A stretch of DNA of 64,000 nt, from the NCBI GenBank assembly GCA_963799775.1, contig CAWCYD010000003.1:1760001-1824000 (forward strand), in the 5' to 3' direction. The position numbers and the translations under genes were made by a program. Below are positions 1-64,000 of this stretch, piece by piece. Position 1 is the first letter of the stretch; every line of letters starts with the position of its first letter. The stretch is from an uncultured archaeon (GTDB taxonomy: Archaea > Thermoproteota > Nitrososphaeria > Nitrososphaerales > Gagatemarchaeaceae). Below the pieces are notes generated by a model. It made no database searches, was not told the origin of the DNA, and saw nothing but the letters and a program-made list of their open reading frames with translations.

Positions 1-415
1 TGAAGTTCGTCGCGTAGTATTGGCTACTCTCGTAACTTATGAGATCGACGTTTCCTAGCTTTGGAGATCCAGTCGGACAGCCGAGACCTTCCAGCTCCTC
101 GGGGACGCAGGCCGCAGCCCCGGATACTGTGATGTTCTCGCGCTCCACTTTGTAGTGGCTGATGCTTGGAGAGTTCTGAACGCTTGTAGAGGTACTTGGA
201 GAAGAGGTTGAGGAAGAACTCGTCGAGGAGTTTGCCAGTGTCATCGTTGATATCGATTCGCTGGAGCTTTGGCTTGAGGATGATGAAGCTCCGCCTGAGT
301 TCGACTGGCTGTTACCTATCTGGATTGGAGAAACCAGTGGGAAGGAGACTAAGATCAGCACGGCAGCAATTACCAAAGCCTGCGCCCCAAGGAAGGCCGC
401 TTCTTTCCTCTTCAT
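1..415 (-). CDS. Membrane-anchored Ser/Thr-rich secreted protein (runs off window start)
   Basis: Hand translation from ATG 415: MKRKEAAFLGAQALVIAAVLILVSFPLV, Ser-rich linker, Cys pair; open to position 1; abuts the stop of the upstream gene. Confidence 0.75.
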   Translation of the reverse strand, partial: MKRKEAAFLGAQALVIAAVLILVSFPLVSPIQIGNSQSNSGGASSSSSQSSSESISTMTLANSSTSSSSTSSPSTSTSVQNSPSISHYKVERENITVSGAAACVPEELEGLGCPTGSPKLGNVDLISYESSQYYATNF

Positions 416-416
416 C

Positions 417-1868
417 CTATGTCACCGTGAAATACAGGAATGCGATGGCTCCCCATTCGTCTCCTGCAACGACAGTGTAGACTCCAGGGCTGAAATTCAC
501 GTAGATACCTTCGCCCATCCAATAGCCACTGAAGCTACCAAAGGCGAACATTCCTGTTGCTTGCGGGCTGACCTGCCCGATCTGGGCTAAGTCACTTGAT
601 GACTGGAAGACATAGGGTACTCCCCCTCCCACGCCTATGCCGCAGTGATAGGCGTCTGAATCATAGAGCCCGAGCCATTCGGCCATTGTCATGTTGCTGA
701 CAGTGTAGTAACCTTTGGTGATGGCCCAACCCATCGGATACTCACCCCTACATGGTCCTGTGGTGAAGATGGAACTGCCTCCGAGTCTTGCGTTCACCGC
801 TGGATTGACTATGGGCCAGTTATACGCACCCGAAACATTGTTCGTCTGCTGTAGAGTGTTCCGCTCATCCACGCTGATTGTTAGTCCATGACCAACCTGA
901 GTCGACGTCTGATTGATCGACATGGTGAGCGTGAGGTTGTTTGCCGATTGGACCGTAACGGAATTGGAAGTCTGCGCGATGATCTTGGAGTAGTCTACCT
1001 CGAAATGCAGTAATACGGCTTGACCCCACTCATCCGTGACCGCGACCGTGTAAGAACCAGGGATGAAGGGGTTGGTCCTTGGCAATGGCGCGGCGTTGCC
1101 GTAATATGAGATAATCGCTGGATATTGTGGAACTGATGAGTTTGTACCACCGTTTGAGGTGAAGTTCCAGTAGCCGTTCGTAACGAAATTGTTCACTAGA
1201 TAATCTGTCGCGAAACTCTCGTTCGTCCCTGTGATGCCGTTGAATTGGTTGAGGTCAGCTTTGGTGCTGTTCGGCCGAAGCATTACGCTACCGACAGTCC
1301 TGAACTCATGGCAAAGATCAATCAACGAACTGTTCGTCGCCAATTTCGGGGCTGCCATCGTAATGTTGCCAAGGGAGTAATGACCCTTGAGCACAACGAT
1401 TTCGGCATCCGGGGTGAAGAGTTGGGTCCCTATTGGGTTGCTGTAGAAGCAATCTGGCCACATTGAGATTGGAACGCCCGCGAAAAGCCAGTTGTTGATT
1501 GTCGGGATGTTAATCTCATTGAGAAGGCTGTTTGAGAGTGATACATTCACCTGCAGGCTTTGACCTACACCCAATTGGGTTGAATTCACCGAGAGGGAGA
1601 GCCGTAGTCCATTCGATCCGACGGTGTAGTTGGTCAATGGAAGGCCCACACTCTGCGTGGTCGAAGATGTTCTGCTCGTTGTCGAGGTGGAGATGGCAGT
1701 CGTCGAGACCTGACCTATTGATGTGATGGAAGGGGTCGTCGACACCGTACTTGAGCTCGAGGTGCTACTGGATTGAGAGCTAGGAGCAGGATGGATCTCT
1801 AGAGCAACTCCTAGGATTAGCGCAGCAATCAGGACAGTGCCGAGCGCGAGCCAGCGTTGCCTTCTCAA
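417..1868 (-). CDS. Membrane-anchored secreted protein with two internally repeated beta-rich domains
   Basis: N-terminal TM, S/T linker, two repeats ending PGxYTVxxxDEWGxxxxLxFxV; many NxS/T sequons. Confidence 0.85.
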   Translation of the reverse strand: MRRQRWLALGTVLIAALILGVALEIHPAPSSQSSSTSSSSTVSTTPSITSIGQVSTTAISTSTTSRTSSTTQSVGLPLTNYTVGSNGLRLSLSVNSTQLGVGQSLQVNVSLSNSLLNEINIPTINNWLFAGVPISMWPDCFYSNPIGTQLFTPDAEIVVLKGHYSLGNITMAAPKLATNSSLIDLCHEFRTVGSVMLRPNSTKADLNQFNGITGTNESFATDYLVNNFVTNGYWNFTSNGGTNSSVPQYPAIISYYGNAAPLPRTNPFIPGSYTVAVTDEWGQAVLLHFEVDYSKIIAQTSNSVTVQSANNLTLTMSINQTSTQVGHGLTISVDERNTLQQTNNVSGAYNWPIVNPAVNARLGGSSIFTTGPCRGEYPMGWAITKGYYTVSNMTMAEWLGLYDSDAYHCGIGVGGGVPYVFQSSSDLAQIGQVSPQATGMFAFGSFSGYWMGEGIYVNFSPGVYTVVAGDEWGAIAFLYFTVT

Positions 1869-1962
1869 GGCATGGTCTAATTGCTGCTTGGAGGTATTTC
1901 TGAGTAGCGAAGGGACCTTTCAGAAGGCATCTTTGACCACTATTCTCTCTAACGGAGTTTTT

Positions 1963-4713
1963 TCAATGAAGAGCGACTGCGTATTCAAATGGTTTGAATG
2001 AATGGGACGTTCTGGCCTTCAGATTCTTAACCAGTGTTTGGACGGTGTCTTTGTAGGCTTCCATAAGCGTGATCTCTCGTTCTCCGCGGGACACAACAAC
2101 TCCGTCAGCTGCTTCGCCCACCGTTTCCAGCACTCCAACAACCTCCGGTCTCGGATAATAGAAGCGTGCCCCATGCCTGTCGGTGGAGCTGTAAAAGTCC
2201 CTCCAGTTCACGCTGAAATCCAGAACGGCCTCGAGCAGCTTCTCCCTGTCCGCGAACTTGAAGGGGTCGATCAAATCCAGATTCAACCCGAGGCCCTCAG
2301 GATTCCACCTCTTCCTGTGGAGGAACCCCTCCCCCGGGTCTGGGTCAAGGCCCAACTGCACGTTGACTGACCTAGCCTTGAAGAGCCTCCGTTGGTGCAG
2401 GTAGTTTATCGCCGCGTCCATCGCCGTGTACCCCCGCGCCCTTCCCGTGGGGGTCGTGACGTACTCCCTCACGAAGCGCGCTTTCTTGCGCGGCCCTGAC
2501 CTTTGCAGCACCGAATTGAGCGCGAGATGATAGGTGCCCCAGTACTCCTTCATCACCAATGCCTCATGGGCCAAGAACCTGCTCGGCGGCACCCGTTCGA
2601 GGCGTCGCATCACTGCCTTTTGCCTTGCGATAGACGCTTGGACGTGGCTCCCCTCAAGGCGAGCTAGAGACGCGACGCGCCCGGTGGCGTTTATCGCGCT
2701 CTGGGCCATCGCCAAGGCCATCCCGCGAATGAACTCGGGTTGAGAGCGAACGATATCCTCCACGAACGGGGCGATGTCGAACCTATCGACCGGTTTGGCT
2801 TCGATCATGGGACCGGCCGGCTTGGGAAGCGCTCTTACTGTCATGCCGGCGCTTGCAAGGATGTCAGTCTGCTCCTCGCCCACGATGCCGCCCAGGTCGA
2901 TCAGTGTGCTGCCCGCGAGCGGGATGGACTCGACCTTCCGCTTCTTGAAGATGTAGAGCTTCCCGTCCCTCGACAGCATCCTGTCGCCCGGGAATATCAT
3001 GACCGTCTTGGGCGCCTCTGCGGGATTCTCGTCCGTCTCTGGGGTGCGATGCTCGTCGTAGATGGCCCGCTCCACTATGCTAGGCGCAGAGCCCTGCCTC
3101 TCCTCGATGAGGCGCTTGAGGTCCGAGGAGGGATCGACGCCGGCGAGCGCCTCGTATCTCCTCTTGAACTCGTGCTCGTAGCTGGTAAGCACCTTCACCT
3201 TCTTCTGTCTGAGCGTGAAGTAGCGCGTCCTGCAGTTGCCGCACACCACCATCCCTCCCTTGGGCGGCGTCTCCGGCATCTCCTCGTAGCAGATGTCGCA
3301 TGACTCGGGAAGGGTCTTTCGGGTGTAGTCCCTTTTCTTGTCGACAAATTCGAGGCAGGCCGTCGAGTGCGGGCCTATCCGCCACGAGTTCCTCATCTTG
3401 TGGAGGTCGAAAGAGGAGAGTGGATGCGGTCCGTCCCTGGTCCATCTGTCGTGCCTGTGGCTGTAAGACTTGTTGAGGAGCCACCAGATCCTGCACTGGC
3501 GCCTAGCAGAGACGTAAAAGGCGCACTGCCCGCACTTGCTGGCCTGGTCGAACGGGAGCTTGCCGGGCATGTGGTAGACCGTTGCGGGGCGGCCTATCTC
3601 CTTGACCCAGGTCGTCTTTTGCAGCTTTCCATCGCGTGCTAGCCCCTCCGCTATTCCGCGCAGGGCGGGTCGGCTCGGGAGGAAGACGTGTAGCTCGGCT
3701 GGCTTCTCATAGTCAAAGTGGTCGTTGAAGATTTTTGGGACCGAGTCGCTCGTCTGGAGTACCTTCTGAGTCTCGGCGTTGACATAATCGAAGAGATTTT
3801 GGATGGTAAACCAGCCCTGCAGGTCGAGAAGGTTCTGGACGAGCACTTCGAGGTAGTCTTGGCCCAACTCGGAGGGGCCTTTTTCCTTCGACTGCCTGAA
3901 CACAGGCTTGGGAGGTTCCTCGGGATTCTCACGTGATTGCGCCACCTCCTCCGTCTCAAGAGCCTCGACCATCTCCCTGCCGTAGTATCCCGCGGTGTAG
4001 AGCCAGCGGGACATCGTGTCCACGAGAGCAGGCCTGCGAATGTTGTCTTCGAGCTCGTGCTCCCAGTTCTCGTTCAGTTTGGAGAAGAGAGTGCTCGCGG
4101 CGGCGAGATGCAGTCCCTGCTTGGAGAGGTGTGTGCCGAAGAGGAGCGAGACGATCGCTTCGCTTGCCTGCCTGGGTCCAAACTTCGCTTTCAGGTCGAT
4201 GACCTCCCCAGGTTGCCCCTCGGCAGCTAACCATTTCCTCGCAAGAGGCTGGAAGGATTCCTCTTCGACGACGATTGTCTTGTGGATGCTAGGCTTGGCG
4301 AGCAGTCGCGTGAGGAGCCCATCGATGTAACCCCTTCTTTCAGAGTCAATCATCCGGCCGAAAGGCGCAATCAGGACGACGATCTGAAAGGCATTGAACC
4401 TCTGCCACTTCATGAACCACCGGAACCACTCCCCGTAGTCAGCCACCAGGACACTCTTCAGCTTCTTGTGGCGCTGAACTCCTGTCCAGTGCCAGTTTTC
4501 ATCCGGGCTCAGGATGTCAACTTGTAGTTCGGAGGCATTGAGGAAGTCGTAGGTCGAATCCTCGTCGATGAAGATGGCGCAGTGGTCGTTCCTGTAGCTT
4601 CGTCTGCTGTCATAGATTCTGTTAGCCACATCTGAGGCCCAGGAAGCCTGTTGGTCGGGAAAGACGAATTCGATTCTTGAGAGAGTGCCGGGCGCGGCGA
4701 GTTGCCGACTCAA
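1963..4713 (-). CDS. Large multidomain solo Cas1/casposase-like fusion protein (916 aa)
   Basis: C-terminal ~345 aa follow Cas1 motifs: HEALVMKEYW, DAAINYL, GLDPDPGEGFLH, LDLIDPFK; upstream CxxC clusters and wHTH-like segment. Confidence 0.85.
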   Translation of the reverse strand: MSRQLAAPGTLSRIEFVFPDQQASWASDVANRIYDSRRSYRNDHCAIFIDEDSTYDFLNASELQVDILSPDENWHWTGVQRHKKLKSVLVADYGEWFRWFMKWQRFNAFQIVVLIAPFGRMIDSERRGYIDGLLTRLLAKPSIHKTIVVEEESFQPLARKWLAAEGQPGEVIDLKAKFGPRQASEAIVSLLFGTHLSKQGLHLAAASTLFSKLNENWEHELEDNIRRPALVDTMSRWLYTAGYYGREMVEALETEEVAQSRENPEEPPKPVFRQSKEKGPSELGQDYLEVLVQNLLDLQGWFTIQNLFDYVNAETQKVLQTSDSVPKIFNDHFDYEKPAELHVFLPSRPALRGIAEGLARDGKLQKTTWVKEIGRPATVYHMPGKLPFDQASKCGQCAFYVSARRQCRIWWLLNKSYSHRHDRWTRDGPHPLSSFDLHKMRNSWRIGPHSTACLEFVDKKRDYTRKTLPESCDICYEEMPETPPKGGMVVCGNCRTRYFTLRQKKVKVLTSYEHEFKRRYEALAGVDPSSDLKRLIEERQGSAPSIVERAIYDEHRTPETDENPAEAPKTVMIFPGDRMLSRDGKLYIFKKRKVESIPLAGSTLIDLGGIVGEEQTDILASAGMTVRALPKPAGPMIEAKPVDRFDIAPFVEDIVRSQPEFIRGMALAMAQSAINATGRVASLARLEGSHVQASIARQKAVMRRLERVPPSRFLAHEALVMKEYWGTYHLALNSVLQRSGPRKKARFVREYVTTPTGRARGYTAMDAAINYLHQRRLFKARSVNVQLGLDPDPGEGFLHRKRWNPEGLGLNLDLIDPFKFADREKLLEAVLDFSVNWRDFYSSTDRHGARFYYPRPEVVGVLETVGEAADGVVVSRGEREITLMEAYKDTVQTLVKNLKARTSHSFKPFEYAVALH

Positions 4714-4721
4714 GCCGCGTG

Positions 4722-5213
4722 TTATCTAGGCCTCTTAGGAAAATAAGCGTTCGCCTGCGCCGCCGTCTTCTGGTCATGACCTTCAAGATTCAACAGGACC
4801 ACGCCGAACACCACTGCCATGACGCTGAGGATCACCAGCAAATCGAGGGCGCTGCCGCCGATGACCCCTTGGTCGCACCCTCCTGTGAGAGGCCCCACAG
4901 AGAGCGTCGTCGTCCCTTGCGACACCTCTGTCGTGGTCGTGTAAGATGTTGGATGGCAACCCCAAGGACGATAGAAAAATTGATACTGGCCATCAATTGT
5001 TATCCCTCCAATCCCAACGCGAGAGTATGTCAATGAAACCATTGGCGGATGACCGGAGATGAATGGGCAGCCACTCGAAGGGGGACAAACCACCGCCCAA
5101 TCTGGGGAAACAGGGACAAAGACCACGTAGAATATGATGGCCGCAATGGGAAGAATAACCGCGATCGCAACAACCGCTCTCCTCCTCGAGAGTGTGGTTC
5201 TCGAGTTGCTCAT
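4722..5213 (-). CDS. Small two-TM membrane protein with Cys/Thr-rich external loop
   Basis: Two hydrophobic stretches; ends 8 bp before the Cas1-fusion start, same strand. Confidence 0.7.
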   Translation of the reverse strand: MSNSRTTLSRRRAVVAIAVILPIAAIIFYVVFVPVSPDWAVVCPPSSGCPFISGHPPMVSLTYSRVGIGGITIDGQYQFFYRPWGCHPTSYTTTTEVSQGTTTLSVGPLTGGCDQGVIGGSALDLLVILSVMAVVFGVVLLNLEGHDQKTAAQANAYFPKRPR

Positions 5214-5403
5214 GTCGCGTTCTCTTGCAGTCTGTGCGCATTAGTCTTTGTGATGTTGGACGGTCACAGAGGGTGGTGCAACAATCGTAGAACCGTCCAG
5301 CTCGCTCAGTCGCGTCGTATTAGCTCAAATCTAGCTCCTTTTAGGAGACTAACGGAGATAAAACCCTTGTGGTGGTTAAATAGCTCATTATCCTACTATC
5401 CCA

Positions 5404-5844
5404 ATGAACACCTCTTCTAGATGGATGACCCGAGCGCACGCCCTCATCCCCCTGACGGAGCAGGAGAGACAGGTCCGCGACCTCCTCCTCGAGCAGAGAC
5501 TGACGCACCTCACCCACGCGGTCTTCCCGAACGGGGGCAGGCTGATAGTGGTGGACTTCTTCCTCAGCGATCTCCGGACGGTGCTCGAGTGCTGGAAGAC
5601 CACGGCCAGGAGCGGGGTCGCATTGGGCTGGATGGAGAGGAACGCCGCGTTCATCGACGTGAAGTTCAGGCGCCTGAAGGGTATGCATCCGGGAATCCGC
5701 TGTGTCGCCCTCGCAGAGGCTCCACACGTAGAGCTAGCGACCCTGTCCAAGGTGATCGGGGAGATCCTGGTCCACGCCGACCATGTGGCGTACTCGATGG
5801 ATGGGTTCGGATATGCTCTTTCGCAGTTGGGAGGCGGAAAGTGA
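5404..5844 (+). CDS. PD-(D/E)XK-like restriction-fold protein
   Basis: VVDFFL...VLECWKT motif; stop overlaps next ATG (TGATG). Confidence 0.55.
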   Translation: MNTSSRWMTRAHALIPLTEQERQVRDLLLEQRLTHLTHAVFPNGGRLIVVDFFLSDLRTVLECWKTTARSGVALGWMERNAAFIDVKFRRLKGMHPGIRCVALAEAPHVELATLSKVIGEILVHADHVAYSMDGFGYALSQLGGGK

Positions 5845-7034
5845 TGCCGCGCCCGCCTTTCGGGAGCCCGGAATGGTTGCCCTACTTCGAGGAGATCGTG
5901 AGGACGAGCAAGACGACGAAGGAGGCGGTCAACAGGTTGGGCTACGCCACCCCTACAGTGGTCTACTATCACCTGAAGAAGTTCGGCATAGAGCGGCCGC
6001 CCGTTTGGTCCAAGCGTCCGTGGCTTCGGGAATTCATGCAGCGGAACATACCACAGGTGATCATCCCCACGACCACAGGTAGGCGTTGGGTCGCTGGATT
6101 GACCCAGGGGGAAGGATGCATTCAAGCTAGGTTCTTCACGCAATACGATGTGACGTATCTCAACCTCGACGTGTCGATGACAGACCCTGAACCTGTCTTC
6201 AGATTCTCTGATTATGTTGGGTTGTCGCACCCGTCAAAACCGGTCAAGAATCACGATTGGAAGCCCAATTGGCACAAGAATGTCTCGGGCCTACGGGCCT
6301 TCAGAGTTCTGCAAGAGATTCGACCCTTCTTACTGGGGGAGAAGTTGAAGGAGGCCGAGAAGGCGCTGTCCTTCTTCGCACCCCGTGGAATCCATTCGGG
6401 CTGCTTTGGGAATCTCGACGTCTGGCCGACGAAAGAATTTCCCTGGAGGACCAAGAGACGTGGTTCCGCTGCATCGACCTTGACAGGCACGCGGATAGAA
6501 TATCCTACGACGGGGCCTGATTCGTTCACCTTGAAATCACGACTCGAATCTGTAAACCCAACCACGGTCATTCATCCTTGGAATGTTGGGCTCGTGAATC
6601 GAGGCAAAGTTCCCGAGGTCATCATCACATCGACGGATGATAGGGCATGGGTTGGCGGCCTGGTCCAAGGCGAAGTGACCTTGGAATCTCATTACGTCAA
6701 GATGTCTGACTCGACGACGCTGATTCTTGGCCTGAGGATGACTGATCCGCATCCTGTCTTTAGGTTCGCCGACTTGTGCGGACTTCCAAGACCGAACCGA
6801 CCAACGGAAAGGCCCAATCGATGGCAGCCGATATGGAGGAAGGATGTCTCCGGGATAAGAGCGCTACGAGTTCTGAAGGAAATCCAGCCTTTCTTGGTTG
6901 GGCAGAAACTTCGCGAAGCCCAGAAGGCGTTCGATTTCTTCGACCTCAACGGCTACCGCCGAGGATGCTTTTACTCATCGGCAATTTGGCCCCCCGACGA
7001 ATTTCCCTTTAGGAGACATCCAGTGGAACACTGA
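5844..7034 (+). CDS. HTH plus tandem LAGLIDADG-like domain protein
   Basis: Start reassigned to ATG 5844; LGYATPTVVYYHLKKFGI HTH; duplicated WVAGLTQGEG / WVGGLVQGEV domains. Confidence 0.75.
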   Translation: MPRPPFGSPEWLPYFEEIVRTSKTTKEAVNRLGYATPTVVYYHLKKFGIERPPVWSKRPWLREFMQRNIPQVIIPTTTGRRWVAGLTQGEGCIQARFFTQYDVTYLNLDVSMTDPEPVFRFSDYVGLSHPSKPVKNHDWKPNWHKNVSGLRAFRVLQEIRPFLLGEKLKEAEKALSFFAPRGIHSGCFGNLDVWPTKEFPWRTKRRGSAASTLTGTRIEYPTTGPDSFTLKSRLESVNPTTVIHPWNVGLVNRGKVPEVIITSTDDRAWVGGLVQGEVTLESHYVKMSDSTTLILGLRMTDPHPVFRFADLCGLPRPNRPTERPNRWQPIWRKDVSGIRALRVLKEIQPFLVGQKLREAQKAFDFFDLNGYRRGCFYSSAIWPPDEFPFRRHPVEH

Positions 7035-7042
7035 ATCTCAGG

Positions 7043-7063
7043 GGGTTCATTGCGCCTCCGCCG
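7043..7063. repeat. Direct repeat copy 1 (GGGTTnnnTGCGCCTCCGCCG)
   Basis: GGGTTCATTGCGCCTCCGCCG; 13-bp core identical in three intergenic copies. Confidence 0.85.
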
Positions 7064-7078
7064 AGATGTATTATCTAT

Positions 7079-7687
7079 TCACGGTGGAAAAGACCCCGAG
7101 TATCCTCCTTCGGCGGAGATGAGCGCTGCCCTCACTTCCTGCGCTGGACAACTTCGCGGTCCATTGGCCCCCGGGAAGTCGGCGTAGCTTACCAGGGGCG
7201 CCGGATATCCGACCGCCAGTTCCAGCGGCTGGCAGATCTGAAGCAGGGTGATGGCGTAGAAGCCTTTGGACTGGAGGCTGGCCGTGATTGTGTAAGCCAC
7301 GATGACGCTCTGACCTTGAGTGAGGTTGATGTAGGCCGGCGACGAGGAGATGCTGACGTCCGGCGCCGGAGCAAATTGTCCGGATGAGGTCCAGAGGTAG
7401 GCCGAGCCATAGGTAGGTTCCGAAAAGGTCTGGTTGAAGAAATCGGTGTAGGCAACGCAGACGACCATCGAGGAACCCGCGTCGATCACGAACGGAGGTA
7501 GCGCGTTTGGCGGTGACGGGCTGGATTGGTTGGATAAGATCGAAAAAGGATAGGACGCTGGGCATATCGAGGTCGATTGTGTGGCCGCCGTGGTTGGAGA
7601 CTGCAGCTGGTCTGCCAGACCCAGGGCCGCCACTCCAATGACTATCACAGCGATGAAGACGTAGGACGCCACCCGACTAGAATCCAT
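7079..7687 (-). CDS. Membrane-anchored secreted protein
   Basis: N-terminal TM, S/T linker, beta-rich Cys-containing domain; sits between repeats 1 and 2. Confidence 0.8.
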   Translation of the reverse strand: MDSSRVASYVFIAVIVIGVAALGLADQLQSPTTAATQSTSICPASYPFSILSNQSSPSPPNALPPFVIDAGSSMVVCVAYTDFFNQTFSEPTYGSAYLWTSSGQFAPAPDVSISSSPAYINLTQGQSVIVAYTITASLQSKGFYAITLLQICQPLELAVGYPAPLVSYADFPGANGPRSCPAQEVRAALISAEGGYSGSFPP

Positions 7688-7767
7688 GCCCAGCCCCCGA
7701 CAGTGAAGAATCAGTAGACGCCGTCGTTATTCAACATTGAGAAGAGCGTGATTCGCCCATGCGTAAA

Positions 7768-7792
7768 GGGTTCGCTGCGCCTCCGCCGGGGC
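7768..7792. repeat. Direct repeat copy 2
   Basis: GGGTTCGCTGCGCCTCCGCCGGGGC. Confidence 0.85.
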
Positions 7793-7847
7793 ATCGTCCT
7801 TGACAGAGTTTATGGGGAGGCGACCAGGAGATTCCACGAAGGGCTCG

Positions 7848-8561
7848 ATGAACGAGAAGGCAATCTTCGCATTCATTATCGTGGCGGGCGTCGTGGCCGT
7901 CGGGTTTGTTGGAATGACCCCGACCAGCACGATAACCCAGACCAGCGCGCTGATCCGGTCAAGCACGGTAGCGGTTCCCTCGAACGTCTCGGCTAGTAAC
8001 TCAACCATCCAATCGACGAATCAGTCAACCAATCAGTCGTCATCAACCTCCATACAATACCCGTTGGTGTGGCAGTCGACTTCCCCAACGGTATGTGACA
8101 TGAATTCATTCTGCGTCGTTGCAACGCTCGGGTTCTCCGGTCAGACGGCGACTGCGAGCGAATCGGCAACCGCGATCACGGGAAGCAATGGAACGACCAT
8201 AGTCGTCTCATCGACCACGACTATCATCAGGACATCACCGTATCCTCAAACAACCGTGATCGAGCCTCCTCAGAACACATCTTACGTAGTCGTGGTGACC
8301 GCATTCGTTCAAGACGCAGTGACTGGCCAGAACGTCACCACGAGCAGCGGGCAATCTTCGCTTGGGGCGGGCTGTGACATACAGCCATCAGGATTTACCC
8401 ACTGCATCATCAGCGCCCCTTCAGGATTGCCTTCCGGAACGTACAAAGTCACTGTATTCGTAACGAAGGAATACAATCCTTGTTCAATACGCGTGGCCGG
8501 CTATCCCTGCACATCACAATTGCTCGCACCACCGAGCCAAACGATCACTATAACGGAGTGA
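7848..8561 (+). CDS. Membrane-anchored Ser/Thr-rich secreted protein
   Basis: MNEKAIFAFIIVAGVVAVGFVG TM, S/T linker, Cys pairs; sits between repeats 2 and 3. Confidence 0.8.
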   Translation: MNEKAIFAFIIVAGVVAVGFVGMTPTSTITQTSALIRSSTVAVPSNVSASNSTIQSTNQSTNQSSSTSIQYPLVWQSTSPTVCDMNSFCVVATLGFSGQTATASESATAITGSNGTTIVVSSTTTIIRTSPYPQTTVIEPPQNTSYVVVVTAFVQDAVTGQNVTTSSGQSSLGAGCDIQPSGFTHCIISAPSGLPSGTYKVTVFVTKEYNPCSIRVAGYPCTSQLLAPPSQTITITE

Positions 8562-8637
8562 CCGAGAGTTGCGGGTTGCTCTAGCTCCCGCTAGTGTTGT
8601 CAAAATGAAAGTAGGCAGGGCATAGTTGCCATACACA

Positions 8638-8662
8638 GGGTTAATTGCGCCTCCGCCGGGGC
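8638..8662. repeat. Direct repeat copy 3
   Basis: GGGTTAATTGCGCCTCCGCCGGGGC, next to a TGCAATG/CATTGCA hairpin. Confidence 0.85.
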
Positions 8663-8770
8663 GTTTTGCTGATGCAATGAGTGTCATCACCGAGCGTTAC
8701 CATTGCAGTGGAATTTGTTTGAACGAAGCTTAATTAGGGGTGAATCAGCCGGCGCCCCATTAAAGAGGTG

Positions 8771-9299
8771 ATGGGGGGTCCACGGAGCCAACTATAGAGC
8801 TGCGAAGTCCATGTTCTACAACAAGAAGTTCGCCCCCGGCACCCCCAATCCCAAGGTCGCGAGGTTCACCACAGGCAAGTTCAGGGGCGATTACGATTAC
8901 AAGCTTGAGCTAGTCGCTACGACCCGGCTCCAGATAAGGAGCAACGCACTTGAGGCCGCGAGGGTGGCGGCCAGCAAGAAGCTCACCCTCGTCGGCGAGG
9001 ACAACTTCTACCTTCGGGTGGTCTCGTATCCTTTTGTCGTCATGCGGGAGAACAAGATGATCGCCACGGCGGGCGCAGACAGGCTCCAGGAGGGGATGCG
9101 CAAGGCCTTCGGCAAGCCCATAGGCGTCGCGGCAAGGGTCTACATCGGCAGCGTCATCTTGGACGTCCTGGTCAAAGCCGAGAACCTGGACAAGGCAAAG
9201 GCCGCGATGAAGGCGGCGACGACCAAGCTGCCACTGAAGTACAAGGTGGTCGTAACTCCATTAGAGAAGAAGGTCGAAGCGGAAGCGGCGGCTGTTTGA
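8771..9299 (+). CDS. rpl10e: 50S ribosomal protein L10e (uL16)
   Basis: QIRSNALEAARV, RENKMIATAGADRLQEGMRKAFGKP; likely start ATG 8771 after GAGGTG with one extra G in a G6 run. Confidence 0.95.
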
Positions 9300-10336
9300 C
9301 TGTCAAGATAGACACCGAGCGGGTCTTCAACCTAATCGAGGAAAAGCACCCGACCAAGATCATCCTCAACGCGCCAGGAGGCCTCCTGCTGCAGACGATG
9401 GACCTCATGCGCGTCATCGAGCTCAAGTACGGCGTCCCCTGTGTGCTCGTCGGGGACAGTTGTTTCGGGATCTGCGACACGGTGGACAACGAGGTGGAGA
9501 AGCTGGGGGCGAGCATGGCGCTCCACATCGGTCACAACGCCTCGGTCCAGGAGGTCGGAGACTACACGTATCTCGTCGATGCGAAGGACGACATCAAGTT
9601 CGAGTCCGTCGTGCAGAGGTCGATTCCGTTACTCTCGAAATACAGGCGGATAGGGCTGGCGACCTTCAGCCAGCATCTTGATGAGCTCGAGCCCGTCAAG
9701 AAGCAGTTGGAAGAAGCTGGCTTCGAGGTTCTCCTCGGGAGGAAGAACAACCTCCTCCTGGCGAGCCAGACGTTCGGCTGCGACTTCTCCACCGTCTTCG
9801 AGAACACGGAGAAGGTCGACGCCTTTTGCTACTTGGGCCAGAGCGAGTTCCACGCGGCGGGCGTCGCGACGGCGACAGGAAAGCCCACGTTCCTGCTGGA
9901 CCCCTACCTCGAGGAGATGCGCGACATGAAGGAGGAGGTGGAGGAGAGGCAGAAGAGGGCGATACTCGCCGTCTACAAGGCCCTCGACGCGAAGGTCTTC
10001 GGCGTGGTCACCGGGTTGAAGGAGGGGCAGATGATGCTGGGGCGCTCGAATTGGATCACGAACAGGCTGCGGGCGCACGGGAAGAAGGTCGTGCGACTGG
10101 CGATGCGGGACATCACGCCCGACAGATTGGCGCAATACACGCACATCGAGGCGTTCGTCCAGACGGCCTGCCCGAGGATCTCCATAGATGGGTTCACGTT
10201 CAGCAAGCCCGTCCTCTCAATCCCCCAGGCGGACGCGCTGGTGGGGCTGCTAGAGGGGAGGGAGATGAAGGACTTTTTACACAGGCCCAAATGGATAGAG
10301 CTCACGGTAGGACAGATTCCGAGGAGATCGAGATGA
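9296..10336 (+). CDS. dph2: Diphthamide biosynthesis enzyme Dph2
   Basis: CFGICD, HIGH, FGCD, TACPRISID motifs. Confidence 0.93.
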   Translation: MTVKIDTERVFNLIEEKHPTKIILNAPGGLLLQTMDLMRVIELKYGVPCVLVGDSCFGICDTVDNEVEKLGASMALHIGHNASVQEVGDYTYLVDAKDDIKFESVVQRSIPLLSKYRRIGLATFSQHLDELEPVKKQLEEAGFEVLLGRKNNLLLASQTFGCDFSTVFENTEKVDAFCYLGQSEFHAAGVATATGKPTFLLDPYLEEMRDMKEEVEERQKRAILAVYKALDAKVFGVVTGLKEGQMMLGRSNWITNRLRAHGKKVVRLAMRDITPDRLAQYTHIEAFVQTACPRISIDGFTFSKPVLSIPQADALVGLLEGREMKDFLHRPKWIELTVGQIPRRSR

Positions 10337-10910
10337 GCAAACCTGCTACGGGCGCGAAGAAGGTCGTATTGCCAGGGGATTTCTTAGCATATCCGGAGGA
10401 GTTCGTCCCCGGGAGCAACGCCTACGAGGAGTCGGACTCTATCAGGGCATCCATGTCAGGCGTGGTCGAGAATGGACCTCTCGAAGAGAGAGGTTGCCGT
10501 CAAGCCTGTCGTGGTCGCCAAGGTTCCCAGAGTGGGGGACGTGGTCGTGGGCCAGGTCGAGGCGGCGATGACGAGCACCGCTGGCGTGAGGATTACCTAT
10601 CTGAACGGCGAGGAGGTATTGAAGGGCTTCCCGGGAACGATTTTCACGCGATCGGAGCGCGGAGGGAGAGGGGAGCGGATGGACCTACGTCAAGCTCGCC
10701 GACGTCGTCAGGGCGAGGGTCGCGAGCACCTTGAACGGGATGAACCAGCTGTCGATCGACGAGCCCCATATGGGCGTGCTCGCTGCGCTGTGCACGGTGT
10801 GCGGCACCCCGCTTCCCAGAGGCGATGGGAGGGCGAGGTGCGAGAACTGCGGGAATGTCGAGGAGAGGAAGTTCGCCGACGACTTCGGGACCGCGAACAT
10901 CAAGCCGTAG
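10333..10910 (+). CDS. csl4: Exosome subunit Csl4 (two frameshifts)
   Basis: VVLPGDFLA..EEF.PG, PRVGDVVVGQV, C-terminal CTVC..CENCGNVEERKFADDF in different frames. Confidence 0.88.
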
Positions 10911-10996
10911 ACTTTCCGGTCTTCCTGATTATCCGGCCACGAGTGGACGATTCAACAGAAGTTTATTAACATCCGAAAAGGGCCGCTTCGAAAGCC

Positions 10997-11284
10997 ATGC
11001 AGGTCCAGGTCTCTCGTAAGGAGGACAGGGAGTTCACGGTCGAGGTGACCGGAGAGGACTACTCTCTCGCCGAGATCGTGCACCACGAGCTGCTCGAGGA
11101 GAAGAACGTGACCTTCGCAGGCGTCCTTCCGCCCCACCCGCTCATCAAGAAGCTCGTCGTCAAGGTGCGCGCCCAGAGGATCAAGCCCGAGAAGGCCTTC
11201 CTTGCGAGCCTTGAGAGGGCGCAGGCCAACTCGAGGGAGCTGCTGGACGCTGTGAACAAGGCCACAAGCGGTGGTTCCGAGTGA
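10997..11284 (+). CDS. rpoL: RNA polymerase subunit Rpo11 (RpoL)
   Basis: GEDYSLA...VTFAG..PHPL. Confidence 0.92.
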   Translation: MQVQVSRKEDREFTVEVTGEDYSLAEIVHHELLEEKNVTFAGVLPPHPLIKKLVVKVRAQRIKPEKAFLASLERAQANSRELLDAVNKATSGGSE

Positions 11285-11628
11285 AGTTCTGTCCAAAGTG
11301 TGGCACCCGACTAAAGCTCAAACAAGTGAAAGGGGAGAAGGGAGGGGCCATGATAACCCTGCTCTGCGATAACTGCGGCTACTCCGACAAGGCCGGCAAG
11401 ACGGTGACACAGGCCACCGAGGAGGAGCTCACCGACCTCCCGACCATCAAGGTCGTGGGGGAGAAGGAGAGCAAGCTGTCCACGCTTCCGACCACAAAGA
11501 TCGAGTGCCCGAAGTGCGGCCACGACGAGGCCAACTGGTGGTTCTTGCAGACACGCAGCGGGGACGAGCCGCCTACCCAGTTCTACAGGTGCCTGAAATG
11601 CAACCACACCTGGAGAAGCTACTCGTAG
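11281..11628 (+). CDS. tfs: Transcription factor S
   Basis: MKFCPKCG; CPKCGH..QTRSGDEPPTQFYRC. Confidence 0.95.
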   Translation: MKFCPKCGTRLKLKQVKGEKGGAMITLLCDNCGYSDKAGKTVTQATEEELTDLPTIKVVGEKESKLSTLPTTKIECPKCGHDEANWWFLQTRSGDEPPTQFYRCLKCNHTWRSYS

Positions 11629-11644
11629 CTGCTGAGGTTCCTTC

Positions 11645-12229
11645 CTAATACTCGTCGGTCGACACAGGGACTGCCTGCTTGCCTGCTATCATCACCTGAG
11701 CGTTCCCCGCTGGCAGCCTGGCCACGTCGTTGACCTCGAACGGCCCGTACCTCTTCAGGTCGGTCCCCATTATCTCCCCCACCCTCTTTGACATCCTCAC
11801 GGTGGTCATCCTTTGCATCTCCCTCCGTTGGAGGAGGGCGAAGAAAGACGATTGGCCGTCCACGACAGCCTTCACGAACCTCTCCTCCTTCTTGCCTAGC
11901 TGCCTGAGGACGAGGTCCACATATCGCTCCTCTGGCAGCAGGTTCCTGGATTGGTTCGCCGGCCTCGATTCTTCGGGGAGCGTCGACGCCTTCTCGGCCT
12001 TCTTCATGCGGACCTCGAGCAGCCTCCGGGTCATCACCTCGATGAGCCAGAGCTGCTTCTTCGCCAGCCTGCTCGAGGCGTCCTCCCCGACGCCCCAGGT
12101 CGCCCGGAGCTTCTGGGCGTAGCTGGCCAGCCTGACATAGGTGTCGGAGGGGATGACCGTGAGCTCGTCGGTCGCCTCTTCAAGCTCCACCAGCCTGCCG
12201 AGCCGCTCTATGGTCGATTCGTTCTCCAT
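11645..12229 (-). CDS. gins51: GINS subunit, Gins51 type
   Basis: Helical A domain, LLPEE, C-terminal YGPF..DVARLP..NA; directly downstream of priS. Confidence 0.8.
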   Translation of the reverse strand: MENESTIERLGRLVELEEATDELTVIPSDTYVRLASYAQKLRATWGVGEDASSRLAKKQLWLIEVMTRRLLEVRMKKAEKASTLPEESRPANQSRNLLPEERYVDLVLRQLGKKEERFVKAVVDGQSSFFALLQRREMQRMTTVRMSKRVGEIMGTDLKRYGPFEVNDVARLPAGNAQVMIAGKQAVPVSTDEY

Positions 12230-13312
12230 CTACTCTGCCACCTTGGCCAGTCCCTTGGTCATCATGTAGACGGCCGCGTAGAGGGGCACCTCCGCCTCTT
12301 CGGCCGAGTAAGGTCCGAAGGTTCTGCCTTTCAGCGTGAACACAGGTGAACCCTGCACGAAGACCGCGGTCGCCTCTTCGCCCAGGAATACCGGGTCGTA
12401 GTCAGGCCTGAAGGCCTGCAGGTCGTGGACCCTGATCTTCAGCAAACCGGAGTTGCCGTGCAACGTCCCCGGCATCCGAAATATCCTGTGTATATCGGTT
12501 GTGACCGACTCGTCGATTCTCGAGCTGAACGCGTTGATGAGCGTCTCCAGCCTCTGCGACTGGGTGTTTCCCAGCGTCGATATCCTTCCGGCCCATCCTG
12601 CAGGGAGATTGTCGGAGACGTGTGGACGCACCAGGCCTGTCCCCTTCATGTAGTTCGCCACCTGGGCGCGCGCGGAGGGGTCCATCGCCTCGAACCTCTC
12701 GTCTTTCACGTGCAGGTGATAACCTCTGTTTCCGGAGAAGTAGACGCTGACCTTGTCGCTAGAGACCCCAAAGTCGTTCTTGAGGAAGCTGAGGAGGCGT
12801 GAGACGTGCTCCTTCGCGGCGGCCAAGCACACGGCGCAGCTCCAGTGCAGCTGGACCATGTTCGTCCCCTCGCACTTTGAGCAGCGGGGCGGCCTCTCCG
12901 CGGACTTCATTATCTTGCCGCAGCTCTTGCAAGCCCAGAAGCTGTGCTTCGCCCTGCAGGGGGTGGGGATGTCGTTCGCGTCGATGTCGAAGATGAGCTC
13001 GGCCCCCTTCCATCCCTTCTCGTCCATCGGCAACGTCGGGTCGGAGTACACCCCGTTGGAGCAGAAGACAGAGGAAGGAGCCTGCTTGACGAGGTCGGCG
13101 GCCAGCTCCCCGAAGGACTTGTAGGAGAGGTGCCTGATCATCCCCTTGCCGAACGGGATGTAGCCGAACTCCCTGTTCTGGATCATCGTCGGCGGCTCGA
13201 CGTCGCCGTTGTGCTTGAAGTAGTGCTCGCGGAAGGTCTTGCGAAGGAAGGCCGTAGTCTTCTCGTCCGTCTGGGATGGGCTGCTCTCGGGCTTGGTGCT
13301 GCTCACGGACAA
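12230..13312 (-). CDS. priS: DNA primase small subunit
   Basis: REFG, ELIFDID, FSGNRGYH, IDESVTTDIHRIFRMPGTLH; start taken as TTG 13312. Confidence 0.95.
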   Translation of the reverse strand: MSVSSTKPESSPSQTDEKTTAFLRKTFREHYFKHNGDVEPPTMIQNREFGYIPFGKGMIRHLSYKSFGELAADLVKQAPSSVFCSNGVYSDPTLPMDEKGWKGAELIFDIDANDIPTPCRAKHSFWACKSCGKIMKSAERPPRCSKCEGTNMVQLHWSCAVCLAAAKEHVSRLLSFLKNDFGVSSDKVSVYFSGNRGYHLHVKDERFEAMDPSARAQVANYMKGTGLVRPHVSDNLPAGWAGRISTLGNTQSQRLETLINAFSSRIDESVTTDIHRIFRMPGTLHGNSGLLKIRVHDLQAFRPDYDPVFLGEEATAVFVQGSPVFTLKGRTFGPYSAEEAEVPLYAAVYMMTKGLAKVAE

Positions 13313-13407
13313 CTGGGCGCTTTCGTAGCAGGGTCGATTATAAGATTGGTGAGTCGGTTGGCAAGAATTAATTGGCACCCTTCCATTCGATTCGATCCGC
13401 AGATTTC

Positions 13408-13992
13408 ATGAGATATAGGTCGAGGGTGCTCCTTTCCGCTTTGGGGGTAATCATATTGGTCGCTGCGGTCGGGTTGGGATACTATGCAATCTCATCAGGG
13501 CAGCATGTGAAGAGCACGGTATCCACCTCGTTCACATCGACAACTTCGTCAGTGCGAAATTCAACCACAAGTTCGGTTCTGCTCGTCACGGGAACCAGTG
13601 TTGACACACAGAATGACACGTTTCTAACTTCGTGTTTCCCCTCCGGTGGCGGTGGCTTCGAGTTCCGGATAATCTCCGACTCGACGAACGAGACGATACT
13701 TCAAGGGTTGTCGGTCAATGCTGTCGCCCAGACCGGGTGCAGTCTCAACGGCCAGCCGCCAGAGATTCAGATGGTGTACCTGAACAACTTCTCCGTCGGA
13801 GCTGGAGGATGGCTTACACCCATTTCTCCTCCACAAGCCTCAACACTGGGAAATCTCAGTTTTGTCGTGGCATATCAGGGAAAGACGTATGATTTTTCGT
13901 CAAGCGTTCCGCCTGTGGGATCGAATTGCACCACTCTTTCCGTTCCTTCGGGTGATGTGAGCACGGTATTCACAATGAACGGTCCTTGCTAG
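13408..13992 (+). CDS. Membrane-anchored Ser/Thr-rich secreted protein
   Basis: N-terminal TM, S/T linker, 4 Cys; lies between priS and PCNA. Confidence 0.8.
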   Translation: MRYRSRVLLSALGVIILVAAVGLGYYAISSGQHVKSTVSTSFTSTTSSVRNSTTSSVLLVTGTSVDTQNDTFLTSCFPSGGGGFEFRIISDSTNETILQGLSVNAVAQTGCSLNGQPPEIQMVYLNNFSVGAGGWLTPISPPQASTLGNLSFVVAYQGKTYDFSSSVPPVGSNCTTLSVPSGDVSTVFTMNGPC

Positions 13993-14076
13993 TGAACAAG
14001 TGGTCTCGGGCACCGCGTGGGGCGACCAATCTTTATCTATCCTCGATGGACCACAGCAAAGGCGAACATCTCAAGC

Positions 14077-14832
14077 ATGTTTTTTGCTAAATCCGCGGGC
14101 AGCACGGAATGGAAGGCGGTCGCTTCTGCCATCAAGACCCTCGTGGAGGAAGCCACATTCGAGATAAGCCCTGAGGGATTGATCTTCCGGGCCATGGACC
14201 CTTCTCACATAGCCCTCGTCGACCTCAACTGGCCTTCGGTTGCATTCGAGAAGTTCAACGTCGACAAGGCGACGAAGTTCACGGTCCGGGTGGAGGACTT
14301 TGTGAAGCTGATCTCCAGGACGGACGCCAAGGACAGCATCGAGATCGCATCGGGGGAGGACGACGCCGTGACGCTCCGGATAATGAATGGGTACAAGCGC
14401 GAGTTCAAGATCCATCTGATCGAGACGACCCCGGGGACAGCGCCGCTCCCAAAGCTGGAGTTCGACGTGAAGCTGTCGATGGCGAAGAACGTCTTTGAGA
14501 AGATCCTGGGCGACATCTCGGTCGTCGCTGACCAGGTCATGATATCCTCTCTGAAGGAAGGCGTCTCTTTCTCAGGCAAGAGCGACACCGGCGCCGCGAC
14601 AATACAGCTCGACAAGGGAGGGGCCGAGCTGCTAGAGCTCGACGTGAAGCAAGAGGCCAAGGCAAGTTACAATATTGACTACATTGCAAACATGAGTCGG
14701 GCCGTGGGCTCGGCGGCTGACGTCGTCACTCTCGAGTACGCGTCCAAGAAACCAACAAGACTTGAGTTTAGGCTCAACGAACAAGGTGCGAGGATATTCT
14801 ACTTTTTAGCGCCGCGTATCTCTGAGCAATAG
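14077..14832 (+). CDS. pcn: Sliding clamp PCNA
   Basis: RAMDPSHIALVD, C-terminal YFLAPR. Confidence 0.96.
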   Translation: MFFAKSAGSTEWKAVASAIKTLVEEATFEISPEGLIFRAMDPSHIALVDLNWPSVAFEKFNVDKATKFTVRVEDFVKLISRTDAKDSIEIASGEDDAVTLRIMNGYKREFKIHLIETTPGTAPLPKLEFDVKLSMAKNVFEKILGDISVVADQVMISSLKEGVSFSGKSDTGAATIQLDKGGAELLELDVKQEAKASYNIDYIANMSRAVGSAADVVTLEYASKKPTRLEFRLNEQGARIFYFLAPRISEQ

Positions 14833-14947
14833 CCTCTTTTACGCCTAATTAAGCTAATAATACCTTATTTGTTGCTTCCCGGCCATTATTCAGCTCCGTC
14901 ATCTGGAGGTGTGTAACGTGGGCGCTTAAGTTGCACGTGTGTTTAAC

Positions 14948-15548
14948 ATGGCATTGAGGATCCCGTTAGAGACATACCTGAATGGAGGCACAAGCAAGGT
15001 CTTCTCGTTGGTCGCTTCGGTCCCGTTCTCCCCGATTGACATCGACCTCAGCCTTCTCGCCAGAGGCGAGTGGAACGCGTTCTGCGACAGGTTTCGAATC
15101 TGGTATCTTCCCGGCATCGACGGACAAAACGAAAAGCCTGTCAGCTATGTCATGGTGAGGAAGTTTGACCCGGAACAGGGAGTGCTCATGTTCGCGCACA
15201 TCGTGATGAACCTTGACCCGGTGGCGACGGAGAGAGGCCCGGTCTCCAACTTCACGGTGGGAATACTGTGCAATGACGAGGTCAAGGCACGGTCCGTCCT
15301 GGGAGCGATGTTGGATGGTCCCTCCGATTTTTCACAAGAGGTCGGAGATCACTCTGCTTGAAAGAAGGTGGAGGACCGACCCAGAGACCGTCGCACGCTT
15401 TGCCGCGAACGTCTTCGCCGCCAAGTCGAGCATGATGCCTGGAGACAAGGTCTACAAGCTGACGGTTGAGCCTCCTGCAGATTTCATGGCGAAGATTAAC
15501 TCAGGGCTCGACAGCTGGTGGGTCGACAAGAATCAGCCGGGAGTTTGA
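14948..15548 (+). CDS. Hypothetical protein, probably one gene with a frameshift near 15330
   Basis: Two overlapping ORFs joined at a T5 run. Confidence 0.5.
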
Positions 15549-15553
15549 TTGGA

Positions 15554-16319
15554 AGCCGGGCGATGATGAACATGTGACATCGGAGTGTCCATTCTGCAAG
15601 ATTACGAATGGCGCGCCCTAGTGTCCATCTAGGCCCGGCAGCTTTTCTAACGGCCGGCTGAGACTGATAAGGTTTGTTTGTGATTTTTCTGGATATTGAT
15701 TCTTGGAAGAGATTCGCGTTGGTTTTTGCGGGACCACGGGAGTGCTCTTGTGGATGCATTCATCGTGCTTTCCTCGCGACGTGTTGCAGTTTGCGCAGAG
15801 TAGTTGGAATCCGGAAGGAAAGCCTTCCTTGACAAGCCATCTCTGCATTCTATAGCCTCCGGCGTTTATCTTTCCGAAAATCTCTCGGCGGTGCTTGTTG
15901 CCATTACCGTTGATGTGATCTATCACTAGGAAGTCTTGCTCTGATTCGCCGCAGCAAGCACATTTGAAGGTGTTATTGGAATAATGGCCGAACACCTCTC
16001 GTCTGAGATTCTCTCGCCATCGGTAATAGACATATTTTTTCAGTTCACGATAGTAAACCGGGTCTCCGGCAATGAATCGCTCGTCTATGAGACGTCTTTG
16101 TTCTGGGTGTTTTTTTCTCCAATTCAAGTTGTATGCGTATCGGGCGAACTGTCGGCAATCGCTACAATATTTTTGCGGCCCGCTTGTCGGCTGATATTCT
16201 TGTTTGCATCGAATGCAGATTCGAGGATTAGGCGGGACGCCTTTCGTCATTTAGGTTTCTGCTTGTTAAGCATTGACCATGCTTTTAATCGCCCATGAGG
16301 AAATTCGAGCCACCCGGCT
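15554..16319 (-). ncRNA. Candidate structured RNA whose halves enclose the HNH ORF
   Basis: AGCCGGGTGG pairs with TCGCCCGGCT; four internal hairpins; G-U pairs favour the minus strand. Confidence 0.45.
15618..16250 (-). CDS. HNH endonuclease with N-terminal Zn finger
   Basis: CIRC..YCSDC; CACCGE...LVIDHINGNG...LLCANCN; AT-richer than neighbours. Confidence 0.85.
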   Translation of the reverse strand: MTKGVPPNPRICIRCKQEYQPTSGPQKYCSDCRQFARYAYNLNWRKKHPEQRRLIDERFIAGDPVYYRELKKYVYYRWRENLRREVFGHYSNNTFKCACCGESEQDFLVIDHINGNGNKHRREIFGKINAGGYRMQRWLVKEGFPSGFQLLCANCNTSRGKHDECIHKSTPVVPQKPTRISSKNQYPEKSQTNLISLSRPLEKLPGLDGH

Positions 16320-16386
16320 GTTCTTACTCGCGAAGGGGTGACTACCATCCTTTTAAAGAGGAGTGAATCCGGGCGTTCGGCTTCGG

Positions 16387-16665
16387 TTGAAAATCCCCAA
16401 GGAACTTAATACAAATTGTCCATTTTGTAAAAAGCACACCGTCCATTCAATCTCCCTCTACAAGAAAGGGAAGGAGAGGGCATCTTCATGGGGAGCCAGG
16501 AGGCAGGCGGGCAGGAAGCGTGGGTACGGAGGCCAGAAATTCCCTGAGTTGATCAGGACGGCGAAGACCACTAAAAAAGCGACCCTCAAGCTCAAATGCA
16601 AGGAATGCAACAAGGAATCTATGCGCAAGGGCATCCGATTGAGAAAGGCGGAGATAGTGGCATGA
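16387..16665 (+). CDS. rpl44e: 50S ribosomal protein L44e
   Basis: CPFCKKHT, GYGGQ, KTTKK..LKCKEC. Confidence 0.95.
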   Translation: MKIPKELNTNCPFCKKHTVHSISLYKKGKERASSWGARRQAGRKRGYGGQKFPELIRTAKTTKKATLKLKCKECNKESMRKGIRLRKAEIVA

Positions 16666-16859
16666 AGAGAGAGCGCGAGTTCATCCCAAAGCCCAGGAGC
16701 AGCTTCCTTCTTGTAAAGTGCCCCGACTGCGGGGAGGAGAGGCCGATGTTCTCGGCGTCCACGAGGGACGTGACCTGTAGGGGCTGCGGAAGGAAGCTCG
16801 CCAGCAAGACCGGGGGGAAGGTAGATGTCGACGCCCCGGTAGTCAAGAGACTGGACTAG
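16662..16859 (+). CDS. rps27e: 30S ribosomal protein S27e
   Basis: PKPRSSFLLVKCPDC..C..C..TGGK. Confidence 0.95.
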   Translation: MKREREFIPKPRSSFLLVKCPDCGEERPMFSASTRDVTCRGCGRKLASKTGGKVDVDAPVVKRLD

Positions 16860-16905
16860 GCTTTTAACCGGCCTCTCAGGCGAACCTCACAGAGAGGGAC
16901 CACAT

Positions 16906-17706
16906 TTGGAGACAAGCGAGCTACCCGAACGAGGAGACATCGTCCTCTGCACTGTCAGGGAGATAACCTCCCACGGCATCTACGTGGACCTCGACGAGTA
17001 CAACGGCACGAACGGATTCCTCCACATCTCGGAAATCTCCACGGGATGGGTGAGGAACATCGACAGGGTCGCGAAGGTGGGTCAGAAGCTCGTCCTGAAG
17101 GTGGTGAGGGCGGAGAAGTCCAGGCGCGAGGTCGACCTCTCGCTCAGGCAGGTCACCAACGAGGAGCGGCGGAACAAGCTCATCGAGTGGAAGCAGAAGG
17201 AGAAGGCGGTGACCATCCTCTCCATGGTGAAGAAGAAGCTCGGCATGGACGACAAGCGGTTCTCGGAGACCGTGGTGAAGCTCCAGGACGGGTACGGCAC
17301 CCTCTACGAGGCCCTCGAGGACGCGTCGAAGCGAGGGGAGAAGACGTTCGCGTCGATGGAGCTGCCGGCCGAACTCGTGAACGAGCTGGTTACCGCTGCG
17401 AAGGAGAAGATCGCATCGCCAAAGTACGAGGTGGGGAGCATAGTGGAGATGAGCTCCACCGCGCCCGACGGCATCGTCCAGATCAAGAAGGCGCTCGCCG
17501 CGGGGCTCAACGCTTCCTCAGTGGCCGAGATCAAGATGACATACGTCGGAGCCCCCCGCTACAGGGTGAGGGTGACCGCCGACGACTACAAGCAAGCCGA
17601 CAAGGTGATGGGCTCGGTCCTCCAGAAGATGGAGGAGTCCATAGGCAAGCACGGCAGCTTCACGAGCAAGAGGGAGATGTCGAGGAAGTACGGCGGCGGG
17701 GCCTGA
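16906..17706 (+). CDS. eif2a: Translation initiation factor 2 alpha
   Basis: S1 domain FLHISEISTGWVRNI, VDLSLRQV, GAPRYR. Confidence 0.95.
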   Translation: METSELPERGDIVLCTVREITSHGIYVDLDEYNGTNGFLHISEISTGWVRNIDRVAKVGQKLVLKVVRAEKSRREVDLSLRQVTNEERRNKLIEWKQKEKAVTILSMVKKKLGMDDKRFSETVVKLQDGYGTLYEALEDASKRGEKTFASMELPAELVNELVTAAKEKIASPKYEVGSIVEMSSTAPDGIVQIKKALAAGLNASSVAEIKMTYVGAPRYRVRVTADDYKQADKVMGSVLQKMEESIGKHGSFTSKREMSRKYGGGA

Positions 17707-17709
17707 CCG

Positions 17710-17892
17710 ATGAAGAACCTGCTGCTCAAGTGCCCAAAGTGCCACAGATACACCATGGAGGCGAAGTGCCCTCAGTGCGGAGAGGCTACTGTGATGGCTG
17801 CGCCCGCCAAGTACTCTCCCGACGACAAGTATGCGCGATTGAGGAGCCCTCTCGCGTACCAGACCCCAGAGACGGAGAAGGCCTCGAGTTAG
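17710..17892 (+). CDS. nop10: H/ACA RNP protein Nop10
   Basis: CPKC.RYT...CP.CG...PAKYSPDDKY. Confidence 0.93.
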   Translation: MKNLLLKCPKCHRYTMEAKCPQCGEATVMAAPAKYSPDDKYARLRSPLAYQTPETEKASS

Positions 17893-17901
17893 CCTAGCCG
17901 T

Positions 17902-20200
17902 CTACGGCTGGTTGACCTTGTAGATCAAGACGGTCGAGAAGCAGGCCACGGACTGCCCGAGTATCGCGCCGCACGAGAGCGGCGTGTCCAGGCTTGACGA
18001 GTGGAACACGATCTGGAACGGCGAAGTATCTCCGGTGAGCTGGAACGAATAGGGGGACGCGAAGAGCTGCAGAGGCGGCGCCCCGTTGTTGGGGTCGAGT
18101 GCGTAGGTCGAGGTCACCGACGCCGTGGAGTTGGTGATGTCGTAATAGCCCGCGAAGGTGAACGGCAGCATCTGCCCGAAGACAGTGTTGGTGAGCCCGG
18201 CGGGGGTGAGGTTGAAGCCGTCAGGGTTGGGCTCTATGAAGTTCGTCTCGTTCATCCCGGCGATGCTGATGAACCACTGTTTCTTGCTCTCGTCGCCTCC
18301 GCCTGGGGTGAACCCGTTGTTGCCCGCTGGCAGTTGCAGGACGTAGTAGCTCTGCCCGCCGAAGCTCGCCTGGCTGCCTGTCAGGAACATGATGACGTAG
18401 GTCGGCTTGCCGTGGCCCATGTTGAGGGCCTCGGTCGCTCCTGTTGTCGTGTTCGAGAAGAACATCTGCCCGATTTGGGCGATCCTGGTCTCGTTCAGGG
18501 TGGCGTTGTCAGCGACCGTGGTCCTGTTCCCCATCACGTTGACCCAGTACCCATAGTCCCACCAGCCGATGAAGACGGAGTTGGTCGGCGTGTTGTCCTT
18601 TATCCAGTTCAGCGCCTGGAGCCAGTCGACAATCTGCGAGTGAGAGAAGACGGTCCCACCGTTGGCTATCGTGACACCATAGTCGGCGGGGCTCTGGTCA
18701 CAGAGAGGGCTGCTCCCCGTGCACTGGACGGGGTTGGGTATCCAGAAGATGCTCGCTGGGAACGCGAGGAGGGCTATCAGAGCGATAGAGTAGACCGCCC
18801 TCATCTCGCTCTGCGTCGAGTAGGTCGGTTTCTTCCTCACGAGCGAAGGCCCGGCCGGCTTTAGGAGCGCGAAGAGGCAACTCGGCGAAGCCTATGCCTC
18901 CGAGGATCGCGAGGGCGATTGAGGAGTAGACGAGGAGACGCGCGAACGCGGCCGAGATGTAGAGGCTAGAGAGCCCTATGACCAGCGCGAAGCCGATCGC
19001 AGGGCTCTTGCGCTTGAAGGCGACGTAGGCCCCGAAGACGCCGAGGAACAGGAGCACCAGATACGACGAGAAGTAGTCGGATCCCAGCGGGAAGACCTGC
19101 TCTGCGACCGACTGGACGAGCGGGTCGCCGCTCCTCGCCCACGGGAGGATGGTCGAGAGGTATCTCCTGCTGACGGAGGAGAGCAGTCCGAAGCTCAGGA
19201 CCGTGAACGCGATGAGCCCAAAGCCGAGCATGACCTTCACCATGGTCCACCTGTACTCGGCGGGCTTCACCCAGGTCCGCATCCACTGGCCGACGACGAG
19301 GAAGATCGAGCCGCCTATGAGAGCGAAGCCGACGGGGTTCGTGACTATGGCCACCCCGGGCCTGGGGAATATCGCGCTCCCGAAGATGTCACCCGCCGCG
19401 AAGAGCAGGGCGACCATGGACATGTTGGGGACGTCGAAGTTCAGGAACGGCATTATCACGAAGAAGAACGCGAACGCGATGGTGAAGTACTCCCCTCCTC
19501 CCCATGCGGTGTTCGCGTAGCCTGCCAGAAGGCCTGCGACCACGGCGCGGAAAATTCGCTGCCTGTTGCTCATCGGGCTGTCGAGGAGGGTCAGGAAGAG
19601 GTACGCGGAGATGGCGAAGAGGAAGATGCAGAGGGGCTCCGACTTGAACCAGCCCAGGTTGCCTCTCTCTATGAGCGGCGGCGAGACCGCTATCATGAGC
19701 GCGGCGAAGAGTCCGCCGGCCTCGCCTGCGATGCGCTTCACCAAGAAGTAGAAGACGACGGAGGTGAGGGCGCCGACGAACACGGGGAAGAGGACGAGGT
19801 AATCGTAGAGGCTGTATTGCAGCCCGAAGACGTTCCTGAAGAAGAGGTACGAGAGCGCCCCCGCGAACTGCAGGCCGTCCTGCGAGGTCGCTGCCACCGC
19901 CCTGCCCTCGGGGAACCAGGTCGTGTAGTCGACCCAAGAGAAGTACTTCAGCAGCCCAGGGAATCCGCCCTGGCCCGCCTTCCAACTCGCGTCGAAGGAG
20001 GCGACGATGAAGTTGGCCGCCTTGTAGTCGTAATAGGGGTCGAACTCGTTGAGGTAGAAACCGTACTTGGCCGGGAAGATCCTCATCAGGATAGCGATCA
20101 CGAAGATTGCGACGAGTAGCATCCCTCCCATCATGCTCCGCCTGGTCAAGGTCGGGCGGTGCAGGGAGCCGCGTAGCAGGTTGGAAAATGTGCTACTCAA
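17902..20200 (-). CDS. aglB: Oligosaccharyltransferase AglB/STT3 (frameshift near 18870)
   Basis: EFDPYY, SVAEQ, WWDYG, DESKKQW. Confidence 0.93.
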
Positions 20201-20277
20201 ACTTGAGTTAGCGCGCCTTCGTGCGTTTTAAGAGCTTTTCGTTATCTGATTCGAGGGTGAAAGGCCCCTATCGCGGT

Positions 20278-20694
20278 CTACCCGTGCTCGGACTCTAGGG
20301 ACTTTAGCAGGTCTTCGTATTGCTTTGGCGAGAGGAGCGACTTGTTCTCCTCCTCGAACCTCGAGGGCTTCAGCTCGATGATCCATCCCTCCTCGTAGGG
20401 CGACTTGTTTATCAGCTCTGGATGGGTCGCGAGTTCGTTGTTCGTGGAGGTCACCACGCCCGAGAGCGGCGCGTAGAGCTCAGAGACCGCCTTGATGGAC
20501 TCGACGGTCCCGAAAGAGCTCAGCTGCGTCACGCTCTTTCCCACCGAGGGGAGGGTCAGGTAGACGATGTCGTTCAGGGTCTTGGCGGCGTAATCAGTTA
20601 TGCCCACGCGGGCCGTGTCGCCGGTGACCTTGGCCCATTCGTGTTCCTTCGTGTAGTAGAGGCCGTCCGCGACCTTGTAAGCAGAAGTGCTCAA
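20278..20694 (-). CDS. gcvH: Glycine cleavage H protein
   Basis: YTKEHEW, GITDYA, VESIKAVSELYAP, SPYEEGW. Confidence 0.95.
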   Translation of the reverse strand: MSTSAYKVADGLYYTKEHEWAKVTGDTARVGITDYAAKTLNDIVYLTLPSVGKSVTQLSSFGTVESIKAVSELYAPLSGVVTSTNNELATHPELINKSPYEEGWIIELKPSRFEEENKSLLSPKQYEDLLKSLESEHG

Positions 20695-20725
20695 ACACTC
20701 GGGGTCTTGCTTGTATCGCTTTTTA

Positions 20726-21850
20726 CTATTGCTGCGGCTTGCGCTTCCATCCGTATAGCGTCTCGTCGTAGACGGGGAACTTCACGATCTTGCCGTCGCT
20801 GGGAGCGTCCCTCACGACGACCTTGACGGCCTGGCCGAACTCGGAGGAGGGCTTCGCGACGTACGCCATCGCGATTCCTTTCTTCAAGACGGGGGAGAAG
20901 GTCGCCGCTGGTGACCACGCCTATCTCGTCGCCGGTCTGGTCGGTGACCTTGAAGTCTCTACGGGGGATCCGTTCCTCCATGACTACTCCTCGCCTGACC
21001 TTGTCAGGCCCTTGCTTGGCCAACGAGGCGAGCTTCTCCCATCCGACGTAGCCCTGCTTGTCCTTGGAGACGACCCAGCCCAGGTCCGCCTCGAGTGGGT
21101 TGGTGCCCTCGTCCATGTCGGACCCGTAGAGCGGCAGGCCAGCCTCCAGCCTGAGAGAGTCCCTCGCACCCAAGGCGCATGGTCTTGCCCCGTTGGCTAT
21201 CAGGGCTTCCCAGACTCCCATGGCCCCTTGGGCCGCGTCGTGGACGATTATCTCGAAGCCGTCTTCTCCCGTGTAACCCGTGCGCGTGATGACAGAGTCG
21301 ATGCCTTTCACGGTGGAGAAGGTGTGAGTGAACCTCTTCATCTCGGCAAGTGGGAGTGGGATCAGGGGCTGGAGCGTCTTGGCGGCTTCTGGGCCTTGGA
21401 TCGCGATCATCACTGTCTGGTCTGTGATGTCGTCCATCTGAAAGTCCATGCCGGCGCCGACGCTCCGCATGTGCCTGAGGTCTTCTCCTTGGTCGCGGCG
21501 TTCACCACGAAGAGATACTTCCCTTCCTCCACCTTGAGGACTATGAGGTCGTCGATTATCCCCGCGTCCTCGTTCAAGAGGAGGGTGTAGACCGATTTGC
21601 CGTTCGGCTGCTTCGCGATGCCTGTCGGGAGCAGGTGCTCCACGAACCTGGCCGCGTCGGGGCCTGCGACGTCGACCCGGCCCATGTGCGAGACGTCGAA
21701 GATGCCCGAGTGGTTCCTGACGGCCATGTGCTCCTCCATCGTGCTCGTGTACCAGATTGGCATGTCGTAGCCCGCGAACTCAACCATCTTGCCGTGCGAG
21801 CGGTGGAACTCATACAGCGGGGTCTGCTTTGTCGTCTTGGTGGTTGTCAT
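20726..21850 (-). CDS. gcvT: Glycine cleavage T protein (two frameshifts)
   Basis: FAGYDMP, FDVSHMG, LGARDSLRLEAG, GVVTSG. Confidence 0.92.
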
Positions 21851-21884
21851 GCCGCGTTTCGTATAATAGGAGGCCCTCCCTCGG

Positions 21885-22667
21885 TTGTTTAAGAGTAATT
21901 TGATTCGCTCCGTTTCTTTCACGCCGATAAGGACGCCGAGGAAGAGCGCCCCGTTCAATCTCGGGGACCTGGTCGACAAGACGGTGGGGCCCGAGCTGAG
22001 GGACGGCGACATCCTCGTGGTCTCGAGCAAGTTCATCGCCATCTCAGAGGGTCGGGTGGTAGACCTGGAGACCGTGGTGCCGAGCGACCAAGCAATCTCA
22101 GAGTCCAAGAGGCTGGATATGGCCCCCGAGCTGTGCGAGCTCATAATCAGGGAGTCCGATGATGTGATCGGGGGCGTGAGCGGGTTCATGCTATCCCTGA
22201 AGGAGGGGCTGCTGACCCCGAACGCGGGGATCGACAAGTCGAACGTCGAGCATGGCAGCGTGGTCCTGTATCCTCGCCGTCCGTTGGAGTCTGCGGTCGC
22301 TTTGGTCGAGGGGGTGAAGTTCAGGCGGGGGGTCGACGTGGGCGTGGTCGTCTCGGACAGCAGGCTCATGCCCACCAGGAAGGGGACCGTTGGGGTGGCT
22401 CTTGCCGCCGCGGGCATGGAGGCCATCGTCGACCTTCGCGGGAAGCCTGACCTGTTTGGGAACGTCTTGAAGGTGACCAGCCAGGCGATCGCGGACGACC
22501 TGTGCTCTGGCGCCCAGGTGATGATGGGCGAGGCCAACGAATCGACCCCCATCGTCTTGGTGCGAGGGCTGAGGGCTGACCCCGGGAGGAGGTATGGGAT
22601 GTCGAGCTTCGGCGTGGACCCTGAGCAGTGCGTCTACATGCGCAGCCTTGGATACCGCGCTAGGTGA
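21885..22667 (+). CDS. cofE: Coenzyme F420:gamma-glutamyl ligase family
   Basis: DGDILVVSSK, NAGIDKSN, DLFG..L.VT, MGEANE.TP. Confidence 0.88.
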   Translation: MFKSNLIRSVSFTPIRTPRKSAPFNLGDLVDKTVGPELRDGDILVVSSKFIAISEGRVVDLETVVPSDQAISESKRLDMAPELCELIIRESDDVIGGVSGFMLSLKEGLLTPNAGIDKSNVEHGSVVLYPRRPLESAVALVEGVKFRRGVDVGVVVSDSRLMPTRKGTVGVALAAAGMEAIVDLRGKPDLFGNVLKVTSQAIADDLCSGAQVMMGEANESTPIVLVRGLRADPGRRYGMSSFGVDPEQCVYMRSLGYRAR

Positions 22668-22854
22668 ATCTTCCTTCGAGCTTCATGACGTCGACCTTGA
22701 AATTCTCAGGGCTCAGCTTGGCCCCGCATTTCTTGCATCTGAACCCTGACGGCTTCAAAATGTCGTTTGGTGACCTGAGATCGAATCCAGAGTAGATCGG
22801 ATAGCCGCACTTGGAGCAGACGAGTTCATAGGTCACGGGCAAAAGTCGAGCCAT
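22660..22854 (-). CDS. Small Zn-ribbon protein
   Basis: CSKCG...CKKCG. Confidence 0.7.
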   Translation of the reverse strand: MARLLPVTYELVCSKCGYPIYSGFDLRSPNDILKPSGFRCKKCGAKLSPENFKVDVMKLEGRFT

Positions 22855-22903
22855 TGCTCTTAAAAGGATTCCAATGCGCGATGTTTCGAGTAAGATAGAG
22901 AGC

Positions 22904-25006
22904 ATGGGCTACACTCTGGTCGTCTGCGAGAAGCCGGATGCAGCGAGGAGGGTCTCGGAAGCGCTCTCGTCGAGGCCCCCGCGCGTCTCGAAGGTGGGCG
23001 ACGTCTCCGTCTTTCATGCGGCGGGCGCGGGCGGCAGAGAGTATGTGGTGTGCGCCGCTGCGGGACACCTCTACGGGATATCGGACGTCGTGAAGGACAG
23101 GCGGGTATACCCTGTGGCAGACGTGGAGTGGTTCCCGCTCTCTGCAGTCAGGAAGAAGGGCGTGGGGTTCGTCTCGGGTCGGATACGTGCGTTCAGCGTC
23201 CTCGCCAAGGGAGCGGACGCGTTCGTGAACGCGTGCGACCTTGACATCGAGGGCGAGACGATAGGTTACAACATACTGAGGTACGCGTGCGGCGGGAAAG
23301 AGGTCTCGGCCAAGCGGGCCAGGTTCTCCTCGCTCACCAACGAGGAGGTCGCGTCGGCGTTCAGCGACGAGAGGCTCGGATCTTCGGATGGCTCGGCCGT
23401 CGCGGGGAGATTGAGGCACGAGATCGATTTCCTTTGGGGGGTCAACCTCTCGAGGGCGCTCTCGGAGAGTTTCAGGTCCACGGGGAGCTTTCGGACGATC
23501 AGCATGGGTCGGGTGCAAGGCCCGACGCTGAACTTCGCCGTCGAGAGGGAGGTCGAGATCAAGACGTTCGTCCCCATCCCGTACTGGACGGTGGCAGGGA
23601 CGTTCGCGAAGGGGGGCGTCGTCTTTGAAGCGAAGTACTCCTCGAGCGCGACGCTGGCGACGAAGAGCTCCGCCGAAGACGTCAAGGCCGCATGTGAGGG
23701 GAGAGAGGGGGTCGTCTCCAGCGCCTCCCGAAGGAGATTCAGCCAGAGACCTCCGCCTCCCTTCAATCTGGCCGACCTTCAGAAGGAAGCTTTCAGGGTC
23801 ATAGGTTACACACCCAGCAGGACGCTCCAGGTGGCGCAGAAGCTGTATCTCGCGGCAGTGATCTCCTATCCTCGGACCGCTAGCCAGAGGCTCCCCAAAT
23901 CCGACCACAAGAGTATCCTCTCCAAGATTGGGGCCGTACCTGGATACTCGGAGGCAGTGAACGAGATCCTTTCGAGGGGTGTTCTTCACCCTGTACAAGG
24001 GCAGGGGGCGGATCCTGCTCATCCAGCGATCTATCCCACGGGCGAGACTGCGAAGAGGTCTCTGGGGACCGAAGAGGCCAAGGTCTACGACCTCGTCGTG
24101 AGGCGGTTCCTTTCGTGCTTCGGCGAGGACGCGGTCCGCGAGGTCACGGTAATCAAAATCTCCGTGGGGACGCATGAGTTCGAGGTGGAGGAGACCGCTG
24201 TCTTGTCACCGGGATGGCTGAAGCTGATTGGAACACAGCGACATGGATCGGACAGGGCAGTAGGCTTGCCTGAGCTCAAAGAGGGGGAGAAGGTCGAGTG
24301 CAAGTCGGTCTTGGTCGACGAGCACCTGCGGGCTCCTCCGTCCAGGTTCAACCAGATGACGTTGCTCGAGAAGATGGAGGGCGAGGGGATAGGCACGAAG
24401 GCGACTCGAGCCGATATCATATCCACCCTCTTAGAGAGGGGTTACGTCGTGGGGCAGACGCTCGCCCCCACGGACCTGGGTTTCGCGGTCATCGAGTCCA
24501 TGCGTGTGACCTGCCCTCAAATCATCTCCACGCGTCTGACCCGGGAGATAGAGGCCCAGCTCGAGAGCATGGAGCTCACCGGGATGCCCCGCTCGGAGTT
24601 CTTCGAGCAGACGCTCTCGACCTTGGTGGCGCAGCTCGGGGAGATCAGGGTGAGGGAGGGCGAGATAGCGAGCAGAATGCGAGGTTCGCTGGCAGGAGGA
24701 AGCCCAGGCAGGGTCGTCTTGGGGAGGTGCCCGGTCTGCAAGGAGGGGGAGCTATGGGTGGTCCGCTCCCGCACTTCGGGCAAGAGGTTCGTGGGTTGCA
24801 CGAACTACTCGAAGGGCTGCAAGGCCTCTGCGCCCCTCCCACAGCGTGGAGCCATCAAGGTCGCAGCCAAGCCGTGTGGTAGATGTGGTTGGCCAGTCGT
24901 CTACGTCAGGTATGGTCGGCGTCCGTGGAAGCTGTGCGTGAATGACAGGTGCCCCGGCAAGGTGAACGTCTACGCGATGCGCGGCCAAGCGAAGAGAGCG
25001 GCATGA
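22904..25006 (+). CDS. topA: Type IA DNA topoisomerase
   Basis: EKP, ACDLDIEGE, GRVQGPTL, ISYPRT, GIGTKATR, C-terminal Zn ribbons. Confidence 0.95.
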   Translation: MGYTLVVCEKPDAARRVSEALSSRPPRVSKVGDVSVFHAAGAGGREYVVCAAAGHLYGISDVVKDRRVYPVADVEWFPLSAVRKKGVGFVSGRIRAFSVLAKGADAFVNACDLDIEGETIGYNILRYACGGKEVSAKRARFSSLTNEEVASAFSDERLGSSDGSAVAGRLRHEIDFLWGVNLSRALSESFRSTGSFRTISMGRVQGPTLNFAVEREVEIKTFVPIPYWTVAGTFAKGGVVFEAKYSSSATLATKSSAEDVKAACEGREGVVSSASRRRFSQRPPPPFNLADLQKEAFRVIGYTPSRTLQVAQKLYLAAVISYPRTASQRLPKSDHKSILSKIGAVPGYSEAVNEILSRGVLHPVQGQGADPAHPAIYPTGETAKRSLGTEEAKVYDLVVRRFLSCFGEDAVREVTVIKISVGTHEFEVEETAVLSPGWLKLIGTQRHGSDRAVGLPELKEGEKVECKSVLVDEHLRAPPSRFNQMTLLEKMEGEGIGTKATRADIISTLLERGYVVGQTLAPTDLGFAVIESMRVTCPQIISTRLTREIEAQLESMELTGMPRSEFFEQTLSTLVAQLGEIRVREGEIASRMRGSLAGGSPGRVVLGRCPVCKEGELWVVRSRTSGKRFVGCTNYSKGCKASAPLPQRGAIKVAAKPCGRCGWPVVYVRYGRRPWKLCVNDRCPGKVNVYAMRGQAKRAA

Positions 25007-25133
25007 CGGCAGGCCCTTCGGAGCATGCTCCCCTTAGAGAAGTCCGAGCGGAAGCTTGAAAAGGAGATAAGGGTGGCGAAAAAGCTGGCCGGCGGGAAAT
25101 AGAGGTATTCGAGATGACCGAGAGAGGCGAGCT

Positions 25134-25535
25134 TTGGGTTTGATAAGGCAGTGGTTCGACTCGAACGTGTCGGGGATTAGGGAGCGCTTCGTGAAGGTCA
25201 CCGAACGGAGCCGCATTTCGGCGACGGTCAGGAACAACTGGATTGAGTTCTTGTACATGGGAGGCATCATCATCATGTCTGCGGGCATAGTCAGCGCGCT
25301 GGCGAGCCCGACGCCCCAGCAATATGTCATCTATCCTGGCAGGTCGGGCCAGTCGATTGCGGAGACCGTGATCTACGCGATGGCCATGGCGATGGGGTTC
25401 GGAGGCCTCTACTTCTCGTATCTCAGCGGTAGGCAGACGGTCAAGCCGAGGCTTGTCGGCTTCTTCCTCGCCCTCGGCTTGATCCTGATTGGCGTAGCGA
25501 TCTACATCGAGATGTACGTCTACTTCGCAAAGTAG
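25134..25535 (+). CDS. Three-TM membrane protein, OST3/OST6/OSTC C-terminus-like
   Basis: IYPGRSGQSIAETVIY followed by TM helices. Confidence 0.55.
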   Translation: MGLIRQWFDSNVSGIRERFVKVTERSRISATVRNNWIEFLYMGGIIIMSAGIVSALASPTPQQYVIYPGRSGQSIAETVIYAMAMAMGFGGLYFSYLSGRQTVKPRLVGFFLALGLILIGVAIYIEMYVYFAK

Positions 25536-25553
25536 AGTGCCGAGTGGACCGCA

Positions 25554-26129
25554 CTAGGCCCGTAGGACGAACCGCTCCTCTGCCCAGGCCCCTTTGAGGA
25601 TGACGGAGTCGGCATCGACCTTCGTGTCAACTAGCAGGTCGCCGAGCAAAGCCAAAGACCGTGCGCCTTGGACGCCCTGCTTCTTTTCAAAGTCTGCCCT
25701 GTAGGCGGTCGTCAGCGCCCAGGTGTTGTTCAGCCTGGCGTTCAAAGAGATGAGCTTCATCAGGATTGTGAGCTCTTGAGATTTGCGCGAATCCGATGCC
25801 AGTGAGTATAGGGAGTTCAGGTCGTCGATGATTAGGAGCTCGCTCTTCGAGGAGAGCAAGGTCAGAAGGGAGCTGACATGGAAGTCTCCCTCGGGGAGGA
25901 GGAGCAGCTCGCCCTTTGGTCCATCCTTGTCTACGAGCCTGTCCATGTTCGAGCAGTAGAAGGCGTCCGTGTCGAGGACCGTTGTCTTGATTGACCGGAG
26001 GCTCGTGCATCCGAGGATGAACCGACTCATGGGTAATTTCGCCTGGGCCTCGTGCATGAGGAGGACCGTGAGGCCTCCCTTCAGGGGTGCCAGGAACTTG
26101 GATGCCTGCTCATCTGTGGGAACGCTCAT
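25554..26129 (-). CDS. Degenerate RecA/RadB-fold protein
   Basis: VLDTD and LLIIDDLNSLY (Walker B-like); no Walker A. Confidence 0.55.
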   Translation of the reverse strand: MSVPTDEQASKFLAPLKGGLTVLLMHEAQAKLPMSRFILGCTSLRSIKTTVLDTDAFYCSNMDRLVDKDGPKGELLLLPEGDFHVSSLLTLLSSKSELLIIDDLNSLYSLASDSRKSQELTILMKLISLNARLNNTWALTTAYRADFEKKQGVQGARSLALLGDLLVDTKVDADSVILKGAWAEERFVLRA

Positions 26130-26164
26130 AAGTTCGCCGCGACCTTTTCGTGCCAGGAACCGTC

Positions 26165-26797
26165 ATGAAGACTATTAAGGTCGTGACAGATGATGGGAAC
26201 GCCTACTACGACATCGTCTCCAGGCTCAAGAAGACGCATCTAAGGTTCTCAAGTGTCTCAGGGCAGACGGTTAATCTCGCCCATGACCTTGTCATCACCA
26301 GTAAGATGGAGTCCTCGGCGTTCGAGGGGGGCGCCGTAGCGATAGAGGATTTGGACAAGGACCCGGTGGTGATGGAGGGGCAGCTGCTCTCCCTGCTCGT
26401 CGACGAGCCGAGAAGGGAGCTTCTGGTTGGTGTCGACCCTGGGTCAAGGATTGGCGTGGCGGTATTCTACGGTGGGAGCCAGGTTGGCTCGTTGACGATG
26501 AACTCGGTCGAGGAGTCGGTCGACTTTGTGGCAAACGTGGTGCGGAAGGTACCTCACATCTCGGCCACGGTCAAGGTCGGGGGTGGGGAGCCGAAGGCCT
26601 CGCTTCGGTTTGCTAGCGCGCTGAGGGTCCGACTGCCGCGGTCCGCGTCAATCGAGATTGTCGACGAGTCTGGTACGTCCGCCAGGAAGCGGGGCGTGGT
26701 CGGCGCGACCAAGGACCAGATGGCGGCGGCGAGGATCGCCTTCCGCAAGGGACCCAATTTCAACGACGTCCGGCCGCTGAAAAAAAGTCCCGTGTGA
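26165..26797 (+). CDS. Conserved hypothetical protein with RNase H-like/YqgF-type domain
   Basis: LLVGVDPGSRIGVAV...VDESGTS...D..AA..IA. Confidence 0.65.
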   Translation: MKTIKVVTDDGNAYYDIVSRLKKTHLRFSSVSGQTVNLAHDLVITSKMESSAFEGGAVAIEDLDKDPVVMEGQLLSLLVDEPRRELLVGVDPGSRIGVAVFYGGSQVGSLTMNSVEESVDFVANVVRKVPHISATVKVGGGEPKASLRFASALRVRLPRSASIEIVDESGTSARKRGVVGATKDQMAAARIAFRKGPNFNDVRPLKKSPV

Positions 26798-28661
26798 TTG
26801 TGGAGATTGACTCGGCCGGGAAATTCCCCACCACCATGTCTTCTCTCAGCCATGGAGGCATCAGGTCGACCACGTTCTGCGCGGCGAAGCGGGAGTCCAA
26901 GAAGAAGACCATGCCGACCTTGCCTGGGTCTCTGACATGCCGACCGGCGCACTGGAACGCCTTGCGCAGCGCGGGCAACAGAGACAGCACCAGGTAGGCC
27001 TCGTGTTTGTCGTAGCGGTCTCTCTCCATCTGTTTGTACTCCGCGAACATCGTGGGTGAGGGAGGAGGGAAGGGTAGACCCACCACCACAGACGCGTCCA
27101 TCTGGTCGCCGGGGAAGTCTTCCCCCTCGGAGAACCTGCCGCCTTGGACGGCAAAGAGGACCTGGCCTGAGTTCGACTTGAAGGCCCTCATCATCTCCTC
27201 GGACTCGGAGTTCGAGAGACCCGGTCTCTCGACCAAGACGATCCTTGAGGATTGGTTTCCTCCGGGCCTTTCGAGTGTCTGGCGTAACGGGCCCGCCACG
27301 GCTCCCAGCACGGCGTAGGACGGCAGGAAGACGCCCACCCCGCCCGCGGTGCAGGAGCAGATAGCTGCCACCTTCTTCGCGATCTCTGAGTACATCTGGC
27401 TCGAGCGCATCTTGAACCGGGTGGTGACGCTGGTGTCTACGACGGTCCTTATCCTGAACTTGTAGGCCGTGGACACCGTGTGGACCGAGGTCGAGTTCTG
27501 GTCTAGGCCGATTGAGCGCAAGAAGAGGGCCGAGGGGTTAATCGTAGCGGAGAGCAGTATGATGCTCCTGAAACCTGCGATGGCTCTGAGGAACCTGAGC
27601 GACGGGTTTGTGTCAATCAGGAAGAGGGCCGAGTCGGACTTCGCTAGCGCCACATCGAGGTCCACCGAGGCGAGCAGGGCGCTCAGGAAAGCGCCCACCT
27701 TGATTATGGAGACGGGAAGGTTCCGCATGGTGGCCACCGAGTACCATGCGACGCCCGAGTTCGTCGTCAGCTGGAAGACGAGGTCCGAGAGCCAGTCCTT
27801 CGGATGGTCGCCTGTTATCGCGTTGATGAATGCGGGCTTGTCTACGAACCAGCTCTCTGTCTGAGAGCAGAAACGTGAGGCCTTGTCGCAGATCTCTGCG
27901 AGCGCGGAAGAGATGTCGGCAAGGTAGAGGTTCTTCGAGTCGTCGACGCAGGCGCGGATGTCCGAGAATGCCAGCTCTGTCGTCGAGTCGCCGGAGAGGA
28001 AGTCTCTCACGTTGTGGGCCTCGTCTATCACGCCTACCATCTTCCCGAGAGGTTCGTCGTTGGAGATGAGGATGGACCTAGAGCTCTGGTCGAGCAGGTA
28101 GTGATAGGTCGTGACGATGATGTCAGAGCGGGCCACCGACATCCGCGCCACCTCGTAGGGGCAGATGTGGAGCTCGTTGCCGCGAAGGAGGAGCTCCGTC
28201 ATCGGGCCTGGCGTCTTGGTGTGATGGTCCACGAGCTTCTCGATCTTGTCACGGTTGAAGGGGACGTTGAGGAAGTAGCTGCAGAGGTTGTTTGAGGTCT
28301 GGAAACTGCAGTACCACTTGAACGTCTCCGGCGCGACTCCGAAGGCCTTCTGCCTGAGCAGGCAGTAGTCGAACTTTGAGAAGAGGCTCGTGGCCCGCAA
28401 CGGATGGCGTCCGGAGAAGCGCTGCAGCTCCTCCAGGACCCGGAAGACCTGTCTCTTTGTACGGCACACGTAAATCACCCGGAGCCCGTCGTCTGTCGCT
28501 GCGGATATCACACCGGCTAGGACGGCCGCCGTCTTACCGAACCCGCTCATCGCCTCCGCGACGAGCTTCTCGCCCCTCTTGCAGGAGACGTAGACCGACT
28601 GGGAGAGTTCCTTCTGTCCCTGCCTGAAGGAAGGATAGGGGAAGATTTCCTCGGGGAGCAC
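26760..28661 (-). CDS. xpd: XPD/Rad3 Fe-S DNA helicase
   Basis: GFGKT, Fe-S Cys incl. CPY, DEAHN, SAT, QCAGRHVR. Confidence 0.92.
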   Translation of the reverse strand: MLPEEIFPYPSFRQGQKELSQSVYVSCKRGEKLVAEAMSGFGKTAAVLAGVISAATDDGLRVIYVCRTKRQVFRVLEELQRFSGRHPLRATSLFSKFDYCLLRQKAFGVAPETFKWYCSFQTSNNLCSYFLNVPFNRDKIEKLVDHHTKTPGPMTELLLRGNELHICPYEVARMSVARSDIIVTTYHYLLDQSSRSILISNDEPLGKMVGVIDEAHNVRDFLSGDSTTELAFSDIRACVDDSKNLYLADISSALAEICDKASRFCSQTESWFVDKPAFINAITGDHPKDWLSDLVFQLTTNSGVAWYSVATMRNLPVSIIKVGAFLSALLASVDLDVALAKSDSALFLIDTNPSLRFLRAIAGFRSIILLSATINPSALFLRSIGLDQNSTSVHTVSTAYKFRIRTVVDTSVTTRFKMRSSQMYSEIAKKVAAICSCTAGGVGVFLPSYAVLGAVAGPLRQTLERPGGNQSSRIVLVERPGLSNSESEEMMRAFKSNSGQVLFAVQGGRFSEGEDFPGDQMDASVVVGLPFPPPSPTMFAEYKQMERDRYDKHEAYLVLSLLPALRKAFQCAGRHVRDPGKVGMVFFLDSRFAAQNVVDLMPPWLREDMVVGNFPAESISTITRDFFSAAGRR

Positions 28662-28703
28662 CCAGGCTCATGGTGATTCCCTATTTCAGGGCAGATGTAT
28701 TTT

Positions 28704-30005
28704 CTAGACGGAGATGCGGGACATGAAGTCTTCTTTGCCGAAGATGGCCTCGACGGCGCTCGTGACCTTGCCCCTGTTCGTGACGGAGGTATAGACCCTC
28801 AGTATGTCCATGAACCCCGTGATGGACCCCACCAGTGGGAGTTCGCTTATCGGCACTGTCTCAGACCTCCTCTTGGACTCGCCGGCGTCGTGCGAGAAGA
28901 GGGTGATGGAGTTGAACGTCTGCCGTTCGGATGTGTATGGGACCGACGGCGTGTTGGGCACGTCTATGTAGATGTCCGAGGGCTCGACTGCGGCCCTCTG
29001 GGCGATGTCCGAGGCGAGCTCGTCCCTGAACCTCTTCTGGCTAAATATCCCTTGGATGGTCCTGTCTTTCCTTTGCACGACCTTCTCGAAGACGCACTTG
29101 ACGAGCTTCCTCTCCACGTAGTTTGTCGCTAGCTTTCGTGCGGCCTTCAGGTCTGCGTTCCGCGGTTCGAGGTCTACCACCTGTTGCAGGACCACCTCGT
29201 CTGTGAGCCTCAGTAGCCTCTCGATTTTCGTGAGGTCGGTCAGGTGCAGCTCGTCGTCGGCGAGTAGCATGGAATGGGCGAGCATCAGCTCCGCCGCTCT
29301 CACCGTCCGGTGGAAGTACACGGCCTTGAACATCTCGTATCGGGCGATGAGGAGCGCCTCGAACGCGTAGAGCGCCGCTCTCTCTAGTATGAGGTGGCGG
29401 TCTGAGCTTAGGTCTAACGAGTCGATGACGCGTTGGATGTCCACCTTGCCGTACTCCACCCCCGTGAAGTATGTGTCTCTCAGGAGGTAGTCCATCATGT
29501 CCGCGCTCAGCCCTCCTGCGATGACCTCGTTCATGAAGGGTGGTCCTTTGGACTTGCCGACGCAGAGCTTCGATATCTTGGAGGGAGGGCGTCCGTTCCG
29601 CTTCAGGATGTCCCCGACCACTGATTCCGAGACTATCCTTTGGGACAGGTCCCTCGTGGGTGAGGTCGGTCTTCTCGGTCAGGACCTCCTCGAAGAGGTG
29701 GGAGAAAGGGCCGTGGCCCACGTCGTGCAAGAGCGCTGCTATTCTCAGGTCCTGGATGTCGTCTTCTTGTAGGCCCACCTTGTCGGCGATCGACTGGGCA
29801 ACCAGGCCTGCCACGTGCATCGTCCCGATGACGTGCTCGAACCTGCTGTGCACGCCGCCGGGATAGACTAGGTAGGCGCCTGCTAGTTGGTGGATCCGCC
29901 GAAGCCGTTGGACGAAAATCGAGTCTATGAGCTCGCGTTCTTCCTGTGTGATCTTGATGTATCCGTGGATGGGTCCCTGATTTCGGCGACGTATCTCAGC
30001 GTCAT
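28704..30005 (-). CDS. HD-domain phosphohydrolase, dNTPase-like (frameshifted)
   Basis: IRDPIHGYI, HSRFEH, LLHDVGHGPFSH, DMMDYLLRD, VYFHRT. Confidence 0.88.
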
Positions 30006-30622
30006 AGAGAGAGACTCCTGTCCCTGCGGAGGGCTTCGTCCACCGTCTTCAGCACGGCTGCTTGGATTTGGGGGACCGGGGCGTTCGCGTCGAGGAGCTT
30101 CCATCCCCTTTTCGTGGCGAGGCCCCTGTACGCGCCCTGGGCCTTTGATTGGAGGGCCGAGCTCTTTTCGTAGGAGTCCTTCCTGGTCCCGGGCCTCCGC
30201 GAGTGCAATGCGTGGGGAGATGCGTCGAGCACTATGACCAGGTCTGACTTTGGCATACCCCTCTCCAGGTTATCAAGCCAGTCGATGCTCAAACCATTGG
30301 CGCTGCCATACGCAAGGTTAGACTCGGTATATCTGTTGATGATTATCACCGCGCCCTGTCGGAGGAGCGACTGGATCGCCTCCAGTTTCTCCCATCTGTT
30401 CGCGGCGAAGAGTATGTGCTGGACCTGGGGAGGGTAGGCCCTGGCGCCGGAGAGGAAGGATCTGATTTCCTTCCCTATCGGCGTGTCGTAGTCGGGGAAG
30501 GACATGCGGAACGTCTTCAGGCCACTCTTGCCCAGCGACTTGGCGAGCAACAGGCTCTGTGTGTTCTTCCCCGCCGCGTCGATGCCTTCTATCGTCACGA
30601 TGTATCCGTGGGGGACTTTCAA
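30002..30622 (-). CDS. tmk: Thymidylate kinase
   Basis: IEGIDAAGKNTQ, FPDY, NRY..SNLAYG. Confidence 0.93.
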   Translation of the reverse strand: MKVPHGYIVTIEGIDAAGKNTQSLLLAKSLGKSGLKTFRMSFPDYDTPIGKEIRSFLSGARAYPPQVQHILFAANRWEKLEAIQSLLRQGAVIIINRYTESNLAYGSANGLSIDWLDNLERGMPKSDLVIVLDASPHALHSRRPGTRKDSYEKSSALQSKAQGAYRGLATKRGWKLLDANAPVPQIQAAVLKTVDEALRRDRSLSL

Positions 30623-30638
30623 GCTCTCTCAACAGGCC

Positions 30639-32392
30639 TCAGAGAAACAGCGCCAAGATGCAGATTACGAGGGTAGACGTCAACGCCGCGGCGGCGTACC
30701 TCCTCGCGAAGCGGAGCGATTCGTGGGTGAGTGCTGCGAAGTCGTTCAAGGATTTGTCGCCAATCAATGGTAATGTGGTGTTCGATGTGACCGTGCTTAT
30801 GCTCCCGTGCGACAGTCTGCCCTCGGCCATCTTCTCCAGCTTCTTGATTGTGGCTGCGAGCACCCTTCGATCGCTGTCCTCACCGAGGGCGTGATAGCCG
30901 CGGCTCGTGAGGGACCTTGCAGCGGAGTTGTGAGTGTCCGAGGTGCACAGCTCGATTAGCACGACGCCCTCTTTCTCTAGCTCGTCGGCGACCAGCTGCC
31001 TCAACCCTATCACGGCGTTGTTCGAGTCGGAGGTTATCAATGCGTAGGTCGATCTGTGCTTCCTGAAGACCAGCGCGGCGACCCCCCCGTCGCTGATGTC
31101 AGAGCCGTGGTCGAACCTCAGCTCTGAAGAGTGTGCCACGCCTAGGTCGAACTCCTCCTCCGGACTCTGCGAGTTGTCCTGGAAGACCTTTCTCCAGTCG
31201 ACCTGCGGCTGCTCGCAATCCTTGCCGCCGATCGAGTTGTGCGCGTCTACGAGCATGAGCTCGATGTCCATCTCCTTTGCGGCAGAGATAGCTTGGTCTA
31301 TCACTCCGGGAGGAAGGTCGTCGGTGTTGTAAGGAGCGCTGGACAGGAAGGCCACTATGTGGTTGCCGAACCCCAACGTCGTTATCGTCGTCGGGCCTGC
31401 CTCGACTCTGATTGGGCCTCGCATCGTCTGGACGGGATGGTCGGCCCCTTGCGACCCCACGGCGTTGGCGATGGTGGCTGCATATTGCCTCGCCAGCTCG
31501 TTGGTTGGGAGGTTCCTCTCGTGGCCCCCGACGCCGTGGAGGACCATCGGCGTCATGCCGCTCCTGCGGAGCTCGTGAAATATGAGCTCTGAGATGTTGT
31601 AGCTGCCGACGGGGAAGAAGGGGCCTGGGTGGACGCCTGGAAGGACGAGGGCTGCCTGGTTTGCTGCGGACGCAAGTACGACCCTTGTGACGACGGGTTC
31701 GCCTTGCGAGTACATGGTGAAGTAGTTCTCTAAGCTCGATGCCTTGTGGGAGACCCAGGTCTTCAGGAAGGATTGAAGTATCTCCAGAGAGTTGATGCGG
31801 GCGCTCTCTGTCCTGAACGTCTTGAACTTGACCAAAAAGGTCGCAGTGATTGATAGGACAACTAGGCCGAGTATGGTCGAGTAGATTACTGCGGTATTGG
31901 CCTTGAGAAGGAACACCGATGCCAGCAGGAGCGTGCTCAGCGGTTGAACCGCGGCTATGCAGACGCTCTTTGTCGTGCTGTAAATGAAGCCCCCGTTGAT
32001 GACCAGCAGCTCGAGGCTCCACGCGAGGAAGGCGCCGAGGACGAATCCGTTGAGGCTGTGCTGGTTGTTGTGTGTCAACCAGGAGACAAGCGAGCCGCTC
32101 GTGGCGGGAATGGCCCAAAGGATGTTTGCCGCGAATGTCAGGCCGAACATCCTTCGGAGTGAGATGATCGAGTCGCGGTCAACGGCCTTCATGACGAATG
32201 TGACAAGGGCCGAGGTGACGACGATCGCGATGAAGACGAGGACGGCCGCGGCGACGGGCAATCCGTCCAGCGCAATCAGGGGAAAGACGAGGAGAGCGCT
32301 CGAGAGCGCCACAAGGCCAGAGAGCGCGGAGAACGACGGGAGGACGAACAGATGCCGGTAGCGGCGTGCTAGCTGTTCAGTTGCAGAGCCAT
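30639..32392 (-). CDS. DUF2070 family membrane protein
   Basis: N-terminal TMs, HPGPF, DAHN, DSNN, TSDTH; start approximate. Confidence 0.8.
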
Positions 32393-32403
32393 ACAGGTGA
32401 AAT

Positions 32404-32616
32404 CTACCCGAATAATAGAGCGAGGAAGGCCGCTGCCGGCGTCGTGGTGGCCGGAGGAGCGGGGAATATCTGGTTCATGAGTATGGAGGCGATGACGAGC
32501 GAGATCGCTGCGATGAGGACGATCTCTGGTTTTATCTTGACCCCCTCGGTCTCATCCTCGAAGAACCTGAGCAACCCTGCGCTGGACGCAGGTAGTTGGT
32601 TTCCCTTCTTGCTCAT
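32404..32616 (-). CDS. secG: Sec61beta/SecG translocon subunit
   Basis: SAGLLRFFEDE..KIKPEIV plus TM. Confidence 0.88.
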   Translation of the reverse strand: MSKKGNQLPASSAGLLRFFEDETEGVKIKPEIVLIAAISLVIASILMNQIFPAPPATTTPAAAFLALLFG

Positions 32617-32724
32617 CGTAATTCGTTCTCCGCCGAGGCGTCGCCCCTTTAAAAGGTGTCGCGAGTGTTTGCGTAACGCGGCCCGCGCAAAACAATAATT
32701 ACTGACGAGGGCCGAATAAGCGTC

Positions 32725-34020
32725 GTGAAGAATCAATACAGCAAGGTGATTGCGCTTGTCAAGCAGCACGAGAAGTGGTTCTCCGAGAGTCTGCCTCTCG
32801 TCGCAAGCGAGAACGTCGCTTCGCGCCCTGTAAGGCAGGTTCTCGCCTCTGACCTGGGGCACAGGTATGCGGAAGGTTGGCCTGGTGAGCGCGTCTACGC
32901 GGGCTGCAAGTTCATAGACCAGATCGAGCTGGAGGCCATGGGTCTCGCAAAGTCTCTCTTCAACGCGGAGTTCGCAGACGTCCGCCCTGTCTCTGGGGCC
33001 TGCGCGAACCTCGCGGTCTACTCTGCGCTCTCGGACCCTGGAGACACGATGATGGCGCTCTCAATCCCGAACGGTGGGCACATCTCCGCCGGGAAGAAGG
33101 AGTTCTCCGGAACAGCGGGTCTGGTCCACGGGCTGGACATCGAATACTTTGTCTTCGACAAGGAGAACATGAACATAGACGTGGACGAGACCAAGAAGAA
33201 GCTGAAGTCGATCAGCTCGGGAGGAAAGAAGTTGAAGATAGTGATGTTCGGGGGGAGCCTGTTCCTCTTCCCCCATCCCGTCAAGGAGCTCGCGGACGCG
33301 GTGCTCGAGGTCGGCGCTATTCCCTGCTATGATGCCGCCCATGTCGCGGGCCTGATTGCGGGCGGGCAGTTTCAGGCACCTCTCGGCGAAGGGGCCCATG
33401 TGATGACCTTCAGCACGCATAAGACGCTCTTCGGTCCGCAGGGAGGGGTGATTGTCTCGAAGGCTCAATACGGAGACGCCCTGAAGAAGTCCGTTTTCCC
33501 GGGAACTTCGAGCAACCACCATCTCCACAACGTGGCCGCGAAGGCCCTGACTTTCGCAGAGTTCCTGAAGTTCGGGGACGCGTACGCAAAAGCTGTGGTC
33601 TCTAACGCGAAGGTGTTGGCCGAGAGCCTAGCAGCGAAGGGAGAGAACGTGCTTGGGGAGAACCATGGGTATACGAGCTCGCACCAAGTAGCCATGGACG
33701 TGACAAGATATGGGGACGGCGGCAAGGTGGAAAAGAAGCTCGAGGACATGAACATCATCGCGAACCGCCAGCTGCTCCCTGGCGACCTCCAGGCTGGAAG
33801 GCACTACACGAACCCTGGCGGGATAAGGGTGGGAGTCTCCGAGCTAACCAGGTTGGGGATGGGGAAGAGCGAGATGAAGGAGGTGGCCGACATAATGCAC
33901 GTGGCACTGACCACCGACAAGGTCGAACTGGTGAAGAAGCGAGTGCGCTCGTTGCGCAGGCTCCACCAGCACGTGAAGTATTCCTTCGAGACCAACTCGC
34001 CGGCGTACTTTTACCGCTAG
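32725..34020 (+). CDS. glyA: Serine hydroxymethyltransferase
   Basis: LVASEN, YAEG, GGHIS, STHKTLFGPQGG, GIRVG. Confidence 0.96.
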   Translation: MKNQYSKVIALVKQHEKWFSESLPLVASENVASRPVRQVLASDLGHRYAEGWPGERVYAGCKFIDQIELEAMGLAKSLFNAEFADVRPVSGACANLAVYSALSDPGDTMMALSIPNGGHISAGKKEFSGTAGLVHGLDIEYFVFDKENMNIDVDETKKKLKSISSGGKKLKIVMFGGSLFLFPHPVKELADAVLEVGAIPCYDAAHVAGLIAGGQFQAPLGEGAHVMTFSTHKTLFGPQGGVIVSKAQYGDALKKSVFPGTSSNHHLHNVAAKALTFAEFLKFGDAYAKAVVSNAKVLAESLAAKGENVLGENHGYTSSHQVAMDVTRYGDGGKVEKKLEDMNIIANRQLLPGDLQAGRHYTNPGGIRVGVSELTRLGMGKSEMKEVADIMHVALTTDKVELVKKRVRSLRRLHQHVKYSFETNSPAYFYR

Positions 34021-37000
34021 GCGTGCGAGTCGAGGACGAGCTTGCCCTCAGGCTCCGCTTCGGAGCCTGCGAAATCAGCGAGCTCTGATTGGGTGCTCTT
34101 CTCGCGGGCGGGGAAGAGCTGGTCCATCTCCCTGACGAGAAGGTCGAGCCTTTCCTTGATGTAGGGGTCGACGTCGTAGTCGTGCGCCAGCCGCCTTGCG
34201 ATTGCGAGATATTTTTCGACGGAGCCTCTCGTCAGCGTCTCCCTGAGTTCTCCTCCGCAGACTTCGCACCGCGCGGAGACGGTGGGCCTGCGCAGCGTCT
34301 TGCCGCAGCCTCTGCACTTGAACGACTGGGTCGAGTACTTCTTCATGTTCCCCATTATGTCTCTGATGAGGTGCGTTTTGATTATCGATTCGACGACCTG
34401 CTTCGCGGAGACGGCCTGAATCTTCTCGGCGACCTCGACCTGCTTTGCTATCTTGTCGGACAAGGTCATCAGCGTGGAGTAGGCGCTCCTCGGCGACCTT
34501 ATCGTGATCGAGCTCGTCGCGTGAGTGTAGCCGTAGTTGTAGAACTGGTTGGGCTTGTTTACCCTGTCGCGGATGGTCTCGATCAGGCCAGAGGCCTTGG
34601 AGGCGTTCGGAGAGGATGTCGTCAACTCGTAGAACGCGAGCGGATAACTCCAGGCCACGTCGAAGTTGTGGGCCTGGTCGTCCACTTCTGCAGGGAGTAT
34701 GATTGGCTGGATGAGCAGCGGCGTGTCCATCAGGCCCCCAATCTGCGTGGGGATGTACTCGACGGAGAAGTTGAGGAATATGTCGAGGAGCAGCAGCACA
34801 GAGTCGCCGTCTCCGTCGCAGTCCCTCCTCTTGGCAGAATGCCAGCATGGGTTCGCGAAGCAGACCTGGGCGTTGGAGAACCCTATGATTCTCCCGACGA
34901 CGCCGACGGAGGTGTGGGGAGCAAGGCCCACGGCGACCCGGCCCCTCAAATCGTCTACCGTCTTGGCGTTGTAGAAGCGTGGGAGCCCGTAGACAGTCTC
35001 CAGCTCGTCGTCCACGAACCCGGCGACCTGGAGGAGGTCGCGCGCCGTGCCCTCGGGGATTACGATGTCCTGAGGTTTCAGCGCCACCGTCTGCTCAGGG
35101 TCAGTGAGGGGCTTGCCTTCATGGTCGGACTCGTATCCCAACCTGCGCAGCGTGTCAAGATCCGTGTGGATGTTGCTCGGCCGGAAGTGTGTGAGCGGGG
35201 CGTTGGTGATGTCCACTCGGGCCGTGCCGTCCTTGTAGACGTAGATTTCGTGCTTGCTGCGGAGGGCCCCTTTCTCGATAGGCTCCGCGTACCTCGAGCT
35301 GCTCGAGAGGCCCCGCACGCCCTTGATGGGAGAGTGCGCAGCCTCGGGCACTTTCCGCTGGACCGCATCCATCACCTCCCTGATGTCGAGGTTGTAGTAG
35401 GAGTGGGTGAGGCCCTCGACCCTGCACCGGGGACAGGTCTGTCCCTCCTCGGCGTTTATGACTTGGCTGCAGCGCGGGCATGAGAGGAAGCGGATGGTCG
35501 CCTCGCCGCATTCGCCGCACCTGCTCGCCAGCTTCCGTTTCCCGCATGACGGGCACAATATGTTGACCATGTCCACTTTCATGCTCCCGTGCTTGGCTGC
35601 TGCGAACAGATCCCGGGTGGCCCCGCCCGCCGCCCCGACCGGGAACAAGACGTGGACGGGCGGCTTCATGTGCCTGAGCATCGCCTTCTCGGGCCTCCCC
35701 ACCCTCATGCCCACCGTGGCCGTGGTCTGTCTACCGACCCGTATGCCGGAGAGACTGTAGACCAACTCGAGCGTCTCGTCAGGGCCTGACTGTGATTCTG
35801 GTAGCGAATCGAGCTTCTTGCCGAGGGGTAGCAGTGCTTTGATGATGGTGGCCCATTCTCCAGAGATTATAGCAAGGTCTTTCCCGCGGTCATAGGGGAT
35901 TAGTAGTTCTTGCAGCATGGATTCGGTGTGATGTGATGTGATATTCACCTCTATGTCACGTTCAGAGATTTTCATCGTTTCCCTCAGCTGCATCACATCC
36001 CCGGCTTCGAGCCTGTCGAACCTTGGCGTGTGGGAGGGATGGAGAGGAATTCCTAGTTGTCTCGAGATGTCGAGGGCTTCAAGAGCGGTTGGGGTGGCCC
36101 CTCCTTGAATTTCCTTCATCCTGGCAGGTTGCATGCCATCGAGAACGTCGTTTTCGCCAGCGGAACGTAGCGCGTTTGGGAGGTCTTCGAGCCACCATTC
36201 CACCACATAAGGTGAGGGTCCCAGGGTCTTATTGTTCTCAAGGAAGTCACCGTAGCTGACGAGCGCGTCCCCCATGTCAAGTATGATCTCCAAGGAGTCG
36301 TGGTATTGTTCGGCTTCCGCCAGAGTGTTGACCCGCCTAACGGACCCGTCTTTCAGACGGATTGTGGGGCCTTCGATGGAGTCGACGAAGGCTATCGTCG
36401 CAGCCTTCCCTGGGACGTCGACCTTGACTTGGGTGCCGACGACCACGCAGTTGTCGAGCAACGCGGGAATCGCAGGATGGATGCCGACCGTGGAGAGGCC
36501 CGTGTTCATGGCCCTTCCATAGCGGATTCTGAGGCCTCCTCTGACGCCAGGAGAGGAGATGACCGGTCGCCCTGAGATCACCTCCTCAAAGTGGGCGCCG
36601 ACCTTCTCGGTCTCGGACGCCGACTGTTGCTTACCGCCCTTCAGCTCGGGCAGCCAGTCCCAGCCGTTCAGTTGGAGCTCCTTGAGGATTTTGCTGAGCT
36701 TGTGCGCCCTGCCGATGACCCCGTCGTTGAGGACCCTGAGCGCGCCTCCTCTGACCCTGTCCGTCGAGACCCTCTTGAGGTTCCTGTGCACCACGACCTC
36801 GAACGGGTCTGTCTCTACCCCGTCAATCTCTACCGGCAGGTTGGAGAGCGCCACCCTGACGTCGGAATCCGAGACCCGGTACTGGAAGTTCCCTACTTCG
36901 CGTTCGTAGACCCTGAGTTCCTCGATGTATCTGGCAATCTCTTCCTCGCGGGCCCGGTATGGAGAGAGCCCTAGCTTCTTCGCGACGACATCCGCAATCA

Positions 37001-37523
37001 GCACGGAAAACGCGGCCTCGGTCCCGCCTGCAGATCGCATCGGTCCCGCGTATGAGATCGAGGCGTACTCGCTGTTGTCGTCGTTCTTCTTGATCACGAC
37101 GGTGGAGATGCCTTGGATTGGAGCCACTGTCACCCCGTCCGTGATGACTGCGAGGCCTGTCCTCACCGCGTATTGGAGGGCCTGGTCCTTGCTCATCGCG
37201 CCGAACTTTCCGAGCGCTATCTCCTCGGCTATGGCTAGGGTCGCCTTCTCCTTCGTCGTGGTGTGGAGAAGGTGGCGAAGCCTCTCGGCAAGGCCTTCGA
37301 ACTGGGAGAGGCCGAGCATCTCGTTGACCCGGTCGGCTAGATCGAAGACGGTCTTGGACTCGACTACGTCGTTGGGATCGAGACCCCTGGACTTCGCCTC
37401 CTCGGCGATGTTGTAGGCGGACTCGTATTGCTTGAGTATGTCGCCGTAGTAGGCGTCAAGGTCGTGCGGGAAGGTGGTCAGGTTCCTGCTGTGGTCCCAA
37501 GCCGAGTCGGCCTTGAAAGGCAA
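34017..37523 (-). CDS. polC: DNA polymerase D large subunit DP2
   Basis: AGPMRSAGGT, RYGR, KRRDCDGDGD, GGLMDTPL, Zn fingers. Confidence 0.97.
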   Translation of the reverse strand: MPFKADSAWDHSRNLTTFPHDLDAYYGDILKQYESAYNIAEEAKSRGLDPNDVVESKTVFDLADRVNEMLGLSQFEGLAERLRHLLHTTTKEKATLAIAEEIALGKFGAMSKDQALQYAVRTGLAVITDGVTVAPIQGISTVVIKKNDDNSEYASISYAGPMRSAGGTEAAFSVLIADVVAKKLGLSPYRAREEEIARYIEELRVYEREVGNFQYRVSDSDVRVALSNLPVEIDGVETDPFEVVVHRNLKRVSTDRVRGGALRVLNDGVIGRAHKLSKILKELQLNGWDWLPELKGGKQQSASETEKVGAHFEEVISGRPVISSPGVRGGLRIRYGRAMNTGLSTVGIHPAIPALLDNCVVVGTQVKVDVPGKAATIAFVDSIEGPTIRLKDGSVRRVNTLAEAEQYHDSLEIILDMGDALVSYGDFLENNKTLGPSPYVVEWWLEDLPNALRSAGENDVLDGMQPARMKEIQGGATPTALEALDISRQLGIPLHPSHTPRFDRLEAGDVMQLRETMKISERDIEVNITSHHTESMLQELLIPYDRGKDLAIISGEWATIIKALLPLGKKLDSLPESQSGPDETLELVYSLSGIRVGRQTTATVGMRVGRPEKAMLRHMKPPVHVLFPVGAAGGATRDLFAAAKHGSMKVDMVNILCPSCGKRKLASRCGECGEATIRFLSCPRCSQVINAEEGQTCPRCRVEGLTHSYYNLDIREVMDAVQRKVPEAAHSPIKGVRGLSSSSRYAEPIEKGALRSKHEIYVYKDGTARVDITNAPLTHFRPSNIHTDLDTLRRLGYESDHEGKPLTDPEQTVALKPQDIVIPEGTARDLLQVAGFVDDELETVYGLPRFYNAKTVDDLRGRVAVGLAPHTSVGVVGRIIGFSNAQVCFANPCWHSAKRRDCDGDGDSVLLLLDIFLNFSVEYIPTQIGGLMDTPLLIQPIILPAEVDDQAHNFDVAWSYPLAFYELTTSSPNASKASGLIETIRDRVNKPNQFYNYGYTHATSSITIRSPRSAYSTLMTLSDKIAKQVEVAEKIQAVSAKQVVESIIKTHLIRDIMGNMKKYSTQSFKCRGCGKTLRRPTVSARCEVCGGELRETLTRGSVEKYLAIARRLAHDYDVDPYIKERLDLLVREMDQLFPAREKSTQSELADFAGSEAEPEGKLVLDSHA

Positions 37524-37541
37524 GGATTATTGGTTTCGGAG

Positions 37542-38315
37542 TCAGCGCTTGACCTTAAGCTTGTCTCTGAGCGCCTTGGCTATCGGCGAGATTTTTGTCT
37601 GGAAGCCCTTTGCTTCCAAGAGGTTCCCTATCACGAGCAGGTCAGCCCCTGCGCGGGAAAGAGTCACCGCAGTCTCGGGACTCGTGATCCCCCCGCCGAC
37701 GATTAAGAGGCCTTTGAATCGCTTCCTCACGGCGGACACGACCTCGGGAGGCATGGAGTGGTTCGATCCACTGCCGGCCTCCAAGTAAAGCACCCTCATG
37801 CCAAGATATTGGGCTGCAAGCGAGTACATGACGGCTATCGCAGGCTTGGAGTACGGGACAGACCTCACCTGACCGATGAAACTCGTCGTGCTCTCGTCCC
37901 CGAAGACGAGATAGCCCATCGGGATGGCCTCGAGGCGGTAGCGATTGACCTGTATAGCGCCTATCGCCTGGGCTCCGATTATGAAATACGTGTTCGTGGA
38001 GTTCAGAAGCGAACTGAAGAGTATCGCATCCGCGTGACGTGATATGCCTGTGACGTTACCTGGAAACAGTATCACCGGACATGTGACGCTACGCTTCACA
38101 GCCTGCACCACGTCATCAAGGTGTGTTTGGTCGCCAAGGGTAGATCCGCCGATGAAGACGCAGTCGAATCCTAGCTTCTCGGTCTTCCTCGCTACCTCCG
38201 CTGCGCGACGCTCGTCGAAATTATCAGGATCGATTAGTGCGGCGAGGCCGGTATGACCGTGCTTCTGTGAGGTGAGACGCCTTTCTATTGGACCTACTAG
38301 GCCCAACTCAGCCAC
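37542..38315 (-). CDS. Geranylgeranylglyceryl phosphate synthase
   Basis: LIDPD, IGGS, ILFPG, YLEAGSG, VGGGI. Confidence 0.92.
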   Translation of the reverse strand: MAELGLVGPIERRLTSQKHGHTGLAALIDPDNFDERRAAEVARKTEKLGFDCVFIGGSTLGDQTHLDDVVQAVKRSVTCPVILFPGNVTGISRHADAILFSSLLNSTNTYFIIGAQAIGAIQVNRYRLEAIPMGYLVFGDESTTSFIGQVRSVPYSKPAIAVMYSLAAQYLGMRVLYLEAGSGSNHSMPPEVVSAVRKRFKGLLIVGGGITSPETAVTLSRAGADLLVIGNLLEAKGFQTKISPIAKALRDKLKVKR

Positions 38316-38565
38316 CAGATTTTACAAAGTCGTCTACGAACATGTTGTAGACGTCGATGTCTGGTCTTTCGGTGGTGAACCTGTATTCTTTGCGTGTGGG
38401 TGGGTTCGTGCAGTGTCCACAAGCCACGATCGTCACATAATCATGTGATGTCTCATCTAATTGTGATGTGATGCGAACAGCCACCATGCCACAGCGAGGA
38501 CAGCTGAAGACCTTCGGCAGGCTCCTGTGGGTCTGTCTCAATACTTTTCGGCGTCTTCTTCCCAT
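38308..38565 (-). CDS. elf1: Transcription elongation factor Elf1
   Basis: MGRRRRK..LPKVFSCPRC...C..C...IDVY..FVD. Confidence 0.88.
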   Translation of the reverse strand: MGRRRRKVLRQTHRSLPKVFSCPRCGMVAVRITSQLDETSHDYVTIVACGHCTNPPTRKEYRFTTERPDIDVYNMFVDDFVKSGG

Positions 38566-38733
38566 GTCGTCATGAGCCCCCCGACACCTGCATAAATCTT
38601 ATTCTGAACTCGGACGACCTGTTTGGACGGATTCTCGTTCTAAAGGTCAAAATATTACATTTCTTGTGAGATTACCTCTTCGAATATGTGTTTGTTTTGA
38701 AATGTGTACAATAATTCTTAATACAGGATTGTA

Positions 38734-39111
38734 TTGCGTGAGAAGCCATTGAGACATGCGCCTGAAGCTATTTCGGATCTCTCATCCCTGACGCGAGTTC
38801 AGGTAGAGACGATAAAATTACAACGGGCGGTCGCAAACTCTGAAATTAATGTGAAAGATGCACTGAAGAAAAGAAAAGATTCTGGTATCAGCAGGGGTAC
38901 GCATTATAGGATTCTCGCCCAAGCGAAAAACAATGTCCTAAAGTCGCTATTCACGGTCGCTGTGGCCCTTCAACTGGGTTTGGTGCGGCTCGAAGAAGTG
39001 CAGAAGCTCTTCGCGAGCGTCAGCATGATACCTGCCGATGTCGATCCTGAGAAGATGGGTGAGATTCTCGAGCTCGTCCGCGTCATGGCGAATCGCATCG
39101 TGATGATATGA
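38734..39111 (+). CDS. Hypothetical HTH-like protein
   Basis: SSLTRVQ...ISRGTHYRILAQAKNNV. Confidence 0.65.
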   Translation: MREKPLRHAPEAISDLSSLTRVQVETIKLQRAVANSEINVKDALKKRKDSGISRGTHYRILAQAKNNVLKSLFTVAVALQLGLVRLEEVQKLFASVSMIPADVDPEKMGEILELVRVMANRIVMI

Positions 39112-39150
39112 TGTCATATCAAGCTTATATCATGTAGCGTCACACCGGTT

Positions 39151-39714
39151 GTGATACGCATGTCAGAGGATTACCTTCTTGCGATCTCCGCAGCCGTCCT
39201 GGTTGCTTCCGTTGTGATTCTTGCAAGTTTCTTGGTGAGGTATAGGAGCTTGGTCCAGGAGTCAGCCGAGTCGACTACCCTGGCCAAGAATGTGTGGGAC
39301 TCTATGAACTCGAGATTCTCCGTTGTAGACACTCGAATAATAGATTTGATGGCAAAGACGGAGGTGCTTTCAGCCAAATTGGGTATGGGGTCGGTTGCGC
39401 CTAGAGCTAGGCAGGTTCAAGCGTCTCCTACCCAGGCAGAAGCGAGCAGACCTGCAGAAATAGCGAGAAGGGTTGTTGTGCCTCTGGCCGTAATAACGGG
39501 TGAAGGGACTGAGACCGAGTCAAGGGTCTTACAGCTGCTCGCTGGCGGGCCCAAGACCTCTGCCGAGATCAAGGAGCAGGTCGGAAGGTCTCGAGAACAC
39601 ACCGCGCGCCTGATGAAGGCTCTGTTCGATAGGGGCCTTGTGGTCAGGAACGACAGACACAAGCCGTATGTCTATGAGATTACCGACCAGGGCAGGACTT
39701 ACGTAGCCAGCTGA
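39151..39714 (+). CDS. N-terminal TM, coiled coil and C-terminal winged HTH
   Basis: TM at start; SREHTARLMKALFDRGLV.R...KPYVY. Confidence 0.8.
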   Translation: MIRMSEDYLLAISAAVLVASVVILASFLVRYRSLVQESAESTTLAKNVWDSMNSRFSVVDTRIIDLMAKTEVLSAKLGMGSVAPRARQVQASPTQAEASRPAEIARRVVVPLAVITGEGTETESRVLQLLAGGPKTSAEIKEQVGRSREHTARLMKALFDRGLVVRNDRHKPYVYEITDQGRTYVAS

Positions 39715-40100
39715 TCCTTGGGCAGGTGTGACACCCTGTAGACCCAAGAGTTTCCAAACTTCTGACGGTTGAGGACGCCTCTATCGGCGAGTCTTGAGAG
39801 GTAAGTCGAGACTGTGCTAAGAGGTATGGGCGTCGCATTCAGGTCTTCGTAGTCACGTGCGATATCCGCCGAGGAGAACTCCTTGGCGGTGTACGAGGAC
39901 TGGATGAGCTTGAGGATTTTGCCGTATGTGGACGACTCGTTCGGGGACACAGTTTGTTGAGCTCGGTGGTCTGCGGATCCTAAGAGGTCGAGCAGCTCCA
40001 TCATCCGCATGACCTTCTCCTGAGAGAACCTGCCCTGGAGCGCTAATGAGTATGTGGTACCCTCTTCGTCAGTAATCTCGACCTTTACCTTCTTCCGCAA
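39699..40100 (-). CDS. Winged-helix protein adjacent to origin
   Basis: FSSADIA...LSTVSTYLSRLADRGVL; start taken as TTG 40100. Confidence 0.75.
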   Translation of the reverse strand: MRKKVKVEITDEEGTTYSLALQGRFSQEKVMRMMELLDLLGSADHRAQQTVSPNESSTYGKILKLIQSSYTAKEFSSADIARDYEDLNATPIPLSTVSTYLSRLADRGVLNRQKFGNSWVYRVSHLPKDQLAT

Positions 40101-40239
40101 GGCCCGAACGGGATGGCGGGCCTCATAAAACGAGTAATGGTGTGAAGTTGTGAACTGGGTGCAAAGAAAGCTTGACAGGTCTGTGAGACGCCGAACCCTC
40201 TTCACAGAACTTCACATAGCCGGCCGAGCATATGTTCGT

Positions 40240-40610
40240 AATAGTGGTTCCAGTGGAAACAAAGGGGTCCAATCAGGCCTTGTTTGTGTGAACGAGGATG
40301 GAGCCAGCTCGTTTGCTATGTCTCGCCATCGTGAGTCCTGGTTGGCAGTCGGGTTCACACGTGATTCACATTCGAGAGGGACCCGTGGGTTTCCAGTGGA
40401 GAAAGAGATCGAGCGTGGGAAGGCGCTCGTTTGACTAGCCGCGCAGTAATTGTCGTTCTTACTAGTCAATCGATGAAATTAATCGGCAAACCGAACCAAG
40501 AGCGAGCATCTTCTTCGCTAAGATAAGACACAACAAGCATCTTCTTCTTGGCTTGCAGTGGAAACGGAGGGGCCTACCGGTTTAATTAAACCAATATTTC
40601 CACTGATGCG
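40240..40610. promoter_or_regulatory. Replication origin (oriC) with ORB elements
   Basis: GTTCCAGTGGAAACAAAGGGG (40247), TTTCCAGTGGAGA (40390), TTGCAGTGGAAACGGAGGGG (40553), inverted TTTCCACTG (~40598), upstream of cdc6. Confidence 0.88.
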
Positions 40611-40612
40611 TC

Positions 40613-41806
40613 GTGCCGGACTCGATCGACGAAATCTTCCAGAGAGCTAAACAAGGCCGCGCCCTCTTCAAGAACCGAGAGGCCCTCTCGACCGAGTTCG
40701 TGCCAGAGAAGCTTCCTTTCCGGGAGAACCAAATCAGACAGATAGCCCAAATCTTGGCGCCCGCTCTGCACGGCTCAAAGCCCTCCAACCTCCTCTTGTA
40801 CGGGAAGACAGGCACGGGGAAGACAGCTGTCGCCAGACTTGTCGTGGACAAACTACAGGCCCAGGATACGTCCAAGCAGATCGTGACCTGCTACATCAAC
40901 ACCAGGATCGCGAGCACGGAGTACAGGACCCTTTCAAAGATAGCCGAGTCCCTCCCCCTCTCTCCGGACAAGAAGATACCTGGGACGGGCCTCTCTATCG
41001 GCACCGTCCTGGACAGAATCTTCACTACAATCAAGGAAAACAAGGCCCACCTCATCATAGTCCTCGACGAGATAGACTACCTCGTCAACACGTACGGGGA
41101 CGACGTCCTCTATCAGCTTACACGGGCAGGAGAGCAGGTGGAACCCGGCTTCTTCACCATAGTGGGAATCTCGAACGACCTGACGTTCAAGGACGACCTC
41201 GACCCCCGCGTCCTCAGCAGCATGGGCGAAGAGGAGCTGGTCTTCCCGCCTTACACCACTGACGAGCTCCGCACAATTCTGGCCGACCGCGCCAGGATAG
41301 CCTTCAGGCCAGGGGTCGTGCCCGACGCGGTCCTCAATCTTTGCGCTGCCATGGCGGGCTCTGAACACGGAGACGCGAGGCGCGCAGTCGACCTCCTGCG
41401 CGTGGCCGGCGAGATCGCGGAGCGCGAAGGCATACTCGAGGTCACGGAGGAATGCATCCGCAAGGCCTCAGAGAGGGTCGAGAGCAACAGGGTCGAGGAC
41501 GCGCTCCGTTCCTTGCCCATCCAGAACAAGCTCATCCTCCTCACCGCCTCAAGGTTCCTGCACGGGACGAACACAGGCGACCTCTACATGGCCTACGAGG
41601 GCCTCGCCCGACGAGCCGGCGTCGACGCTCTGACTCAGAGAAGGGTCAGCGGCATCCTCGCCGAGCTAGACCTGCTGGGCCTGCTCGACGCCGCGGTCGT
41701 CAGCAAAGGGAGGAGAGGAAGGACCAAGAGGATCCGGCTTGTCATACAGAACGAGACCCTCAACAAGGTCATGGCGGAAGACTCGCAGCTCCTAGGCCTG
41801 CTCTGA
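40613..41806 (+). CDS. cdc6: Orc1/Cdc6 replication initiator
   Basis: GKTGTGKT, IIVLDEID, GDARRA, C-terminal wHTH. Confidence 0.96.
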   Translation: MPDSIDEIFQRAKQGRALFKNREALSTEFVPEKLPFRENQIRQIAQILAPALHGSKPSNLLLYGKTGTGKTAVARLVVDKLQAQDTSKQIVTCYINTRIASTEYRTLSKIAESLPLSPDKKIPGTGLSIGTVLDRIFTTIKENKAHLIIVLDEIDYLVNTYGDDVLYQLTRAGEQVEPGFFTIVGISNDLTFKDDLDPRVLSSMGEEELVFPPYTTDELRTILADRARIAFRPGVVPDAVLNLCAAMAGSEHGDARRAVDLLRVAGEIAEREGILEVTEECIRKASERVESNRVEDALRSLPIQNKLILLTASRFLHGTNTGDLYMAYEGLARRAGVDALTQRRVSGILAELDLLGLLDAAVVSKGRRGRTKRIRLVIQNETLNKVMAEDSQLLGLL

Positions 41807-43277
41807 GGCCCCGAACCCACTTCGAGTGAAGTTCCGCTTCAGGACGCTCAGGTTCGACAGGTCAACGATGGGCACGATCGAAGAGATGGGGTCCAACCCC
41901 ATGTTCATCTGGAACGGCGTCTGGCCCTGAAACGTGCCCGAGTTCACGATGAGCGTCCCCCGGTAACTGGCGACGTCCAGGGTGTGCACATGGCCTGCGT
42001 GGAAGACGTCGGGAACCGGGTCGATAACGAGCATGTCCCTGAGCTCCGGAGAGAGCGCAGTTCTCTTCCCGTACGTCGGAGCCAGATGCCTCGCCTTGAG
42101 CAGCACTTCCATCGCCTCTGCAGGCCTGTCATAGGTAAGGTTGGGCACGGTCGCTATCACATCGTCCAGACTCCTTCCGTGGTAAATCAAGAAATTGACG
42201 CCGTCCAACTTGACGTTCGCAGGCCCGCCCAAATGGACCGCGTTCTCCAGCTCGTACAGAGGCCCTGCGACATCGAGCGCGACCGCAGGCTGCGGGAGGG
42301 CCTGCCTCACCGGGTCGTGGTTCCCCGGCACAATCACAATCTTCATGTGCTTCGGAATCCGCCGCAGGAACTCTTTCGCGAGCGCGTACTGGCTCCTGAC
42401 GTTCCTCTCCGACAACTGCATCTCTTGACCCGGATAGACGCCGACGCCGTCTACCAGGTCGCCCGCGATTATCACGTATCTTATCCGCTCGACGATGTCT
42501 AGGTTCCCCGAAGCTCCCGTTGAGCCACGCCAAGAACCGGCTGAAATCTTCCGCCAAGAACAGCTTGCTCCCTATGTGAAGGTCGGAGAGCAACACCGCG
42601 TAGACCCTCCTTGAGGACCCCGACATCTTCCTCGAAGGGATGTCCGGCAGCAACAGGCTCTTGGCGTAAAGCTGGCCCGTCTTCCCATGCGACACGCTAG
42701 CCACGACGAGGCTGTCGAAGGGGAGTGCTAGCGCCGACGCCGCGACATCCTCTCCGCAATGCAACGTCGCGCTCCCCGTAGGGTCGTCCAGGACCAACTC
42801 GACCCCGCCACCCTTCTTACTCCTCCTCGAGGACACCAGACCCGCAATCTTGTACTCTTTGCCCCCGTTGGTCTTGCCCGACTCTATGGAACTCACGTTC
42901 TTCGAATCAGGCCTCTGTCTGGCTATCTCCAAGAGGTGAGAATACCTGTTCTGGAAGAGTCTCTTGAAACCCTCCTCTGCCTCCGTGGGCTTGATGGCGC
43001 CTGTCGGGTCGCTCACCACGACCAGTTCGGCTGGGAGGTCTTTGCTGTCCACGGATGACAGGCGGATGCCTTCTTTCTTGAAGACGAATTGGTCGATGTC
43101 CGACCTCAAAATCGTCCTGTCCTCTCTTGCAGAAGCCTTCTTCTCGATGACGGATTTCAGGATAGGTTGCACGTCCCCGCTTGCCGAGAGCTCTGACAGA
43201 AAAGAGAAGGCGTCCGGGTCTATCTGGTATCCCTCAGAAAGCGCCCTGGAAACTGCCAGAGCCATCTCTTCGGTCAT
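41792..43277 (-). CDS. polB: DNA polymerase D small subunit DP1 (frameshift near 42500)
   Basis: SDLHIGS, AGDLVDG, PGNHD, YHG, HAGHVH. Confidence 0.93.
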
Positions 43278-43284
43278 TTCTGAA

Positions 43285-44650
43285 TCAGCGCGTGCTCGTC
43301 AAGGGCCTTCCCAACCTCTCGACTAGCGTCTTTGCGCCCTCGACCAACTCTGCGAGCCTCAACTCATCCTTCGCCTCGCAATAGATTCTCATCTTCGGCT
43401 CGGTGCCAGAGGGCCTGAACATCACCCACGACTTGTCCCTGAAGATGACCTTCAGACCGTCGAGCGTCCGCTTCTCCATGATCCTGTACTTGCCGAAGTA
43501 TTCGTCGACATGCTCTGCTATCCTGGCTAGGTCGACTAATACCGGCATGTTGACCTGCCTGTATAGCCACTCAAGCTCTCCCGTGATGGACCTTCTGCAA
43601 GTCAGGCCTCTTGCCGATGACATCCACTATGAGGGCCGCTCCGTATATCCCGTCCTCCCACATACCCCACTCCGGGTCCACAATCTTCGTAGGCTCCGTG
43701 GCCATGACGGCTTTTTCCCGCTCGATCTCCGCAAACGTCTTCCCGATTTTCGCGCGGACCACCCGCAGTCCCATCCGAATCGCAGTCTCCTCGACAGCAA
43801 ATGACGAGTTCTCGGAGATGACGACGGCGCCCGAGCTTTTGCCGATACCCTCGAGGGCAAGGACGGACGTCATGTAGTCTGGAAGGACGCGTCCAGCGGA
43901 GTTAATCAACACCAACCTGTCCCCGTCCCCGTCGTGCGCAAGGCCCAAATCGGCTTCTACTCCGCCGACGAAAGCCGCCGTCTCTGAAAGAGTGGCTGCG
44001 GTGGGCTCAGGATTCCTCGCAGAGAACCGCCACGACACCTGCGTGTTCAAGGAGAGGACCGTGTTCCCTAGCGCCGTCAAGACCCGCGGGGTCACCAAGG
44101 CTGCTGGACCTGCAGCGCAATCGACCACGAGTCGCAGGGGAGTCTCTGTCTTCGAGAACCTCGAGCTTATCGCGCGCGCGTAGAGGCTGATTATCTCCCT
44201 CGACCATATCGACCCAGAGGTCGCGGAGCTCTTGTTCGAGTCCACCACCATCCCCCGCTCGATCCGTCCCTCCTCTTCCCGCGACAACTCCATCCCCCTC
44301 TTGTTGTAGACCTTGACACCCGAGAACTCCGGAGGGTTGTGCGAGGCGGTCGAAGCGAAGCCCAACTCGCAGCCGTTTTCACGCGTGCCGAACGCAACCA
44401 CTGGCGTCGGCACCAATCCCAGTTGTATGGCCTCGCTACCGCAACCGGCGATCGAGGCAGATATTACGCGCGCAATGACCATCGAACTCTTCCTCCCATC
44501 CCAACCCACAGCATACTTTCCTTTGCCGAAGACGAAGGCTGACGACTCGACCAGCGCGTGGACCTGCTCGAGAGACTGGGTGGAGTTGAACACCCCTCTT
44601 ACGCCAGCAGTGCCGAAAACGCCCAAATCGGTCCGAGAATCCGAGCTCAC
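43285..44650 (-). CDS. Phosphomannomutase/phosphoglucosamine mutase (frameshift near 43580)
   Basis: FGTAGVRG, TASHNP, DGDGDR, RPSGTEP. Confidence 0.92.
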
Positions 44651-44817
44651 TCCCCCATATTTAATTTAGAGGAGCCAACTGCGCGAAGAGACCCCTCCCA
44701 AACGCCGTCAGAAAACCAAGTGAAACCACGTTTTCACATGAACCTCCTCAGCATTCCATGGCCGCAGATTAATAGCGACGTGAGTTCGTGGGTTGGGCAA
44801 GAGCCGAAGGCCGAAAA

Positions 44818-45612
44818 ATGGAATTCGTCGAACCCCAGGTGTTCCTCATAGCCGAGTCCAAGGTCGACTTTGACCAAGTGGACGCGATGCTCGAGCAGGT
44901 CGGCGGGGACACCGCCACGAAATGGTTCGCGAGGACGAAGGAAGCCTCAAAGGCCCAGGGAGAGCTGCTCACAGAGGTGGCCGGAAGGATCTGCTACAAG
45001 AGCTTCGGGGTGGGCCTCAACCCCAACGTCACCAAGATAAGGGAGAGCTCGCGGGATTACATCGACAACACACTGTCAAAGGGCGACGGCTCAATCTTCG
45101 AGCACGCCTCGTGCACGTTCGCCTTCCTGAACGTCAGCAGAATCATGACGCACGAGCTGGTCAGGCACAGGGTCGGCATCGCCATCAGCCAAGAGTCGAT
45201 GAGGTACGTCAGGCCCACCGGGATACGCTTCTGGCTCCCACCCGACCTCCAGGACAAGAAGAAGGAGATCAAGACCATAGTCGAGCACATCGAGCAGGAC
45301 TACCACGACCTTGAGGCCTCCTACGGATGGGACAAGATGAACTTCGACGCGAAGAAGAAGATCACGTCGGCGCTCCGCAGGATAATGCCCGACGGGATGG
45401 CGACATCAATCATCTGGACCGCGAACCACAGGACCATCCGTCACGTCATCACGATGAGGACCGCGGAGGCCGCCGAGGTCGAGATAAGGTTCGTCTTCGA
45501 CAAGGTCGCGAGGATAATGAAGGAGAAGTTCCCGCTCATCTACCAAGATTTCGAGTACAAGGAGCTAGACGACAAGACCAGGTCCTGGCGACCCAGGTAC
45601 GTGAAGGCCTGA
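44818..45612 (+). CDS. thyX: Flavin-dependent thymidylate synthase
   Basis: AGRICY, SIFEH, HELVRHR..SQESMRY. Confidence 0.95.
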   Translation: MEFVEPQVFLIAESKVDFDQVDAMLEQVGGDTATKWFARTKEASKAQGELLTEVAGRICYKSFGVGLNPNVTKIRESSRDYIDNTLSKGDGSIFEHASCTFAFLNVSRIMTHELVRHRVGIAISQESMRYVRPTGIRFWLPPDLQDKKKEIKTIVEHIEQDYHDLEASYGWDKMNFDAKKKITSALRRIMPDGMATSIIWTANHRTIRHVITMRTAEAAEVEIRFVFDKVARIMKEKFPLIYQDFEYKELDDKTRSWRPRYVKA

Positions 45613-45613
45613 G

Positions 45614-45792
45614 CGCCGGGGGTGGGATTTCCACCCATGGAGGAACTTCTCGGTCCTCCTCCACGCGATTTGAACCCACATGACCGTTAGGTCACGGGCT
45701 GTCAAGTCGGATGATCTCGAGATGCGGATTCGCCCACTCTCGCAAGAGCGGAGGGAATTGCCCGCGCGTTAACCAGACTCCGCCACCCCGGC
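45614..45792 (-). tRNA. tRNA-Ser(CGA) with three BHB introns (31/32, 37/38, 59/60)
   Basis: Removing 45722-45759, 45701-45715 and 45628-45668 gives a cloverleaf with long variable arm and G73. Confidence 0.9.
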
Positions 45793-45830
45793 GGCGCTCG
45801 TTGGGCCTGGAACCCAATATAGGTTTGAGG

Positions 45831-46193
45831 TTACTCTGTCTTGAACGACTCGCCACAGCCGCACGTAGAAACGGCGTTCGGGTTCTTCACCACGAAACCT
45901 CCACCCATGAGCTTGTCCGTTTGGAAGTCGATTACAGATCCGGCGATGAAAGGCATGCTGGACTTGTCCACGATGAGCTTCGCGCCGTGCTCCACTATGA
46001 CGTAGTCGTCCTCTCCCGACTTTTCTTCCGGGACCATCCCATATGAGAGGCCCGAGCAGCCGCCTGCGGAGACGAAGACCCTCAGGCCTGCCATGGGCTT
46101 GCCCTGCTTCGCCAGGTATACCTTCAACTCTGACGCGGCGTTCTCCGTGATGTCAACCACGGGCTTAATCGACTTTGTAGCCTCGGCCGACAT
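45831..46193 (-). CDS. iscA: A-type Fe-S carrier IscA/HesB
   Basis: GGCSGLSY, NPNAVSTCGCGESF. Confidence 0.93.
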   Translation of the reverse strand: MSAEATKSIKPVVDITENAASELKVYLAKQGKPMAGLRVFVSAGGCSGLSYGMVPEEKSGEDDYVIVEHGAKLIVDKSSMPFIAGSVIDFQTDKLMGGGFVVKNPNAVSTCGCGESFKTE

Positions 46194-46251
46194 TTCTTAC
46201 CAAGAATTCAGGTGCCGAGCCCCTATAAAAAGGGCCATGGTCGACTCCTTT

Positions 46252-46737
46252 TCAGATTTTCGCGAGCGCCGCCATTATATCGCCATAAAGCGGCTCGTCT
46301 CCCGGGGCGTCCGTGACCCATCTATACCTGAGGATGCCCTTGCCGTCTATGACGAACGCCGCCCGCTTCGCGACTCCCTTATACCCGTGAGCCACCCACG
46401 TGTCGTGGAGTACCCCATATGCTCTCGAGACCTTCTTGTTAAAGTCGCTTAGGAGCGGGAACTGGAGGTTGTAGGTCTGCGCGAAGACCCTGAGCGTGAA
46501 CAGGCTGTCCACGCTTATCCCCACCGTCTGCGCGTTGAGCGAGTTCATCTTCGCAGCGTCGTCCCTGAAGACGCACATCTCCTTGTCGCACACGCCGGAG
46601 AACGCGAACGGGAAGAAGAGCAGCACCGTCTTGCCCTTCTGCGTGAACTCCGAGAGCTTCCTCTCCTTCTTCTCAGTGTCTGGAAGAGAGAACTCTGGCA
46701 CCCGCTGGCCTATCCTGATTACCAAGTTCAGCACCAA
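46252..46737 (-). CDS. Peroxiredoxin (AhpE/BCP type)
   Basis: FFPFAFSGVCDKEMC, LLSDF. Confidence 0.9.
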   Translation of the reverse strand: MVLNLVIRIGQRVPEFSLPDTEKKERKLSEFTQKGKTVLLFFPFAFSGVCDKEMCVFRDDAAKMNSLNAQTVGISVDSLFTLRVFAQTYNLQFPLLSDFNKKVSRAYGVLHDTWVAHGYKGVAKRAAFVIDGKGILRYRWVTDAPGDEPLYGDIMAALAKI

Positions 46738-46754
46738 CCAAGTGATTTAGTAAT

Positions 46755-47096
46755 TTAAGCTCTCTGGGTCGGTTCGAGCCTCCGAAGGAGCTCCACGTAC
46801 TTCGTCATGAGGGAGACCAACTCGTCCAGCCTCCCCCAATCGCTCTCCTTCTCAAAGAGGGACATGGACTCTTTGAGCTTCACCAGAAGCACGTTCTTGA
46901 GGTCCTCCGCGACATCCGGAAAGAGCAGCTCTTTGGCCTGGAGCGCTGCCGAGAGGTCCTCATGGTTCGTGCAGTACACCCTCCCCATATAGCGAAGCTG
47001 AACTCCGTTGCACACAGGACAGGGCTCCTTGATCATCACTGCGCCTTTTCTCATCAGTTCGACAGTGATCTTCGTCTTCGCAGCCGAGGTGCTCAA
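46755..47096 (-). CDS. UPF0148/autoantigen p27-like Zn-finger protein
   Basis: GAVMIKEPCPVC...VYC. Confidence 0.75.
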   Translation of the reverse strand: MSTSAAKTKITVELMRKGAVMIKEPCPVCNGVQLRYMGRVYCTNHEDLSAALQAKELLFPDVAEDLKNVLLVKLKESMSLFEKESDWGRLDELVSLMTKYVELLRRLEPTQRA

Positions 47097-47225
47097 CGAG
47101 ATTAAACCTCGAATCCTACCGATGTTTCAGTGAATATAAACATCGAAACCAATCTTGGGAATCATATCCCCGCTTTAAATACGAGATTCCGGTCGAAACC
47201 ACCAGGACGGTGGCGCACTACGAAC

Positions 47226-48125
47226 GTGGACTCGAAGCCTAAGAAGCTCGGCTGGGGAGCTTTAGCCGTAGCGGTGATTGTGGGTTCGCTCTTGGTCTAC
47301 GAGCTGGCGGTCTATGCAGGCGTAATCTCCAGCCCCATAATCGTCGGGACCAACACAGTGACCACAACAGTGTACACCTCCACGACTTCGGTCGTGACCG
47401 CCACCGCGCCCTACTTCACAGAGACGAACACCCAGTTCAACCAACCCGTGATCACCCTGACGACTACAGGCTCGACGAACGTCTCCACCGTCTTCACCAC
47501 CGTGACGACCACACCGACGACGACAACCACAACGACGATTACGGCATCAAGCACTCTACTGACGCCCTTCGCGATGTATTACACAGGCTACACTAGCGGC
47601 GGATATGGGACAGGTCATTTCTTCCGGTCATCGTCTCCCATCGTCGCCACATACGGCGACGCCACACTGGGAGAGGCCTACATCGGGACAGCCCTTAACA
47701 TGTCTGTAACCCAAACGACGAGCAATGGCTACGACCTCGGGTTCTACTACGTGGTCGGCACGCTCGGGACTCTGATGGCGGGAAACGGCCTGACAATAAC
47801 CGGCACGGGCTTCACCGTCAACCTTTGGTTGAACCCGGGCTCTTGGGGGTGGATCCCTAGTAGCGTGGGTGAGCAGTATACCGGGGTGGGGAGCAACGGG
47901 GCCTACGGCCTCGGCTCTGCCAGAGGCACCCAGACGATAAACGGGGCCACGACCTTCTCTAGCTTCGACGGAGCCTGTTCGAGCACATTCACTGTGACGC
48001 AACTAGCGTCAGGAGCTTGCGCTGGGATGAGCGCAAGCACGCCGGTCGCAGTCTGGGTCGGCATAGGGCCCCTCTCGAGTGCCGGGACGACAACCGCGAC
48101 CGTAGACTCAATCTACATCAGTTGA
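47226..48125 (+). CDS. Membrane-anchored Thr-rich secreted protein
   Basis: N-terminal TM, long Thr tract, Gly/Tyr-rich domain. Confidence 0.8.
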   Translation: MDSKPKKLGWGALAVAVIVGSLLVYELAVYAGVISSPIIVGTNTVTTTVYTSTTSVVTATAPYFTETNTQFNQPVITLTTTGSTNVSTVFTTVTTTPTTTTTTTITASSTLLTPFAMYYTGYTSGGYGTGHFFRSSSPIVATYGDATLGEAYIGTALNMSVTQTTSNGYDLGFYYVVGTLGTLMAGNGLTITGTGFTVNLWLNPGSWGWIPSSVGEQYTGVGSNGAYGLGSARGTQTINGATTFSSFDGACSSTFTVTQLASGACAGMSASTPVAVWVGIGPLSSAGTTTATVDSIYIS

Positions 48126-48235
48126 ACTCGCGTGCCTCGAAACGATTTCTTCTACAGGTCGTTCCAGTATAGAAAGCCAAATATGCAAGGGTGGAAGGCA
48201 CAGGGAACTCCGTCCTTATCCACCGGATCACAAAA

Positions 48236-48526
48236 ATGAGCGCCAAAGCAAACAGGGAGAAGAAACAACTGGAGAACGGCAACAAGCTAGCCAAAGCCAG
48301 CACGAGCCTTCTGCAGATAGCCGACTCGAACATCACGCCCCGCAACATAAGGAAGATCGTGAAGGACTCGATATTCGCGCTCCAGGACCAGAAGGTCAGC
48401 GTGGCCGTCAGGGCCGCCAACGCGATCAGCATGCTCGACGAGGTCGCGCATGACCCGAACATGTCCTCCTTTGCGAGGGTCATCCTGTGGTCCGCCGTCT
48501 CCGAGCTAGAGTCCATCCGCGAGTAG
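48236..48526 (+). CDS. UPF0147 family protein
   Basis: D...PRNIR...RAANAIS.LDE...DPNM...R...W..VS.LE. Confidence 0.88.
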   Translation: MSAKANREKKQLENGNKLAKASTSLLQIADSNITPRNIRKIVKDSIFALQDQKVSVAVRAANAISMLDEVAHDPNMSSFARVILWSAVSELESIRE

Positions 48527-48568
48527 CGCAAACATTTAACATCACAGATTCCATCCTGACGCTAGCGC

Positions 48569-48994
48569 TTGGCAACGTGCCCCAACTGCGGGACTTCGAT
48601 ACCGGCTCCTGCAAAACTCTTCACCGTCATAGTCGAGCCGAAGGAGGGCGAGCGCGGCCTCACCCAGAGGAAGGTGGGGATGTATAGCTGCGAGAAGTGC
48701 GGGACCAAGTTCCCGACCGTCGTCAGCAGGCAGCACTACCTCGTGGTGGCGGAGGACCAGCTCGGCCAGATTCAGACGGACATCAAGAGCCTGAAGAGGA
48801 CGAACCAGGACCTGGAGAAACGGATACAACACATGGACAAGGAGTACTCGGAGCTCCAGAAGAGGCTCGAGAGCAGCAAGAGGGACGCGGAGACGAGGGG
48901 CCTAGAGGCGAAGCTCGAGACCCTTGAGAAGCACGTCGCCTACCTCAGAAAAGAGAAGGGAGAGCTAGAGGAAAAGGCGACCAGGCTTCGCTAG
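48569..48994 (+). CDS. Cren7-like Zn-ribbon domain fused to coiled coil
   Basis: CPNCG..P.K....PK.G......VGMYSCEKCGTKF then heptad repeats. Confidence 0.65.
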   Translation: MATCPNCGTSIPAPAKLFTVIVEPKEGERGLTQRKVGMYSCEKCGTKFPTVVSRQHYLVVAEDQLGQIQTDIKSLKRTNQDLEKRIQHMDKEYSELQKRLESSKRDAETRGLEAKLETLEKHVAYLRKEKGELEEKATRLR

Positions 48995-48997
48995 AAG

Positions 48998-49252
48998 CTA
49001 GACCTGGTAACTTTCGGTGGCGGCTATCGGGCTGGAGTACGTCGCTATCTTCTCTTCCAGGACGGTCTTCTCCGTCTTCAAGGCCTCCACTTCGGTGGAG
49101 AGAGAAGTCGCATGCCTCTCGAGTTCCAAAGTCGTGAGTCTATCCTTCAGACTTGAGATCTCTGCCAGCAGCGTCGTCTGCTCAGATTCCAGCGAGCGAA
49201 TCCGCTCCTCTAGTTCTGCTCTGCGGTCTACGTATTCGGTGACTACTTCCAT
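48998..49252 (-). CDS. Small coiled-coil protein
   Basis: Continuous Leu heptads. Confidence 0.7.
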   Translation of the reverse strand: MEVVTEYVDRRAELEERIRSLESEQTTLLAEISSLKDRLTTLELERHATSLSTEVEALKTEKTVLEEKIATYSSPIAATESYQV

Positions 49253-49379
49253 AATCGTCGGTCACACAACCTCGTAATTCCTTTTCTCCGGCCGGACGAA
49301 AAACAGTTGATTTAATCGTGAAACCTATTCAATCGCCGGCCCGTCTGCCTTATCAAGCCCGCCCGGTCGGCCTGACACC

Positions 49380-49685
49380 ATGAAGGGGATCTGGGCGTGG
49401 CCCTCCGAGCCCAAGGAGCAGGACAAGGTCTTGCGGAAGATAGCGCAAGAAGACGAGCTCGTCCCCATACTCTTGGCGTTGGCGAAGACCCCGGAGGGGC
49501 TCTCCAACGCGAAAATCGACAAGCTCGTCTCGAACAACTCCCAGTGGAGGACGCTCTGGCACATGAGGGAGCTCATCGCGTTGGGGTTCGTGAAGTACGA
49601 CGTCCAGTTCTTCGGGAACCCTGGGGAGTACACGCTCACCGAGCTAGGGAAGACGGTGGTGTCGAAGCTGCAGACCCTGGCGTGA
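49380..49685 (+). CDS. Winged-helix protein
   Basis: ELIALGFV...YTLTELGK. Confidence 0.7.
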   Translation: MKGIWAWPSEPKEQDKVLRKIAQEDELVPILLALAKTPEGLSNAKIDKLVSNNSQWRTLWHMRELIALGFVKYDVQFFGNPGEYTLTELGKTVVSKLQTLA

Positions 49686-49689
49686 GCGC

Positions 49690-50239
49690 CTAGCTCTCGT
49701 TCCGCTTCTTCTTCGTTCGGAGCTGGGCGTCGACCCACTCGATGTTCGACTCGAGCATAGCCCTCGTCTCGCGCAGCATCGTCTCACGCTGAGGATGCGG
49801 GATCTGGGAGATTTTCTCCTGAAAGACATCGAAGACCTCTCTGCCCCGGTTCACGAACGCAGACGCCCACACGTCCGCGGGCAGGAGGTCGGCAAACAGA
49901 CGAATCATGACACGCTCCCTCTTCCCTGCCGAGGCCAGAGTCCTCTGCATCTCCTCGAGCTCCTGCTTCCCCTTCTTGGTGACGGAATACTTCACTGTGG
50001 TCCCAGCCGCCGACGGACCGGTCTTCTCCAAGAGGTTCCTCCTTGACAAGGCTTCTCAGCAAGGGATAGACTGTGCCTGGCCCCGGCCTCCAGGCGCCTT
50101 CCGTCTTATCCTCAATCATCTTCATGATGGAGTAACCGGTCTCATGGTGCTTCGAGAGCATAGAGAGGAGGTATAATCGAAGGATGCCCCGAGGGACGGC
50201 CTGCGGGTGAATCCAACGCTTTGCTCTGGGATCCTCCAC
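49690..50239 (-). CDS. PadR family regulator (frameshift near 50040)
   Basis: GYSIM...WRPGPGTVYPLL, KYSVTKKGK. Confidence 0.85.
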
Positions 50240-50360
50240 GTTAGAGCAAGGCAAGCGGTGGCTCTATTTAACGATTGAAATACGACATCGTAATATGATA
50301 GATACCAGTATCGTATTCGATATTCTTATAAAACCTCCAAAGGTGGCCTTGTGAACGCTC

Positions 50361-51380
50361 TTGTCCGAGATTATCACGGTCAACGACCTCGTCGAGGTCT
50401 ATGCCGACGGGACCAAGGCCGTGGACGGGATATCCTTCGTCGTCAAGGAGGGAGAGTTCTTCGGCTTTCTGGGGCCGAACGGCGCCGGCAAGAGCACCAC
50501 AATCAAGATCCTGACGACCTTGCTGAGGAAGACCTCAGGGACCGTTTCAGTTGCGGGCTTCGACTTGGACAAGGACCCCAAGCAGATCAGGAAGCTCATC
50601 GGCGTCCAGAGCCAGGAAACCTCTGTGGACCCCGAACTGACCGGCAGGGAGAACATGACTCTGGAGGGAAACCTGCAACAGATGCACGGCAAGGAACTTG
50701 AGGAAAGGGTCGACTATCTTCTAGAGGTCGTCGGGCTGAAGGATGCAGCCGACAAGCGCGCCGGCCGCTATTCCGGCGGAATGAAGAAGAGACTGGACCT
50801 CGCCTCCACCCTGGTCCACAAGCCCAAAGTGCTCTTCCTAGACGAGCCGACCACTGGCCTCGACCCGCAGTCGCGCGCGACGGTGTGGGACTATCTCGAG
50901 AAGCTCAACAAGGAGGAAGGCATCACGATTTTCCTTACTACGCAATACCTGGAGGAGGCGGACAGGCTGTGCCAGCGTCTGTGCATCGTGGACGCGGGCA
51001 AGATTGTGGCCGAAGGGTCGCCGCTCGGCCTCAAGAAGGAGATAGGCGCCGACGCGATCACCATCACCATGGAGAACACGACCGGTGCCGGCGACAGGGC
51101 CGCTACCAAGGCCGCGGCCAAGGCGCTCCTCTCGAAGATACCCGAAGTGATGAACGTGGTCGACTCGGAGGAGGGCCTCACCCTCTACGTGAAAAACGGC
51201 GGGCTCTTCGTCCCCGAACTTGTCAGGGCCTTCGACAAGACCGACATCCAGCTCGTGTCCATCAACATCTCCACCCCCAGCCTGGACGACGTCTTCCTGA
51301 AGCACACCGGCAAGAGGATACGGACAGAAGAGCTTGTGAAAGAGGTCAGCAGCGGAAGGTTCGGGGGCAGAAGGAGATAG
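50361..51380 (+). CDS. ABC-2 exporter ATPase (DrrA-like)
   Basis: GPNGAGKST, YSGGM, LDEPT. Confidence 0.93.
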   Translation: MSEIITVNDLVEVYADGTKAVDGISFVVKEGEFFGFLGPNGAGKSTTIKILTTLLRKTSGTVSVAGFDLDKDPKQIRKLIGVQSQETSVDPELTGRENMTLEGNLQQMHGKELEERVDYLLEVVGLKDAADKRAGRYSGGMKKRLDLASTLVHKPKVLFLDEPTTGLDPQSRATVWDYLEKLNKEEGITIFLTTQYLEEADRLCQRLCIVDAGKIVAEGSPLGLKKEIGADAITITMENTTGAGDRAATKAAAKALLSKIPEVMNVVDSEEGLTLYVKNGGLFVPELVRAFDKTDIQLVSINISTPSLDDVFLKHTGKRIRTEELVKEVSSGRFGGRRR

Positions 51381-51386
51381 AGCGAC

Positions 51387-52161
51387 ATGACAATCCTCTT
51401 CGACACGAGAAACCTCTTCGTGAGAGCGCTGAAGAAGCTCGTGCGCAACCCCATACTCATATTCTTCTCCCTATTCCAACCAATCATCTTCCTCGTCCTC
51501 TTCACGCAGCTGTTCCACTCGCTCAACCTGCTCCCCGGTTTCCCCAAGGGCGTCAGCTACCTCGAGTACGCGTCAGCCGGGATACTGATGCAGAACGCGT
51601 TCAGCAGCGCTCTCCAATCAGGCACGTCCATCGTAGATGGACCTCAACTCAGGATTCCTGCAGAAGATGCTGGTCACCCAGGTGAGCCGGCCGGCGATAC
51701 TGCTCGGGAGGCTCGCGACGGACGCGTTTCGTGTCACTGTCCAGTCGGTCATCATACTCGCGCTCGCATACATCCTCGGGTTCAGGCTGGCTTCGGGAGT
51801 CCCCGGCGTGCTGCTCATCCTCTTCATCATCGCATTCTTCGGGCTGGCGTGGTCGGGCATCTCGCTCGCCCTCGGCCTGAGGACCAAGAGCGCGGAGACC
51901 GTGTTCGGGATAGGGGCCTTCATGACCTTCCCCCTGCTCTTCATGAGCACTGCGCTGGTCCCCTTGGGCTTCATGCCGTCGTGGATGCAGGACGTCTCCC
52001 AGGTCAACCCGATCAGCTACGCGGTCAACGCGGTCAGGGACCTTTCAATCCCAGGCTTCTTCTCTCTGAGCGCAGAGCTCGGCGCCCTGGCATTCATCGC
52101 GGGTATAGCCGTGGTGACCATCGGCATAACCCTCTACCTCTTCAGAAAGGTAGTTAGCTAA
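51387..52161 (+). CDS. ABC-2 permease (frameshift near 51638)
   Basis: Multi-TM, VNPISYAVNAVR. Confidence 0.88.
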
Positions 52162-52183
52162 GGGGAATGGAGCCAACCGAACC

Positions 52184-53131
52184 TTGACGAACCCCTCGAT
52201 TGAGGCAGTGAACCTCTCAAAGGTGTACGGCTCGTTCACAGCCCTGTCGAACCTCAACCTCAAGATCGAGGGCGCGAAGTGCGTGGGATTCCTGGGCCCG
52301 AACGGCGCCGGCAAGACGACCACGCTCAAGATATTCACCGACCTCATCAGAGCCTCTTCCGGGGAGGCACTGATCAACGGCTTCAACGTCCACTCGCACA
52401 AGAAGGCCGCCCTGGCGTCAGTGGGCACAGTGATCGAGACCCCCGAGATATACCCATCTCTGACACCGAGAGAAGCCCTCGGAATGGTGGCGGAGCTGCG
52501 AGGGGTACCGCACGCGGAGCGAAGAAAACGGATAGAGGAGGTCGTCACGGAGGTAGCAATGGAGGAATGGATCGACAAAAGGGTCGGCAAGTTCTCGAAA
52601 GGAATGAAGCAGAGGATTGACGTCGCCTCCGCGCTCTTGAACGACCCGAAGATAGTATTGCTGGACGAGCCCACCACAGGCCTGGACCCGAGAGGGATGA
52701 GCGAAGTCAGGGGCATAGTGAAGTCCTTGAAGAACAAGGACCGGCTGATTTTCATGAGCTCCCACATCCTCAGCGAAGTCTCGGACGTGTGCGACGAGGT
52801 CGCCATGATAGACCACGGGAAGCTGCTGGTCTACGACACAATCCAGAATGTCACAGCGAAGTTCTCCGGCGGAGAGAACATAGTCGATGTAGGGCTCACG
52901 CGCCCGTTGCAAGCCGGCGTGATCGACGGGTCGGTGGCCAAACTCCCTGGCGTGGTCTCGGTAGAGAGGCTGGACGACAAGCGAATGAGGATCCATTGCA
53001 GCGGCGGCCTTGACGTCCAGGAGAAAATCCTCGCTGAACTCGTCGCAATCAACATCGGAGTATCCAGCTTCACGCCCACCTCTTCCGCGCTCGAGGAATC
53101 GTATCTCAATCTAATCAAGGACACACTGTGA
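52184..53131 (+). CDS. ABC transporter ATPase
   Basis: GPNGAGKTT, FSKGM, LDEPT, SSH. Confidence 0.93.
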   Translation: MTNPSIEAVNLSKVYGSFTALSNLNLKIEGAKCVGFLGPNGAGKTTTLKIFTDLIRASSGEALINGFNVHSHKKAALASVGTVIETPEIYPSLTPREALGMVAELRGVPHAERRKRIEEVVTEVAMEEWIDKRVGKFSKGMKQRIDVASALLNDPKIVLLDEPTTGLDPRGMSEVRGIVKSLKNKDRLIFMSSHILSEVSDVCDEVAMIDHGKLLVYDTIQNVTAKFSGGENIVDVGLTRPLQAGVIDGSVAKLPGVVSVERLDDKRMRIHCSGGLDVQEKILAELVAINIGVSSFTPTSSALEESYLNLIKDTL

Positions 53132-53136
53132 GAACC

Positions 53137-54003
53137 ATGGCCCAATCTACTACCTCCGGGAACAAGGTCCCGAACAGCATAACTCAGGTGAGAATCACCA
53201 TGCGGTACACCCTCCTGGATTACTTCAGGTCTCGAAGGTTCGCGATACTCCTCGGCATCATGCTTCTCATAAGCCTAATCCTCACCGTAGTCGTGGCTCA
53301 CTACAGGCCGGCAAGCTTCGTCAGCGACGGGGTGCTCTCGTTCTACTCGGGATGGTGGGGGATGTCGGCGACGTTCGTCGTGATCCTCTCTGGAATCTTC
53401 TTCGGCGGGGACGCCATCTCTGGCGAGTTCCAGAACAAGACCGGGTACTTCACACTGCCGAACCCCATACGAAGGTCTAGCGTATACATCGGGAAATGGA
53501 TCTCCGCGTTCTTAGCCGCCTCGATAGTCCTCTTCATCTTCGCGGGGATAACAGTGGTTAACGAAGCCTACTACTTCGGGCTGAACATCCCCTGGCAGTT
53601 CGCCGAGTCGTTCCTGTTCGCATGGTTCTACCTTATCGCCGTCCTTGGGTTCACCTTCTTCTTCAGTTCTCTTTTCAAAAGCACCTCCTACTCAATCCTA
53701 GTGACCGCAATACTCTTCCTCTTCGCGTTCACGCTCATAGAGACCCTCGTCGCCGCCCTCGCCCAAATCGAGCCGTGGTTCATCCTGACCTACGGGTCCG
53801 AAATAATCGGTAACGTGCTCGCTTCGCCCTACCCCGCACACATCACGACAATATCGGGCGCGTTCGGACGCGGCGGCGCTGCTGCACCAAAATTCACCAC
53901 CTTCAACGTCACCGTCCCGGAAGGCCTCGTGATAATCGCCGCCTATTTCATAGTCACCGCCATCTTGGGCCTAGTCCTCTTTGAAAGGAAAGAGTTCAAC
54001 TGA
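53137..54003 (+). CDS. ABC-2 permease
   Basis: DAISGEF..KTG...PIRR, multi-TM. Confidence 0.88.
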   Translation: MAQSTTSGNKVPNSITQVRITMRYTLLDYFRSRRFAILLGIMLLISLILTVVVAHYRPASFVSDGVLSFYSGWWGMSATFVVILSGIFFGGDAISGEFQNKTGYFTLPNPIRRSSVYIGKWISAFLAASIVLFIFAGITVVNEAYYFGLNIPWQFAESFLFAWFYLIAVLGFTFFFSSLFKSTSYSILVTAILFLFAFTLIETLVAALAQIEPWFILTYGSEIIGNVLASPYPAHITTISGAFGRGGAAAPKFTTFNVTVPEGLVIIAAYFIVTAILGLVLFERKEFN

Positions 54004-54066
54004 AGACAGCGCGAATCAGGCCTTAGGCGGTTCGCCCGATTTTTCCAGCGCGAGCTTCCGCCGCTT

Positions 54067-54288
54067 CTAACCTTGTTGCATTGCAGCGGGGCTCTTGGCC
54101 TTCTTCGAGACTGCCCCGAAAGCGACCATCGCGATTCCTACCACCGCCAGGAGGGCGCCCAAGTAGATGAATGTCGAGTTGTTGTCCATCAGGCTACTCC
54201 CACCCATGATTCCGGCCCCTTGTGACGCCCACCCAATCCCGATGAGCAAGAGTATCACTCCGATGACGATTGGAATCGCCCTTCTCAT
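54067..54288 (-). CDS. Small two-TM protein
   Basis: W..QG.G..GGS.M motif between two TMs. Confidence 0.7.
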   Translation of the reverse strand: MRRAIPIVIGVILLLIGIGWASQGAGIMGGSSLMDNNSTFIYLGALLAVVGIAMVAFGAVSKKAKSPAAMQQG

Positions 54289-54396
54289 TTCGCCATCATC
54301 TCTTGGTCCACGCGCAGATATTTTAGGGGTTGCTCGGGAGCTGAACGTCTCAACAGGCCTGCTTGGTAGCACCACCCCCCCGGCCGGTCGAATGAA

Positions 54397-54484
54397 TGGT
54401 GCGGGAGGTGGGATTCGAACCCACGAACCCCTAAGGGACGAGGTCCTGAGCCTCGCGCCGTTGACCAGGCTGGGCGACTCCCGC
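54397..54484 (-). tRNA. tRNA-Leu(CAG), intronless, CCA encoded
   Basis: Full cloverleaf with long variable arm. Confidence 0.96.
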
Positions 54485-54556
54485 GCAGAGAGAGGCGCCG
54501 CGCGAACAACGACTTAACCTAATCGGAGCGAACCAGACAAAATACGGGGATGGGCC

Positions 54557-54952
54557 TCAAAGCCCCCAGCTCACTATCTTGGTCGGGGTCACGACAAGGA
54601 TCGGAGACTCTCCCTCTCCCCAAGGATTCTTCCTGTAGGTCTCGAACCTGTCGAAGAGAATCTTGAGCAGTCGAAGATACTCCGGCCCCTTCTCATACGT
54701 CCGACACGTGCCTTCCACCACCACCGCCTTGTTAGGATGGAATTGATCTACGACCAACCCCACTTGCGGATTCTCCTTCACGTTCTTGAGCTTCTTCGTC
54801 CCATAATCCGTCGCTATCACGAAGCTCGTCTTGTCCATCGCATAGATGACGGGTGTAACCTGGGGCCTTGCGTCCTTGGAGGCCGTCGCAAACCGGCAGA
54901 CCTCGTTGGCCCGCAAGAACTTCTCTTCTTTGGCGGTGAACTTTCTGACCAT
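54557..54952 (-). CDS. Pyridoxamine 5'-phosphate oxidase-like (possibly F420-dependent) protein
   Basis: FAT....PQVTPV, K.KNVKENPQV. Confidence 0.85.
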   Translation of the reverse strand: MVRKFTAKEEKFLRANEVCRFATASKDARPQVTPVIYAMDKTSFVIATDYGTKKLKNVKENPQVGLVVDQFHPNKAVVVEGTCRTYEKGPEYLRLLKILFDRFETYRKNPWGEGESPILVVTPTKIVSWGL

Positions 54953-55069
54953 AATATCCTCGGACCGAGCTCAGGTCTCCTTTACGCGTTTCCAAGATGG
55001 AAATCCGAGCAAGACGGCCTCCAGCGCTTCAGAACGGATAAAATGCTGTGGCTTGGGTGGTGCGCTGGC

Positions 55070-55146
55070 GCCGCGATAGCTCAGCCTGGTAGAGCGTTAC
55101 CTTGGTAAGGTAAAGGTCGCGTGTTCAATTCCCGCTCGCGGCTCCA
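55070..55146 (+). tRNA. tRNA-Thr(GGT), intronless, CCA encoded
   Basis: Cloverleaf, TTACC-TTGGTAA-GGTAA; one T-stem mismatch. Confidence 0.92.
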
Positions 55147-55152
55147 ATCCTA

Positions 55153-56136
55153 TCAAGACGCCATCGAAGATTTTCGGATTTTTCTCTTGATTGTTTGAAT
55201 CTTGACGTAGACGTCGAAATCCTCGAGAACCCTGTTTCGAATCTCAGGAGCGGGTAACCCTTTCGCAATCAAGGCTTGTACCACTTCTTCAAGCCAATCG
55301 GGCCAAGTCGGCCCTTGAAACGTTCTCGCGCCCACCATTTTCTCCAACAACTTTCTTCGGTAGGTAAGGACAGCCGGACTGAAGATTTGAATTTTCGCGG
55401 CCGTCGGTGCATCTACGGCTACATAGCCGTAGCCACGGGAGAACCTGATTACGCTCTTGACGCCCAAGGACACGAAAATTCTATGAAAGAAATGCGTATT
55501 CGGAGAGCTTGTTATCTCGATTAACTTGTTCCTCAGATTCACACTCCCATCCGAATCTGCGATTCCCCTCAAGAACCAGAGGCGGAACACTACTGGCGCG
55601 TCAAGCAACCAGTCCATCTTCACTGGATGCAACGTCGTCCTCTCATCCCAGTTCATGCCAAGAGCTGCCACATGTAGCCAACCTACAACAGGAGAGAAGG
55701 TAGACTTCCAAAAGAAGGACCCGTTAGGATTGCTTTTCAAAACAGGTCTGTCTTTGTAGCGCTTGAACCATATACCAATCATCCTAACGCACTCTGCTAC
55801 GTGCTCTCCGAGGTCCAGATTTTCGGGATGCTTCTTGGTGAGTTGCATAGCAATCCTCGCGGAGAGTCTTCGCTCATTCCCGTAGTCCTTGCCAAAATCA
55901 CCCACGCACCAACCCAGCAAGTAATACATTGAGGCAAGGAATCGATCACGGTCGACAACCGCGACTCCAGTGAGGCACTCGACTACCTTTAGCATTACGG
56001 AATCGAATTGCTTATGCGAGGCGGCACGCCCGGGAACAATTACCGACTTTGTGCGCTTCCGGTCGAGGTATAGACGGAAAAACTCGATTTCAGCGGACGA
56101 TTCCGCCGTAGGCTCTTCTTGAACAGAAACGAGCAC
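55153..56136 (-). CDS. Free-standing two-motif LAGLIDADG protein
   Basis: YLLGWCVGDFG and FLRGIADSDGSV; possible C-terminal HTH. Confidence 0.8.
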   Translation of the reverse strand: MLVSVQEEPTAESSAEIEFFRLYLDRKRTKSVIVPGRAASHKQFDSVMLKVVECLTGVAVVDRDRFLASMYYLLGWCVGDFGKDYGNERRLSARIAMQLTKKHPENLDLGEHVAECVRMIGIWFKRYKDRPVLKSNPNGSFFWKSTFSPVVGWLHVAALGMNWDERTTLHPVKMDWLLDAPVVFRLWFLRGIADSDGSVNLRNKLIEITSSPNTHFFHRIFVSLGVKSVIRFSRGYGYVAVDAPTAAKIQIFSPAVLTYRRKLLEKMVGARTFQGPTWPDWLEEVVQALIAKGLPAPEIRNRVLEDFDVYVKIQTIKRKIRKSSMAS

Positions 56137-56446
56137 AAGCTAGTATACTCATTTTACATTTAAGCGCCACCCGACTTGAAGAAAAAAGTACCGGGGGCGG
56201 ATTTAACGCTTCAGATTAGGTTACCTATCAGAAACGGATGGTCGTGATAATTATGCTATCGGCAGGAGATCAGAATACAAAGACCGGGCACAAGAATTCC
56301 TAGTGAGAATCTCAGCACTAATGCTGCTCGGAATAACACTTCGGATAGACTTTCGTCGATTCTCAAGGTTAGTAGTATGAACGCCAACTACGTAGAGTGA
56401 GTTCATCCCGGATATATTGACCGCAATGGACACCCAGGATTAGACG

Positions 56447-57643
56447 ATGCAGTTCTCAAATCTGCGAGGTATCAGCTCAAGGCCAAAGAGCGTCCGGTTA
56501 GGTTCTGCTCTCATGTTGGGCTTACTATTCTTTATGGCTTTCTCCAGAATTTCACCCGTCCTCGGGTCAACCATTTCGACCTCTTGCTCAACTAGGATTT
56601 TGCACGCCGGTGTTCTCAGCGCGACCGCCAACGTGAATCAAGCACTCGCCAACCAGACTGCCGCGCCAGTTGTTGCAACCTACACCACCTCTGAGAGTCT
56701 CACTTTTGACAGTGTGTTTTACTACCTGCACTGGAGTCCTAACTGTTCTGTCTCCATACAGAACGTCATCGTAGCCTATTACATGAAGACATCAAATGGC
56801 ACGATAAGTGTGCTTGAAATGTTCGAGAATCCGTCCCTAACAACTGTCATTCAAACGTCGATTCTACCTTGGATTGTTCATTCAGCCCCCGATTATGTAG
56901 GTTACGAGTACTACGAGGCACATGGGTTCCTGTTCAATCTTGCTGATTGGGCCGTGCCCTCTCTTGCCGGTCCGGGATATTCCAATGACAGTACTAATCT
57001 TTGTAACGATTCGTATTATAACAGTGAATGTGATTTCAGCTTCTGGGTGGGGCAAACGGCCAGCCATGCAGATAGTTACATTGCCCAGGCCGGAGCAGAT
57101 TCTTACTGCACAGGCACTTGCAGTTCCTCCTCCTACTCCTATGACGACTGGTGGGAATTCTACATTCAGAGTGACGCTCCTTACTATGGGACTTTTGGGT
57201 CTTGTAGTGCTGGTTCAGGCAATAGTGTCAGCGCGGAAGTCGATGACCTGTCGATGCAAAAATACAGCGCATCGATATACAATTACGCCGACTCAACGAT
57301 TTGCGACAATAACTCTCCTTCCAACTTCAGCATGGGCACAGCACACTATTCCGATTTTGTCGGAGAGACACCGCCTGGGACCGCAGGATATGATGCCTTG
57401 CCTGACTTCAACACGCTTTCAGTGTCCGGTGCCGAGTATGAGGATACGTCTAGCAACCTCTACTATGCCAGCAGTAGTTGGAGCTACCTCGATCTCTTGA
57501 CGTTCCCGTATACACCATCCACTACTTGTCAAGGAAGCAGCTACGACTGGAATGTTTGCCCAAGCGTGCCAAATAGCTCAACCGGCGACTTCACAGAGAA
57601 CTGGGTGACAGACTATGGCTATTCGGATTACGATGAGCGATGA
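56447..57643 (+). CDS. Secreted glutamic peptidase family G1-like protein
   Basis: Signal peptide; SFWVG, IAQAG, WWEFY, DFVGETP, LPDF. Confidence 0.7.
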   Translation: MQFSNLRGISSRPKSVRLGSALMLGLLFFMAFSRISPVLGSTISTSCSTRILHAGVLSATANVNQALANQTAAPVVATYTTSESLTFDSVFYYLHWSPNCSVSIQNVIVAYYMKTSNGTISVLEMFENPSLTTVIQTSILPWIVHSAPDYVGYEYYEAHGFLFNLADWAVPSLAGPGYSNDSTNLCNDSYYNSECDFSFWVGQTASHADSYIAQAGADSYCTGTCSSSSYSYDDWWEFYIQSDAPYYGTFGSCSAGSGNSVSAEVDDLSMQKYSASIYNYADSTICDNNSPSNFSMGTAHYSDFVGETPPGTAGYDALPDFNTLSVSGAEYEDTSSNLYYASSSWSYLDLLTFPYTPSTTCQGSSYDWNVCPSVPNSSTGDFTENWVTDYGYSDYDER

Positions 57644-58618
57644 GTGGCCGAGCCAAGCATTATAGCAAAATCTCAAAGACCTTAGAGCCCCTTTGTCGTG
57701 GTATTGCGATGTCACGTGACATCCGATGGATTTCATTGAGCGCGATTGCCGTGACTGTTATCTTGTTGCTAGCTGCGTTTGTGATTATTCACCCAATCAC
57801 AAATGACACGTCTACACGGTCTGCTAACTCATCTGTCGTCTCGGATGGGACAACCAGCGGCATCGTCGCCGCGGCTAGCACTGTCACAACAACCGCAACT
57901 AGGTTTAGCAACTTCACAACCACAGTGACTACGACAAGTACTTTTAGAACAACGAGGGTGGTCACGCCTCCTGGGGGAAACGGTACTCTCGTCTCAACTC
58001 TGAGTCCGAATGGAATCATGCTCTTAGCTGCTGTGAATGCTAGCAGTCTGACAGTTGGGCAATCTCTACAGTTCAATGTCTCCCTATTCAACACCCTCTC
58101 AACGGTGAACAGCACCCCCGTTTCTCACAATTGGCTGTTTCAGGGTATCCCAATTGCTCTGTGGGGTAACTGTGCCGTGAATGCCGGAGCGCCGGCTCCG
58201 GTTGAGGTCGATGTCTTCCAGGGGTACTATGCCCTACAGAACCTGTCCTCCGCGACGAAGAATGTCTTCGTTCCATCCAGCCAAGGCTGCCATGAATCGA
58301 CGAGCGTTAGCCAGGTAACATTCTGGCCCGCAAGCTCACTTGCAAACCTAACCTTGGTCGTCAACCAGAAAAACGTAACCTCGGGGCCACGTGAAATCAC
58401 AGATCAGTACACCACTCGAGGCTATTGGAACCTCACTTACAATATGACTCCCAACGACAGGAATCCCGAGGTTCACTGCTTTCATAACCTATGGAAGCGA
58501 AGCTGAAGGATTCGCGCCCACGCCGATTGCCTTTGTTCCTGGGACCTACACTTTGGCGGTTTCAGACGAGTGGGGCCTGGGGGTGTTACTGCATTTCTAC
58601 GTGGAACCTGATGGTTGA
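57640..58618 (+). CDS. Secreted protein, paralog of 417-1868 (frameshift near 58470)
   Basis: VGQSLQFNVSLFN, NWLFQGIPIALW; shifted frame ends PGTYTLAVSDEWGLGVLLHFYV. Confidence 0.8.
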
Positions 58619-58773
58619 CGCGCCTAGAATTGGAAACTGCCCGCTATATAGATCTGTGGGATTCCAGCAAAAATCCACTCCTAGTAGATGTCTTCTCCTG
58701 CTCCTCCATTGTTGGACATTACCCCACTTGTCATTCCATCCTTAAAATGGTCGGCAGCTATGATAATAAAAAG

Positions 58774-58925
58774 TACCGGGGGCGGGATTCTCATGCCAGT
58801 GCATTTCGAGCCCGCGACCTTCGGGGATATCGCTATCCTCTCCGGATTTCACATCTTGGCCGATTATGAGTCTCGCCCACGCATGGGCGTAGCCGGCGCA
58901 ATGGGCCAAGCTATGCTACCCCGGC
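58774..58925 (-). tRNA. Elongator tRNA-Met(CAT) with four BHB introns (30/31, 37/38, 45/46, 59/60)
   Basis: Removing 58872-58892, 58848-58864, 58819-58839 and 58788-58804 leaves a 76-nt cloverleaf. Confidence 0.9.
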
Positions 58926-59051
58926 GACTTTCACGGTCCGAAGTAAGTATGTAATCTTTCCGTGGCGCTGCGAGATTTCTATGCGACTCTCCGTTCTCGG
59001 TCGCCACCCAGAATGCTTTTCTACACCAGCCCCGCGCGGCAGGTTCGGACA

Positions 59052-59183
59052 ATGCAGATTCCGGTGCTGGACGTCACCAGCTACTATGGCTTCCTGAGCG
59101 GGCTGATGATCACGCTCTTCATAGTCAGCCTGATAATCATCTTCGTCTACGAGTACGAAGTGCTCCGCCGACCAAAGACCTGA
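59052..59183 (+). CDS. Small single-TM protein
   Basis: 43-aa hydrophobic ORF with host-like codons and basic tail. Confidence 0.55.
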   Translation: MQIPVLDVTSYYGFLSGLMITLFIVSLIIIFVYEYEVLRRPKT

Positions 59184-59202
59184 GCTTTCCGCGATAACCC
59201 TT

Positions 59203-60378
59203 CTACGGCAGCCGCTCTATCTTTGTGGAGCGCCCGAGCTCAAGCGTCTCCGCTCCCATCTTCGAGAGTTGGACAGAAGCCCCATGGACCCGGAGCTTCT
59301 CCCCCGCCTTGATGTCGGCGATGATCTTCGACGTCTCGTCCCAAGCGACCGCCGTGATCTCTCCCGTGTCATCACCAAACACGACCTCACCCTTCTTGGC
59401 AAGCGACCCGTCCTTCAAGTTGACCTCTCGCACGCTCCCCTTTGAGAGGGCCATCACCTCGAGGTCGACGCTGCCCGAGGGGTGTTTCTCCACCTCCGCT
59501 ATCTTGACGAGCCGAGGCTTCTGCTCGGTGGCACCTTCGATTGTGTGGATCACCGTCGCACTGTCCCCGTGCAGCTCCGCCTGGTCCTGCCTCCCCTTCT
59601 TCTGCCTCAGGTTCGTCACCCGGATTTTGGCCCCAGGCTTCACGTCAGGCAGGTCGACGGCGTCCCAGACGACCACCCTCGTCGTCTTGTCGCGAGGGCC
59701 CTTTAGCTCGAACTGGGTGAGAGACCCCTGCGAGCCGTCGTCACGACGGACGAAAGTCGACCGCCTGGTCTCCATGACGACCAGCCCGTCCACTGCGAGG
59801 ACGATTTCTCCGTCCTCGATGTCATCCGGGTTCTTAGCCAACGAAGAGAGCGAGACCATCTTCGACGAGATGGCCGAGTCTGTGATGAGCTCAATCCTGC
59901 CCCGTTTCCCTAGGTTGAGGGCGGGCTTGCCGTCCAGACCCTGCTTGACGTACGCGCTCACAATCCGCACCGGCATGTCGACCGTCATCCCCGAGAGCTT
60001 GATCGCCTCCTCGTTGTCTTCCCAGATTGTGAGCCTGGCGATTCCGTTGGCGTCGAAGAGGTTCACCCTTCTGTAGTGCCCCACGCCGCTGCCATCCTTC
60101 TTCTTGAACTCCGCGACAGGGTAGATCGCCAGGATTCGAGCAATCACCGTGGTGTCGTTTGCGCCGACGTGAAGGTCCTTCAGTGTCAGGTCGGAGCTCA
60201 CCATGTGCTGGAGCTTCACCCCGAGCTCTCCGGCCACCAGGAAGAGGGCGCCCTGGTCCGTCAGGTACCCCGAGCCCACAGTCCGCTTCTTCTCCTGGAT
60301 CTGTTGCATCAACGAATCCCTGTCGATGTCAGGCCTGCTCCGCAGCACCTCGGCAATCAGACCTTCGAAATCGAGCAT
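59203..60378 (-). CDS. rpa: Replication protein A (three OB folds)
   Basis: GYLTDQGALFLVAGELGV N-domain, repeated D.TG...W OB motifs. Confidence 0.88.
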   Translation of the reverse strand: MLDFEGLIAEVLRSRPDIDRDSLMQQIQEKKRTVGSGYLTDQGALFLVAGELGVKLQHMVSSDLTLKDLHVGANDTTVIARILAIYPVAEFKKKDGSGVGHYRRVNLFDANGIARLTIWEDNEEAIKLSGMTVDMPVRIVSAYVKQGLDGKPALNLGKRGRIELITDSAISSKMVSLSSLAKNPDDIEDGEIVLAVDGLVVMETRRSTFVRRDDGSQGSLTQFELKGPRDKTTRVVVWDAVDLPDVKPGAKIRVTNLRQKKGRQDQAELHGDSATVIHTIEGATEQKPRLVKIAEVEKHPSGSVDLEVMALSKGSVREVNLKDGSLAKKGEVVFGDDTGEITAVAWDETSKIIADIKAGEKLRVHGASVQLSKMGAETLELGRSTKIERLP

Positions 60379-60388
60379 CCCTGGGCAC

Positions 60389-61737
60389 TCACTTCTCCGC
60401 GTCCACTTTGGCTATCGCGCTCTCCATCACGTCAAGACCCTCTTCGAGCTCGTCTTCCGCGACGTTGAGCGGCGGGATCACCCTGAGGGTGTTCACTCCT
60501 GCCATGATCAGAATCAGCCCATCCTCGAAGCAGGCTTTCGTGATCGCCTGCGCCTCCTTCACCCCGCGCTCCTTCCCTTTCTTGCTCTTGACTATCTCCA
60601 GGCCGATGAACAGCCCCCTGCCTCTCACATCCCCGACTATCTCGTGCTCCTCCTTCATCTCCTCGAGCCTCCTCATTGCGATCCTCCCCATCTTCGTCGC
60701 GTTCTCCATCAATCTCTCCGAGTTAATTACCTCCAATGTCGCGAGCGCGGCCTCCACGGCGACGGGGTTGGCTCCGAACGTGGAGGCGTGCTGCCCCGCC
60801 ACCCACGAGCGCATGACGTCCGCCTCAGCTATCATCCCTCCCAGGGGCAGCCCAGAGGCCAGCCCTTTGGCGACCGTGATGATGTCTGGCGTCAGGTGGA
60901 AGTGCTCTACGGCGAAGAACTTGCCTGACCTCCCGATCCCCGTCTGCACCTCGTCCGCGACGAAGATGCACCCTCCTTCCGCATGAAGCCCATCTTCTTG
61001 AAGTACTCCGGAGGCGGGAGGACGTACCCGCCCTCCCCCTGGAAGGGCTCGAAGAAGTACGCCGCCACATCCCCAAGAGGGACGAACTTGTCGACGTATT
61101 GCTCCTTGAAGTAGTCGACGCAGTAGTAGTCGCACTCTGGGAAGGTCTGCTTCCACGGGCACCGGTAGCAGTAGGGGAACGGGAAGTGGACGACCTCCGG
61201 AAGGAGCGGAAATGCACCCTTCCTCTGGACTGGCTTGCTCGCCGTCAGGCTGAGGGCTCCCATGGTCCTCCCGTGGAACCCGCCCGAATGAGCCAAGAAC
61301 AGCGGCCTCTTCGTGTAGTTCCTCGCGAGCTTCATCGCGGCTTCGTTGGCCTCGGCCCCGCTGTTGCCCCAGTAGACCATCTTCTCGGAGCTACCGGGGA
61401 CGAGGGCGCAGAGCTTCTCCGCCAAGGTAACGAGGTTCTCGTAGTAAAAGTCGGTATAGGAGAAGTGAAGGAACTTGTCGAGCTGCTTCTTCGCGGCCGC
61501 GACCACCTTCGGGTGGGTCGAGCCTGTGCTCAGGACCGCTATCCCCGATGAGAAGTCGATGAACTTGTTCCCGTCCACGTCGGTGACAATCGAGCCGTGC
61601 GCAGACTCGACGACCAGCGGCGCGTCCCTCGCAATCGAAGGCGAGATCACCTTGGAGGTCCTGGCGATCACCGCTCTGGCCTTTGGGCCGGGGACTCCGC
61701 CCTTTACCATCCTCAGACTCTTCTTGCTAGATGGCAA
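60389..61737 (-). CDS. Class III aminotransferase (frameshift near 60980)
   Basis: DVDGNKFIDF, NSGAEANE, FHGRT, EPFQGEGG, DEVQTG, AKGL. Confidence 0.92.
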
Positions 61738-61788
61738 TCGACGACCTCTTCAAGCGAATACCTTCCCCCGGCTCTGAAGTTAGGGGGA

Positions 61789-62103
61789 CTAGGCGGGAGG
61801 AGCAGGCACGTGCGTCTTCTGCTTGGGCACGGACAGCTCGATCTCCAAGACAGGGAGGCTGAGCTGCCTTCCGTCCCTAGAGACCACGTTCTCTCCGTCT
61901 ATCCGGATGTGCGAGATCTCCACCTTGCTCATGAACCGCTTCTTGAGGAGCTGGACGACGTCGACCGCCTTGTTGATGGCCTCGCCCCTAGACCTGAGGA
62001 CCACGCACTCTGCCCCGCTGTTGAACATGGTTATGCAGGCTGTGATGTATGCAAGAGGCTCTTTGTACTGACCCACGATTACTGTTTTCGTCTCTCCGGA
62101 CAT
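61789..62103 (-). CDS. albA: Chromatin protein Alba
   Basis: SRGEAINKAVDV...VLEIEL. Confidence 0.85.
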   Translation of the reverse strand: MSGETKTVIVGQYKEPLAYITACITMFNSGAECVVLRSRGEAINKAVDVVQLLKKRFMSKVEISHIRIDGENVVSRDGRQLSLPVLEIELSVPKQKTHVPAPPA

Positions 62104-62230
62104 GCTCGGGGCATTCGCCTTCCGCCTTATAACAACTCTGGCGGGAGCCATCAGTGACGGGTCTCCTTTGCTGACGGAACGGCGAAACAGGGAATATAAG
62201 CGGAGGCTCAGGAGGGGAGGCCCGTGCAGA

Positions 62231-62393
62231 GGGGTCGTCGGCTAGGCCAATCCGAATCACTTCGGCTTGGGGCTAGTCTGGTCTAGGCTTCAATCACAAA
62301 TCGGAAGATGCCTCGGGAAGAGAGCAGATTTGCAGTGCGAATCTGTCTCGAGAACGCTTGAGACCCCCGGTTCAAATCCGGGCGACCCCACCA
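62231..62393 (+). tRNA. tRNA-Pro(CGG) with three BHB introns (15/16, 29/30, 37/38), CCA encoded
   Basis: Removing 62246-62276, 62294-62309 and 62318-62354 gives a cloverleaf with GGGGTCG/CGACCCC and CAAGC/GCTTG stems. Confidence 0.9.
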
Positions 62394-62481
62394 CGTCAAG
62401 GAATTCGAGCCTCGCATCCGGATGGCCCGGGCACGAACAAAGGCTATTACGACGCGCTCGAAGAACGGTGCTCACCTTATT

Positions 62482-63571
62482 TTGAGCCGCATCGTCGGTC
62501 ACCTCGACCTAGACTATTTCTTCGCCCAAGTCGAAGAGGTAGAGAACCCCTCGCTCAAGGCCCGGCCTGTCTTGGTGTGTGTCTTCTCGGGGAGGACGGA
62601 GGAGAGCGGCGTGATAAGCACAGCCAACTACAGGGCCAGAGAGCACGGCGTCAAGTCAGGGATGCCAATCGCCCTGGCGAAGCGCCGGCTCCAGGGAGTC
62701 GAGGCCACCTTCATCAGGATGGACCACGCAAAGTACGAGGCCTACTCCGCCCGGGTGATGGAGATCCTCCGCAGCGAGGTGGACAAGCTGGAGCAGACAG
62801 GGATAGACGAGGCCTTCTTCGACATCACCAAGAGGACTGGAGGCGACTACACAGCCGCATCTTCTCTCGCGAAAGAAATCAAGGCAAGGATACTCAGCGA
62901 GGAGAAGCTCACTTGCTCGATTGGGATATGACCCAACAAGGTGGTCGCGAAGATTGCCTCCGATTTCAAGAAGCCGGATGGTCTCACCATCGTCAAGGAT
63001 GCGGACGTCAGCAGCTTCCTCGCCACCATGACGGTGGACAGAATCTATGGGGTCGGACCTAAGACAGCGAAACTGCTCGAAGAGAAAGGCATCGCAACGA
63101 TACCCGACCTTGCTAAGACACCGATGCAATCTCTCGAGGATGCTCTCGGCAGGAAACTCGCAGTCTACCTGCACAACACCTCCAACGGGATCGACGACGA
63201 GCCGGTGAACCACAGCGGCGGGATCACGCAGCTGAGCAGGATAATCACCCTGAAGCGCGACACCCACGACGTAGGGGAGGTCATGGATGAGCTTCGCCCG
63301 GCGCTACGAGACGTCCATGAGAGATTGGTCTCGAAGAACCTTTTCTTCAAGAACCTCTCGGCACTTGGGATAAGCAAGAACCTCTCGCTCCACACAAGGA
63401 GCAAGACCCTCGAGACGCCCACGAACGACTACTCGCTCGTCGAGAAGGAGACCGAGCAGCTCTTCGCGACGCTCCTCCGAGAGGTCGGAGACCTTCGCCG
63501 GGCCGGCCTTCGAATCGGTGAACCTCCAGGACATGGTCGACCAGCACTCCCTGACGGAGTTCACCCGCTAG
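62482..63571 (+). CDS. dbh: Y-family DNA polymerase IV, in-frame TGA at 62929 and late frameshift
   Basis: HLDLDYFFAQVE, TANYRAR, GIDEAFFD, SIGI*PNKVVAKIASD..KPDG. Confidence 0.9.
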
Positions 63572-63587
63572 GTAGAGGTCTAGAGAG

Positions 63588-64000
63588 GTGTCCAAGACAA
63601 TCGCATCAAAGGACGACCTAGCCTCGCGATTCGCCCGCTACTCGAAGGACCAGGCCCAGTTCGCGAAGGCCGTAGACGCCGTGTTCGGAGGCTCGGTGAA
63701 GAAGCACGTCTTCACGCCGAGCGGCAGGGCCATCTTCTCTGTGGTCGGGAGCAACGCCGACGAGTTCATCGACCCTGACAAGTCGTTCTGCTCGTGCGAG
63801 TCCTACTTCTACAGCGTCCTGAGCGCCAAGACCAGGCAATGCTATCATCTCCTCGCCTACAAAATCGCCTCCGAGTCGGGCCTGATTCACGAGGTCGAGT
63901 TCGACGACGAAGAGTACGACCTCTTCATGAGGCTCCTCGCGTCAGATGTCCTGCACTCGCGAGAGATAGGGAAGACGCCCAAGAAGAGGCAAGACTTCAC
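63588..64000 (+). CDS. SWIM Zn-finger protein (runs off window end)
   Basis: Hand translation: FCSCESYF...CYHLLA. Confidence 0.8.
   Translation, partial: MSKTIASKDDLASRFARYSKDQAQFAKAVDAVFGGSVKKHVFTPSGRAIFSVVGSNADEFIDPDKSFCSCESYFYSVLSAKTRQCYHLLAYKIASESGLIHEVEFDDEEYDLFMRLLASDVLHSREIGKTPKKRQDF

Follow-up and report, generated by a model that had tools for sequence, protein, structure and literature searches.

The three repeats and two cassettes found in the window (the whole 64,000-nucleotide stretch of archaeal DNA analysed here) are best read as a small secondary array of a genome-wide system, in which gene cassettes are bounded by copies of the 23S rRNA trailer. The repeat is identical to this trailer, anchoring at the 23S 3′ end was observed in ten of ten genomes tested, and all non-native copies are duplicates of the trailer. 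Cassette content is hypervariable and shuffled, with the same cassettes found both in primary arrays and in secondary ones. The probable explanation, in our judgement, is a cassette system of integron-like character with the rRNA trailer as its site.

In the window, GGGTTNNNTGCGCCTCCGCCG (21 nt) has exact plus-strand matches at 7043-7063, 7768-7788 and 8638-8658, against a chance expectation of 0.01; three matches were reached in 0 of 100 shuffles. The first-pass annotation had described three direct repeats with periods of 725 and 870 bp, and we found 0 mismatches at 7043, 7768 and 8638 and recomputed the same periods. Checking of the ORF boundaries also confirmed that all three copies are intergenic: the first lies between the stops of ORFs 5421-7034(+) and 7079-7687(-), the second between the starts of ORFs 7079-7687(-) and 7800-8561(+), and the third between 8561 and the rpl10e start at 8811. 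Copy 1 (7043..7063, +; nhmmer E 3.2e-7) is a bare 21-nt core located 9 nt past the stop of 5421-7034. Its sequence is that of the 23S 3′ trailer in reverse complement, and similarity to the native trailer ends with the core. The distal copy had been taken for the shortest match; in fact, the match extends least far in this first copy, where nothing outside the 21-mer is similar (0 nt to each side). Copy 2 (7768..7788, +), a CGC variant at the three free positions, marks the left edge and copy 3 (8638..8658, +) the right edge of a repeat-to-repeat cassette unit at 7751..8662 (+). The upstream flank of copy 3, from ~8583 onwards, resembles the flanks of other copies, and positions 8577-8666 match three other copies in the sister species G018 at 81-86%. 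An Rfam scan of 6500-9200 (E<=10) gave nothing at the repeats.

As had been proposed, each interval contains a single gene, the two in opposite orientations, and each ORF shows an N-terminal hydrophobic stretch. Cassette gene 1 (7079..7687, -) has the repeat 16 nt past its stop, and its product of 202 aa carries a hydrophobic anchor at the N-terminus. The gene lies in the majority orientation, matched no Pfam or NCBIfam family, and the homologues found were distant ones only. Cassette gene 2 (7800..8561, +) encodes 253 aa counted from a TTG (further in, ATG occurs at 7812 and 7848) and features an N-terminal hydrophobic anchor and a Ser/Thr-rich region; it has an 85% identical homologue in G018 and belongs to no family known to Pfam or NCBIfam. 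To the right, rpl10e (8811..9299, +) is the conserved neighbour of the secondary insertion site. To the left, an ORF with internal repeats (5421..7034, +; 537 aa) is divergent from a Cas1 fusion gene, whose Cas1-like ORF ends at 4713 and hence at the 2.3 kb distance given earlier. The statement that the window holds no tyrosine or serine integrase was likewise correct, with no PF00589 match there, five elsewhere in the genome, and no resolvase match genome-wide.

In the genome of the window (G000, 82% complete), the 21-nt motif occurs in 52 copies at up to two mismatches, compared with 0 for a reversed-pattern control. A motif scattered genome-wide had been named by the first-pass annotation as evidence against its proposal, and this is partly what we observe. 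With nhmmer (E<=0.01), 67 copies were found, spread over nine loci, and within each multi-copy locus all copies lie on one strand (45/45, 6/6, 4/4, 3/3, 3/3, 2/2 and 2/2). Depending on the threshold, 45-53 copies make up one 54-kb array, whose start coincides exactly with the 23S rRNA 3′ end; at E<=10, all 53 of its copies lie on the same strand. Co-orientation is equally evident elsewhere, i.e., for 46 of 47 copies in G007 and 19 of 20 in G018. Spacing between copies is 383-10,281 bp (median 912), the intervals contain protein genes, and each cassette boundary carries one repeat copy, giving units of 0.4-10 kb. Among 85 cassette ORFs scanned, we found PIN (4), MazE (4), VapB (2) and GNAT (2) domains, and single matches to HicA, an SLFN helicase, AIPR, TBP, FtsZ and CorA.

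In the Rfam annotation, the LSU rRNA spans L099:3478-7442; the motif appears for the first time shortly after it, at 7450-7470. In archaea, 23S leader and trailer form a long helix with a bulge-helix-bulge, in which two 3-nt bulges surround a 4-bp helix. The motif corresponds to the 3′ strand of this pre-23S processing stem in the bulge-helix-bulge region and includes the whole 4-bp central helix and a 3-nt bulge, framed by 8 nt from the inner and 6 nt from the outer helix; by inspection, the central helix reads GCGC/GCGC with bulges AAG and AAU. The leader–trailer duplex reaches −82.9 kcal/mol compared with −52.9 ± 6.1 kcal/mol for shuffled sequences (z ~ −4.9). Cofolds of G000 and G030, at −80 to −100 kcal/mol, share the interior motif, and the stem thus recurs in a different genus. 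From its predicted fold, the native copy qualifies as part of an archaeal pre-rRNA bulge-helix-bulge stem. It adjoins the 23S 3′ end in G000, G007, G018, G021 and G027 and in all five genomes of genus g9. The internal copies carry different amounts of additional native flank, with 0-80 nt of the 23S 3′ end and 0-57 nt of the downstream trailer that assort independently. Two other identities of the motif were rejected: a tRNA 3′ fragment, as ARAGORN gives only two tRNAs, both distant, and the motif has no T-arm; and a small ORF or peptide, as the ATGCAT-GGGTT spacing varies by 1-2 nt and, by eye, one candidate frame of copy 3 contains a stop.

The host family, f1, which we take to be non-ammonia-oxidising Nitrososphaerales, carries the motif in 32 of 36 genomes, as opposed to none of 24 genomes from 19 sister families; a second draw from the family gave 51 of 60. 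The exact 21-mer was absent from viral contigs, where a looser pattern produced 14 matches that we judged to be chance, the flanking consensus being missing. In the literature outside supplementary files, including term searches in the available parts of PMC10640624 and PMC6563490, we found no account of rRNA-trailer repeats or of these arrays.

Comparison of relatives illustrates how far the arrays have diverged. The G007 array occupies the same locus as that of G000, yet the two have only ~7 cassettes in common, which are repeat-bounded and differ in order. G018 and G000 share five cassettes, of which three lie in the primary array of G000 in permuted order and two in its secondary arrays. 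One of the latter is the window cassette 7751-8662, which aligns with G018:C3:200830-201744 over 922 nt at 87.4% identity, with a homology that begins and ends at repeats. Its counterpart sits in the 23S-linked array of the sister species, where the 23S 3′ end is at C3:203900. Within G000, C3:1355760-1357123 and 1879564-1880931 are 93% identical from repeat to repeat. The site upstream of rpl10e is empty in G018 and G011, holds one cassette in G022 and two in G000. Empty sites had been expected to contain one repeat; in G018 and G011 there is none, from which it follows that the rpl10e-upstream locus is a secondary site. The earlier idea of cassette capture at a fixed site hence stands insofar as gene-sized units bounded by direct repeats have accumulated at one site and vary in content among relatives. 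The site itself was misplaced, as the true anchor lies 100 kb off, at the 23S rRNA 3′ end. In G017, a 2.85-kb insert at the rpl10e site has no repeat, and so not all insertions there belong to the repeat system. Public reads from one soil run, which covered 38% of the sampled words as contigs of low depth, are neutral on cassette mobility: neither circles nor excision joints were seen, and the loose ends and excess depth around the repeats are what any repeat would give.

The 23S trailer is thus probably an insertion hot spot in the host family. On this reading, accessory-gene cassettes of 0.4-10 kb accumulate downstream of the rRNA operon with a co-oriented trailer copy between each, are gained, lost and rearranged as repeat-bounded units, and sometimes seed small secondary arrays. 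The repeat itself would then be the DNA recombination site, either in an integron-like manner or by serial integration at an attachment site that overlaps the 3′ end of an RNA gene, and exchange could be site-specific or homology-driven. The empty secondary site, being free of any repeat, counts against this model, which does not account for the seeding of such sites.

A recombinase linked to the arrays was not found. Tyrosine recombinases are far away in G007, G018 and G021, G027 combines 10 motif copies with 0 PF00589 matches, and G000, at 82% completeness, has no match to a serine recombinase, reverse transcriptase or Y1 transposase. A tyrosine recombinase with a C-terminal zinc ribbon has two paralogues in G000, 69% identical and each 0.5-2 kb from a copy; it was dismissed as the array enzyme, being unlinked in other genomes and only weakly associated with repeat-rich ones (9/21 vs 11/39). 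The variable native flank of many internal copies is not explained by conservative exchange inside the core alone. Furthermore, truncated copies end at scattered positions, 0-7 nt past AGGGTTCATTGCG; among ~290 copies, a script flagged 50 left and 14 right half-copies, of which ~45 and 8 were genuine by eye. Such scattered break positions do not define a single sharp crossover point, and breakpoint mapping from half-sites and native-flank extents likewise gave no one sharp position.

In two rival readings, the repeat is not a DNA site at all. The copies might work in RNA, as a 3′-UTR or processing signal that pairs as half a bulge-helix-bulge with the abundant pre-23S leader, or as a terminator, while the cassettes are shuffled by homologous recombination. 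The 21-mer does consist of a bulge-helix-bulge half-site with 6-8 nt of each flanking helix. Conservation at the helix positions is 95-99% in a set of 281 copies taken from several genomes, while 7-10% deviate at bulge positions 1 and 3; this also fits an RNA-level constraint, although the set was selected with three positions left free and variation there is inflated. Fuller copies keep the native T-run found after the trailer, and 7 of the 10 copies in G027 have a T at position 2, a variant also present in the trailer of that genome. Moreover, 53 of 82 array genes, called like all genes in the arrays by in-house codon-usage scoring and not by a validated gene finder, lie in the rRNA sense with a copy at a median of 43.5 nt past the stop. 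The remaining 29 are reversed and their transcripts would be without the signal, yet the orientation of the repeat is constant within an array. The genome of the window contains only a single leader strand, and the bare copy at 7043 lies in the wrong sense after ORF 5421-7034(+). We hence regard a function in RNA as rather unlikely. That the copies have no function, being a selfish or passive MITE- or REP-like repeat or gene-conversion debris of the trailer in a gene-poor, fast-evolving island, appears very improbable. Copies that are intergenic and in many cases truncated or degenerate, a native flank that differs from copy to copy and the absence of a linked enzyme would all agree with it. 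Passive debris should not, on the other hand, be strictly co-oriented in three genomes, mark each cassette boundary with one copy, keep the 21-mer in nine of ten genera and stay anchored at the 23S end. For a mobile repeat, terminal inverted repeats and a Y1 transposase are lacking, and self-folding of the repeat surroundings does not exceed that of shuffles (z −1.58 to +2.20 in eight single-strand DNA folds covering four copies and both strands).

The enzyme favoured by the first-pass annotation was the Cas1 fusion (1963..4713, -). Of its 916 aa, the first ~560 form an uncharacterised region that contains zinc ribbons, and the rest a complete Cas1, in which both beta and alpha domains are present (mean pLDDT 80.9). 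Foldseek matched the protein to A. fulgidus Cas1 (4N06; E 1.5e-9, TM 0.61-0.63, ~380 columns) and to the casposase integration complex 6OPM (E 4.6e-9). Pfam Cas1 (PF01867) is matched by 12 of 22 members of the fusion family (best 1.2e-7), and all 22 sequences retain E717, H799 and D813, the candidate catalytic residues. Judged from modelled fold and conserved residues, the protein is a genuine member of the Cas1 superfamily. Searching the PDB by sequence, either with the protein alone or with a profile, gave no Cas1 match, the ESM Atlas no usable match for the N-terminal 640 aa, and Pfam and NCBIfam no family for the four ORFs flanking the fusion. Together with ORF 5421-7034, the fusion gene is kept in synteny in G011, G017 and G022, so that it does not look mobile.

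Such an enzyme could integrate gene-sized DNA at the trailer by staggered attack and thereby duplicate the repeat, with the 23S 3′ end serving as a leader. The fusion is restricted to the host family (14 of 36 genomes of f1 vs 0 of 24 outside), all 76 homologues found come from records of the host group, and it is enriched in repeat-rich over repeat-poor genomes (12/21 vs 3/39; Fisher 5e-5, uncorrected for kinship). In G011, G017, G020 and G022, the rpl10e-linked orthologues have a repeat 23-87 nt from the 3′ end of the gene. Direct repeats at the 3′ end of an RNA gene are also what casposon targets and tandem casposons present, according to the available parts of PMC6563490, PMC5137440 and PMC6614799, and a variable second cut would give duplicates of variable length with native flank. 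The co-occurrence looked for by the first-pass annotation is thus seen overall; within genus g1, however, it is no better than that of a control recombinase (7/13 vs 2/8, p 0.37, compared with 8/13 vs 2/8). Nine of the 21 repeat-rich genomes lack the fusion, even when the Cas1 domain alone is searched, among them the closed genome G007 (35 copies, 13 perfect) and G018. Arrays occurring equally in genomes without the fusion had been named beforehand as speaking against its involvement, and this is partly seen. Among 18 other fusion loci, one has a weak copy adjacent to it and two more have a copy within 4 kb. Repeats that lie next to each other resemble one another no more than shuffled pairs do (617 vs 620.8 ± 12.4 in three arrays), and the idea of a target-duplication signature between neighbouring copies was dropped. 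The empty secondary site offers no repeat to duplicate, and cassettes relocate, although, to our knowledge, excision is not among the activities of Cas1. The fusion may also be mere cassette cargo. Integration by the Cas1 fusion thus seems unlikely to us, and decidedly doubtful is the further notion of a "CRISPR array of genes", in which the zinc-ribbon Cas1 fusion captures whole genes like CRISPR spacers with the 23S 3′ end as leader. What remains of the original proposal is a true, family-restricted Cas1 fusion as a candidate integrase with a putative tie to the repeats.

If the cassettes of the integron-like system truly recombine at trailer copies, they would represent an archaeal gene-capture platform of an origin independent of integrons, with a site type of its own, namely one strand of the stem at which pre-rRNA is processed. 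This platform is found throughout a widespread archaeal family of acid soil and peat, and would store toxin–antitoxin and defence genes beside the most highly transcribed locus of the cell. It provides a concrete search ground for a novel recombinase or for Cas1 in a novel role, and makes the acquisition and shuffling of accessory genes in uncultivated soil archaea testable. Should Cas1 gene capture prove true, the system would be a living intermediate of casposons, CRISPR adaptation and integron-like capture. For annotators, it is a caution that these intergenic "repeats" derive from rRNA.

Several known systems share single traits with the arrays. REP/BIME elements with RAYT transposases and MITEs are short intergenic multi-copy repeats as well. 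The present repeats differ in their lack of above-shuffle self-folding, of a palindrome and of a Y1/HUH transposase match, and in strict co-orientation and the marking of cassette boundaries. Prochlorococcus tycheposon islands, the pdif modules of Acinetobacter plasmids and the SAR11 inter-rRNA hypervariable region are site-bounded accessory islands at RNA-gene-linked or recombinase sites; their sites and enzymes differ from those here, and we know of no case among them with an rRNA processing-stem strand as the repeated boundary. CRISPR arrays likewise have a short direct repeat (here 21-26 nt) in uniform orientation beside a conserved leader, and some of our genomes contain a Cas1 homologue. 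In contrast, the "spacers" are 383-10,281 bp long and encode genes instead of measuring about 25-70 nt, no cas genes or cas operon are adjacent, the repeats grade into partly conserved flanks, and neighbours resemble each other no more than random pairs do. In tandem integration at RNA-gene 3′ ends, known for tyrosine-recombinase elements and for casposons at tRNA genes, the target also adjoins a structural RNA gene, direct repeats of the target arise, some with a copy of the gene 3′ end, and reuse of the site builds arrays (PMC6563490, available part). The units described here, by contrast, hold one to a few genes, bring along neither an integrase or polymerase nor terminal inverted repeats, and number dozens per array; the terms "rRNA" and "23S" are absent from the available text of that article, whereas the present target is the 23S rRNA trailer.

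The arrangement most resembles an integron, yet without the integron's known parts. Integrons have been reported in Archaea from 75 genomes, which may include the host family (PMC9668308, available part). Here, the integron integrase is missing (best NCBIfam score 23.4 bits vs a cut-off of 265), and none of the five PF00589 matches of G000 lies within 40 kb of the primary array. Whereas attC sites are folded hairpins of conserved structure and variable sequence, it is the sequence of one RNA-stem strand that is conserved here, and an attC-like hairpin is not supported, since the repeat folds no better than shuffles. The 21-26-nt repeat is identical across genera and derived from the rRNA trailer, there is no attI, and about one third of the genes are reversed. 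The integron traits that we do find are co-oriented, variable cassettes with one site each. As in sedentary chromosomal integrons and CALINs, short and mostly promoter-poor accessory cassettes form long arrays at a single locus with co-oriented, site-like repeats, their cargo is rich in toxin–antitoxin and acetyltransferase genes, their content is shuffled between close relatives, and small satellite clusters accompany the main array.

In the window, GGGTTNNNTGCGCCTCCGCCG matches the + strand at 7043, 7768 and 8638 with 0 mismatches, against a chance expectation of 0.01, and 0 of 100 shuffles gave three matches. The copies are spaced 725 and 870 bp apart, all are intergenic, and both intervals between them hold one ORF, which confirms the first-pass annotation's reading of three direct repeats with single genes as spacers. 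The two cassette ORFs (7079-7687, - strand, and 7800-8561, + strand) each have a hydrophobic start and are without a Pfam or NCBIfam family. Downstream of the array lie rpl10e and then a diphthamide synthesis gene. Tyrosine recombinases gave no match within the window, nor did resolvases in the whole genome.

The repeat is far from confined to this locus. In the window's own genome, G000 (2.47 Mb in 3 contigs, 59% G+C, 82% complete), we found 52 matches to the pattern at up to 2 mismatches and 0 for the reversed control. From 281 distinct copies we built a profile, which detected 67 places in nine loci at E<=0.01, and the multi-copy loci were all single-strand (45/45, 6/6, 4/4, 3/3 in the window, 3/3, 2/2 and 2/2). 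The primary array (- strand, C3:1867439-1921280, C3 being the contig that holds the locus) begins 43 kb beyond the window end and has spacings of 383-10,281 bp (median 912); at E<=10 it comprises 53 copies, every one on the - strand. Within the family, the motif occurred in 32 of 36 genomes and, in a second draw, in 51 of 60; 24 genomes representing 19 other families of the order gave 0. Public records with the exact 21-mer, their taxon inferred from record titles, were Nitrososphaerales, Nitrososphaerota or Thaumarchaeota MAGs, including Candidatus Gagatemarchaeum, and one Acidimicrobiales. The latter stretch (L028, 1 of 90, titled Acidimicrobiales bacterium) is probably a mis-binned archaeal contig; a transfer is possible.

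The 23S rRNA gene points to the origin of the motif. Rfam places 16S rRNA at C3:1861747-1863244 (+) and 23S rRNA at C3:1863478-1867442 (+; L099:3478-7442 in the extracted stretch), and the first primary-array copy (C3:1867450-1867470) lies 8 nt past the end of the 23S model, where the rRNA strand reads ...GAAATGCCCC GGCGGAGGCGCAATGAACCC TTTATGCACGGC. In the predicted fold, this trailer pairs with the 5' leader GCCGTGCATAGGGTTCGCGCAAGCATCCGCCGGGG directly upstream of 23S, with a cofold energy of -99.9 kcal/mol and a duplex energy of -82.9 versus -52.9 +/- 6.1 for 200 shuffles; this stem, interior included, recurs in a genome from a different genus. By our reading of the folds, the stem interior would be a canonical bulge-helix-bulge, with a GCGC/GCGC central helix and AAG and AAU bulges, and the 21-mer would form its 3' strand (8 nt of inner helix, central helix, bulge and 6 nt of outer helix). 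All other copies thus duplicate the 23S trailer, and the motif as first read in window orientation is the opposite strand of the trailer. Many copies are extended by native sequence: on one side the 23S 3' end contributes as much as 80 nt, on the other the downstream trailer, with a T-run, as much as 57 nt, and the two extents vary independently; the first window copy (7043) is a bare core. The G000 23S itself spans 3965 nt versus a 2987-position Rfam model; it contains a group I intron (L099:5517-5772, Rfam), and what is left of the extra length points to additional insertions.

In 10 of 10 genomes tested (G000, its relatives G007, G018, G021 and G027, and 5/5 tested of a further genus), a copy that is perfect or nearly so adjoins the 23S 3' end, antisense to it, and the arrays extend downstream from there. 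The closed genome G030 has a single perfect copy at the 23S end and, 9.3 kb downstream, a degenerate second copy attached to a ~95-nt duplicate of the 23S 3' end. Five genes lie between them, including STAND NTPase, SIR2-like, ATP-grasp and radical SAM proteins, and none is a recombinase. In G018, 161 nt of the 23S 3' end are duplicated at C3:362896-363056, ~160 kb from the rRNA operon and far from the array.

Comparison between genomes showed that the cassettes are units that move. Closed G007, of the same genus as G000, has an array at the same locus (46/47 copies on one strand), with the rRNA operon and upstream neighbors syntenic; yet only ~7 cassettes are common to both genomes and copy-bounded in both, in differing order. 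The closest relative found, G018 (L10e 86% identical), has 19 co-oriented copies beside its 23S and shares five cassettes with G000, where three lie in the primary array in permuted order, one in a secondary array (C3:1617546-1618075) and one in the window. For the last of these (window 7751-8662 versus G018 C3:200830-201744, 87.4% identity over 922 nt), the G018 counterpart sits ~3 kb from the end of that genome's 23S, and the similarity begins in one copy and ends just past the next, the outer flanks being unrelated. Within G000, C3:1355760-1357123 in the four-copy secondary locus is 93% identical, copy to copy, to 1879564-1880931 in the primary array.

Upstream of rpl10e, the order Cas1 fusion, 537-aa ORF, rpl10e, dph2 is kept in G011, G017 and G022. 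The gap before rpl10e measures 89-99 bp with 0 copies in G018 and G011, 905 bp in G022 with one gene between a degenerate and a good copy, 1777 bp in G000 with two genes and three copies, and 2849 bp with 0 copies in G017. The expected count of n cassettes to n+1 repeats thus holds, whereas the empty site carries no copy instead of the anticipated one. As this differs from the 23S site, the window array is hence secondary. A block, GAAGCTTAATTAGG (window 8700-8760), probably the promoter, is kept upstream of rpl10e in most of the relatives compared and delimits the insertion site on its right. The 537-aa ORF (window 5421-7034), beside the Cas1 fusion, is without known family and internally repetitive, residues 142-349 and 390-537 matching the same regions of relatives; its C-terminus differs among species up to the insertion site.

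Array genes were called by a home-made codon-usage score trained on long G000 ORFs, so that counts are approximate. Scanned singly against Pfam, the 85 primary-array ORFs gave 4 PIN, 4 MazE, 2 VapB, 2 GNAT acetyltransferase and 2 ArsR-type HTH matches, and one ORF each for HicA, a Schlafen-like helicase, AIPR, TBP, FtsZ, CorA, thermopsin, aldo-keto reductase and others. Core informational and cell-division functions (TBP, FtsZ/tubulin) are thus represented in the tally (C3:1867450-1921274) by candidate paralogues. A single 10-kb interval (L101:14081-18186 = C3:1914081-1918186) encodes an AIPR abortive-infection protein and a Schlafen-group-3-like helicase, and a TumE toxin pair lies directly beyond the last primary-array copy, which together have a defence-island flavour. 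Inside arrays, 53 genes run in rRNA sense and 29 opposite; in the majority sense, the stop codon precedes the copy by a median of 43.5 nt.

We infer that DNA exchange would occur at the trailer copies, because these are co-oriented regardless of gene strand, stand one to a boundary, bound the moving units and have a single anchor site. Integrons likewise exchange DNA at repeated sites, as do elements that reuse an attachment site at the 3' end of an RNA gene. The copies might instead act at the RNA level, a serious rival, as their conserved core is exactly the half-motif recognised by the endonuclease, and two of the three bulge positions vary more than the helix positions do. One third of the array genes, however, would then have no copy signal in their own RNA, and the genome holds a single leader strand. 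For exchange at the DNA level, truncated copies bear on the mode: they are common and unequal (50 left versus 14 right halves by script, ~45 and 8 genuine by eye), with break points spread over 8 positions. Together with the variable native flank on internal copies, these scattered truncations argue against a simple conservative crossover within the core.

The rRNA-trailer system behaves as a sedentary chromosomal integron accompanied by satellite clusters would. The two defining features are missing, however: there is no IntI, and the copies fold on themselves no better than shuffles, unlike the attC hairpin. Tandem casposons and tyrosine-recombinase elements share the target at an RNA gene 3' end and the direct repeats, whereas trailer-array units are without mobility genes. 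CRISPR arrays are similar in repeat length and orientation; here, however, the "spacers" are genes. A literature search limited to main articles returned no description of such arrays, and an archaeal integron survey (PMC9668308) may list some of the genomes.

The Cas1 fusion (window 1963-4713, - strand) had been proposed as cassette integrase. This 916-aa ORF matches Pfam Cas1 at E 0.003 only, but 12 of 22 aligned family members match (best 1.2e-7), and E717, H799 and D813 are invariant across all 22. Its AlphaFold model (mean pLDDT 80.9) matches A. fulgidus Cas1 (E 1.5e-9, ~380 columns) and the M. mazei casposase integration complex (E 4.6e-9, about 356 columns); both Cas1 domains therefore follow ~560 residues with zinc ribbons and no fold assigned. 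Alignment and model thus show the ORF to be a real Cas1. All 76 homologues found have 500-1000 aa, the few named ones being labelled Nitrososphaerales or Thaumarchaeota. Co-occurrence with the repeats was seen in the 60-genome draw: the fusion is in 12 of 21 genomes that have at least 8 copies and in 3 of the other 39 (Fisher 5e-5). The positive association is confounded by kinship, driven as it is by one 20-genome genus with few copies and no fusion. Within the window's genus it equals that of a control recombinase (7/13 repeat-rich versus 2/8, p 0.37; control 8/13 versus 2/8), and nine repeat-rich genomes lack the fusion, including closed G007 with 35 copies. A copy lies 23-87 nt from the fusion's 3' end in rpl10e-linked orthologues of G011, G017, G020 and G022, but among 18 other fusion loci with 4 kb flank, 1 has a weak adjacent copy and 2 more have one within 4 kb. 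Similarity between neighboring copies did not exceed that of shuffled ones (617 versus 620.8 +/- 12.4). For these reasons, the link between Cas1 fusion and repeats is possible but weak. Two further G000 paralogues, shorter or fragmented and with 29-39% identity (C3:1829761-1831377 and C3:1732082-1733685, outside the window), have no trailer copy within 4 kb.

Among other candidate enzymes, reverse transcriptase, serine recombinase and Y1 transposase gave no match in the 82% complete G000, and tyrosine recombinase gave five. Two of these, both with a zinc ribbon at the C-terminus, are paralogues sharing 69% identity (L103:4904-6097 = C3:120904-122097; L104:4721-5776 = C3:1384721-1385776), each 0.5-2 kb upstream of a copy. 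Between each recombinase and its trailer copy lie one or two genes (DnaJ-domain protein; STAND NTPase). Because the flanks past the copies are homologous too (C3:126248-127660 versus 1387706-1389197), a single integrated element appears to be present twice. In G007 and G021, relatives of these recombinases lie far from the arrays, and a search of G018 found none; G007 has one PF00589 match, 36 kb off its array, and G027 none despite ten copies. In G021 (C3:292070-340133), 6 + strand and 10 - strand trailer copies flank a ~20-kb center with two tyrosine recombinase matches (304538-305023 and 320246-320710), an inverted array pair around a possible element.
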